Shown here: piece by piece, positions 1 to 64,000 of the stretch
How positions within the stretch are numbered: position 1 is the stretch's first letter
Layout of the letters: each line of letters opens with the position of its first letter
DNA from: Podarcis gaigeae
Lineage: Eukaryota
NCBI GenBank assembly: GCA_964106915.2
Contig: OZ066919.1
Direction: 5' to 3' (one strand)
Length of the DNA: 64,000 bases
Notes under the pieces: model-generated
What the model was told of the DNA's origin: nothing
What the model saw: only the letters and a program-made list of their open reading frames with translations
The model's database searches: none
Position numbers and translations under genes: made by a program

Positions 1-1078
1 TATCTTCACATTTCACATCATGTATTCTGCTCTTGCATAAAAGGACAAGTTACCACAGAGAGTTACCCTTTGCCCACTGGAAGCCTTGTTGAGCCATCGT
101 TCTGAGTGCTGAGATTTCATCACCCATTCCCTAGCCACTTTCAAGCATTTATATAGTGTCATAAAGGCTGGCAACTTGCTTTAAAAAGAAGAAGAAGCTG
201 GCAGTTGCAGGAAGCTGAATTCTATGTCCAGTAATGCAGTTATTTCTGCACTTGTGAGGAATCTCAAAATACACAATAGTTTCAGTTGCAATAGTTAGGA
301 CAGAACCGACAGCCATCAGCATTATTGCAAAAGGGAAAGGAAGAGGAAAAAAAGACCAGAAGTTTTCTGCTCAGCCTGAGACTTGGTTCCCATGATCTTA
401 TCTGTTGTGCATGAAACCTGGGTCCTTCCCATTGCTGTTGACATTTCCTGAATGTTTCTTCCAAAGCTACCAACCAAAAATTCAAGTAGATTCGTGATTT
501 ATTTGCTGGAAGGACAACTCAAGTTGTACTATTGGGCTGTCTGTAATATTCTTCCAGCTGCGTGAACTGAAATCTCAGCTTGATCTTGCACCTGTTGGCC
601 GGGGACAGATGTCAGCGGTTCTCTGACACAAGACAGATCTCTTCAACTTGTGCAAGGGGTATTCAGTAGTGTGGGAAGTTCTAGTAGCACAAGGATTGAT
701 GTACGGCTGGAGTCAAAGGCTAGACTATTATTTTAAGACCTGGCTTCCTTTCCTTCACTTTACTGACAAACAGAACTCACCCAGGAGATCAGCCAAGCTT
801 CCCTTGTTTTTAGTCACCAAACTGTTTCTGACCTTTTATTTTCCTCCTTCCTTTGCTTTCAGAGAAAAAGGCTGAAAGTCATTTTCTTTCAACCCCTTTT
901 TTGGTTTTGACTAGTGCTGCTTGAGCCAGATCAAAATCAATCCATTTTAAAGTACCAAGCCGTAAAATACAAATCCCGTCTTAATATATTTGTTTGCAAA
1001 GTGCCAAACTGTACAAATCAGTAGCTTTCACTATGAAAAATTGATTGTCAACTTTTCTAACAGCAGGTAAATTAGGCA

Positions 1079-1081
<3 letters not shown>

Positions 1082-1114
<33 letters not shown>
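1082..1114. repeat. (CT)n microsatellite
   Basis: Direct reading. Confidence 0.95.
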
Positions 1115-1118
<4 letters not shown>

Positions 1119-1747
1119 TACTTTAAAAAGAAGGCTGTAATTGTAGACACACTTACTTGGGAGTTACTTGTGATAGCAAATATGCATAGAATTGTGCTAG
1201 GCTGCCCAGCATGAGCAATTAACTCATTAAAATCAATGAAACTTGAAAAGTGCTTAATTTGGGCTGGATGAAGCCCTTTTGTTTTACTGTAATTTATAGC
1301 AAGAAGCATTATTTTCTTACAAAGGTTTATGATAACTTACCTAGGAATACATTCCATTGAACTTGGTGGGGCTTACGTCTGAGTAGGTATGTTTAGGATT
1401 TTTAATGTCCCCACCATGGTGGGTTATATTTTGTTAATTAGATTTGTTACATTGTTTTTGGATTCTTGTAAGGCACCCTGCGAGTTGCCAGAATGCAGGG
1501 AGGGGTTATAGCAGTATCCAAGATAATTAAAATAAGCCTTTAGCCTTTACTGTCTGAAATTACTTCTGGTTCCGATTACTGAAAGTTCTGCAAAATTATT
1601 ATGAGTTTGAACTAAAAATACATCTAGCCCACAACCTCTTTGTTCAAATGCAGTGCTGCCTGATTCCTTAGCTATGGTTGCCACAAACTTTGTAAATTAA
1701 TTCTGATTTTGTAATTAACACACATCCTTCTCCTTCTTCTGCCCCAG

Positions 1748-1857
1748 GTGCAACAACAGAACACAGTGTATAGTAGTTACCGGGTCAGATGTGTTTCCTG
1801 ATCCTTGTCCTGGAACATACAAATACCTCGAAGTACAATATGAATGTGTCCCTTACA
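1748..1857 (+). CDS. ADGRL2: ADGRL2 exon, C-terminal half of rhamnose-binding-like lectin domain ([36 protein letters not shown])
   Basis: ccccag|G acceptor, A|gtaagt donor, 110 nt; missed by the ORF track. Confidence 0.96.
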
Positions 1858-2419
1858 GTAAGTATACGCTTTTTTTTGTTGCTGTTCTTGTTCACTTCCT
1901 CTAGCCTTCACAATTGATGCTGTGGCAGTCCAAGATGCACAAAAAGAGCATAGGTTTCGGGCCTGAGAACTATTATGCATGCAGAGCACTTTCAAACTAG
2001 GCCTTCCAATTAGCTTCAGCAAAGTGTGGAAAGGAGCCATCGTGTGATGCTGGCCAAGTGGCTGTCTGTGTTCTTAAGTGTTTGGCTTTTAAGGGTACTA
2101 GGGTTTTATTCCGCCCCTCCCTCCCTCCCACAAAAACAAACTTGAATTAGCTATTCAAAAGACTAGATAGAAATTTGTACTTTTGCCCAATACCGGTTCC
2201 TGACAAATTGGCTTGGTTTGCAGTTTTCTAAAGAAACCACTGACTCCAATTTTAATCTTCCAACAGTTTGAAACAGCTACCTGCTGTGGTAACAGTGGTT
2301 CACAGCCATACAGTACCGTGGAAATATCCAGGAGTTATTTCCCCAGTTACTTGATACAGCAATGTTTGCTTTTATTTCATGTTTATTTTCAGTTTGAAGA
2401 TCATTGTTGTTGTTGTTGT

Positions 2420-2695
2420 TGTTTATATTTGTAAGAAGTCCTTCATCCGAAGATCACAGAGCAGTTCACAACATAAAAATACAAAACCAGAGCACAAAAG
2501 ACATAATAAAACAAAAGCAAACCAATAAACCCACTCCCACAAAAAGTAATTAGCCAAGGGCCTGGTTTGGGGGGGGGGGCATTTTCACCTGGTGCCTAAA
2601 GAAATGCAATAAGTCCTTGAGGAGAGCACTCCACAAACTGGGAACCTGCTCTCATGTTGCCACCCTCCGGACCTCTTGTGAAGGAGGCGCACAAA
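2420..2695 (-). mobile_element. L2-like LINE 3' fragment
   Basis: cttcatccgaagatcacagagcagttcacaacataaaaatac, an A-rich run, then ggagagcactccacaaactggg; resembles squamate L2 3' ends as I recall them. Confidence 0.6.
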
Positions 2696-5600
2696 AAACT
2701 TTTGCAACTAATGAATACTCCCTTAAAATTACACATTCATTCTTTTTTAATGTACAGAATCTCATTGTTTGATTCTTAAAATAATAATAATCAAGTGATC
2801 CTCTAATCAGCGGGTAAGCAGTATCTACTCCCACCCCAAAATAACCCCATCATCCATAGTAACAACCTATCCATGATGAGTCTCCATTCATCAGCAGAGC
2901 ATAACATCTTTGGGAGACCAGTCGACAAGCCTTGAAATGCCTGCCGTGGATCTAAAGAGCTGATTCATCCAGTTTCTGAAAAGCTTTTGTTTTCTCCTCC
3001 ATAATGCCGTCGTTCAAAATAAAGTCAACCTTGGTCTCATATTTTCCATTAGAGGAAGTCTATTGCTTCTAACAGTAAACTTCAGCAATGCATTGATTGT
3101 GCCTCCATTTGTTATAAATGTGATGTTAGTGTTTTTTAATATCTTCAAACTTAAAATATTAAAAATAATTGTAGCATTATTTTTGGTGTAGGGAACATAC
3201 ACATAGCAGGAAATGAACGGTATAGGATTAGTAGCATTTGCGCACTAAAAAAATATGACGGAATCAGCTGTGTCAGAAATAGGCAGCATCAACTCCCCCC
3301 CCATCAATGCACTTAACACTGTATGTATATGTATACAGCAGTTTGCATCTGGATAGTACTCAATACTGAGTCACAGTATTGATCTTTCTGCACATCAGTT
3401 AAAGGCTGAACATAGATCATCTTTTCTTTCCATTCTTGCTATGTATTCCTGTGCCATTGTGAAGCAGATGCTTGTTGTGGCTTTCTTTTTTGTGTGCCAT
3501 GGGTAGGAATTGGAATCCTACTGTGTCTGCTGAGCTTTAGTGCCCTGTTCTCATGTGTCTATCATTGGTGGCTCATTGAAACCATCCTTCTTGTGGCACT
3601 TTGAGGAAGAGTGTATTGTCCCTACCTAACAAAAACAGCTTTGTTTCATAAAGTCACCTTTACATTAAGATCACTATTTCTATTCCTAAATTCCCATAAA
3701 GAAGCAGTGAATCCAATTCCAAGCTATTCAAAAGCCACAATGTTTCTGTTTCGTTGGGTCGTGTAGGACAAGACAGTAGTTAAAATAAATAAATGCAAAT
3801 GTTATTTTCAGATTTCAGATCATTTTTTTCATGCTGTTTTAGGGAGACAAGTGTGGATATGCCCTGCTGGTTTGGGTTTTCCTATCTACAGAGAAAAAAA
3901 TGTTTCTTTTGCAGTTAACAGAAGGATGCTCTGCACAGCACTGCCTAGGCAGAACTCTTTTAACATGTAGTAATTTTACTCCTTTAAAAATAGCTGTATT
4001 TCAATATGTATATTGCTTACTGCTCATTTCATTACAAAGCTATTTTCAGTTGCTCTGTGCAGAAGTGAAATGAATCAAGAGTCTTTTCTGATTCATGAAT
4101 CAAATTCAGAGCTTAATTTGAAGAAGCATATTTTGAATTTGATTTAATATGAAAATTTGTTGATAATTGCATTTTCTTGTTCTGGCTTACTATTTACAAG
4201 TCCCTTAGAAAAAGGAAAGGTAACATGATCGTGCTTACTTTTTAATATATAATACTTTATTTAAAGAAGAAAATAAATTTTGGCCACAGTCCTGCACCCC
4301 AAAAATAACAAGAAAAACCTGTGAGTCGAGATTTATCTATCAGGCATGTTACAGACTTCCTCCAATGCAAGCTTTGGGCCAAACTAGATGTTATGTTTTT
4401 TGTATCTTTAGTCTCTGTATGGCTATTTTCTTTCCTGGAAATAAATATCTGACATGGGATGTCTGAGCCAGATCAGGGCTGTGGCATCGGGGCGGGAGGA
4501 GGAAGAGTTAGTTTTCATCCCACTATGGTCTTGCTCCAAATCAGGGGTGGGGTGTATACTATCTGTTTCATTCCCTAATGGTGACAAAAGTCCCTGTCAC
4601 AGCACACCCAACCCACCTCTGGGACCCCTGTGCCAGCTAGCTAGCTGTTTATTTCTTTATTTTAAAAACCAGCCACACATGAGCTTCCAACATGAATAAT
4701 GTCATGTTTAGTTTGACCCTCTGTCTTTAAGAAGACGTATACCAAATCCCTCTCCTTGCACTACTGTGTAACTGGACAGCTTGACGAAACCTGCACCCAT
4801 CTTCTCTTTCAAACGTATACGCATAAGCACACACAAACACATGCATACACATAAATTATTTCTGTGGTGTCTGTTCAAAATTCTTCACAGACACATCTAC
4901 ACAGAGGAAGAAATAGTGAATATTGGAACATGCACTGAGTATTTAGCTTGTAGATTCCAAATTAATGATCAGCATACTTCAAATTTAAGTTCATGACTGT
5001 CCAGGTTGAGAACAGCTACATGTGAGTGTTCGGTCTTTTCATGTGAAAGCAGACAAGCAAAAGAAGTGAGTATACTTTTAAACTGTTCCAGCTCTGACAC
5101 GTCATCTCTGCGCAGTTTAGAGCCCACAAAAGGTTACGAAAAACATGGTTTATTAGGGGTTTCACAATATTACCATAGGGCAGCACAGTCCCTTAGCTTC
5201 CCTCCCCCCTCTGAATTAATGCTCATTTTCAGCTACAGTATTTTCACTTCTGATATTCAGTTGTTTAGCATTGTACACAGTGCTCAGGTTTGCATGCTCA
5301 GATAAGGGTTAGGATAAATGAGTTTCAATGCTTTGCTAGTAGTCCTAGATTAACACCCATTAAGGACGTTTCCATCCCTGTGTTGTGCATCTCACTGCTT
5401 CTAGTCATGGGGGTTAACGTGGTGAAGATCTCAAAATGTGTTTTCCGAATCTATTGGAAACTTAGCCTTTCATGCAGTGCATGAAAACCCATGAGTTTTC
5501 TCATGGGTGGCTAGTTGCAGGAGGTCTTGCATCCAGTTTTCCACATATGATGTCCTTTCCAACACTGAAGGATTATTCACTTTGCTGCCAAAGTAGAACC

Positions 5601-8600
5601 ATCATTCCTTTCCTTTTGGTAACCCCCACCTGGCAGGTGTGGAGCCATTTGTGTTGGCATCTCCTATCAACAGGGATTGGTCCATAACTCTGTACTTCCT
5701 TTCAGAAGCGTTGGATTACTGGGCAGCTATTTATACCTCCAGCAGTAATCTGTGGATGTGATGCCCCTGTGCTTAAGGCATGTTGGTGCCCATTAGGCCC
5801 AGAAGAAGATTTTCTGTTGAATGAACCTCAGTCTAATGTTGTGGTTTAGCTGGTTGGATACTAAGTAAGGCTTTCCTCCACAGTGTAGATGTTAGACATG
5901 CTTCTACCTCTTTGTCCTGCTTTTGCCTCAGCCTTACAGAATTTAGATCCTGGTTCAGTATGTTACATGCTGATGTGCCTAGGCACTTGCTGAGCCTCCT
6001 TGAGAAGGAAAAGCTACATGCTTCTTGCAGGAGATCCAGGGTTTCTGCTGCACTCAGAGCATCTGTGCAATCCCCACTCAGTGTTGTGAAGGGCTCTAAA
6101 CTGTGCAGAGATGACACACCAGAAGGGGCTTTGCACTGGGCCTCCACTCTCCTAATGGTCTTGTTTAAATGCAAGGAGATTGAACACCAGAATGGGGCTA
6201 ATAATAGTGATGCCAGTATTATCTACACATTTGTCATGTAAATTTCCTCTTATTTCTGGTGTCATTCAGAATGTTCAGATGAGCTTTATTTACTTATTTC
6301 AATCTCCCCGCTTTTCTGTAACTACCTGCTTTTAAATCTCTCTCTTTTTTCTTTTGAACTTTTGTTTTAAAAATCTGCCTTCTCTGTGGTCTTCTTCTTT
6401 TAAGGTTGACATTCCCTTTGTAACGAGACTGAAGTTTTCTGTATCTACATGAAGTGGTTTGCAGCAGTCCCTATTGAGCTGCAACAAGTGTCTGAATTAC
6501 TGGAATATCTGAAACCCTAATGTCACTTTTGCTACAACCCTGTCAGCGCTGCTTCTGAAATTGTCATTGTGCGCCCTGTATACTTGCATCAAAGCACTGA
6601 ATTGCACTGCTCTGTTCCGCTGTGCTTGAGTTAATGCACTTACATCCATCATGTGTTTCAGGTTCAAGGCCAAGGAGAGACGAGACCATCCTTGTCTAGC
6701 AATACACATCTTCTGCGCTCCTTTTCTGCTAATAGAGCTCTGATACACTGCACTGTCAATTACTTTTATTTTGAGCATGATTAGTGAGCATGAAGGGACT
6801 GACTGCGCAGTTTCTAGTCTGTAGCCCTCGGTTTTTGTTTTGCTTTTGTTTTTTGGCTAACCCACACTTGACCTTTGGTGGGCAAACATTTTTTTTTCTT
6901 TAGACTCAACTCCCTCTTCCGCCCATACAGCATTTCATTTTCCCTGTCACTTCCATCTAAGGGATCCATGAGTGATGAGTAGATCTGGGTTTCTCCTTGT
7001 TTGTTTCCCTACAGTGCCATCTTAAGCCATGGTATGCAAAACATTTGTGTTAAGAAGGATGCATGTGAACCAGCATCCCAAAAACCAAAGTTGTGTAAGG
7101 AACCTAAATTGTGAGGAAAGGTTCCTTGGTTGCATACTTTGAAGCACTGCCACCCCCCCAAAAAAGAGCATGGAGATCTCGGGGAGCCATAGCATTCATT
7201 TTGTTTATTTACTTGTGATTTATGTCCTGCCATGTAGCCTAGAATGCACAGTGATTGTATATAAAAGCAAGAGAATAATGATTTTTCTCCTTATAAATCC
7301 TTGGAGCCCAGTACAGATTATGAATGCAGATTATGAATAGTCTTTTGTGATGGCGAAATTAGAGGGGGAAAGTTAAGGAAATGGAAGGAAAATTCCAAGA
7401 TTGGAAGAAAAGTGAACTAGGCAGAGTGCCAAAGCTGGCTCCTTGTAGTAAATTCATGCTCTCCGTGTTACATTTAGTGTACAACATATAAACAGTATAA
7501 ACAAACATCAGTATAAAAACCTCAACTATAATAACAGTGTCAATGAATACAGGGTATAGGGTCCAGAGTTAATGGTCGGGAAAAGCAAAAACAGTATGTA
7601 TTAAAGGGGCATGTGAAGTATATAGCACAGGGAAGGGCTTTCAGAAGAGAAGGTGCAATGACAGAAAATGCCTGTTTATGGGCCACTGCCATAATTTTCT
7701 GTATACCTATATGTTTTTAATAGTAACCTAGGGAAGTAGCCTCAAAACAAAGTAAGGGATATATATATATATATAGGCGTGCCTGTCGCACTTACAATAG
7801 TGTTGCCTGTGGAAAGCATCTAAGTGGGAAGCGGGCACATGCATTCCCAGATAGTCAATATACCTGCCGTAAGAAGCCACTTGGAGAAATTGCCTTTTGC
7901 CATCACACTTTACAACAAGAGTGGGGAAACAGGAGATGAGGTTGGGTTCCCACCTGCCATCATCTTTGATTGTCTCCGAATGGGGACTGATGGAGGCTGT
8001 CAGACCCAGATTTACCATTTAGCATTTCTCCAGAGGCAGCAGCAGTATAAATGTAGAAAACATACCAGTCACTACAGAGTGTGATCAATCCCAAGACATG
8101 TTCAGCAGACCAGCTTCAGGCCAATCTTCCAGATTTACCAGGCTGCAGTTCTCTACCATATTACTTGGGAGTAGGCCCAGTAGGATTTAGATCTGAGTTG
8201 AAATGCATTGGATCACACTCTCGGTCTTTTGGGCCTAGTAGCACCAATGCACAACTGCAGTCACCCTTCTTCCTGCTTTTCCTTTACCACTTCTGGCCTT
8301 TTCGGTTCTCTGTTACCGTCACTTATCAGGACAGAACACGGCATCTGTCTCGGAGAGTTCACCCATCTGATTAAAAACTGTGGTGACTTTTCAAGTACTT
8401 CCATTGTCACAGTGCACAATTCCTGTCACCACTTAAAAATCCAAAACTCCAATTTGGATGATCGAGTAACACCATGCCCTACTAGAGACTTGTTCAGGCA
8501 AATGTTGACTATGGTAGCTGACCATTCCAGTGTTCACACATATTGCCATTATTTTTTGGATGTGGCATTCCTTCCTAAAATGATTGAAACAAATATCAAC

Positions 8601-11600
8601 AAAACTTGTTCTGCAATCTCATTGCAACTCCATCTATTCACTGGAACCTGGAATGGTGCTGTAATTGGATTCTTTGGTAAATGATTAGAGCTATGTATCA
8701 CACAGGATACGAAACCCTCGCATCATTTGTTATCTTCTTGCTTCTTTATGGACTGCATTTAGATATGTATTACTGTTGCAAGGATTCTTCTCAAATGATT
8801 AAGTGTCTTGGGTTCTAATAGCTCTCTATTTGTTTCGGTTTTTTTCAAAAATCCCGTCTACTGCCAATGGTTCCTGCTCCCCCAAAAAAACCTTTTCAAC
8901 AAGAAAGCTGCTGTAGATGAATTGCTACTAATATGAGAATTCTAAATCAAGCTAAAAATGCATTGCTTTTTCCTTGAATAAGAGTGTTATTGATTAAATT
9001 ACAGAGGAATTGAGAGAACCCCACTTGACATTTCTCTCAATTATACTGCACAATATATGTTGATACTTCAAATAACCCAAGTCAGTCCTTTTAGGATTAA
9101 TAAGCACATCAGAAGCACCACTTCCTACATCTGTGCATGATATTTTATTTTAAGCCTTGCTTGGACCCAGGAATTCAGTGGAAAATATTCAAGTGTTCCA
9201 TTCGTTAGCTGCACTGATTGAACTTGCAGTTTTTGTTTACTTTAGCAAACCCATCTGTCCCTGAAAATGTGCAGTTGTACAACTGTGCACTCACAGCCGA
9301 CATATCACTAATAATTATGTTATCCTTGTCTTTATGCCACTGTTTTACTACTATTCATCCTAAGCAGGTGCAATCTTCCTCTTATTGGTGGATTATGATG
9401 TGACACAATGCAACATGATTGTTTCATGTACCAGTCATGTCTTTGGCTTGAAAATGTTTCGTGGATAATGCCGTTGTTAAAAAGTATATTTATTATAAAA
9501 TATTGCGTACGTTAGCTTGCAATTGAGACATGCTACATAAAGAATGGCATGGCCAGCATTTTCTCCAAGGTGTATGCTTTTCCCCCTTAGAAAAATAATG
9601 CACTTTTTATAGCTAGCCATTATTGGACAAAAGTTAGCTTATACATTCTCATCCCAATGCCGAGTCCTTCATTTACTCTGATAAATGTGCAAGCTTTCCA
9701 ATTCATTTCAATGGAGAAAGCTGCTACGTACGTGCAATCCTATGTGCACAGAAATCAGCTCCATTTATTGCACTGCCTGGACCAGAACAGATTGCTGTAC
9801 TGGAATATCTATCAACAAGTATTTAATATATCCCTGCCTTGGAATTGAGTAAGTTGCATTAGCTAACCAACCCCCCACTCCACGTTTTTCTTTTATTGGG
9901 ATGACGGGGCAAAGATTTGATAGAAATTATGAATATTTGGTAAGATTCGCTTTGTAAACTAGGCTTCTCACTTTTATTCTTTTAATTGCTTACTGTGCTT
10001 TGTTTCTTCCTTCTAGAGTTATGTACTTATTTTTCTTAAGCAGATGTTTCACGTCAAGATTGAAAAGTCATTGCATTTCTCAAGATTAATATCCAGTAGT
10101 ACAAAAGCACCCTCCCCCCAAAAAAGATAACACAAACGGGCCACCTTCCCTTATAAGAAAGAAGGGCAGGGCACAATCGAATGGTGGGAATAGGAAATAT
10201 AATATACATATAACACTTTTTTACTATGTTATGAAGCTCCAGGAGACGTTCCGTACTTAAGACAACCTGGTTTTTCAGCACACCTCTCTTCTAAAGCCTG
10301 AAACCTCTGTTTTGCACAGGTTCAAGTTGTTTTGTGTGACTTCTGAACAAAGTATCTATTTTTAAAGTTTATCAATTGATTAAATTTCAGACAGATTTTT
10401 TTAAAAATAAATAAATAAGTTACGCTCCCTCACTTTATTTATTTATTTGCTAGCCATGGTGAATTATGGTGGCTTTTCTCCCTCCCCTCTCCCCTCTCTA
10501 CTCCCCTTCAAAGAGATTCTTTCTTTCTCTTCTTGCTTTCCCATTGCTTTTGGTGCTTTAGCGAATGTCAAGCATTTCAAGAATATTTGCAGGGGTCCCC
10601 CTTTTACTGGTTTGATGAAAATTCATTTGGTATTTCTAAAGCTATGAGATCTCAGAAGTTTCCATTTCATTCAGTGGAAAGGGGCACAAGTTATATAGTG
10701 CATGCCATATAATGCTTGCTAAACCTCATTGTCTAAAAGTGACATACACAGGATGGAGAGGTGGATGGGGGTGGGATGGGGAGAGAGACGGAGGGACCGA
10801 CGAACGAACGAGGAAGCTTGCCATCCAATACTGTCTCCCTTCAACCAGGGTGCAACAGAGACTTAGATCTTAAGTATCCCCATTCCATTTGTGGAAGTAA
10901 CTGTAGTCCATCAGATATTCCCAGCACATCAGAGGTGGAACAGTACTTTTTTGCCCATGTGCCCTTGTTCCTGCAGCCCCATGCGCCACACCTCATTCTG
11001 CAGTGCAGCAGATTTTCAACGGGCAAAGGTGGTGCAGGTTAAAGGGGAAATCAGTTCGGGATAATCCTGTGAATGGAACTCAACCCTTTGGGACTCTCCC
11101 GTTAGCAGAAGCTTAGTTGGCAGCTATAAAACTGCTTATTTTCTGCTCCTCCAATCAGCTTTCCTGTTCTGTCAGGGAGATGGGAGAAAGCCTTTCCTTG
11201 AATGAAAGGGGAAAGCAACTTATTCTCTCCTGCGGTGTGAGCTGGCTGCATAACTCTGAGCAAAGAAGGCTATATTTCCACTCTCTGCCAGGTTGAGTCT
11301 TCTCATCCTACATGAAGAGGGGAACCTCTTCTCTGAAGGTGTGGAACCAGCTATTTGACTCAGGAGAGAGAGGAGGAAAAAAGCACTTTCTCATTTAGCT
11401 AGGGAAATCGCATACCGTAACCTCCCTGAAGGTTGCTTCCTTTAATTTGGCAACAGCCATTTCAAAAAGAGGCAGCCTGCAGATTCTGGAAAAGTGATCT
11501 TGCCTCCTGCATGGTGAGGCAGAGGAGGATCAGGCTGCTCGTGGAAGTTTATGTGAGCAGGGGAGAAATCAGTAGTGCCATAGAAATAAGTAATAGAAGG

Positions 11601-12496
11601 TGTCATAGCTCAGTGGTGGAGCAGATCTGAGTGAAAGAGTGAATCTGTGTCTGTGAGGGGTAGGTGATGGTTGTATTTGAACCTCACGTCCAACTTCAGT
11701 GTTCCTTACCTGCAAAACGAAAATGTCTTGCAGGATGTCTTCTAAACGCTTGTCTGCTCTGCATGCACTCTGTTCTTCTTTGTGCTTGAGACACAGTTTG
11801 ATGTTGACCTGCTGAGGTCTGATATAATGTGTGAATGGGCTTGCATGTGGCAAGGGACCTGCTGCTGCTGCACTTCTTACAACCAAGCAGGAAAGCACAA
11901 GAAAGGAGTCCTAAACTGAGCCTCTGTACAGATGTCCATTGTGCAAAATTTCACACATACATACAAAAATCATCTAATTTAGTTGCTTTCTTTACTTTCC
12001 TTTTTAAAAGGAACCTCTAAAAACAAGAAATGGTTGGTTTAGCAGAAGAGTAAAAGCTGACAAATTACTCTTGGTCTGCAAAAGCATGGAAAACGTAAGA
12101 GTTTCGCTTTAATTTCTGCACCATGTAAACAAAATGAGAGGTATGGTACAGCCTACGATATTAGACTGTGTTGAATTCACGCCCCTGTTCAAAGGCTTTG
12201 GGTCCAATGGGATGTGTCCACTAGAGGAGGAGTGTAGCGATTTTTGACAATTTCTCTCTCTAGCAGCAGCCCTGAAAATATTTTTGGGGTGATCCCCTAG
12301 AACGGGGAGCTGCAGGGGCAAAATCAACAAAACACCACCCTCCTTGGTTAGCAAATACCATAACACAAGGGGGACTGATTTGATTCCACCCAGTTGGGAT
12401 TGCTTACAGGTTCTGCAGCCAGGCTGAAAGATGAAGGGTGTGTACAGAGAGATAAGACTAGGGGCAGTCTTGTAAGGATTTGGGCATTAAACTATA

Positions 12497-12587
12497 GATA
12501 GCTCAGTTGGTAGAGCATGAGCCCTTTAATCGGTTCAAGCCCCACATTGGGCAAAACTATTTCAACTCTACGATTACATGATTCTAT
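12497..12587 (+). mobile_element. tRNA-Lys(CTT)-derived SINE, internally deleted, with CR1-like tail
   Basis: TAGCTCAGTTGGTAGAGCATGAG (A box) ... GGTTCAAGCCCCACATTGGGC (B box); variable-loop region deleted; tail caactctacgattacatgattcta. Confidence 0.78.
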
Positions 12588-13353
12588 AATAATGTTCAAA
12601 CTTTGCTGGTTTTACATTTGGTTCAATATGAGCAGAGCTCGAAACCTTTCAAGAGCAAATATTTTATGAGCACTACCTCCCACATCTGTGTTGCCGCCAA
12701 CTTGCAGAGGAAGAGAGAGAATTAAGCCTGAATGTTAAGGTGAACTGTGTGTGCAATTTGTAAGCAATCTATGAGATTGTACATCTTTACTGCTTACATG
12801 GTGAGAAAGTTAACACATCAACCTTAACTTGTGATTTCTATGATTTTTAGAGCACGGGTGACTTGTTGAAGCCTTCACTCTTCTTAAACCAAAGGGTTTT
12901 TCTTATTTAAAAAATGTATATATAGTGACATACATAATACATCTATATGTGCATATCATATTAATAGAAGGTGTTTTTTTAAAAAAAAGATAAAGTTGAC
13001 AGGATTTTGCTTGGGGCTTTGAAAAGGGAAGGATAGGTATTTCATGCATTAGTCAAGTCTTTCATTATTTATTCAGGTTGACTAAGTGAAACTACATACG
13101 AGCATTTTCAGGACTGCCTCTTTAACCTACTAAAATGATTGATCCATGTTCACTTATGTAACTTTAGAATCTTTCTCCTGCTAGGTTTTCCTGTTGTCTG
13201 TTTCTCTCTATCCAATGTAGTGCACTTCTTATTCTCCCTGTGTTTAACATCTTGTGAACTAATTTAATCTTCGCCTAATAGTCAATTTGTGTTAATCTTC
13301 TTCTTTTTTCCCTTGCACTTTTTTTTTCATTTTTCTTCCGATGCTTGAAATAG

Positions 13354-13368
13354 AAGTGGAGCAAAAAG
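13354..13368 (+). CDS. ADGRL2: ADGRL2 cassette microexon between lectin and OLF domains (KVEQK, 15 nt; or MEQK, 12 nt from 13357)
   Basis: Long U-rich tract, then tag|AAGTGGAGCAAAAAG|gtaaat; phase 1-1; matches the known latrophilin splice site A insert. Confidence 0.93.
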
Positions 13369-13906
13369 GTAAATAACGTATATAGTCCCAAACCCCCACC
13401 CCCAGCTCCTTGTTATGTGCCTTATGGATGTTAACCTCCTCCACCCCTTCCCTTCCCCACAACACTCTGGTAACTATGGTGGTCAGCAGGATCTCATAAG
13501 CGCCCCTCATAAAGAAGTCGACTTTGCAGTAAACTGGCTGGGCTGCTGAACTGACTCGGCTACTTAAAGCAGGTGGCGGGATTTAGTGTCTGGTGTACCT
13601 GCTCCGGGACAGAGGCTCCCTTTTGCTTTCTTCCTCCCTTTCTTTCTCTTTCCCTGTCTTTCTCTCACCCATGACTAAATCTTGTTAATGAACCCTCATC
13701 TTGCTTGGCTTCCAGAACCCACTCCATAGCATGCCATAATTACAGGGGTCCCTGGTCTGTTTCATCCATCGCTTTGGTTGTCCTTTATTTTTTTGTTGCT
13801 CCTAATGAAGATCTGTGTATATATTTTACACACACACACGGGTTACACACACACACACAAACAAACCCCAAAACTAAAAGCGTGTATCTATATATCTATA
13901 TAGATA

Positions 13907-14087
13907 CATTCAAACTTCAGTTCCCGAACGCCTACGTTTTGGAATGTTTCGGCTCCCGAACATCCGACACGAATTCCAGTCTGCAAAAAGCCTAGCTGTC
14001 AGCTAATCAGAGGCCTTGGAATTCAAATGTTTCAGAAGTCGAATGTCCTTCCAAAACGGATTGTGTTCAACTTCCAAGGTTCAACCA
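13907..14087. mobile_element. Probable decayed Tc1/mariner MITE
   Basis: CpG-containing CCCGAAC repeats, degenerate terminal inverted ends, TA-rich flanks. Confidence 0.45.
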
Positions 14088-14532
14088 TATATATAGATAT
14101 AATATGAAGGCACTGTTGTTTTCAACCTCACAGTTTATTAAAGTTTCTACAAGTTTTATGAGTTTAAATCCATTGAAGTGTTGTACACCAGTTGAAAGGT
14201 CTGGAGAATAAATCCTGTCTTCATCATAAATGCAAGCGTAGTTATCTGCTTCCAGATGCATAGATGCGCCATAGATGCGACCTTGGGTGATATTAGCGAA
14301 AACACTTCACATACTGGTTACTATGGTAACTTTAAGAAGCATGGATGACAAAGGGTAATACATGCATTAATTACATATGAGCTACAAAGTATTGTTGCCA
14401 GTTAATTGGATCTTTTCTTCTTTATTGTCACTTGTGATTTCTTTTACCTTGACTTTAATTGGTAGCATGCACATTTTATTTTATTGTTTTAAAAAAATAA
14501 ATCTTGTCTTGCTTCTTCTCTGCGACTGCTAG

Positions 14533-15333
14533 TTTTTGTTTGCCCTGGGACATTGAAAGCCGTTGTGGATTCCCCAAATTTATATGAAGCGGAACAAAAG
14601 GCAGGTGCCTGGTGCAAGGACCCTCTTCAAGCTGCGGATAAAATATACTTCATGCCGTGGACTCCATACCGTACTGATACTTTGATAGAATATGCTTCTT
14701 TAGAGGACTTTCAAAATGGACGCCAGCAGACGACATACAAGCTTCCAAACCGAGTGGATGGTACTGGATTTGTGGTATACGATGGTGCTGTCTTTTTTAA
14801 CAAGGAAAGAACTAGGAACATTGTAAAGTTCGATTTGAGGACTAGAATTAAGAGTGGAGAGGCAATTATAAATTATGCCAACTACCACGACACTTCCCCT
14901 TACAGGTGGGGAGGGAAGACTGACATTGATTTGGCAGTTGACGAAAATGGCTTGTGGGTCATTTATGCCACGGAACAAAACAATGGGATGATAGTTATTA
15001 GCCAACTGAATCCTTATACCTTGCGTTTCGAGGCAACGTGGGAAACTACGTATGACAAACGGGCAGCATCTAACGCCTTTATGATATGCGGGGTTCTCTA
15101 CGTTGTGCGGTCCGTATACCAAGACAATGAAAGTGAAACTGGCAAGAACTCAATTGATTACATTTACAACACTCGGTTATTCAGAGGAGAATATGTAGAT
15201 ATCCCTTTCCCCAACATGTACCATTATATTGCTGCTGTGGATTACAATCCAAGAGACAATCAACTGTATGTGTGGAACAACAACTTCATCCTGCGATATT
15301 CTCTAGAGTTTGGTCCCCCTGACCCCGCTCAAG
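14533..15333 (+). CDS. ADGRL2: ADGRL2 olfactomedin-domain exon (801 nt)
   Basis: ctag|TT acceptor, G|gtaagc donor; [14 protein letters not shown]...[12 protein letters not shown]; overlaps ORF 14553..15365. Confidence 0.98.
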
Positions 15334-16943
15334 GTAAGCATTCTTTATTATCTCTATTTCTTTAAATACTAAGTTATTTTAATAGAGGGCTTGCTAATGA
15401 AAGTAGCCTTCAGTATTTTGGCAATTAAAGTACCTGTTTTGTAATGAAATGAAACACAAAAATGGATTTAAAATTGTACCTGTGCCATCTTGTTCCATAG
15501 CAACACACCCAATGGTAAGTTTCAGCTCCACATTACTAGGCTCAAGACAATCTATCCATTTGGAATAAGAAGCATGTTAGCATTGGTGTTTTTATCTGAT
15601 TTTAATCCTGAGTACAATATTTTTAAAAACTTTAAAACTATTTTCTGCCTGTGGCTGGGAAAGATGTGGTTTGAAGAACCTGATGCAGTTAGGTGCAGTA
15701 GTTCTCAGCGTGGATGCTGCAAAGGTTTGCATTTTCCAAGTCTGCAGTTTGAGCCTGAAAAGAGGATTAGCCTCTATCTTTGTAACATGCTATAACATCC
15801 CATAATTTCCCATTGGTGGAGCAAATGCAAGTCAGTGTATTCAATTTGAGAATAGCTATGGCTACTTAAAAGACTGCATCGTTATGTAAGCTGCCAAGGA
15901 GTAGTCATTTGGGAACTTGTATCACTGAGGAAATGTCTCCAGTATGCAGAACCGCGGGTGCACATACAAATATTAAATGCAGAGGATGTAGCTTTTGAAG
16001 ACTGTTTTGGCAGTGGAATTAGGAAAAGATCCACACGCACACCCTTGTAAGCTCACTAAAAACAATTTGCATTCCCGGAATGTTATTTTAGTTGTAGTCT
16101 CCAACAAAGCTGCTTTTAGTTACCTATTTTTTCACATGTTATTACTGCATATCTCTCTTCAGCTGTTACAAACTTTTACAGTGGTACCTCTATATATGCC
16201 AGAAGCTGATTCTTACTAACATTAATATGATTAAAATGCTTGTTTGAAGCATTTAATTCATATTAATGTTAGTAAGAATATACCTAATGAATTCCATTGG
16301 TGTGTAGTCCTGTGACTGTTGGAAGGATGTTCTGTGGGCCATGGGATATCTCAGTTATCATCCCTCAGTTGGAGAGACAGAATTCCCAATGCTGTAGACA
16401 GAAATCTGATGTCAGATTTCTTGCTCCCAACTAAAGGTTCTAGCACCCTGGCCCAAACATCAGATATGATAAAAAAGAGCTGGGCCAGAGACATGCCAAG
16501 AGAGAACTAAGAAACAACTGGTACCTGAAGGATCCCAAGCCATTCTGGTCCCTTGATGCACTCCCAAACTAGGAAGAAATTTAGACACACTTTCAAACGG
16601 TGTCTAAATCTCTCTCATTTCTGTCCCATTGTTTCAGTGGGAAGAGGAAAGCATTAATGTTTTTTTTTAAAAAAGTAAATAAAATAAATAAAACACAGGA
16701 AACGGACAGAGGAATGCAATACCATTCCTACACTCCCTGATGACTCAAATCATGCAGTGTTTGGGATATGGTGGTTGAACCTTTGGTTTTTTTGCTCCCT
16801 CCCCACATTAGGAATGCATCATTAGAAATTCTTGTTAAAAAAAAAGTTTAAGACTATGAGAACATTCATGCATATATTTTTTTAAAAGTGGGGAAAATGG
16901 CTCCATTTTTGTCATATTTTAATAGTTAGCTTGCTGATGTGTA

Positions 16944-17185
16944 CAGTGGTACCTCGGGTTACATACGCTTCAGGTTACATACACTTCAGGTTACAGACTC
17001 CACTAACCCAGAAATAGTGCTTCAGGTTAAGAACTTTGTTTCAGGATGAGAACAGAAATCATGCTCCGGCGGCACAGCAGCAGCAGGAGGCCCCATTAGC
17101 TAAAGTGGTGCTTCAGGTTAAGAACAGTTTCAGGTTAAGAACAGACCGCCGGAACGAATTAAGTACTTAACCCGAGGTACCACTA
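16944..17185. mobile_element. Tc1/mariner (Tigger/pogo-like) MITE
   Basis: TIR CAGTGGTACCTCGGGTTA / TAACCCGAGGTACCACTA (17/18), TA on both sides, internal CTTCAGGTTA repeats. Confidence 0.9.
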
Positions 17186-20100
17186 TATATCCAGTGCCTT
17201 TGTAAAGTTAAAGGATTTTAATACTTTAATATGTGATTTTGAGATTACGGTGAGAATTTTTCTAATTCATTTGAGATGAATTAATTGGATTTCAAAGGTA
17301 CGGATTGTGAGGATGTGAGCTTTAGAGTTCATCTCAAATTTTGCCCTCCATCTTCCATGAGCAAAACTGAACTGTCAGTCATTAAGGAAAAGAAAATCAA
17401 CTAAAGCACTTCTGCGAACATCATTTATGCGGTCAGAGTTTATACAGGCTGCTTAGAGCGATGGGATATTTGAAAATGAGGGCATGAAGTTAGCATTTCT
17501 CGGCCTTTTTGGTTTGGGAAAAGGAAGCTGCCCTAACATGAAGTTCTTAATGATGTCATGGGGTCAGTGCCTCTGCAGCAGAAGTCATGGCCTCTTCTGT
17601 TGGAATGCCTAATTTGGGGCCATTACGGAAAACTCAGCAATCTTTGCCACTTCACTTGTGATGGGAGCAGTAATGATATGTTGACCTACTCAATGAGCCC
17701 TCTGTCTTTCATCTCTCTGCCTTGTCAGCGCCTGACTGCATCATAGCTTCCTACCCCAAAAATGGTTCAAACACTGTAGACTGTCTCGCCTTTTGAATGA
17801 ACCAAGTCCTTTGTCACATCCATCTGACTTGCCCTCCTGAGCTTAGATGTTATTTTCACTCCCAAGGCCGAATGGCATTCTTGACCCCAAACGTGCGTTT
17901 TCCTGAGATAGAACAAAAGGTATTCCTTGTGTTCGCCATATTTCAGTGGCTGTGGCGTTGCCAGAACTTCCCCTCACCTTAGCCCTCTTATGGGTTCTAA
18001 AAGATGAGACGAACCTTCATAGATACCAAAGTTTCCCTGCTCCACAAGTTCCACTTTCCACAAGCTGAAAGGCAGCAGGAATGACAACAGCAGATGAGGC
18101 TAACACTTTGTCCCCACTAAACTCCCTCCCATGTTTATTGAACTCTTAAATGTCATGTCTGAAGAGGCTCCTTGATTTTTCCATTTCTGCAGTGCTGAAA
18201 CTGTACTATAACACGATTTTGCAATCCCCTCCCAGCATGCAATATCCATCAGTCTTCATGCATACCTTCATGGAATATAAAATGCCGTTTCCAAACCAGT
18301 CCTTTTAGGGGCTCAGGTATTTCTGTTAGATATGGCACAATGGCATGCTTCTGCATTGCATCATTTTGAGGATCTTATTGTCTTTGTTTTTACAGCAGCT
18401 GACTGTGGGATTGGTTTGTTCTCTCTTGCATTTTGCTTCAGCTTGCTTTGTGATGACAAGGAGACAATGTGGCCACAGTCTAGCAAGGTCCTCTGTGTGT
18501 ATTTACTGCGCCCACACACCAGACGCAGTTTTATTTGCTGGGTTTTCAGCACACCTTTTCAACACGTGCCAATGTGTTAGATACATGAGACGATCCAGTT
18601 GCAAACTTCATTAGCGTTCTTTCCCAGCTTCCCCCTTCCCCTTAAATCAACCTATATCTATATAGCTGGTGAATAAACTATCACCAGGATAGTTTGCAGT
18701 GAACTCCAGACCCACACTGAGTAATGCTCGCTTATCCCCCCCCCCCGAACTTTTCTAATTTTGACGAATCAGGTTTTGGGGCAGATGGAGAGGCGATGAT
18801 TTTACAGGAACGAAAGTTCAATTTCCCTTGCATCTGAAGAACTAGTTAAATAGTTCTTTGGATCTCATCCTGTACATTTCTCAAATATGACTGAAAGTTT
18901 TTCTTCTGAATTTACTGATAGCTGCTGAGCTACTTGCCAAGGTTTTCAGATTTGAGAAAAGTTTATTTGTAGGGTATTCCTATTCAAAGCTTCTCAGAGA
19001 TAAGTTCCACTCAGTTCAATTAAAGCTTCTTCCCTTGAAACGTGTATTAAGGTTTGTTTCCAAGGTCCTTATACGATCATCACCTAATTTTTTGTCTGTT
19101 GTCACTGAATTATCATTTATTTATTTCATAATATTTATGTACCACTTGATTGTAGAAAAAACAACAACCAGTAAAGCAGTTTACAAAAAGATAAAACAAT
19201 AAAAATGATAACCATAATTTAAAACATGCATAAAGTTAAAACCACGATAGAATAAACTAAAGCAAGACACACAAACTTTTTAAACATCTGGGTAGAATTG
19301 CCTATTGATATCAGGCAGCTGCTTTCATTGAATCCTTCTTGGTTCCTGCCTGATATCAATAAATGATCAAGTTCTTATCAATATGCTATGGGTAATAAGT
19401 AGCACCTGTAAAAGTGCCAGTAGGCACATATGGGGTAAGGCAAATTCAAAAGTGATGAAAGGATTTCCAGCCTGTGTGTTCCATAATTATCCATTTAGGT
19501 GTGATCTGACACTTCCAGGGGGGGTACATAGCCAGAAAGTGCAGCCAGAACGGTGGTGGGAAGCTGAACGGGTTGGCTGATCAGCTGCAATCTTCTTGAG
19601 ACATATCTGTAGGGGCTGCTCTAGCTGTGCTTATTGTTTTCATGTGAGAAACAATGCTGTCCCTCCTTAAACAGGAATGCTGTTGCGTGAAAGTGCTCCT
19701 TGCCAACACTCTTCATACCAGAATGCAGATGGGAACTTTATAATCCAAACAAGAGTTATTCTGTCTCTCTTCTAATCTACAGCGCAGGCTGGTCGCAGCT
19801 ATGGCATTTGGTGTGCTAGACACCATTGCAAAACTACAGCTCCTGGCCACTTGCGGGGAAAATAATGCTTTCTGGGAGCATCTCTACAGCGAGTTTGGGC
19901 CCATTTTCAATTTATTGAATAGTTAGATACATTAAAATAAAGAAGTCCTGGATTCTCATCTCTTTCCAAGAGCATGTCCCACCTGCAAGCCTTTCTCCTT
20001 TTCTACAATTCCAAGTCTGCTTGGATGACTGTGGTGCCACCTTTAGGGAAAGAAGTGTGGACTTCGCCACTCCACTCCACTCAGCCTTTGAATGGTGAAT

Positions 20101-22411
20101 AAATGGTGAACTGGTGCCGTTTCTCATTCCAAGCAAATACACAGAGCTTTTAGGAAACGATTTTACAAAAAGGGCACCCCCCCCCAAATTACTTAAAAAG
20201 AAAGATGCAGATCGTTTTTCAGACAAAGCAGATGTGTCTCAGTATTGATTTTAATAGCCACATGGGTGGCACTGGAACAGCTGCATCTAGAGTAGTGGAT
20301 AAAATTATATGCTCTTGTGATTCTAACCTCATAACTGGACCTCAGAAAGGAGCCATTGTGATCCCTTTTAGTGATGTTAAGCTGTAGGGCACAAGTGTAG
20401 CTTAAAATGAGATAGAAGCTGTCAAAAGTAAGAGGATCTGTGAGAGTATTAATTGCACTATTGTTGGTACAGATTTCTGTCGTCAGGAATGTCTTAATTA
20501 AGCACATGGTGTCACTGAATGTCTAAGATCTTAGTAATAAGGAAAAGCTTCCTAGATTCTTCTCACAACACCCCAAGATCTGAATCAGTTGTGGCTTCTT
20601 GACACTTTTTTTTTTTTTTTGCAAGTGCTTGTGACACTTTTGACAAACGTTAATTGAGAAAGCATCAAAAGCCTGGCTGCATTATAATCAGAATAAAATT
20701 ACAGAGGTTTCACACAATGTCAGGAGAGAACTTGCAGAGAAGATAGACAGATCTGGAAAGGTTTTTCCAGAAGCTAGGCTGAAAAAACAGCTCAGCAGAA
20801 TCGTGCACAGGCAGCACTCACTCAGACTAGGGGCAAGAAAACCCCCCGTGAGGCTCAATATGTTTTTGGTTTGAGATAGAAAATAACCAGAAAAACTATG
20901 ATTTGCACTCAGCTAGAAAGAGGGAACAGCCATGAACAATCACGGTAAAATACCCAGGTTTGTATTAATTATTACTAGCTAGAGCAGAGGTTCTTAGATT
21001 GCATTCCACAAGTTCTGCTCAAGACACTCCACAGAAAGATTGTGGAACAGAGAAGAGAACTTGGCTCTGCATTTGATTTAGGGTTTTTTCTCCTGATGAT
21101 GGAAGTCAAAGTTGTTTTGACCAGGGACTGCTGGATTTAATGAACAATCTAACAAGGACCTGGTTCCAGGCCCTTGATTTTCATAGTATCACACTGTTTT
21201 TGATTATCATGCCAAATAAAAATATGCGCCTCCTTCGATTTCATCCAGAAGTTAAAAATGCAAGTTTTCTGAATTAGCATCACCCTACTGCTTTACATAC
21301 ATTGGGCTAAGGTAGCTTGGCCTAGGTCCTATTGAAAGTGTGATAAGTTAGTCTTAAGTTATTTTCAGTGGGGTTGAAGTATAGCTACAATCCCAACTCC
21401 ACTTACCCAGGAGTAAGCACCATTGCGTTCACTAGGACTTAATTCTGAGTGGACAATGGCCAGGACAGCAGTGTTGGTGTGGCTCCATCCCATAGTTCCA
21501 ACTGGTCACATTTTGTCAGCTGTGCCTGTTTTCATTGGATGAATTTGGTTGATTGTGTGTTGTTTTCTATTGGTTATAGTTTGACACCTGTTTGGAAGGG
21601 GAATTGATGCTGGCTTCCATGCAGTATTTGATGTAAATAGAAATTTGTAGCTATTAAGGAATGAAAAACAAAATTGTATTCATATTTATGCAAGCCTGAC
21701 CCCCCACTGGTTGCACCGCTGCATGTAAGCGGACAAATAACAGACTCCACATCCATCCACTTTGCTCACAAAAACAGGAATATCCATTATATTAGAAAGG
21801 AAAGACAACGGTTATTAAAATGCTAGTTATGTATGTACTTTGATTTATAGGAAAACAGCAGCAGTGGTGGAAAAAAGGTTATTAAGTAGTCTGCCAAGAC
21901 CCCAAGCAATTTTTAAGTGACCCAGGGAAAAAAAGTTTGAGAACCATTCTAGAATATACATAAAATATACGAAACTAATGAGTTCCACATACAACACATT
22001 CAATCATAAATTCTTACGGACATTTTAGCCTCTTATGTTGGCATCCATTGTCCTAAAAATAATAAATAAATAAATCCACACTGAAAGATTTGTGCTTCAG
22101 TTTTCTGTGAAATATGTTTCCCTCAAAAATTATATGGAGATGATGGGATGATTAGAACTTTTGCCCACTGTAGGAGTGCAGGAAGATTTATGTTAGGCTT
22201 TTATTTTGTCAGAACCCTTGTCCCTACTCTGAAAGAACTGGAAACTCCATCTCTTTTAAAAGAAACATTCTTTTCAAGTTCTTTGAAAAGACAGCCTGGT
22301 GCCTCTCTCCTTGTTTGCATTTTGTGGTTAAATTCAATTTACATTCAAGAATATATGTTTTTGATAAGTTCTAGCCTAAAGACAGAAGAGGTTTAAATCG
22401 CTTTTTAAAAA

Positions 22412-22439
22412 AAAGAAAGAAAGAAAGAAAGAAAGAAAG
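22412..22439. repeat. (AAAG)n microsatellite
   Basis: Direct reading. Confidence 0.93.
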
Positions 22440-23363
22440 CATAAGCCTTTAGGAAATAAGTGTCAAAGGGAAAATTTTAAACCTGAAAAGTGTCAGATCC
22501 AGTTGTTTCCAGAAGGCCTGACATGGAAAGGAGTGAATACCTGTCACAGTTTGTAAATTCCTCCAGGCAGGGACCTGTCTCTTCTTTGTTTGCAAAAGTG
22601 GCAGGCACACCTGTGGAGATGATGGAATAAAAAACCCTAAGTAATGAATTGTGTTGCTCCACTAGCCAATGTTGCTTTGAATTTTGCTGCAGCCAGCGGC
22701 ACTCTAATACCCCAATGAACAGGCGGGCTTGCCAACTCTACCTTTTTTTTGGAAGGAGATTACCTTGCCACTTTTGAATTTTGAATGTACCCTTTGATGG
22801 TTGGCCTTTTTTGTTTTGTTTTGTTTTGTTTTCCTTTTCATTTTCTCTCTCTCTCTAGTTTTCCTGGAAACCGTTATTTACAATTATGACAAGCTTTTCA
22901 AGAGCGGAGATGGATCAAATCAGAGACCTGTCCCTGCAAATTATGATAAGCAGAGCTTAATTTCACATGGGGAAACCCAGGTTTCTGCCTCCCAATCCTG
23001 CAAACTTAAATTTATATATATATATTATTCAAGGGAGAGAGCCCTTGAAGTGCCTGCTTTTCCAGCTGTTTCATATGTTTATACACATAAAGTGGACCTG
23101 TATAGCCACCATGTTGAGAGCAGCATGCACACTCCCAAATAATGGCCTAAAATCCCGTGTCTACCTAGAACTTCAAGACCTGTCCTGAGGGATTGTGCTT
23201 TAGTACTTGGTGGTCCTGGTATCATGTTCTGGCTGCCTTTAGACAGTCTGGCAAAAATGCAACTTTAGGAGGCAGTTTAATAAGGATATAGCCTTCACAT
23301 TCATCCTTACTGTTCATCCCCAGTGTTTGGTGAAGCGCACTCTGTACGATTCTTCCCCTAGAT

Positions 23364-23495
23364 CAGTGTTTCCCAAACTTGCATCTCCGTTGATAGACTA
23401 CAACTCCCATCATCCCTAGCTAACAGGACCAGTGGTGAGAGATGATGGGAACTGTAGTCCAAAAGCAGCTGGAGACCAAAGTTTGGGGAACCCTG
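23364..23495. mobile_element. hAT (Charlie-like) MITE
   Basis: TIR CAGTGTTTCCCAAACTT / AAGTTTGGGGAACCCTG; 8-bp TSD CCCTAGAT / CCCCAGAT; palindromic interior. Confidence 0.88.
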
Positions 23496-23574
23496 CCCCA
23501 GATTATAGCATCTGACAGGAGTGGCTTCACCAACTAAGGGAACAGTCTCAGCTGCCTCAAGAGTGGAGTTTAAC

Positions 23575-25015
23575 TAGATTCTAACAACTCTCAGGCTGTA
23601 GCAAATATCCTCTTCTTGAGCAAGCTGTTCAAGTGAGTAGATGCCCAGGCTATCTTGGATAAAACTGATTGTCTGGATCCATTTCCATGCCTAGTTTTGG
23701 CATAAAAGCTGCCCTTGTCACACTGATGGGTAGCATGCACTCATAGATGCTGGTAATCAATCCTTCTGGATCTCTCAATAGCTTTGTGTACTACTGACCA
23801 TGGTAATCTTCTAGACTGCCTGGACTAGTGTTTTGGTGGCTCCTTCCCTGGAAGAGCCAATTCCAGAGGGTGGCACAGGGAGGAACAGCTTAGGCATTCA
23901 TACTATAGAATGCTGCTGGGTTCTATTTTCTCCCTTTTAAAAAACACATTCTTGAAATTGTTGAATGAAGTCATTTGGAGCTGAGTGCAATCAGAAGCTG
24001 TTTATGTCTACCTCTATCTTACTTTTACACCAGGAATTGCTACGTTAGGGCTTGAGATCAGTAGTGGACTAGGGAAGAGCTCAATTCTGATAAGATGTAC
24101 TTTTCAGGAAAGTGGTGTTCAACTTGTTCTGAACCAAACTGTGCTCCTCCAAAAGGGGCAGGTTTATAGTTCAGGGTATGTATGCTCATACATACAACCC
24201 TGTCAGCTGAGACCCAGGCAGTATCAACAAAGTCTGATACACCCATTGTGAAATCCCTTCTTGGAGAAAGATAGCTTAGCCACCACAGTTAGAAAGGTCC
24301 TGCTTCTCTCTAAGTGTGACTATTTCAACAATTGTATTTGGGGCTGCAAGAAAAGAGAGACTAAAATACAAACTCAAGGATGCTCATTTGTACCTGTCAT
24401 TGGGAACACATTGTGCCATTATTTAGAGAGTTCCACTGCTACCAGATCATTTCCAACTCCAACAGAAAGCATAAGCACTTACAAAACCTCTGCAGCTTGG
24501 GACTGGGATAACTGATAGAATGATTCTTTTATGTCAACCAGCTTATGTAGTAAGATAATATTCAATAGCTGATTTCCAGATATTTTGCTCATCCAAAGTA
24601 AAGTGGCTGGTGAGAATGAGGGGAACCTTCTCTGGGAGTGTGTGTGTTTGTGTATTTATGGAGCCTTGGTTCAGTGGAAGAGCACATGCTTTTCTATGCA
24701 AAAGGTCTTGGGTCTCAGGACTGGAAAAGACTGCTGTCTGAAACCCAACAGGCTGCTAAAGAATGCAGGCATAACTACATTGAACAATGATCGGAATCTA
24801 TAAGGCAGCTTCCTATTTTACACTTGCAGCCTAGTCTGATATCCTTTGGTATTTTCAGCATTTGAGGGATTTAAAAACAATGACTTTTCTTCTGCTGTTT
24901 TATTGATGGTTGGCGTTTTCTAGCATTTATTGTCCTGTTGTTATTATTTTGCTGGTTTTATTCCATAAACCACCATGTAGATTATATGCTAAAGGGTGGT
25001 ACATACATTTAGAAA
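23575..25015 (+). mobile_element. Highly decayed L2 LINE (reverse transcriptase remnant and 3' end), interrupted by a SINE
   Basis: Colinear RT-like fragments LDPF, LLDLSIAF, DHGNLL, GSIFS, LATTV...SKCDYFN, HIVPLFREFH in shifting frames; L2-like tail near 24965-25010. Confidence 0.72.
24659..24817 (+). mobile_element. Decayed copy of the same tRNA-derived SINE
   Basis: TTCAGTGGAAGAGCACATGCTTTCTATGCAAAAGGTC ... CTGAAACCC ... TATAAGGCAGCTTCCTAT, colinear with the 30724-30908 copy. Confidence 0.7.
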
Positions 25016-25896
25016 AAATATATGATGCAACAGGTTAATACACCCGACTCCCCTGGAACAGCAAAACACGGTCACTCCTGCCATGTTAAAATGAGTAATA
25101 TGAGTGAGTGAGCTCATACACAAGGCCACTTGCCACACACAGAGGCTCCCCCCCCCCCATTCAGTCCATTTAAAGTACAGTCGATGATTCTATGCCTTAT
25201 TAATTATTGTATATAGAAAGTCTAGTTGTGATAATTATTAGTCCTGAGTGGAACAGTGTAATCTTCGGCATATACTAGGTTATTTACTCTTGGGAATCTT
25301 ACGTACAATGGGAATGTTTTGTATGTGAAAAAAACCCTATGTATTTTAATTTGAATGTTGTCAGCTTGATAGAACTACCAATTACAGAACCCAAACCAGA
25401 AGTTTCTTGTTTAAATCCAGTTTTCTTGACATCAATGATTAAGCTGTCTGTGTACTTGCCATTGACTTAAATTAGTTCTTTCTTCACACCTGCTCTATCA
25501 AAATAGGGAAAGGGGAATGTTTAAAGGCTGAGATGTTGAAACACTAAAACAACACATGCATGCGAGGCTTTTTTTCTGTTTGGGTCTAATCAGGCATGCT
25601 GGAAATCTCTCAAGCAAAAATGACTGCCGGGTGGGAAGATGTTACAGTAATTATCTTGCTGTAAGTTGCAGAGTGGATGACATGAAGTTAGGGTGGTTTT
25701 TTGTGTGTAAACGGCCTGGTTATTTACAACCTACTTTTTCGTTTTGGAATCTGTTCATTTGTTGCTTCCTTGTTTGTTTTGCTTTTCAAATATAGAACTT
25801 GGTTTTATAGTGTAGATTCTGCCATGTTTTCTTTGTTTAAAGGTATCCATACACATTTTATCATACAGAAATAAATCACTATTAAGGCCTCTAGGG

Positions 25897-26032
25897 CAGG
25901 CTTCCTCAAACTCGGCCCTCCAGATGTTTTGAGACTACAATTCCCATCATCCCTGACCACTGGTCCTGCTAGCTAGGGATCATGGGAGTTGTAGGCCAAA
26001 AACATCTGGAGGGCCGAGTTTGAGGAAGCCTG
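25897..26032. mobile_element. hAT (Charlie-like) MITE, young
   Basis: Perfect 34-bp TIR CAGGCTTCCTCAAACTCGGCCCTCCAGATGTTTT; 8-bp TSD CTCTAGGG / CTGTAGGG. Confidence 0.92.
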
Positions 26033-26078
26033 CTGTAGGGAGTCGAAGTTTTTAGAAATATAACTATTTGGTAGATGG

Positions 26079-26132
<54 letters not shown>
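26079..26132. repeat. Compound (GT)n(GA)n microsatellite
   Basis: Direct reading. Confidence 0.95.
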
Positions 26133-26135
<3 letters not shown>

Positions 26136-26339
26136 AGAATATGTGCTGCCAGCAGTATACTGAGATTGCATTCCTGTCTACACTTACTCTATATTGCACT
26201 CCATGAGACTATTAGTATAAATGCTTAGGATCCTTGGTGTTCCAACCATGGAAAAGCTCCTTCCGTTTGCAGAGGGAATGGGTATCCAGGAAATGGTTCC
26301 TGCTGGATGAAGAAGGCAGGTAGATCATTTTCACTGATT

Positions 26340-26545
26340 AAGAACACAGGGATACAAGTAGAGCCCTGCTAGATCAGGCTATCCAACATCCTGTTCTGAT
26401 AGTGACCAGTCAGATACCTATGGGAAACCCACAAGCAGAACTTGAGTGTAATAGTGTTCTCCCCACTTGCGATTCTCAGTAACTACGATTCCAAGGTTTA
26501 CCACCCCTAGCACCCCTAGCAGTGGAAGTAGAACATGGCCATTCC
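26340..26545 (-). mobile_element. Older CR1-family 3' fragment
   Basis: agagccctgctagatcagg...catcctgttct...cagatacctatgggaaacccacaagcag; colinear with 45033-45380. Confidence 0.65.
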
Positions 26546-26737
26546 TTCCCACTCATTCCCCACACTGTTCCAGAGAGTCCTCCTGAGAAGCATTTAGCAG
26601 GGAGCATTGGGGGCTGCAGGGATAAGGTGGGATTGGTGAAAAAGTCACACTATATCTGTCAAATTTTTCTAAATTGTGTATTCCGCTATCTTGCCAGAAA
26701 TGGCTCTTTTGGTAGCTAGGTGGCATATTTAGGTGGT

Positions 26738-26770
<33 letters not shown>
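26738..26770. repeat. (ATG)n microsatellite
   Basis: Direct reading. Confidence 0.95.
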
Positions 26771-26977
26771 TTGATGTTACTACTGCTACTACCATCGTTG
26801 CTGCTGCTCACATATAATTTTTATCATCCAGTCATTTCCCCAGAAAACCTGGTGATTCATTCTCATATATTGAACCAATGAGACTTTAATTTTATAAGGG
26901 AAATACAGGTGTAAATGTTTTCACAACCACTTCTCTGGGTACTTCTCCTCTGTGTAACACTGCTTTTCTCTCCCCAG

Positions 26978-27274
26978 TGCCTACCACAGCCGAGACCATA
27001 ACTCCTTCCACAGAGCTGTACAAGACAACTGTGTCAACTACAAGCACCACGCCACAGAAAATTCCAATTAGCACAACATTACCTGGGGGAAAGGGGGATG
27101 AAAGCAAAGGCCCCAAGCCACCGCCAGCAGTATCAACGACCAAAATTCCTCCTGTTACAAGCTTTTTCCCTTTGCCAGAGAGGTTCTGTGAACTTGAGGT
27201 GAAAAGGGATATAACTTGGCCTCAGACTCCAAGAGGAAACATGGTGGAACGCCCCTGTCCCAAAGGAACTCGTG
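26978..27274 (+). CDS. ADGRL2: ADGRL2 Ser/Thr/Pro-rich linker and start of HormR domain (297 nt)
   Basis: ccccag|TG ... G|gtaaga; VPTTAETIT...[20 protein letters not shown]. Confidence 0.96.
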
Positions 27275-27826
27275 GTAAGACCTTAAAACTGGATTTTCAG
27301 CTTAAATAAACATTCCGGTGTCTATATCTTGAACCCTCTTTTCCTTAGCCTCGGACTATCTTTCTTATGATCTTGGCTGCTTGCAAGGAAATGGCACCTT
27401 CAGGTTTTAAGCTGTAGAGGGCATTGGAGCCTAGGTACAGAATTACATTCCAGCCCCTTTTCAAGGATTCCAGATCATAGGTCTTTGCAACAGACAGGAC
27501 TTCAGCCACACTTGCTTTCTGCTGTATTTCTCATTATGAACTCCACTTTGGATGGTTTCCAGAAAATGCTAGAGCTTTTTCTTTTTCTCTCTGTTTATTC
27601 AGTATAAAGTCTGATATTTGTTAGCATTGCTTTTAATTGGCATCATTGCCTTTTGTTACCTCATTTTCCTACAGGCTTCCTTAGTCTCTTTTAAAGCGAC
27701 TTAAGTACTGAAGCCCTAATCCAGTATTTCCCAGGTGCTTACGAAACATTTTTTTAAAAAATGTACACATGCACAAACAACTTGAACACTCTTACTTCCA
27801 TTTCATTTTTCTCATCCTTTATATAG

Positions 27827-27930
27827 GAACAGCTTCATACCTCTGCATGGTTTCCACTGGAAAATGGAACCCGAATGGTCCTGATCTTAGCAACTGTACT
27901 TCACACTGGGTAAACCAGCTGGCTCAGAAG
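27827..27930 (+). CDS. ADGRL2: ADGRL2 HormR exon (104 nt)
   Basis: atag|GA ... AAG|gtgggt; [34 protein letters not shown]. Confidence 0.96.
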
Positions 27931-29118
27931 GTGGGTTGGAAAATATTTTTGATATGATACCATGCCCATGATTACCAGCACAGATGCTTATGACAAACAC
28001 TGGGAACGTTGCACGAGACTAAATCAGGTGTCCTGCCATCCCAGGGCTTTAATAGGGATGTCAGGATATTGCCCACTTCAAGGGTTGGGGCAAACACACT
28101 TGTGGCTTCACCATGCAAACTGCTGCTTCCGGCTTACTCTGCCTCAAGGCAAACAATGTTGGTTTCAGCCAGGTGAAAGTTAAAGCAGAGGATGTGGCAG
28201 TTATGGGGCTCTCCTAGCTTTCAACGGAGCATCTTCTCCTTCCAAGAGCTACAGTTCCCACAACCTTCCCAGGAAATGGTGCTGAACATCATATTTGCAC
28301 CAAGGAAAAGGCTGTCTCCTCTGCTTTGATCTTTGCCTAGCTGGAGCTAAGGGATTTTTCAGCAAAGGGACACAAGCGTGGAGACATTAACAGAACAGCC
28401 ATTCGTTGAGCACCTGCTCTGTATTTTTGTTTTGTTTAATAAAGGGTGGTCTATAAGTAAAATGAGGGCAATTTTTAAAACACTGTGTTACTAGCAGGAG
28501 ATCCCTATGAAAGTTAATATGCATAAGAGAGGGACAGGATGGACTGTTTCTGTCCTTAGCTATCAGCTCTTGTATCCCATTCTCGTTTCCTAAATATTTG
28601 AGCTGTACTGTCACATTCTGCCTGCCACATTGACAGCCTCCATAACTGTTGGGGTGAAAAGCAAATAAAGATATCCTATGTTACACTCCCCACCCCACAA
28701 AAGAATCTGTGTTTCAGATGGACTGCCCTGTGCTGAAACCCAGCTCTTGGAGATTGCGGGTGGGAGGAAACATCACAAACAAACTGCCTCATTTCCCACC
28801 GCTTCCTCCAAAGAAGCACAAAGGGGGAAAAAAATCTCAAATGCCTGCGGAGATGTTGGTTTTGCTCCCTGCAAATGCAGAGCTCTCCATGCAGCACTTT
28901 ATCATCCCACCACGGGATGAATGGTGGCCATTCACTCCTGGAGAAGAAAGCGAAGGCACTTGGGAAAAGGGGGCTCATTCCTTAGCCCTGCAGATCCTGG
29001 CGATTAAGAATCAAGTCTCCTACTATTTCCGTAGCCCCATTCTGCATAGAATTTGTTGGTCACACTGAAAATGTAATGGAGCATTGAGAGAGTAGAATGG
29101 AATGCTTGGAACTGACAT

Positions 29119-29133
29119 GATAGATAGATAGAT

Positions 29134-29176
<43 letters not shown>
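29119..29176. repeat. (GATA)n microsatellite
   Basis: Direct reading; one GAT interruption. Confidence 0.95.
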
Positions 29177-29407
29177 CACCATCAATGCATATAGAACTTT
29201 ACTAAATCTAAGCAGTGTTGCATATTATCTCTCATTTTTTGTGGGTGTAGGGCAGTTGGTGTTTTTTTTTTAAGGACAAAAGAACTTTGAAAGATAAAAA
29301 AAAAGATGTAGCAAAAAAATAGCCCACCTTTCTATTTAGAAATAAAGTGTTCTAAGAGTTAAGTGGCAGTGGGGGCATCACTAAAATAATTTAAATTGTC
29401 ATTTCAG

Positions 29408-29593
29408 ATCAGAAGTGGAGAAAATGCTGCTAGCCTTGCCAATGAACTGGCTAAACATACCAAAGGACAAATCTATGCTGGTGATGTGAGTTCTTCAGTC
29501 AGACTGATGGAACAGTTGGTGGATATTCTTGATGCTCAGCTGCAAGATCTGAAGCCTAACGAGAAGGACTCTGCTGGACGGAGTTATAACAAG
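29408..29593 (+). CDS. ADGRL2: ADGRL2 GAIN subdomain A exon (186 nt)
   Basis: ttcag|ATC ... AAG|gtagat; [19 protein letters not shown]...DSAGRSYNK. Confidence 0.96.
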
Positions 29594-30319
29594 GTAGATA
29601 CCAACCTGAATAGCCTTCTCTGGTGTGCATTAGAACAACCTGGCCTTGTGGCTTTCTTTCTTTTCTCTTGCAAAACATCTGCCTGTATTTTGCACTAGTC
29701 CTTTGAAGTAGGGCACATTTAGGGGTGGTTTTTTTTGGGGGGGGGGAGGAACCACCAAATTCATGGAGACATGTGGATTCTGATGCTGTGTCAGAGTCCC
29801 CAAAGGTACACGAGAACGGAATGTGACCGTCCCCATGTGGGCAGCAGGAATTGAACGGATAATGTTAATTATACTTTAGCAGCAGCCTGAAACAGAACAA
29901 TGATTAAGGCATCAATAAGAATCAGACCTGTTGTGTCCTTTGATCCTTTATAATTCTCAACCTGGGGGGGGGGGACAAACTGCGGCAGGGAAAAATGAAT
30001 ACTCTCCCCCCCCCCCGTGACTTTCTTACTAACATATTTGACGTATAATACTAACGTATTAGAAGTATTTGACATACCAAGCCATGAACTAACCTTAGTG
30101 CATTGGAATGGCCTTGTGCTTCATTCACTCCCTTAAAAATCCACAGATTCATCTGGAAGTGATACTTTAACACACTTTAAGATTGTTAATTTTATCAGCA
30201 GATCTTATTTCTCCGGTTAGCATATAGGCGTTTGAACAATGATCAAGTAGTACTAATCCTATTACCCTTTAAAAAAAAATGTCTAACCTCTGATGTGTGT
30301 TTTTTGTCTTATTACCAAG

Positions 30320-30358
30320 CTCCAAAAGCGAGAGAAGACATGCAGGTCTTACCTTAAG
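30320..30358 (+). CDS. ADGRL2: ADGRL2 39-nt cassette exon in GAIN domain (LQKREKTCRSYLK)
   Basis: accaag|CTC ... AAG|gtatct; phase 0-0; weak splice sites; peptide matches the latrophilin-2 insert. Confidence 0.92.
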
Positions 30359-30723
30359 GTATCTCTCCTGTGCTGTCACCTTGCTTTGTCCCTGCTTCAG
30401 TCACCTGCTGCCACGCTTTTCCCTCCTGCTGCATGTCCCTATGTATTTCAGTCTTTGATAATTGTGCACTGTGCCTTCCCCACAGCAATTGTACAAAAAA
30501 AGGTGTTGGCTTTGCACGGGTATAATACCTTCAGTAAAAGCCAGTCGTAAATAATAAATCAATAATCGATACTTCCTTTCCTCCTCCTTTTATCAAAAAA
30601 AAAAAAAGAGCAGCCATGGAGCTTTTAACTGAATTGGAAATAAGAACAGCTTTGCTTCCTCGTGGTATTGTGCCTGTGGAAGGAAAACAAAACTGGCAAT
30701 GGGCACACAAATTGTTTGACATG

Positions 30724-30908
30724 GGAACACAGGAAGTTGCCTTATACTGAGTATAGATCCACATAGCTCAGTATTGCCTACACTGGCTGGTAGCCGCTCT
30801 CCAGGGTTTCAGACTGGGGACATTGCCAGACCGGCCTGGAAATGCTAGGGATTAAAGTCGGGACTTTTCTGCATGCGGTGCAGATGCTCTATCACAGAGC
30901 TACGGCCC
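30724..30908 (-). mobile_element. tRNA-derived SINE (Ala-TGC-like head)
   Basis: Minus strand GGGCCGTAGCTCTGTGATAGAGCATCTGC...TGCAGAAAAGTCCCGAC...CTGAAACCCTGGAGAGC...CAGTATAAGGCAACTTCCTGTGTTCC. Confidence 0.8.
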
Positions 30909-33900
30909 TGCCCCTTGCACCTGGGTTTTGTGTTTGCAGACCTGTGTATCAAAGACTGTGTAGCCATATCTAGTGGAATCCACTAATCACTGCTGCCTCG
31001 TGACTTCCATTGGTTCAGTGGAGTTTGTGTGGCAAAAGTGTCTTATGGATTACATCCCATGCTCGTGCATGACGAAAAAACAAAAACCCCAACACATACA
31101 CATGTTAAACTACCCTACATTTTATTTTATTTTTGTGCACTCTTGAATCCAGCGAGTTCTCTTTTGTGTGTGTGACACCAGGGAAGCGTGTGTGTGTGTG
31201 TGGAGAGTTAACAAAGGCCAGCTTTGATCATTTGAGTTACAGATACAGTGCAAACTTTCCTCATATTCTCCTGGAAGCATATCCTGTTTCCCATATACCA
31301 GGAGAGGCATAAAGATACTAAGGAACTTGGAAAGTCTTGCAGGTCTTATTATGTGTATTCTGTTCTGGTTAATGTCAGTATTTCAACTGTGGTGGGATGT
31401 TGGATGAAAAACGAAAGCCTGCTACTGATTTGTTTTGAAACATGCATTCCATATGTCTTCGTAGTTTTTTCTTTTGCAATGTTACCAATTGGTATTAAAA
31501 ATAGCAATTAAAAAAAAAAAAGCCCGAAGCAGCGCAGCATAGAATAAAATCAATAATAAAAAGGCTCCTAAGAGATGTAACGTTGTCCAACTGCTTAAAA
31601 ACAACAGTGCAACTGAGAGCGGACCAGTTTATTGTTCACTCCTTTTCCTTAACCCCTTTCTCTGGAGTTACAAATCGTCCCACTCCGCGAAGGAACTAGC
31701 CATGATGAAAGCTATAACATCTGCAGAAATGCCAACTATGGTTGGAGCTTACCAGAACTTAATGCAGAATTACACCATGGTTTCTCATCTGGGGTTAACA
31801 GGGATCCCAGTTAGTCCTAGCTGCAGACATGATATTTAACTATGGGGTATGCATCCTACCAAAGGCCGGAAAAAGGTCCTGCACAATCCCTTGGCTGGCT
31901 GTTGATTGCTTAACCATGGAATATGTTACATCTGCTCTCAGCCCAGATGACATTTTGCCCTCTGTTTTACATTCAGCTGCTGATAAAACTTTGGGGAGTC
32001 CGAAGTGTGTTCAGTTTTATCAAGCGGTTTTGCAAGGAAAGGAGAGTAGGAGGCGGGGAGAACCACATGTATCTTAAATTATATCATGATAACTGCTCTC
32101 TTTTAAAGCCAGTGAGTGTGGACGCAAAGCAAAGTCTGCTGAATTGGGTTGATTTCTTTTTTACAGTTGCATTTGCAGTTCACCTTTGAAGATAAATGTC
32201 ATTGGGTAAAATGTAATAACCATGTGTGTGGTTGCTACTGAAAATGTTTTGTCACTGTGATGGCAAGAATCTAGGGTTATGAGCCGGTCTTAAGTGAGGC
32301 GTTAATTCCCAATGATTTATTTGAATGAGGAGGTTGAGCACAGGCATAAATATTCTCCACTGAAATCAGTGGGGTCTCAAGCCTCCTTCACATTTTACTC
32401 TTGTAAAGGGGCAATATGAGTAGAAAGGGGCTCCTTCAGGCCCCACTCTTGCCACCTATGTATTAAGTGTGGATGTCTGAGGTGGGGGAAGCCTTTGCAC
32501 ATAGATGTCTGGACACATAGGCTTCCAGGACCCAGAGAAGCCTACATTTGTAGGCTACCCCACATCGGAAGTCTATACTAATGGCTGGGCATGTGTACAT
32601 CTGCTACATGACCCCCCCCTCCACCCTTGTTCTCTAGTGGTTGGTATTCAGCTATGTTTTACTCAGAGTACTCCTGCTGCAATTGATGTACCTAACTTAG
32701 CCATGTGCATTACTTTCCACGTGCCTACTCTTGAGTAAAACTTAATACAACTCATAGTTTAAACACACACACAAAATCCAATTATACAAATACAACTTAG
32801 CACGTAAAACCACCCCAAAGCCAGCACAAACACAGCAGCACAAAATCAGTTTTAAACCGGCAAGGGGAAAACATTTATGTTAGCAATTTATAGGTAGCTT
32901 AATGTAAAAACAAAAAAAACCCTCTCTAAGCAATTTACCAAGTTGTTTAAAAAACACACACAAAAACAACCAATCCATAAAACTGTAAGGCTAGAATACA
33001 AATAAGATGAAAATACATGTTGTCACTAAAAATCCATAATCGGAATACTAAAACAAAATACTGAGGAGTGCATATGGGGGGGGGCGGATTAACAGTCAAA
33101 AATGCCCAATCAAATAACTAAGCTTTTGATGGGCATCTAAAATACATCACGATTGACATCTCCCGGATTGTGTGGGAGAGGAGGCAAGGAATTAAGCATA
33201 TTTTAAAAATGTGCATGTCCTGGAAGAATATAAATGTCTACACTTGGCACAATGCAGGTGGGCACCAGGCAAGCCTCTCTGACGAGGATGTTCTGTGTAT
33301 GGGACACCACTACCAAAAAGACCTTGCTACCTTTGGACTGTGGCATTATGGCCTGGGAATTTATTTTAACTCTCCACCTCCCTCCCCAGCCACCTTTGAC
33401 AAGAAATAGTGTCATTAAAGAGCTGACTATTTTAATGTGACCAAAGAAAAGCAGCCAGTCAGACAACATTAAAAATATAAGGAGTGAATCGGGCTAATGG
33501 ATGCATGCAGCCATCAGGACGCGTATATACACGCAACACGAACTGCAGCACAGCCTTAATTTCTCGCTGAGATCATTTTTAGTAGGTCTCAAATGAGCTT
33601 CCCAGTTTGGCTAAGACTAATAAAAACCTCTTAAAATTACAAATCGAAAGCTGGCTGATGCTATGCAAATGAAGCAAGTCCTCACTTCGCGACAGAGGAT
33701 TCATTTGTAACTCAGATCAGAGGCTCCGATCCGTATTTCTTGGTGACTAATGAATATGGCCTCTGCAGACCAATTTCTGTTCCACTCTATTTAATGGCTG
33801 AAGCAGTATCAGTGTGAGCAGTTTGACTCTTCTATTTCCCATTAGAGAAGGGGGGAAGAAAATCCTTTCATTCCACTCCAAAGTATCTCCCACCTGCCAT

Positions 33901-34669
33901 TGTAGAGACTCACAATTCAGACAGAAAGAGGATATTAAGATGGATTAGGCTAATTAATTTTGCTCCTGACAATAGATAGTCCTGACCCAACTTTTGTCTA
34001 TCCATTCAGGCGTGGAGCAGTGTTCTGGGCGCGACATCTTTTTATTTGTGTGACGCACGCTGTTTGCATTTCTATTTGTTTTCGAAATCAGCCAAATCAT
34101 ATGCAGATATAGATATATGTACCTAATGACACATTGTAACTAGGTAAATGGGACATGGTGATTCAGCAATCACCCACATTATGCATTAACGTAAGAGCCT
34201 CCCTTCAACTGACGAATACCGTGTTTTCACTAAAGATCCTTTAAAAAATCCTCCTTAATTGCATATTATTTTGTGAGCATCTTAATGTGAGTGTAAGTAT
34301 GTAAGATCAGGCCGCTACCGGTCATTCTTCAGTTCTGAATAAATGGGAAAATCCTCTGCTCCTGCCAAACTTAACATGAACATCGGAGTCCAGTGTAGCT
34401 CTAGCCCGGCTGGAAGAACTTTAAAATTAAAGCCATGAGTGTTCCCTTTTTATATGCTTCAGTATGCTAATAATATTCTTTTTCGCTGCTGCTCCAAGGC
34501 TTCTTATATCAATGCTCTTTGTTATAAGGGGAAAGCGGTAGCCTTTTGGTCTCTAAATCACTGCAAATCATGTTGACAGTTAAATATTGTAATTGTCATC
34601 AGATCATGTTAGGGACTCTCTCCTGTTGCCTTAAGGCAGTAAGGCCTAATATTTTTCTACTGAATGCAG

Positions 34670-34853
34670 GCTATTGTTGACACGGTGGACAACCTGCTTA
34701 GGACCCAAGCGCTAGACTCCTGGAGAGATATGAATTCCTCTGAACGAGCACATGCTGCAACCATGTTACTTGATACCCTGGAAGAAGGGGCCTTTGTCTT
34801 GGCTGACAACCTCTTAGAACCAACAAGGGTCGCAATGCCTACAGATCACATCG
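34670..34853 (+). CDS. ADGRL2: ADGRL2 GAIN exon (184 nt)
   Basis: tgcag|GCT ... G|gtaagt; [11 protein letters not shown]...[25 protein letters not shown]. Confidence 0.96.
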
Positions 34854-35029
34854 GTAAGTGAATACGTCTTGAAACGCTTGGCATCACACCGTGGGAAGAG
34901 TCCACCAAACCTAGTGGTTATTCCACATTAGATGGAACAGTGTAATCTGCCCAATTAGAAATATATTACGTGAAAATAATACAGAAACCCCTGCATTTTA
35001 AAAATGGAAAAGCATTGTAGATTGATGTT

Positions 35030-35252
35030 CTGGTTATAGAACAGATAGCGACTAAGATTGTAAATTCCTAGTTCGATTATTTTTGGCTAACAAAATTAAG
35101 TCAAAGGACTTAGGCAAGTAACCATTATCTTATTCTCATCCGAATTATGGAGCCAATAATGTTGGGCTACTTCTGAAGGATTATTGTAAATATTTCTGGA
35201 TAAAATGTGTATGTAGCGCTTTGAACACTTTGAAAAATGTGCTACATAAATG
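35030..35252 (+). mobile_element. Old CORE/MIR-like SINE
   Basis: ttaggcaagtaacc ... ggattattgtaaa ... tgtagcgctttgaacac ... gtgctacataaatg pattern. Confidence 0.5.
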
Positions 35253-36350
35253 ATAGAAAATACATAGATATTTTTCAGTCCTCATGGTAGAAACTCTTTC
35301 TCCTTTTTACATAATCGGTTCCTAATGAATGTAGATTACTTTCAGGGAGAGCGCATTGCCAACTTTGGGCACATAGCACATAGTCTAAATGTTTGCATTA
35401 AACACAACTGCCTTCAGGTGAAAGTGTGTTCAGTGAGCCACGTCTCCCACAATACAAAATAGCCATGCTTCGCAGATTGCAAAATAGCTACCAACACTTT
35501 GAGCATAATTTATCATTTAAATGCTGGCAGGGAAATGAAACTATTATGTATTAGGGACATACAGGTATATCTTGTTGTGGTTAAGAAGGTTGTTGTGTAT
35601 AGATGTAAAATGCCACTCTCCTTGCGCCCTTGAGGCTTATACCAGTCTACATATTAGGAGGTAGAGCACACATATGTCACAGACATTTTGAGGCTAGACC
35701 TTAAAATGGAAAAACTAATTTATGAATGGGAGAATGTCAGGAACGTGGATTTGTGAATGAGGTGGGGCATATTTCTGTTGCTAAAGGTGAAGGCAGAGTT
35801 TGCAGATGATCAGCTGTGGAATGCTAAGGATGTCTACTCCAAAGTAAATTCATCTAGGTTAAGTGGGCCTTTGCCTGCAAAGCAAATCCCCTTTGTACCA
35901 GGCCTGGTGGGCTGGGGAGATGGATTGGCTTGAGGTGCCTCACCACCCAGTCATTGCACTGACTGCCACTATCAGCCTGCAGAGCGAGGTCAGCATGTAG
36001 AGTCTCCCCCACAATGGGCAGAAGTACCACCAGTGGAAGCCATGTTCCAGGAAAGAGGAGGTGCTGAGCTGGACCTCTTCACTTGCTGGCATTGGTCCTG
36101 AGCTTGGCTGGATCACTGATCACCTCCAGGCTGCTGCAGCAACCTGCTTTCCCCCTCCTCCAGCCATCTCCCCTGGCCGGTGTGAGAGTTGTGGATGGGT
36201 TCCACCATTCCGTCACACCCTGCCCTTGCCCAACTAGTTGCTATCTAGTAATCATATTTCTTTCATATTTAGTTTATCTATTTACATTTATAAATATATA
36301 CCCATTTTTCCCCTAGAAAAATAGCTGCTGGTACGCACCCTGCTACAGTT

Positions 36351-36481
36351 ACAGATAGGTAGCCGTGTTGGTCTGCCATAGTCAAAACAAAACAAAATTC
36401 CTTCCAGTAGCACCTTAAAGACCAACTAAGTTAGTTCTTGGTATGAGCTTTCGTGTGCATGCACACTTCTTCAGATACCCT
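36351..36481 (-). mobile_element. Short Penelope-like element (terminal repeat fragment) with 16-bp flanking duplication
   Basis: GCACCCTGCTACAGTT at 36335-36350 and 36482-36497; the insert carries the hammerhead motif typical of PLE terminal repeats. Confidence 0.8.
36440..36479 (-). ncRNA. Minimal type I hammerhead ribozyme motif
   Basis: Minus strand reads GGUAU-CUGAAGA-A-GUGUG(CAUG)CACAC-GAAA-GC-UC-AUACC: intact core, stem I 5 bp, stem II 5-6 bp, palindromic AGCU stem III. Confidence 0.8.
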
Positions 36482-37119
36482 GCACCCTGCTACAGTTTTT
36501 AACAAGAACAAAAAAGAGGTGCCGTTACTGCATACTCTTGAGTAACCCCTGAAAAAAAGGACTGTCCATATCCTACCTTTCCCCAGAGTTGTGCCCATTG
36601 TTATTACCTCCACCACCCCTTTAATTTAAGTATGTTAGGCTAAAATACAATGACTGAGCCATGGTCACCCTACAGAGATTTAAGCCTGGATGCCTCCAGT
36701 CCCATTCTGACAGTTTTAATGATCTACTCCTCTGGCTTCCTGTTGCTGAGAGATTAGGCATAGCAATAGCAAGTAGGACACAAACACTAAAAATTCATGC
36801 ATCATGGCTGCTTTGGTCTCCAAAAGTTAAGCATTTCTTCCAACTAAGAACTCTTGGGACTTTTGAAGTGATCTCTCTTAGGCTCACATTAAAACCAGGT
36901 TGGCTGTCATGTTCTTTGAACTGGCGTGCTGTTACTTTTGTGCATCTGCACTCGGGTTTGATTAAAATTTAAAGGAAAACGACTCCAATGCTACCGGTAT
37001 GCATCTGTCATGTACAAGCAAGAAAATAAGCATCCCGAAAGGAAAAAAGGAAAAGGAAAACATCAGCCAAATCTGACCACAGAAAACAAAAACCTTCTTC
37101 TTGCTTTTTGTCCACCTAG

Positions 37120-37242
37120 TCTTGGAAGTTGCAGTGCTGAGTACAGAAGGACAGGTGCAGGACTTGAAATTCCCCCAGGGCAATGCGGGAGGCAATTCTA
37201 TCCAGCTCTCTTCGAACACTGTGAAGCAGAACAGCAGAAGCG
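37120..37242 (+). CDS. ADGRL2: ADGRL2 GAIN exon (123 nt)
   Basis: cctag|TC ... G|gtatgt; [19 protein letters not shown]...TVKQNSRSG. Confidence 0.95.
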
Positions 37243-37510
37243 GTATGTCTTTTGCAAACCATTTATTTTTCAGCTGTAGCAACTTAATTTTGGAAGGGTT
37301 TGCTGTGTTATAATAATACACCCTCAGCAACATTAAAAATAGCTAGTCGATAGCTCTCATTTGTAAATAACATTAGGCTGGCCTTTTTTCTTTCTTTCCT
37401 TCTTTTTTTTTTTACTCGAATCAATCTTTCTGCACTAAAGCTGGGGAGGGCTAGGCTATTTAAAACATGCCATGTTACTTAAAGTGACTATAATAGCTTT
37501 CTTTTCACAG

Positions 37511-37716
37511 GGTTAGCAAAGCTGGTTTTCATAATTTACAAAAGCTTGGGCCAGTTCCTCAGTACGGAAAATGCAACCATCAAACTGGGAGGAGAGTTTG
37601 CTGGCAGGAACAGTACCATCGCTGTGAACTCTGACGTCATTGCGGCCTCCATCAACAAGGAGTCCAGTCGCGTGTACTTGACAGACCCTGTTCTTTTCAC
37701 CCTGGCACACATTGAT
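37511..37716 (+). CDS. ADGRL2: ADGRL2 GAIN exon (206 nt)
   Basis: cacag|GG ... GAT|gtgagt; [25 protein letters not shown]...[11 protein letters not shown]. Confidence 0.96.
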
Positions 37717-38214
37717 GTGAGTTATGGTAATGAATTAATGGGAAGGTCATAAAATCAGCAAGAGCAAAGAGCAAAGAAGGGACGGGGGTGGATCTTTCAA
37801 TTTGAATTTTAAATGTCGGACTAGGTCAGAGGCACAGGTTTGTTTAAGTCTACGAACATAAAATTAAATGAGCCTGGTTCAGTGATTATTAGAACTTAAG
37901 TGTATTCTTAATGAAAGCTAATTCGGTAATCAACATGAAAATGTAAATGGCTCTAATTTGTTCCTAAGTGAAAATTAACTCTTACCTTAGCAGCAGGACA
38001 GAAAAACACCAGCTCTTATGATTTTGCTTCCTTAATGCAGCAAAATCTTAATGGAACTTAGAAGATTTTGCTTTAATTCCATACTGTCTGCTGGAGCCCA
38101 TTCACTAATCGTTCAGATAGGTTTTAGTCAACGAGGGAATCTGGTGCTGTTTTCTGCATTCTGCTTGGCACTAGGTTTAACTTCTCTGTGCTTGAACTAG
38201 TCAGGTGTTAGTAT

Positions 38215-38402
38215 TCCGACTAAACATCAGGAAGAACTTTTTGACAACAAGAGCTGCTCAAGAGTGGAACAGACTCTTTAGAGTTGTTATTTTTAGCAGA
38301 GGTTAGATGTCCATCTGTCATGTATGATCTAGTTGAGATTCCTGTATTGCAGGGGTTTGGACTAGATGACCCTCAGGAATCCCTTCCAATGCTACGATTT
38401 TA
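38215..38402 (+). mobile_element. CR1 LINE 3' end
   Basis: aacatcaggaagaactttttgaca ... ttgcaggggtttggactagatgaccctcagg...cccttccaa, the canonical CR1 terminus. Confidence 0.85.
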
Positions 38403-39029
38403 TTTTCCCAGCTGAGATTTTCCATTTACCAAAAGAGAAGACTCTTAAAAAAAAGAAAGGAAAAATCCCCTTTCTAGGTGTTTTTCCCCAGACTAGTTTT
38501 TCAGTTCAGTTTAATCTGAATTATTATGTCTAGTGATCCTTTAGACTTGATGGAAATTGAGAAAAGGAAAGTGAATTCGTTAGTAAATCCTCAATTATTC
38601 AAGAAGCCTTTTAGAGAAACTTCATGAATATACTGCTGCAGGATCGGCAGAAATGGCCACAAGTGCAAAGTATGAACATTGAACAGCAAGTAGGAAACTG
38701 ATTGATTAAAATTAGATCTATAGTAATGTGGATTGCACTTTGTCGTATTTTAAACTATTAAACCCACTTTATAACTAGGTGGTAGGCTTGTTCAACATGT
38801 TCTTGTTGGGTTTGCTAATGCTGGCTACAATCCACCACAGTCTATCCTAGGTCACCTTAATTGCTGTTTAATGGTGTATGAACCTATGCCCCTTATTCAA
38901 TTGTGCTCCAAAACAGAAAACCACAAAAATGTGGAGAATGTAATCCAAATTGTATTCTATGCCCATTGCGCCATACTTGTCATTTTTGGGGTTACAGTTC
39001 TAATTTTCTTTCATCCTGGTGTTTTGTAG

Positions 39030-39203
39030 ACCAAGAATTATTTCAATGCAAATTGTTCTTTCTGGAACTACTCTGAACGGACTATGATGGGCTATTGGTC
39101 AACTCAAGGATGCAAGCTGATCGACACAAATAAAACGCATACCACGTGTGCATGTAGCCACCTAACCAATTTTGCAATCCTCATGGCACATAGGGGAATT
39201 GCG
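39030..39203 (+). CDS. ADGRL2: ADGRL2 GPS exon with autoproteolysis site HL|T and tethered agonist TNFAILM (174 nt)
   Basis: tgtag|ACC ... GCG|gtaagg; [23 protein letters not shown]...[19 protein letters not shown]; cleavage between codons 39162-39164 (Leu) and 39165-39167 (Thr); missed by the ORF track. Confidence 0.97.
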
Positions 39204-40095
39204 GTAAGGAACAATGCCTTTAATCGGCAACCAAATGACATTTAGAAAACCCACTTTAACTTCTCTATGTTTGAACTATCTATACAGTCGGATGTTAGTA
39301 TAATTTCAGAATCCTTCTGGACATCTCATTTCACAGTATTCCAAATATGACCTTTGTGTTCCATAGGTTCAGATGTAAAATGAAGAAAAAGAATGTGTCT
39401 GTTCAGCACCTTATATTTAATGCTGAATGCCATTTCATTAAAGGAGCTCAAAAAGAACAAGCATCCCTTATCATTATATACCAATATTTTCTGCTTTCTG
39501 GCAGTTTTAAGTTCTCCGACATACTCTTGCTTTCTCAAAGCATTTTGTAGATTTCTGATAGGATTGCAGTTAAGACTGATTACTTGAAAACCCTGCAAAT
39601 TCACATTGGGACTGGTTAACTGTTGACAAAGGGATGGATATTTACACCTTTCAAAAGCATACTTAAAAGGGAAGTGTGTATTCTGCTCTGCATTCTCTAG
39701 ACCCAGGTAATAGGTATCTGGATGGCATCAGTTCTGAGGCAAAATCAAAAACTACCAAGAACTATAAAGTACAAGTTCTTCTAGATGCTACTGAGCTACA
39801 GAGCCATGGAAATGATAATAAAGGATGTTAATTTTCTCTTACCTGGCCATGAGCTGTATCACTGGCCAAGGAGCCTGACAGCCTCACCTACTCTAACTGG
39901 ATCACACAATGAGAGTTATTCATCCATTTCATTTATGGAACATATGGCTTTTACTGAAAATCTCTAGTTTCCTTAAATTTCCTTTAATGACCTGAACAAT
40001 GCTTTATTTGTGCATTCAATATAGAAATTATGTTTTCCCTCCCCTGCCCTCCTTCCAAAACATCCCTTAGGCTTAAAATGTGGCATGTTATTGGA

Positions 40096-40125
40096 AATAA
40101 TAATAATAATAATAATAATAATAAT
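40096..40125. repeat. (AAT)n microsatellite
   Basis: Direct reading. Confidence 0.95.
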
Positions 40126-40225
40126 TTTTCAAAGTTAGTTCATCTCCAGTATTTACAAACATGATACTTTAGTTTTGTATTGATCAATGACCACACTAAT
40201 TTTCTTTACTCTTCATCATTTCCAG

Positions 40226-40432
40226 TACAATGGAATGCATGGTTTACTCCTCACTGTCATCACCTGGGTAGGGATTGTCATTTCCCTTGTCTGCCTGGCA
40301 ATTTGCATCTTCACTTTCTGTTTCTTCCGCGGCCTTCAAAGTGACCGGAACACAATTCACAAGAACCTTTGCATCAACCTCCTCATTGCAGAATTTATTT
40401 TCCTAATAGGCATCGATAAGACGGAGTACAAG
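40226..40432 (+). CDS. ADGRL2: ADGRL2 TM1-TM2 exon (207 nt)
   Basis: tccag|TAC ... AAG|gtaagc; [42 protein letters not shown]. Confidence 0.97.
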
Positions 40433-40937
40433 GTAAGCCCTCTATGTTTAACACACATCTGAAGATACCTCACTGAAAGGAATGGTAGCAGTAAAGTATT
40501 TGATGGCCAAAAGAAGTTTCTCAGTTGTCTGCTTTTTTGATGCAACATTTAGCCACTTACTCCATGGACGGGTAGGTTACTCAGGAAATAATGGCAGGCA
40601 GAGAAAAGGTTGAACAACTAATGTCTGAAACTTCTCATTTAGATGCAAAGATGGAAGTATCTCATTCAGCTCGAGAGCATTGAGATTTTGCGTGGAAGAT
40701 AAGTTTACCACTACATATGGCTTAGAATATACTACGCCACAAAGACTTACACCAGTTTAGATTAAACAACAAAAAATATTGATGCCATAGAAGGTACAGG
40801 AGGGTCCGCTGGCACCCACAGGTGTTGCGTTGGCGACCTCTGTTGTAGAGAAAGCAAGAAAACATGCCTGTTCAATGTTGTTAAGTTGGGAACCAGTAGA
40901 AGCTTAATAAGCCTGCCAGAGAGTTTCTTGTCAGGTA

Positions 40938-41625
40938 CAGTGGTGCCTCGCAAGAAGAAATTAATTCGTTCCGCAAGTTTTTTCTTCTTGCGAGTTTTTC
41001 GTCTTGTAAAGCACGGTTTACCATAGGAATGCATTGAAAATCAATTAATGCGTTCCTATGGAGACCGCTTGCCAGGCTGGCGGTGTGGAGAAGGGCTTTT
41101 CTCCCCACCGCAAGCCTTCAGGACAGGTACGGGAACAGAGGCATTCTGAATGTTGGCGGTGGGAAGGAAAACCCTCCTCCCACCGCAAGTCTTCAGGACA
41201 GCCATCCAAAGGCTGCCAGCGGGGCGGAGAGACCTCCTCCCGCCGCCAGCCTTCGGAGCAGCCTTCCGATGGCTGCCGGCGGGGCGGAGAGACCTCCTCC
41301 CGCCGCCAGCCTTCAGAGCAGCCTTCCGATGGCTGTCGGCGGGGTGGATAGACCTCCTCCCACCGCCAGGCTTCGGAGCAGCCTTCCGAAGGCTGGCGGG
41401 GGGAGGAGGTCTCTCCGCCCCACCGCCAGCCTTTGGAGGAGGTCCGAGGACAGTGGGGAAGACGCACTGCGCTTCCCCGCTGTCCCGGAGATTTCCCTAT
41501 GGGCTTTCGTCTTGCGAAGGAAGCCCATAGGGAAATTCGTTTTGCAAAGTGCCTCCAAAACGGAAAACTCTTTCTTCTAGCGGCTTTTCCGTCTTGCGAG
41601 GCGTTCGTCTTGCGGGGCACCACTG
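40938..41625. mobile_element. Non-autonomous Tc1/mariner (Tigger-like) element with internal GC-rich 60-bp minisatellite
   Basis: TIR CAGTGGTGCCTCGCAAGAAGAA / TTCGTCTTGCGGGGCACCACTG (20/22); TA at 40936-37 and 41626-27. Confidence 0.92.
41161..41430. repeat. 60-bp period GC-rich minisatellite, last unit inverted
   Basis: Lines starting 41221, 41281 and 41341 are near-identical; 41385-41421 is the reverse complement of the unit. Confidence 0.9.
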
Positions 41626-42686
41626 TATTGTTTAGCATTTAAGCCACCTATTGACCAACAAGTTTTTCCTTCAATATTGTGTGTGTATAAGGGGAGGGAG
41701 GGAGATCATAGGTGTACAAGTGATGACAATTCAGATTGATGTATGGTAGTTTCTGTTATTTATGATCATTGTTCAAGATCATTTACTGTAATCCAGTGGA
41801 ACAGATTCTGCAGCTCCATTGGGACTAAGGAAGCAGTTAAATGCTTAACTCCCTGTTGGCTGCAGTGGGTTCTTAAATAAACCTGCCTCTTGTCCGGTAG
41901 GTGTACCTAGCGCCCCCAGATACAGGAGAATGTTACACAGAAATAATACACTCCTATCCTTAAGAGATAGAAAGCTATGGAATTCTTTTCCTTTGTGTGT
42001 CTTCACTTCTCATTTCAGATTAGCCTTTTCCTAAATCTCAAGGCATAAGGCTGAACCCATGGTTTTTCTAAAATAAGCTGCCCTTAGAATTGAGTCAGTC
42101 GGTAGGATTTTGTTCTGCACTCATCTACAGAGTGTGGCTAGTGATATGATCGCAGATCTTCCTAAAAATAGAAAAAGCAACGATATTTGATATTTAAAGG
42201 GAAATGGAATATTCTGACAGAGGCATAAGAATTTTCAACAGAAGGTATAAATAATACATCTAGTAGCTGGGGCTCTTTATCTTCTTGTACCAAATCATCT
42301 GCAATATAAGCCTTACAGCAGAGTGTTAACATTGCGCTACCAAAAATTAATGGACTGCTTGCCACACTTGATATTCCATTGCGTCAAAGAATGCTAATAG
42401 GCACATACTTTCCATATCTTAACTCACAGAGTGCAAGAGAGTAGAAGCTGCAGCTACTGGGAACACAATACAGTTTTCAGTAGTTATGAATATGAAGTTT
42501 TATGTTTGGGGGGGCAGTGTGTGTGTGTGTATGGGGTGGGGGTTTCAATTATTGCATATACAGTATGCTGCCATTACAAACCAAGCTGTTAACATCCACA
42601 TTATTTCGTTTTCTGAATACATCAGATGAAGTGGGAAGGTTGAAAAGTGTTGCACCTTGCATTTGATTGTTTCTTTTTCTTTGCAG

Positions 42687-42907
42687 ATTGCATGCCCAAT
42701 ATTTGCAGGCCTCTTACACTTTTTCTTCCTGGCAGCCTTTGCCTGGATGTGCCTAGAAGGGGTGCAGCTCTATCTCATGTTAGTAGAAGTATTTGAAAGT
42801 GAATATTCTAGGAAGAAGTACTACTATGTTGCTGGCTACCTCTTTCCTGCCACTGTTGTTGGTGTCTCGGCAGCTATCGACTACTCCAGCTATGGAGCGC
42901 AAAATGC
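42687..42907 (+). CDS. ADGRL2: ADGRL2 TM3-TM4 exon (221 nt)
   Basis: tgcag|ATT ... GC|gtaagt; [29 protein letters not shown]... Confidence 0.97.
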
Positions 42908-44837
42908 GTAAGTAATTGCTAGTGACCTGAGTGTTGCAGGCGATTTTTTTTTTTTAAAGCGTGTTAGCTGTCAGAGCCCCTGACAGACTAAAATAGCACC
43001 AGAACACTTTATTGGTACGAGAATGGCAAGGCTGTGTGCAAATTCCAATCAGGTCTTTTGTAATTTTCTAGGTTCAGAGAATTTGTACCCTGGAGAGGCA
43101 AGATTCTAAATTACCACCTTTCTTTTTAACACAAAAGATTGACCCGAAACAAATTGGGAGAAAAAGTAAATAACTTTTTGGGCCTCCAATGAATATTAAG
43201 TAAAATCAAACAAAATAAAATTCTACTATACTTAAAAGTATCTGGTTTGCTTTAACCCCCCTGCCCTAGTTTTAAGCTAACACTTCATTAGATTTCTTTG
43301 TTCAGCATGTTTTCTAGCCAGTTCTCTTTCTGGAGAATGATAGTGCAGTGTTTCTGCCCCAGTGGTTCACTTTGATAATATTTATCGGGAAAGAATCGGA
43401 TTAAAATTAGCCCACTGTTTTCTATTTGTAAAAAGTAGGGATATTTATATAAAGTGACAGAAGGTAGACCCCCCCCAATATATATATATATATATATTTC
43501 TGAGGGTTTATGTTGCTAGAGGCATAAATGTGCCTTCCAATAGTTTGTCCTTTGATGAAATTAGTTACAATATGGGCAGATACTGTTGGAATACAAGCAA
43601 GCTGCTTGATTCTGCTGTTGATGGAAGACAAACAAAACCAATTCAGTAGGGAGCTGTGCTATATGAAAAGTGAATCAGTAAGTGAAGTGAGTCCCGATAA
43701 ACTGATGCGTAATTTAGTTTAATCCTGTTTGGGGTTTTTTGTTTTAACTATTAAATTTGCAGCAGCGGGGCTGAGGCATTTTGTTTGCACTATGCTGCTC
43801 TGCAGAAGAAGAAGAAATATGACATTGGCGTTCCTTGGGCATAGTCAAGTGATGGACAGCTAAAAGCATGTTTTAAATGCACAAGGAAAAGCTGTGTGGG
43901 GAGAGGGGGACCCACATCTATACTTTTGCCTGGGTTCACAGCCTATATCAAATACTAACCCAAAAGGAAGTAGAGTTGCTTAATTAAATACCAGGCTTTT
44001 GTGGTTGCCCTGTACTTCCAGGTACCCCTTGGGGTTGATTAGCTGTACCACACAGGGCATCTTTTTAATGCTTGATGCTTTTCAACTTGTTGGTTGACCC
44101 CATTCTAAGGTGAGCTGTACCAGTGGCATCACTATTTTTTTATTTTTTTTTGCATTTCATTGAAAAGAAGGGGGGGGGAGAGAAGGTGGAAATAAATAAG
44201 CTTGAATGAGAAGCATTGAGAAAGGAAAATGGATGTGGCCTTGAGTTTCATTCTGAGATTTGATAGGTTCCAGATTTGAAAAGTGTAAAACATACTGTAG
44301 CACCACCATCAATTGGGAGCGTGGGCGTGCAGGTGGTTTGCAATAGTGTGAAGAAAATGGACTGATAGGCAAGAATTAATGAGCGTAAAGATGAAAGCAG
44401 GTGATCATAAGGAAGTCTTGTTGAACAGCCTTAGTGAAAAGCTCAATAAAGAGACACATTCTCAAGCATATGCTAGTGTTCATGCATTTAACTGAAAGAG
44501 AGAGTTGCACGGCTGATTTTCTCAACGTAGAACACTTATGGTGTGCTAATGCAGTTTCCCTTGGTGACCACGCCATTGAATGATGCTAATCTCCTCCCAC
44601 TTGGCACTCCAAATCATGTTCAGGAATAACATGCAAACAAGGAGGCAAGGCAGCCAGTTGTGTATCCATTTTCAAGAATAGGTTTCATATGGATGTCCAC
44701 ATGGGGTTACTACTTAAAAAAAGTCACATCATAGCCAGTCCATGTGAATAAGTCCTAAGAGATGTCTACTTTCCATTGGTAACATAGAGTGAATGTGCTA
44801 TTCTCACGCCACTTTTCTTCTTTTTTTTCTGTAACAG

Positions 44838-44904
44838 CTGCTGGCTCAAAGTTGACAACTATTTTATCTGGAGCTTCATTGGGCCTGTTACCTTCATTAT
44901 TCTG
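44838..44904 (+). CDS. ADGRL2: ADGRL2 ECL2-TM5 exon (67 nt)
   Basis: aacag|C ... CTG|gtaaga; [22 protein letters not shown]. Confidence 0.96.
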
Positions 44905-45032
44905 GTAAGAATATTCTCTCTTTCCTTTCCGCCCATCTGCCTGCCTCTCTCCCAATCCACTTTATTTATTACAGTGGAAATGACCAAAATACTTTGAAAG
45001 TCAGGTTATATTTGCTGTGAAACTGTCATAGC

Positions 45033-45380
45033 AATAGCCCTTTTGGATAAGACCATAGGCCCATGTTCTCCAGCATCATCTTCTCACTATAACCAACCAG
45101 ATGCTCATGGAAAGCTCACTTCTTGTGGGTTGTCTCCCCCGCAAAAGCAACTGCTGATATGATACCGATACTGGAAGTAGAAGACAGCCATCACAACTTC
45201 TAGCCACTGAAAGTCTTATTTGTCTAACTGCCTTTTAAAGCTATCCAAGTTGGGGGGTGGGGCAGCGCCACGTCATGTGGCAGCAAATTCTACTATGCCC
45301 TGTGTTCATTTTGTCTGTCCCAGTATTCAACACTCCAATGACCTTGGGTTCCAGTATTGGGAGATACGGAAACCTCTCTC
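45033..45380 (-). mobile_element. Older CR1-family 3' fragment
   Basis: ggcccatgttctccagcatc...aaccagatgctcatggaaagctcac...cttttaaagctatccaagttgg. Confidence 0.65.
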
Positions 45381-45556
45381 TGTTGTTTGTACACAAATTG
45401 GCGAATTTCGACCAGAGGCTTTGTACAATTGTGATGGCAAATGAATCACAAGTCTTAGTTTTGATTTGTGCACAGTGCTATCCCCCCCCCCTTGAGATGA
45501 TACTTTTGGGATTTCTGTATTGCCTTCTGGTTTCAGAGCCTTTCAGATATTTTTGT

Positions 45557-45642
45557 AGAATCATAGAGTTGGAAGGGACCCCAAGGGTTGTCTAGTCCAA
45601 CCCCCTGCAATGCGGGAACCACAGCTAAAGTATCCCTGACAT
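45557..45642 (-). mobile_element. CR1 LINE 3' end
   Basis: agaatcatagagttggaagggacccc...tctagtccaaccccctgcaatgc is the reverse complement of the same terminus. Confidence 0.85.
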
Positions 45643-45730
45643 ATCATCATTTATTGAATATTATCTCTGTACCTGCTGAACTAAAGCAGTGCTGTTTTAA
45701 AAGCAGGACTGTTAATAGGCTTTTATTTAT

Positions 45731-45732
45731 TT

Positions 45733-45774
<42 letters not shown>
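45731..45774. repeat. (TTTC)n microsatellite
   Basis: Direct reading. Confidence 0.95.
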
Positions 45775-45775
<1 letters not shown>

Positions 45776-48700
45776 ACTTTACTCTTCATCCAAGAAGTTC
45801 AGAGCTTTGTATAGATGGTTTTCAGGTGGTATCCCGTCAATGTTCTTGTTTAGGAAATGACCCTTTTAATTTTAGCAGTTATCACGTGCCTTCAAACTAT
45901 TCTTCCTCACACATTCTATAATGCAAATGCTAATGATCCTTTTGGGAGGGAAGGTATCATTTTTCATTTTACCAAACATCGCTGCAACATAGCTGATGTG
46001 TTGGTGCAAAATTCAGCCTTGTTCAAGTAGAGATTTATCTTCTTGGAATAGTCTTACAGTCTCAACCTTTAAGCCACTATATGTATTGAGTCGTACCCAT
46101 GGCACCTAATGTCATTCTGTAAAACTGAGTTGCCAATCTTTATCCTTGATTGCCAGTTGAGTCCAGAGAAGGCAGTTTTTTTCTCAGCAAAGCTGTGCGT
46201 TATACGCAGACAAATACTATTTATTTTCCCCATCATGTTCATTGCGTTAATCATACTGTAAATCACATTATTGAAATGTTTTGAAAAGCACTGTACATAA
46301 TGCACAGAATTGAAATCAGTGGCTTGGCTTGCCCCTCCTCCACATTGCAGAACACTCCTGAGAGTCAGGGAACCGACCCCTCTTGCATAGTGTGGGATGT
46401 TGTGCAGAGGAAATCAGTATCACTTGTGACTTATACCAATTCTCCCTTGCCATTGCATCCCATACAACACAACTCATGCCAATCAGGAAGATTAATCTGT
46501 ATGTGCAATATTTATCACTATTGAACAGGGGAAAAAAAACCCTATTTGGCTTGATTATTGGCATATGGTATACACAGATTGCACAACATAGCAGTCTGGT
46601 GGCAAAATCTGATTCTAGCTATTTCACAGTATGGCTGAGGATTTGACAGGAGGTAAAATACTCCTGTGGTTTAAGAGGATTTCTTTCTTCATTCTTGAAG
46701 TTCTCACTGGCATATAAGAAGTGTGCATCATAGAGCAGGTGCATAATTCATAATCACACAACTATAAGGATAGTGTTTTGTTTTTTAAAATTTCTCCTTT
46801 CATCATCTCAAGCAACACGGCTGATAGAAGCGTGTGCAGAGGAAACATGACACAGCAACTTATTTGAGATATGCCACTATATATAATATTGGAAGTGATG
46901 CTCCCACTCTTGACTTTTTAGATCGTAATTAAAAATGGCAGCTTTTAATTCTGTATAGCAGCATGCAGGACTCCTTGGTATTTTTTGAAAGAAACATTAC
47001 AGGCTGAATCATCCAACTGAGCACTTCCTTTCCTCATGGTACAATTTCTGTTGTTCATGCAACACAACACGTAAGCTAGAATCTCAGCGAAATAAGCCAT
47101 AGCCACTTCCTGTCTCTCCAAAGGGGCAAAACATGATTGTTCCACAGTAAGTGAGATAATCTTGCATGTTATGCTTCCCCTTCCTGTTTGAAGCCTGGAG
47201 TGTGGCAACAGAAGTTCTGCCACATCAATAGCAGAGGGCATTGCAGTGTGGCACCACCACTCCTGCTCTCCAGTTGGGCTGCTGTTTACCAGGAGGCAGA
47301 GGAGTAGTTAGCCAGCAGTGAGCTGGTACAGTGCCCAACACACCGGAGGAACCAATCCAGTTCTCCCGCCAGTGCCTCTGTAGTGTGCCAGCCTCACCTC
47401 CTCATTCCTCCTCTCTACCTCCCAGAAAGCAAAAATGGTTAAACAAACCAGAGGTCAGGTGAGTGGTGCCAGGCCACCATGCTGTCTGCTACTGCCTCCT
47501 AAATTATTAAAAATAATAATAATCTCAACAAGTAGAACTTCAGTACGCCAGGGAGAATGTTTCTAGCCCATATTGCACACTTAGAATGCTGAGGACTGTG
47601 AGTGTTTTATGTATTTAAAAATTGCATCTCCTACCTGCAGCCTGAAGTACTAGCCCATTCTGCCACCTCATTCGCATGTAATTCTGTTGCAAATGGACTG
47701 GTCACAGGCGTGGGAATAAAGTGGCTGAAAGTAATGTGAGAGCTAAAGTTCAGTGAGCCAGGGTCTTGGTATGTCTCCTTTCCTCTCCCTCTCTCTCTCT
47801 TTTTTTTTTTTTTACAAAAATAACAGCATCATTTACTGTGAGCAGTACTTTCTTTGGGGTTTTTTCTCTCCCCCCTCCCTCTCTTTCTCTGTCTTTAAAT
47901 AACATTACACTTTGTGTGGGCCTTGGGCATTGAGGCAGATATTGGTGTTTCCTCATAACCAGGTCAGAGTGAAAATCGGGGTGAGGGACATTTAATCATA
48001 TTGACCATGTACAGTCAGAGTCTACTATTATTTACCGGCCATGACATTATTATCCTCCTGCAAATCATTTAGACTGAGAAGTGAAAGGCCTTTGGGAGCA
48101 GTATTCCCAACTTCAAAAAATATGAAACAGCAGGTAGCAATCACTGCACAGTTCCTGGGAGTAATTCTTCTCTGGCAATTGCTTTGCCCTCTAATCGTAC
48201 CGACCAAAAGAAAAGAGAGTGTAATGATTCGAGAACAGTGTAATGTGAACAGTGTAACTGCAGAAGAGGTAAGGGTGTACATTAATGTATATGCGCCATT
48301 CAAGAATTTACCATTACAATCCTTACAAACATATGGCGATGGTTGTATAACAACAACAGCTGTTGCTGTTGCTACTATTTAACAATTTATTTAGCCCCAA
48401 CAATGTGCTGCAATAATCATGGAATATTTGTTAGCTGGAATGCAACTCTCAATGCAGAGTATGCTAGTCGGCCCAATACTGGGCTGCCTTCAACCACATT
48501 ATAGAGAAAGTAGACTACTGTGTATGACTCTGTTAAATACCGTGCACTGAAAATGGAGTTTGTGTTTGTAGTCCTTAACAGAAAAGCTCATAATATGTGA
48601 GCTACTTCTAATGGACTTTCATACTCTACATTATAGGTTGTATCAAGCTTTTTGGGTCACTATTGAGTATGAAACACAGAAAAAACAACAACAACCACCC

Positions 48701-51700
48701 TCATTTCTTCCTTACACGTATGTGGGCACACCCAGCCACGAAAGGCAAACAGCAGATAGTTAATTCTATATTTACCAAAGCAGCTCCTTAGGCGCACTGG
48801 ATACCCACACTATGTAGTTGTCTACATAGCTGTTTTCCAAGTTTGTGTCTGGGCTTAGGTACCGTTGTCTGACGTGAGTGCACACACGCAACCTGAGCCT
48901 TCTTGGATACAGTGAGCAGTCTCTTCCTCCACTTCCAATCTGTCCTGCATGCCCACCTCCAACTCTTGACTGCTCGGACCCATCCTCTTCTCATTTCCTG
49001 GCTCCTGGGTGGCACCCAACCCCAAAAATCTCTGCCCCTCCTCTCCTGGGTTCGCCTCTGCCCCCTTGCCTCCATCACATATTCGTCAGAGTATTTCCAG
49101 TCCCTCTCAATATGTTACCTTGTGCATAACTGTTATCATGTGTACACAGAACAATTAAGAACAATCACACAGTTTTAATTTACTGGCTTTAGAATTTGAG
49201 ATCTTATTCTTTTCCCACCTCCAGCCCACATACACAAAATTGTAGACTCCTTTGGGGGGAAAGACTAATACACCCATTAAGGAACAGTTAGATAAATTAT
49301 AGCCTATACTGATCTTAATTGATAAGTTGCAGAAAATAAAAGCCTGAGTGTCGGTGATTTAATGGACCGCTATCAGCATTTATATGATCTTGAGGCTTTA
49401 GTCCATTGTAATTCAAGCAAAAGATTTATTTAGTACATTCTCAGATAAGATTCTGTGGCCATGATAATCTAATATAAATTTAGGCACTCATGATCTTGTT
49501 GAAATTGGCTGCTAATTTGAGGGAAGGAGATGGGCAGTATAATGTTATTTATTTGTTTTAAAGGAACTGGAAGAAAATTGTGTTTTTTGGGAACAGTAAG
49601 TGTTCAAGGGGAAATGTGCAACCGGACGTTCCATTGACTTCATCCTTTTATAGGAATTTTTGATACACATACCGATTTTTATATAAGCTTTTCTGCCTTC
49701 CTTAAAAATAAGAATTGGGCATATTGGTCAGAATTAGGATCTCATTGTTTTGAATGGGATCAAGCACATACAGCTCTGCACTGCGTTGTTGACTATGTAT
49801 TTCTGTGTTTCTTGATCACAGCCTTTTTATTTATTGCACGCCTTGCTGTTTTTTGCATTTAAAGTAAATATCACTACCCTCCCTTTCCTTGCCATACACC
49901 CACCCGCCCGATGCTTTCCCTCTTAAGGTTAGGTAGGCCCGCCTTCCCAAATAACCTTGCCCGTTCTCGGCACTTCAGATCCTTGAAGGAGAGCGGTTGA
50001 CTTTCCTTTCAGACTACGGGGCACCGGGGTTATTGTATCTATGGAAGAAAGCATGTGTGAGAGTAATGAGCAGTGGAACACCATTAGTATGCCTGAAATG
50101 ATTTAATGAAAGCTTGGATCATGACACGTCAGGAGCTGTTCTTATCATTTGGACAGCTCCATCTGCATCCTTAATAATTAATTAAGTTCAGGGAGAGTTC
50201 AGCTTTGCGCACTCCTTTCGAAGGGCTCCTTCAGACAACACTTCTCGGGCTGCCAGTCCCAGAGAGGAATAGGCTTCTGCTTGGCTAAGAGCAAGGATCT
50301 GCGAGATAGAAGAGCAATTTTAGAGCTTGCCTCTGCCAGGTAACAAAAGCTCCAGGGAGGACAAACAGGGTCAGAACATGTGCAGTTCAGCTAGGTTACC
50401 TCGGAGTGGTGTTTCTGTTCTTCTGTCTTATCATATCCATGTCAGCACTTCAGGCTGTGTGGAATGAATTTTAAGCTGCTAAGCTCAATGTAATTCAATT
50501 GAGCCGCTTGATGGCTTTAATAAAACAAACAGTGCACTCTGGCAAACTCTGGTCAGAAAAGCCCACACTTTTGACTTTTTGTGTTTTGCCTCTTTTCGCT
50601 TTAATATAATTCAAGGAGGTTCGAGGTTGGTTAGACTTGTCATTTGTGTTGCGCTCCTGAGAGAGATTCTCATGAGCCTTAGGAATCGCCTGCAGGAAGA
50701 TGACTGACCCAAAGCATTCTGGATGTGGTTCTGTTTCATGAATAGGGAAACATATGATCTCTAAAGAGACAACATTACTTCTCCTTAGTGATACTGTCCA
50801 TCCAAGACAAAGCAACTTTGCAGTGATAGCATAATAGGCATTGGGCAAATCCTCAGTGTGAATAATGGAAGTTTTAGAAATTTAGGCATAGTTCCTGTGC
50901 TGGCAGTATGGAGAGGGATGTCTAATACTTTATACTTACCACATCCTAGAAAAATGAATTCACCATAATGTGATAAGCTTCTGTGATTCAAGTACATGTT
51001 TCTATAGCTGCAGATGCCTTGTCAGCAATACACCATTCACTCGTTTATTAGTTTGGTTTATCTTCATTTGTATGCCACTATTTGATTATTCAGAGTGACA
51101 TATAGCAAATTAAAATGACCACTTGGTGGAAGCTGGAGAACTGAAACTAACCCTGAATTGAAACCAGTCCCCCACTACTGCCACTGAAGAGGTGATCAGC
51201 ATAAAGGTGACATTGTGCCAGGTTGGGCTTATTACATCTTGGTTTTGTAAGCCTTTCTCTACACACATTGCCTCTTCTCTGCCCCTTTCTCAATTACATC
51301 AGTAACACTTCAATCAACTGTCCTTTCCCATTACATCTGAACTGGGAAACTATGGTTACCAAGTTCTCAAAACACAGCTTGAAGTTGGTTTAAGATCCTA
51401 ACTTTTTCTGTACCTGGTAACCATGGTTTACCAGTTCAGGCACAATGAGAAGCTATGGCTAAGTAAGTGATGTCTTGCTTTAACTGCATCGAGGGAAGGG
51501 GTTGCATATGCAGGCACCAAACTTGTTCACAATATAATATAACAAAGCTTATATCCAAAATATCACTATCCTACACCACACCCAGTTCTACTGGTGCTAC
51601 CGGATGGGCCTTTTAGCATTTCGGACGGCTTTTGTATAATAATAGTGCAGTAGTAGAAATGGTTTTGTTGACTTTAGTTTACAGAGTTCATAACAGTGTA

Positions 51701-54418
51701 TTGTTTTGGAAAATTGTGGTTTACAAAATATAGACAATATATGTATTCTGCTCTTGTGCCTGGGATTTCATGCATGGCTCATATTGTGAGCTAGGACTAG
51801 GCATGCAGAAAAGTCTCCTTCTCCACGCACTTCACCCTCACTCAATAGGTCCACAGTTCTCACACCCTTTGAGAGGAATCATTAATCACAAGAAAATTAC
51901 AAGATCATTTTATAGTGTTATGACAGCAGAAATCTTTCCATGAGTCAGTTTGAATCAATTCCTTGAAAGAATCAATTCAGTGGCTTTCAAGGCGCACACA
52001 ATATTAATGTTCTTTAAGAAATTAAGCATTTAAACTGTCATATATATATCACCCAATCACACCTTACAAATATGTGTGATTTCTTAGATAGCAATGAGAA
52101 GAATCAGGAGAGTGAGGAATAAGCAAAACATTTTCTTCATAAAAATTCCGAGTACAAGTCATTTCTTGTGAGTGTATGCTCTTCTTGTGAGTGTATGCTC
52201 TTCAACAAGTTCCTCTGCTCTGCCCCTTTCTGCTTTCCATGTTACATGATATTATGGCAATCTGTCCGAGTTTGTTTAACCCTTGTTTAGAGGTGATTTA
52301 TCTAGAGGAGAGGCATTTTCCCAGAGCTCTCACCTACCATGGTGATGTTCTTACCAGGTGTGTGTGTTTAATAGCAAGAAAGCGAATACTTTTCTAATGG
52401 GTACTTGGAGCATAGGCAAACCAGGACTTCTGAATGTTGCTTTCACAGAGCGAACTAGTGTGCTTTGGTTTGCTTGATACTTTAAATTGTATCATATTTC
52501 ACAGAGATGTGGAGAACAAGTATCTCATGCTCTGTTGTCATATGTCTTAGTTACTTTGCTTTAGAACTACAGTATGATGTATTCTTAAAGAGACTTTCAT
52601 TTTCACTTACCATCATATTACAGGACCTTTATCAGCTGAATCAAAGTGCAGTGTTTCTTGTTCTGCCACCCTTTCTCTTTCTTTCACTTTCTTTGCTTAA
52701 GCAGACACTCAATTTTTTATTTTTATATCAATCAATAAGTTTTATTGTTTATAGCCAATGGCCATCACAATACAATATGAGCACAAATCACACAGCTACA
52801 AAAACACTGTATGCTCCAGACCAGGAAAAATCCACCACGTCCAAAATTTAGGAACATTCCTTCTACTCAGAACCCCCCACCACAAAGGATTCTACTTCTC
52901 TGGGCTGATTCTTTTGGCACTTTCAAATCTGATTAGCCGTCTACTGGCATGAGTAGCATGATGATATCATTGACCCCAGTTATGGATAGTGTTTGCTGTC
53001 TTGGGGGGTGGAGGAAGAGATGTTCACTGTAGGGAGGTAGGAGGGCTTGCTTCATAAACCACATTGGTTTCCACAGCGGATACCCACAGGGATCTGGCTG
53101 ATGTTATAGCATCTATGGCAATCCTCAACTTCTGCCAGTGAGGAATGCAGTTGGAAGTAGCATATGGCTTAAAGGCCCAATTAGGGCCACTATTCCAGCA
53201 CTAAACATGAGTAATGAAGTCATGATCCTGAACACTCTAGTAGCAAAGTAGAAAGTAAAGCTATGCCAGCAGAAACAAGAGATATTAGCATAGCAGCATG
53301 GACAACCACATCCACAGTATCCATGGAAATATTGCACCAATTTATAGTGACTTCAGGGGTGCTGTGATGCTATAACAGAAACCGTTCCACCCCCACCCCC
53401 AGTGCATGAGCATGCTTGCAGGAAGAGATATTTGTGTCTCAGAAGCATCCGTGACTCACTGGTTAGGAGGACAGCAGCTGATCCCTACAGCTACAGTGGC
53501 ATCAGCAGGATTTTGGATTTCAAGGCAGCCAAAATACAGAATCAGAAGCAGCCTGAAATCATAACACCTTTTGCCAGAACCAGTGTCCACTCCAGTTAAA
53601 GCAGGCAGCCAGTTTGTATAACCCAGAGTGTAGAAGGCTTGGGTGCAGCCATTTTGCAAGGGAGGAAAGATAGCCAATTCTGCTAGGAAGAATACACAGC
53701 AAAACAGCAAGGACAAAAAAAGAAAGCATTGTGAGCTGCCTGGTTGCTATAGAGTACAAAATAAATGCATTATTTACACTATGGCTTTACAGGGAAGTGG
53801 AAAGGGCAGTCTTTGAGTCATTGCTAATTCCTGCAGTTGCAACAGGGGATCAAACTGGCTTCAGTTTAACTCCCAGTATTGGTTGTAGTTTATTGTCAAG
53901 TAGTTCATATGTAAACAAGGTCATTAACATGCCAAAATTATTATTTTGCTTTGGGTGTCCCATGCTTAGTATAATCAATTGTCCTTTCTCCGTGATAATA
54001 ACAGCACCAGCATTTGAGATGAGTTTGTTAATGTGAACCAGATTAATTTCACCTTGAGTTTCTATTCTCTTGATCTATAATGGCTTATTCAAAACCTGGC
54101 TAGTTCAGAATTTCCTTGTTTTATAACACATTATTTATATCACAGGCATGTAAAGAATCCACATACAGGGCTCATTCATATGTAATGCTTAGTTCAGTGC
54201 TATATGATTGAGTTGGAATGAACCCAAGCAAAACATCTGACCGCGTTCTCCCCTCCTTCCTTCTCCTTCTCTCACATGGCAAGGAGGAAGCCTGGTTGGT
54301 TGTTAAGTTCAAACCAGGGGATCTGGTTTAAAACAAGCTCTGCTAAGTTTCCAATGTAGCCAATTTCAGACCATGAATTGTTAAGCTGTCAAGGCCAGGC
54401 TGAACACTGGTGAGCAGG

Positions 54419-54514
54419 TAGGGCTGCCATACGTCTGGATTTGTGGGGTGTGGGTGAGTGGGGTGTGGGTGGGTGTCTTCCTAACTTCCTACTTTTTGAA
54501 ATATGGCAACCCTA
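54419..54514. mobile_element. Small hAT-type MITE
   Basis: TIR TAGGGCTGCCATA / TATGGCAACCCTA (12/13); flanks TGAGCAGG / TGAGTGGG (6/8). Confidence 0.7.
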
Positions 54515-55357
54515 TGAGTGGGGCCTCTCTGTTGCTGCAACTACCTCATTGGGTGCACTCCTAGGAGTAGCTGAGAAATGCAGTACCGATACACACATTT
54601 TCCTAACTTGTAGGTGTAGTTTTGACATTCCTTGCCTGACAGTGCCGTGACAGAAGTTGGCTTGTTAAACTAACCAGAGTTTGTTTTAAAACAGGATCCC
54701 TGGCTGAAACATAAAGGCACACCAGGATTCTTCAAAATTGAAACTGGACCCTTACAACATTGTTCTGCTGGCAGCATTGCAGGCATGTGCAGTTGCACAA
54801 GTCCAACGCAGTGCTCATTCTGGCTCATCCACAAAGCACTAAACTTAGAGGGGAACTGCTGCCCTGAGTAGGAGACTTAGGTTCAGGACTCCCAACTTGA
54901 AGGGCCATTTCATAAACTAGGCAATGGCTTACCTTGTCACCACCAAGTGCAGACTCAACATGGAGCAGTAGCCAGTATTCACACTTTAATTTTTTAGACG
55001 GACACATGAAGCATCTTCGGTGTACATTTAAAAAGACATTGAAATATGTTTCCTAACGTTCTTTTGCACAGGAATGTTTAACATTAGGCAGTATGAAGCA
55101 CAAATAAACTCAAACCAAAACGTCAAACCAAAATGAACAATATTACAAGATGTGCACTGAGTGAGAGTGGCTGGGCTTTGGCCATTCTTGATCTAATCTT
55201 TCTTTGCAGCCACTTTGTGCAGACTGTTCTGTCACCAGTTCCAGAATAATTTGGAAAATAACCACTTTTTTTTACTTTTTTTGTTTAGTCTAGAGCATCA
55301 TCATTACTTAACTTGTTACTTGAAGTAATTTAATTTCATTGCTATCTGTTTTGACAG

Positions 55358-55449
55358 CTGAATATTATCTTCCTGGTGATCACACTGTACAAAATGGTGA
55401 AGCACTCAAACACTTTGAAACCAGACTCTAGCAGGTTGGAAAACATTAA
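55358..55449 (+). CDS. ADGRL2: ADGRL2 TM5-ICL3 exon (92 nt)
   Basis: gacag|CTG ... AA|gtaagt; [30 protein letters not shown]. Confidence 0.96.
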
Positions 55450-56530
55450 GTAAGTGCTTTGTGTTTGAATCAAGAACTGTGATTATTTTTTCTGATTGTT
55501 CCAACTGATTGAAAGCTCCCCCTTTCCATTAGCAACACAATGCTTTGTTTCCCAGCACCCACAGATGTCAATTAGAAGTGAACAGCACCAATCCTGCTCT
55601 CGTCATATTTGTTGCTATAATGATACAGGCAACGCTTGAAATTAAATAACTTCTGCTTGGAACAATGGCCAAGAATTTGTTTTGGTGCATTCATGGAGAT
55701 TCCTCAGCAATGTAGCAAGTTCATTTGCATTTAAAATGCAGCTCCCAAACAATGTTCCCCTTTGCATGGCTGGTGTTGTTCTGCTGAGTATGTTTCGTTA
55801 AATTATTTTCAGATGCTATTGATTCTCAGCGGTTTCCCCATTCATAATCCCACTCCCCTAAGAGAATTTGCTTCTACTTCTTTTGTTATCTTGAAGATTA
55901 TCTGTTGCTTTTCATGCAAATTTAACAAATATTTACTTTTATCCTGTGACTACACAAGAATCACAATATTCCCTTTTTTGAAAGTAGAGCAATGGCTTAA
56001 TATTCTTAATGAGAATCTTACAGTGGTGGATCATGCTTTAGGTCAGAGGTAGGCAAGATAAGATTCCACTGTCCAATTCCAGCCCAAGCATCCATTATGT
56101 GGGTAAAGGGAAGGAACAGATTTCTGGGAGGGAAGCTTTTGGTTTGGTTGGGTGGGATAAACACTTTGGACTTACATTGCCTACCCCTGCTTTAGATTAT
56201 TCTATATTTAAGACTGGAATTGTTTTGCCAGACTTAAGAGGGACAGGACTTTCCCCCCTAATCATAAGCACTCTTACTTGGAGGTCAGATCCACTGACGT
56301 CATTGGTGCTCCCAAGTGAAATGTGCTTAGTAGTGGGTTCTTGAATTGTCTTTGAATGCAGAATATGGAAAGGACAGATTTGCAACAAAGCTAGCATTAC
56401 AAACTAGAAGTTGCTTAGATAGGTCACAATATCAGCTTCATTGCATGTTGCATGTTAAGAGAGAGAGCTAATCTTTAGCACCTCTCTTTTCTTCCTTTTC
56501 TTCCTCTTTCTGTCTTCTCATCCACACCAG

Positions 56531-56575
56531 TAATTACCGTGTTTGTGATGGCTACTATAATACGGACTTACCTGG
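56531..56575 (+). CDS. ADGRL2: ADGRL2 45-nt cassette exon in ICL3 (NYRVCDGYYNTDLPG)
   Basis: Strong pyrimidine tract, accag|T ... GG|gtaaga; phase 2-2; open frame. Confidence 0.92.
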
Positions 56576-56895
56576 GTAAGATAGAACCCTACATTAACAA
56601 ATTTAAAGCATGACTTTTTAATTTTTATTTTTTTAAAAAACAAAACTTTACAAATATGGACAATTTTCTGGATTGTCCGTAATTTTAATTAACAACTTTG
56701 GAGATAATCTAATTTGCTAAACTATTTCCAACTATTATATGCTTTTTATTATTTTAAACTGCTTGCGTCTGCACTTTGAATTTTCTAATTTTAACTAATT
56801 TTTGTATAAAATTACTAAAAATGCTTTCTTATTAATTTCAATTTAAATTCTGTCTAATGATTTTGTTTCTCTTTTCTGCTTATAATGCTTTCTAG

Positions 56896-56922
56896 CTATG
56901 AAGATAATAAGCCATTTATCAA
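56896..56922 (+). CDS. ADGRL2: ADGRL2 27-nt microexon in ICL3 (YEDNKPFIK)
   Basis: tctag|C ... AA|gtaaga; phase 2-2; resembles the YEDNRPFIK insert of latrophilin-3. Confidence 0.9.
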
Positions 56923-57558
56923 GTAAGATCATTAGTTAGATGTGGAATGCACTGAATAAACCCCTTTCCCCTTCATTCTGTGCTGTCCTCTGCAATTTCT
57001 TTCCCCCCGAAACTATTCATGACAAAATATCCTTCAAAGACTTTCTTTTGTGATTAAATCCATATATTTGTCACATTTCAGTAAGGCACTTTCATATGAA
57101 AGTTAGACTACCTAGTTTAGCAGAGTCTTCAAACTTTAGGTTATCAGCTTTTGATCTGCCATTTAACTTTTGTGTATTTGTGTTATTTGTGTATGTGTGT
57201 GTCAGATGCAAGCACAATTGTTAAAATATGGGCATCCATTAGTGGTTAAAAGAGACTTTCAGATCTCCAAATATACACGCATACATACAGATAAAGCAAA
57301 GGGGTTTCTGGACCTGGTACTAGAGCATTGCATTTTAAAATAACTACCGCTGCTGTTTTCATTGGAAACTAAAACGGAATTGCTCTTCCTATAATAGATA
57401 AAAGGTTAAAGCCAATAATTTATAATTATATATGGCCAAAAACCTAGTAAAAATAAATTGCAGCAAGTCAACTTTTAATATGCAATTTTGCAATGTGCAT
57501 TTTTTTAAAAAAAACAAAACAAAACGGCAGTGTTACTTAAATTGCTTTTCTTTTTCAG

Positions 57559-57727
57559 GTCTTGGGCCCTCGGTGCATTTGCTCTACTGTGTCTTCTGGG
57601 CCTAACATGGTCTTTTGGACTGCTTTATGTCAACGATGAGACCATTGTGATGGCATACCTCTTCACAGTATTTAATTCTTTCCAAGGAATGTTTATTTTC
57701 ATCTTTCATTGTGCACTCCAAAAGAAA
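57559..57727 (+). CDS. ADGRL2: ADGRL2 TM6-TM7 exon (169 nt)
   Basis: ttcag|G ... AAA|gtgagt; [22 protein letters not shown]...[16 protein letters not shown]. Confidence 0.97.
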
Positions 57728-57932
57728 GTGAGTCATTGCACATATACACTTCCTCTGTATCTCCAAAATATTTTCAGTATCTCTTTTTAAACAAGGCATT
57801 ATATATCAATAGTGCATAGACAGGTGGAACGTAGCGCTCTGTTGTTTAACTTGTGATCCAGCTGCCAACAAAATTACTGTTAGAAGTCCTGATTGTTAGG
57901 TTACCATACTTTTACCCATTCTTCTGCATTCT

Positions 57933-57956
57933 TGCGATACTCCCCCTAGGTGGCAG
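57933..57956 (+). promoter_or_regulatory. Candidate CTCF site with upstream module
   Basis: CCCCTAGGTGGCAG matches CCASYAGRKGGCRS at 13/14 positions, preceded by TGCGATAC. Confidence 0.55.
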
Positions 57957-60651
57957 TGTCACAGACGAAAGTGAACACATGCCAATAATTGGGATTGTCT
58001 GGATGCAGTAAGTTCCACATTACCATGTTTAATGTAGGGGAATTAAAGCAGAATTCTACATGTGTCTATTCCGAAGAAGATCTCAAATGAGATCAATGGG
58101 GCTATTTTCCAGGCAACTTCTTACTAATCTTAGTGCCAATGACTTGCAAGGCAAGTTGGGCCAAAAACTAGACATGTAAATGTGCCTATCTTTAAAAAAA
58201 GCCGCAAAACCACTTAAGAACATGGCCATAGCTGCCCTCCCAAATCAAATAAATCAATAAAAATACTTAACTAACAGAGGTTTTCCCCACTAACATGAAG
58301 CCTGGCTATGCCCATGCTTAAGAAAGCAAATAAATAAATAAATAAATGGAATCAGAAACCATTCTAAAAATGGATGGGTTTTGTTCAACAAACATTTATG
58401 GCCTCTGTTATGCAGCATGGAACAAATAAGTATATTGTGTTTAACTATTAAAACAGGGTAACAGCAGTTCCTCTCCCCTGAAAAGTATTAGTGGATGGGG
58501 AGGCACTGTTAGCCATTGATCAACCCCTGTAGCACATCTTTCTTTTCATCTGTGATTTTTCTGGCTGATGATAGATTTGTTCATTATGAGGTGAAGCTTT
58601 TAGCAAAAGTTGATCCCCAGGAGGGCTCTTTTCTTTCCATCCTCCAAGAGCAGGATTGTACTTAGATATAGGTAAAATACTATTTATAATCAGCATTTTA
58701 AAGGGAACTGTGAAAATCAAATTACTGTTCACACATTGGGATCCCTGATTCATAGGACATTTCATTAATTTGAGATCATTGGATAAAAGGCATGCTGATT
58801 ATTGGCTGCTAGTTTGATAAGAGCTGAATCAGAAGTAGCCTTTTGTATTTGAAATGAAGTTGGCATTTCATTATTATTTTTTTTACAATTGGTATACTCT
58901 CCAGTTTGAGTGTGGCTGCTATGATACAGGTAAAGTGATTTGCGTCATGAAACAGGGAATTGCCAATAGGACAGCAGGTATTTCCTTTGAATTAGAGGAA
59001 TGGAATGAATATTTGAAACATTTTAAAATGAAAATAGTCAAGATACAAATGCTTCCTAGAGTAGGCTATTATAAAACAATGTTGTTGTTGTTTTAAAAAA
59101 TAACATCAAAAGGCAAATTGCCTTTATTCCTTACTCGAATTATGCATAAGCAATATTAAGTGCCAGTTGAGCGTGGAAAAAGCTTAACCTTCGCACAAGA
59201 TGTTTCATACCTGCAAGAAGCATTCAGGCTGCCGTTTAAGCTTTAAAAAGTTTCAGTGTCTTTCCCTGGATATCATTCTACTTCTGTATACATAGCTAAT
59301 GTGTTCTTTTTATTCTGTTATTACTAGTTGGCCACTAAATTGAACAGAGAAATAGAATTGTGAAAGTGAAAACTATTATGTTTCTAGTCCTGACAAGATG
59401 ATAGTGCTGTTACTTCCTTCAGTTTTGAACAAGCTGTAATTTAGAAATAATGACAGTGGAATGTGCTGCACTGACAGATAATGTACATTCACAGCAGTAT
59501 AGACATTAGGCAAAAATCAGCCCCAGGGGGTGGTATTTGGGAGGCAGGGGGAATTAAAAAGACGGTGACAGTCACTGGTCACAGACACACACAGACAGAC
59601 ACACAATTTTGCAGCTTATATAGGAAACCCATACTATGCCGTTTCTCATCCCTGGCCTAAATTTCTAAGGCCGTTAAAATCTTTTAGGCTGTAATCCTAT
59701 ATAAACCTGAGAGTAAGCGCCATTTAAACTGAATTGGACTTGTTTCTGACTTGACATGCATAGTATTAATCTTATTTCCCTGAGGGTATTAGCATCATTC
59801 ACTTAGCTTTAAATTTTTTGAACTTAATCACACTAGACATTGAAATACAACTTTTATTTTGTGCCATCCAAATAAATTCAATCCCAAATATGTATCCTTG
59901 AAATTAGCAGTGTAGCTCCCAGTAGTGGTCAGTGGGGTGGCAGCACTTACCTAATCTCCCATTCCTAGGTTTACTTTGGAGAAGCGAGTGAGGTGGGCAT
60001 GATGCCAATGCACCAGTGGGAGCACCATTGGCTCCACCGATGCATTTGCACCATGGTAACCTCACCGCTGGGCTCCCCATAAACCTTGGCTGCACTGGTG
60101 AAGTTGCTGTTCCATTTCCCAAGCCACTACAACTTATGGTGCCCAGCTGTCTTCATTGCTCTCGTTCCACTTTGTTAGCCAATAGAGCTGCTTGGCACAG
60201 ACTGGCTCTCTTCAAGCCGTAAGTGGTCACACCAGAGTACATCTGGAATTGTTTGCTGTGTACTGGGAGAGCCAGTCGAGACACAACCTCCACCTGGTCA
60301 TGGTTCGAAGCCACACTGGAATGTGAACCATGGGGGACATTTTGTCTATGATTTCCTTCTATCTGCAGTTCCCCAGCTAGGAAGTAAACTAGAGAAAGGA
60401 TAATTGCAAGACATAAGAGAGGCAAGGATTTTGTGCTTCACTGACATTCTTTTAATTTTGTAAAATACATTTTTTCTTAATTTTCTTGGAAATATAAAAT
60501 TGGCCCTGTTTCAGAAGGGCTTGTTTACCTTTGCTGTCTGCCTCAGATCTCAGGAGCAGGTAGGCTAGAAATATACAGATTGATACATACAGAAATAGAT
60601 TATTTAAAAATGAAAGCATGAATATTTATGAGCATCGTTGTTAACATACAG

Positions 60652-60780
60652 GTACGTAAGGAGTACGGCAAGTGCTTCAGACATTCGTATTGCTGTGGAG
60701 GATTGCCAACAGAGAGCCCACACAGTTCAGTAAAGGCATCGACTACCAGAACTAGTGCTCGCTATTCCTCTGGCACTCAG
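60652..60780 (+). CDS. ADGRL2: ADGRL2 helix 8 / proximal C-tail exon (129 nt)
   Basis: tacag|GTA ... CAG|gtaaca; [43 protein letters not shown]. Confidence 0.95.
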
Positions 60781-61794
60781 GTAACAAACATTTTGACAGA
60801 ACCTTTTAATGACAGCATCTTTTAATTAACCTTGCTTATAAAAAGCCCGCTGAGATGCGTTCCATTCAGATGCACTAATTGTGTTCTCATTATAACAGCC
60901 TTGATGACAATTGCATGCTTTTTTTATATATTCTGGGCCCGATTCTAAACATTCCTTCAAGGTTGAGCTTCATAGTAGTTTTTTATTTTTTTATTTTTTT
61001 TTTTAAAAAGAAGACATTAACAACAAACTTTCTTATTGGTCCATAAGCAGAGTTAGAGCTTACTTATGGCCAGAAAGTGGCCAAGAGATGTTATTTTTAA
61101 TAGCATTATAGTCAGCAGTAAGTCTGAGACATGCTTAATATAAATCAGTTCAGGAGACTACATGTTTCACAACTGACTTTCCATTTTACAAAGGTAAATA
61201 TAACCATTTTCAGGAAGTTTTCCCATATGCATAATAATACTACATGAAGAGAAAGATAGTAGCCTGATTGGACTGCCTGTTTGATCAGTGACACTAAAGA
61301 TAAATACATTGTTACCCTTCCTTTGAAAAAGAAGTCCAAACATTTGCTTTGTGTTAAATTTATTTATTTTTAATGCAACTAAAGCAGCAACCATCCGCAT
61401 TCAACCTCACTTTTCTTTATGTAGCCTAGGCCAGTTCCCTTATCAAAATGCTGCAGCTCCAGAAGACCTTCCTAAACTTTAATGCCAGAGCTCAGCTAAA
61501 AGAACGTGCATTAGATGACTTTCCAGTCTTAATAATTAAGTGCATCACTTCCCTCTACACTTTTGGGACTGAAGTTAGTTGCAACTCAGCCTGGGCACAA
61601 GACTGTCCAGCACTAAGTGCTCAGGCTGAAGAGAAAGATACCCAGCAGCATGAACCAGCTGATGTCCTAAGTGGCCACCAAAGAACCAGAAACTAGTTTG
61701 AAGCCAAGCGTACCACAACCAGTTCCATACTCCTCTCCAATACTTTGGTCGTAAGAACATGCATCGCAGCAGGCATGACAGAGAAGTAGGTTAA

Positions 61795-61884
61795 CAGTGC
61801 AATTCTGTGCATGCTGACTTGCAAGTAAGCCCCACCGTGTTCACTGGGTCTTACTCCAAGGTACGCTTCTGTAGGATTGTAGCT
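61795..61884. repeat. About 90-bp imperfect palindromic interspersed repeat (best copy of a dispersed family)
   Basis: GCAATTCTG / TAGGATTGT outer arms and GTAAGCCCCA / TGGGTCTTAC inner arms; related copies near 1335, 21383 and 59687. Confidence 0.7.
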
Positions 61885-61943
61885 AAATGTGCCAGGTTGC
61901 CATGTAAGATGTGACAACTATGCCCTATTTCTTCCATTAACAG

Positions 61944-62040
61944 AGCCGAATAAGGAGGATGTGGAATGACACTGTGAGAAAACAATCTGAATCATCCTTT
62001 ATCTCAGGTGATATCAATAGCACTTCAACACTTAATCAAG
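61944..62040 (+). CDS. ADGRL2: ADGRL2 C-tail exon (97 nt)
   Basis: aacag|AGC ... G|gtcagt; [32 protein letters not shown]. Confidence 0.96.
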
Positions 62041-62193
62041 GTCAGTTGCTGGACACATCACACTCTAGTTTTGTTCTTTCGGCGGTATTTTTTTCAAATA
62101 AGAATTTAGGAGAATTGGGTTGCAGTAAATAAATCAAATAAGCAGATGTGCTCTGGGTAGGTAGGTTAAATATCTCAGCATTGGAATGGAAGC

Positions 62194-62223
62194 ACACACA
62201 CAAACACACACACACACACACAC
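62194..62223. repeat. (CA)n microsatellite, interrupted
   Basis: Direct reading. Confidence 0.88.
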
Positions 62224-63054
62224 CCTAACACACAAAATGTATAAAATTATTGCTCAACTCGGTCTTGAACACATTTAAAACTTAGTTCCCTCATGCTCTT
62301 TGCTCAGGATTGAATCTGACATTCTTATTCATGGAAATCGTATTTAAATAAGTCTCATCAATAATTTAAACATAAAAGCAAGAACATAATTTTAAACTTT
62401 TGCTAACCTTTGTAGTCTAAAACTGAAACAGAACTATACCAGCACAGTGACATTGTAAATGCATAAGATTTCCATATGCGGACATTTTGCCTGTGAAATC
62501 AAATTGACATCAGCTCTATACAAAAGACATCTGCAAATAGGGTTTCCCCCACAGTATAGTTTTGATGATATCTATAATGTACAGCATTTGTCTGCCACAT
62601 GACAACCTGAAAAGAAGGAAGGGAGGGGAAGCCACAGAACAGACTTAAGATGTCTGGTCACAGTTTTATCACTATAACTCAGATTGAATGTTCTCAGGCA
62701 TTCAAGACTTCACAGAAGTATACTAAATGATTATGAAGGCTACCCATACCATCTCCAGCAGTAAACTAACCAAAGCTTCTCATCCAAATCTTAATATATA
62801 AATAGACACTTTATCAAAAAATACTAATGTACAACTCTGTACCCCCCCCCAAAAAAAAATCTCAACCCAAAAGCTGCAGTATTATCTATTTTGTTAAAAT
62901 CCAAATTGAGTTTATAGGGAGGTCTTTCCTGGTGGTTTGTAATAACAAAAAAGAAAAAAGCCCAATAAATTTATGTTGATCCACAAGAAAATTCCAAAAT
63001 CCACAGTTGATGTTGTTAGCTATAAGGAGTCTGGAGTCTTGATGGATGTTTCAG

Positions 63055-63130
63055 TTCCTTTATTAGGACCAACTAAAATGTCAGAAAATAGTGAGCCAGC
63101 TTTCGTATTCCTCAGACTCTTCAACAGGCC
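63055..63130 (-). mobile_element. Decayed Penelope-like terminal repeat with degenerate hammerhead
   Basis: Shares GACCAACTAA...AGCTTTCG...CTTC..CAG layout with the 36.4-kb insert; minus strand CUGUUGA-A-GAGU...AUAC-GAAAGCU. Confidence 0.55.
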
Positions 63131-64000
63131 AAAAGTTGCACAAAGCAGAGAATGTGGGGAAAGTGGGACAGATATGGAAATCCACCTTTGGAATAAATCT
63201 AGATCTGCTGCCCCCAGCCTAGCATCGTCCAGATTTTTTGAACTAACAATCAGCCCTTTGGCCACAGCCAGATTTTCCAGCAAACTGAAAATGCTGCTAG
63301 AGTAGGGGACCACTGTGATTTTAACAAGGAAAATAACAACCCAATTAAAGCCTCCCTCTCTCCCTTCCCAGAGGAAGTAACCTCTTATCTAGGCTGTTAC
63401 CACGTTTTTCTGAATGCTGTATCTCCCTGATGCCACAATAGGAAGTTTCCATTCCTTCAGGGATTGGTGTTGGGGTAGAGGAGCCAGAATATTTTTTGTT
63501 CAAAATCATGGACAACCAAGCTCAGATGCTTCTTTCTCCGTAAAGAAATAGGAAATGGATGTAGGAAATGGCTGACATTTATCCCTGGCAAGCAACATCT
63601 GCATAGGCCCCAAGCCAGATTTTATTTTATTTTTTAAATGGCGTGTGAATAGAACATGGAAGAAGTAGAAAATCGTCCATTGTCTGACTGGTTGTACTGC
63701 CAGCATCTCCTCCAGTTTCCTTGCAATTCTAGGGGCTGCTGTATTGAGCTAGCTAGTTGGGCACAATCTTTAAGAAAAAATGGCAAGTCCCATTTGGAAG
63801 CTTCCACTAATTTCCATGAGTTTTTGTGCACTGGGACTTTCCCGATGAAATGTGCTCTGAACTTCTAGGTAGCCAGTGCTGCATTTTTCAGTTAATAATA
63901 ATAAAAAAGACCATGACCTTTGAGTTCTCAGAGCCAACACACTAGAGTTAGAGAATCGTTAGTCTTTCTGCCACAGCGCAGAAATTAAGACAGGTGGGGA

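Follow-up and report, generated by a model that had tools for sequence, protein, structure and literature searches.

A fairly recent insertion carrying an intact minimal hammerhead, likely of Penelope-like origin, in an intron of a latrophilin gene

Minimal hammerhead ribozymes have been described in the terminal repeats of Penelope-like elements and, by the thousand, as dispersed single motifs in animal genomes, reptiles included (PMC4209133). According to the same source, the lone minimal motif showed no cleavage in vitro and dimers were cleaved weakly, and the 5′ end of helix I is where the intron of the D. virilis Penelope element stops. A TATA box with an initiator has been reported in Penelope terminal repeats (PMC3846280), and an inverted arrangement has been described for Penelope elements (PMC8557442); further background is provided by PMC6765202 and PMC2377424. 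For the Poseidon element of Anolis carolinensis (PAc), reverse transcription was reported to start internally, 111-118 nt into the ORF, with the cut lying 26 nt in, which by calculation places the start 85-92 nt past the cut site; uncut RNA serves as the template, and cleavage needs the protein of the element (PMC11167929). Non-LTR retrozymes, which are short non-coding type I hammerhead units related to Penelope terminal repeats, are defined by at least two tandem units, and their monomers also occur, often within introns (bioRxiv 10.64898/2026.07.22.740005). Among titles and abstracts in the literature, nothing was found on the family described here or on stubs bounded by a transcription start; Repbase and Dfam, which were outside the scope of the analysis, may hold the family.

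The window, i.e. the whole 64-kb stretch of DNA that was analysed, contains an exact 16-nt direct repeat with copies at 36335-36350 and 36482-36497 (both + strand) and 131 nt in between. An earlier note on this DNA had described these 131 bp (36351-36481) as an insert within an exact 16-bp duplication, and the description was confirmed both by the sequence and by an empty site in a relative. The two 16-nt copies form the left and right target-site duplications of what is likely, on the − strand, the terminal-repeat unit of a Penelope-like family of high copy number, extending from the 5′ edge of a hammerhead motif to the common 3′ end of the family. Exact 16-mer repeats within 500 nt were present in 5 of the 300 Markov-simulated 64-kb windows used as a chance control. 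The 5′ junction of the element comprises a 7-nt tandem repeat (36477-36490, + strand), the first bases of which fit either the longer form of the element, apart from a single change, or a copy of target sequence serving as filler. No second copy of the insert was found within the 64-kb window and no tandem unit at the locus. Folding of the whole insert was ordinary (z 0.08), and exact-pattern scanning found 0 matches in each of the viral, metagenome and prokaryote collections.

Of 24 runs listed, four were compared with the window: three of DNA, from a second sample of the source organism (A), a sister organism (B) and a relative (D), and one of RNA, from a further relative (E). One contig from organism D matched 36000-36335 and then continued unbroken at 36483-37717, a skip of 147 nt (131 + 16). 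Because this contig omits exactly the insert and one 16-mer, the locus represents a true insertion with a target-site duplication, and the orthologous site reducing to one 16-mer that the earlier note had called for does exist. In the second sample of A, contigs at 36000-36370 and 36453-37380 spanned both junctions, as did contigs at 36000-36368 and 36453-37440 in B. These junction contigs were unbranched and of single-copy depth, and nearby heterozygous sites in B appeared as two half-depth contigs, which suggests that both samples are homozygous for the insert; the contigs themselves show presence and not absence. The idea that the insertion might be polymorphic was not supported by these samples, since the site was filled in both (n = 2). 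The flanks differed from the window at 1 of 1299 bases in A, 8 of 1357 in B and 21 of 1571 in D. The insertion can likely be dated between the divergence of D and the separation of A from B, the empty site being that of one relative, and the description of the insertion as recent is upheld to the extent that it is fairly recent: it is missing from D, whose flanks differ at those 21 positions.

Inspection of the − strand at 36479-36440 revealed a minimal type I hammerhead whose core is intact, as had been read earlier, and both the letters and a descriptor built from the published consensus of minimal hammerheads bear this out. Helix I is formed by 36479-36475 paired with 36444-36440, C3-A9 corresponds to 36474-36468 and is followed by an extra A at 36467, helix II is formed by 36466-36462 paired with 36457-36453, and G12-A14 and C17 correspond to 36452-36450 and 36445, respectively. 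The predicted cleavage site lies between 36445 and 36444. The motif contains CUGANGA followed by H, the GAAA core and an NUH cut site, together with G10.1-C11.1, an unpaired base between 9 and 10.1, a helix I of 4-5 bp and a palindromic 15.2-16.2 segment. The descriptor gave a single match in the 64-kb window, namely this motif, and in the 300 simulated windows it gave one relaxed match and none of equal strength. Rfam returned 0 matches in the window and no hammerhead match in 36200-36650 at the gathering threshold or at E up to 10.

Pair probabilities were 0.93-0.94 for helix II and 0.53-0.61 for helix I. All five of the base pairs earlier assigned to stem I are present here, but the fifth, involving G36479, is absent from the longer form of the element; because the longer form has U at this position, the fifth pair is restricted to this copy or a subset of copies. 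The palindromic A15.1-G-C-U16.1 (36446-36449, − strand), the expected contact of a helix III dimer, is likewise present, but the one-pair stem III formerly proposed is unable to close in the monomer because G15.2 and C16.2 are adjacent. Helix II and its loop together make a perfect 14-nt palindrome (36453-36466), and a homodimer paired through it was predicted at -37.2 kcal/mol, compared with -9.3 for one folded monomer. On this prediction, a strand-swapped palindrome dimer would compete with the helix III dimer.

The closest printed relative of the motif is the minimal hammerhead of Chrysemys picta (Cervera and de la Peña 2014, PMC4209133 Fig. S3), with which it shares CUGAAGA, the extra A, G10.1-C11.1, GAAA and the palindromic AGCU. 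The 4-bp helix I is GCAU/AUGC in the turtle and GUAU/AUAC here, and the 5-bp helix II is GUGGG/CCCAC and GUGUG/CACAC, respectively, a difference of one compensatory pair in each helix (PMC4209133). Most motifs in that source are, like this one, dispersed singles, and no ORF linkage is marked for the turtle motif in Fig. S3. By contrast, loop II is 4 nt long here within a palindromic helix II but 7 nt and not palindromic in the turtle, and position 17 is C here but U in the turtle (PMC4209133). Within the present family, U replaces C17 in 5-10% of the depth, a change that the NUH rule permits, and G12 is lost at a CpG in 13-18%; the copy at 36351-36481 has neither change.

Similarities to PAc were also evident in that its hammerhead lies ∼90 nt upstream of the 3′ end, its template is uncut RNA, its nick site is AT-rich and, in the account given by PMC11167929, no RNA-seq ends fall at its cut site. 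PAc nonetheless represents another family because its helix sequences differ. In addition, its ORF starts in the hammerhead whereas all three frames of the present unit close within it, and its reverse transcription starts without target homology whereas a match of 3-5 nt is found here (PMC11167929). The Penelope elements of Adineta vaga similarly have solo terminal repeats and inverted partners, and they have a TATA box ∼20 bp before an initiator, to which the promoter-like motifs of the present family may correspond; their duplications are of 8-10 bp instead of 16 nt and their copy number is low instead of in the thousands (PMC3846280). A non-LTR retrozyme was considered for this locus and rejected, as those elements have at least two tandem units whereas a single unit with a duplication is found here, the 64 kb containing one copy and a single motif (bioRxiv 10.64898/2026.07.22.740005).

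Contigs matching the insert numbered 11,309, 11,396 and 9,918 in the three DNA runs and, with ∼10,000-11,400 per genome, they establish a large dispersed family; about one-third of them were at least 99% alike. Summed depth reached 1.5-3.7 million over the insert, as against 8.5-49 over unique flank, a contrast that is not a copy number; division of the ratio by 31 to correct for overlapping words gave 2,600-5,600, from which we infer that copies number in the thousands in each genome. In all four runs the loose ends of other copies gathered before 36346-36348, so the 3′ end of the family reaches 3-5 nt into the left 16-mer. The last 3-5 nt of that 16-mer (36346/36348-36350) also match the family 3′ end and likely represent priming microhomology. 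The distance from the predicted cut site to the common 3′ end is 94-98 nt.

At the other end, loose ends behind 36478/36479 accounted for 67 + 45 of 1062 partly matching contigs in A and 59 + 51 of 1089 in D, and in the RNA run the reads ending behind 36478 numbered 97; for B these two positions were not among the end rows listed, and all end counts come from the rows listed in summary tables, which left out a further 661. Flanks at the clustered ends were mutually unrelated (agreement 0.36-0.48). Common ends of short copies, which the earlier note had proposed as a check, were thus found, and shorter and longer ends also occurred (e.g. P0001). A longer form with a common consensus runs past 36482 in all four runs. 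In it TCAGT precedes the hammerhead, its A corresponding to the insert's first base (36481), and a TA-rich box lies at about -30 to -22 from this initiator-like site; these promoter-like motifs were read from 30-letter loose-end consensuses with an agreement of 0.55-0.94. The 5′ ends of short copies gather, at 36478-36481, ∼30 nt below the TA-rich box. Opposite-strand joints at 36478 were seen in all three DNA runs, elsewhere than at the 36351-36481 locus, and a chance frame (P0002) reads the longer-form continuation and then an inverted head-to-head copy that starts near the same 5′ edge; both match the inverted arrangement known from Penelope elements (PMC8557442).

Taken together, these data make it very probable that the locus is a real insertion of a hammerhead end unit, likely Penelope-like, that was likely written by a reverse transcriptase/endonuclease from uncut RNA and is probably inert. 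The family shows a hammerhead in a terminal repeat near the 3′ end, a target-site duplication with an empty site, and inverted and partial-tandem arrangements. Judged by sequence, the element behaves like a stub of a Penelope terminal repeat and is otherwise ordinary, and membership is likely. In the proposed mechanism, an endonuclease would make two nicks 16 nt apart, one on the + strand after 36350, where the sequence is AT-rich and a T/A run follows, and one on the opposite strand. The nicked end would pair over 3-5 nt with the RNA, so that synthesis would begin internally, 94-98 nt beyond the cut site, and the reverse transcriptase of an autonomous Penelope-like element, working by target priming, would copy the uncut hammerhead. 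The enzyme may then stop at 36478-36481 because the RNA begins there, at the initiator-like site, a step given only just under an even chance, and the end would be joined by short microhomology to leave the 7-nt tandem junction. The resulting stub would be neither self-transcribed nor efficiently cut, as it has no TA-rich box and no neighbouring partner motif.

On this mechanism the stubs would be complete copies, with transcription starting at the 5′ edge of the hammerhead and reverse transcription starting internally, ∼135 nt downstream, on uncut RNA, a reading that we hold tentatively and somewhat short of evens. If it is correct, the 5′ end of each autonomous element's mRNA yields hammerhead stubs of constant length that have no promoter, a process that would account for the thousands of intact single hammerheads across animal genomes. 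The ends of genomic stubs would then map the transcription start and the reverse transcription start together, and the in vitro result from the anole would be extended to thousands of natural events. Uncut RNA would be the normal template, which bears on the role of the hammerhead in Penelope elements. The locus itself is of minor importance, its use being that of a clean marker whose presence or absence distinguishes related species.

The same stubs could be ordinary 5′-truncated downstream terminal repeats, in which the reverse transcriptase drops off, or its product is joined, just past the hammerhead and the transcription start is irrelevant. Most insertions of Penelope-like elements are described as 5′-truncated in PMC8969392 and bioRxiv 10.64898/2026.07.22.740005, and both the microhomology with the 7-nt tandem repeat at the 5′ junction and the shorter and longer ends (P0001) speak for this reading. 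A stall at the hairpin would, however, be expected on entry, near 36440-36453, and not past the 5′ strand, and the two positions at which 112 of the 1062 partly matching contigs in A and 110 of the 1089 in D break are those of the initiator-like motif. Truncation is a possible reading, a little less probable than the transcription start.

It is unlikely that the ∼135-nt unit propagates by itself as a non-autonomous mini-family, whether SINE-like or as a retrozyme monomer, whose transcripts a partner reverse transcriptase recopies. Common ends, high copy number and the one-third of near-identical contigs would agree with such a family, and non-LTR retrozyme monomers are said to derive from Penelope terminal repeats (bioRxiv 10.64898/2026.07.22.740005). 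The unit does not, however, include the TA-rich box, transcripts reading through from host promoters would bring 5′ flank along, the ribozyme cut is internal to the unit and not at its edge, and the locus has no tandem unit. Moreover, 97% of family RNA reads in organism E continue into unlike sequence, with family reads divided about evenly between the strands (287-358 vs 342-345 in two central bins). Of the earlier suggestions, that of a non-autonomous insertion is supported, but that of a mobile mini-family is not, the short unit being part of a longer element.

Still less probable is that the 5′ edge is a splice acceptor. The longer-form consensus does fit an acceptor, with a pyrimidine tract and CAG before helix I, and would parallel the D. 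virilis intron that ends at this point (PMC4209133). Spliced copies should, however, share an upstream exon, whereas the flanks are unrelated (agreement 0.36-0.42), and an initiator-like TCACT that lacks the AG is retained upstream of the turtle motif (PMC4209133).

In organism E, host exons were read on one strand only and intronic depth was almost nil. The RNA pattern of the family fits passive transcription inside host RNAs with little cleavage: sense-strand depth, which is family-wide, was 341, 335 and 342 at 36437, 36445 and 36452, and neither a pile-up of ends nor a dip in depth was found at the cut site in this RNA, from a fragmented library that could miss cut ends. Although the core of the present copy is intact while 13-18% of family depth has the G12 change, a young copy is expected to be intact anyway, the lone minimal motif is uncleaved in vitro (PMC4209133), the anole motif needs protein (PMC11167929) and sense depth is even across the cut site, so that a functional ribozyme cutting host antisense transcripts is very improbable. 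In the RNA run (X23), changes at 36388, 36416 and 36427 were present in 26-36% of sense reads and were rare in the DNA of the other organisms; A>G and T>C were dominant, at 16 of 25 places. One highly expressed copy is the likely source of these changes, and some may possibly reflect A-to-I editing of inverted copies.

The insert itself contains no reverse transcriptase or GIY-YIG frame. An ORF starting in the unit was considered and rejected: the longest frame has one stop, at which 21-41% of family depth carries another base, and searches gave chance frames or nothing. Length changes in a T-rich tract also argue against coding. Protein searches of family read-through yielded only three short chance frames and no reverse transcriptase, and 25 of the 144 open frames of the window were scanned against Pfam.

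A latrophilin gene (ADGRL, presumably ADGRL2) on the + strand hosts the insert, which lies in an intron between two exons of the GAIN region. The upstream GAIN-region exon falls within an open frame at 34664-34858 (+), and RNA depth places the downstream exon at 37098-37241 (+, start approximate), from which a GT..AG joint to 37510 was seen in 10 reads. With the host gene on the + strand and the hammerhead on the −, the host pre-mRNA carries the coreless strand. The antisense orientation reported earlier is thus supported, but its corollary that antisense transcripts would be cut is doubtful, given a lone motif without helix III and sense reads that cross the site undipped.

The insert is hosted by an older, lower-copy dispersed repeat at 36305-36609 (limits approximate). 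In the three DNA runs this repeat was above single-copy depth in bins 36488-36609, and other copies skip 36335-36534 (joints 36334-36535). A short internal direct similarity was observed within it. Elsewhere in the window, an exact 18-nt direct repeat with copies 91 nt apart, beside a 17-nt tandem duplication, was present at 17017-17144 and is possibly another small insertion. Dispersed-repeat copies at 23356-23502 and 25890-26040 form an inverted pair, 77% alike over 151 nt. A GC-rich 60-bp minisatellite occupies 41173-41438 within an intron (4.4 copies, 86% matches), and a perfect 19-bp tandem duplication lies at 52163-52203.
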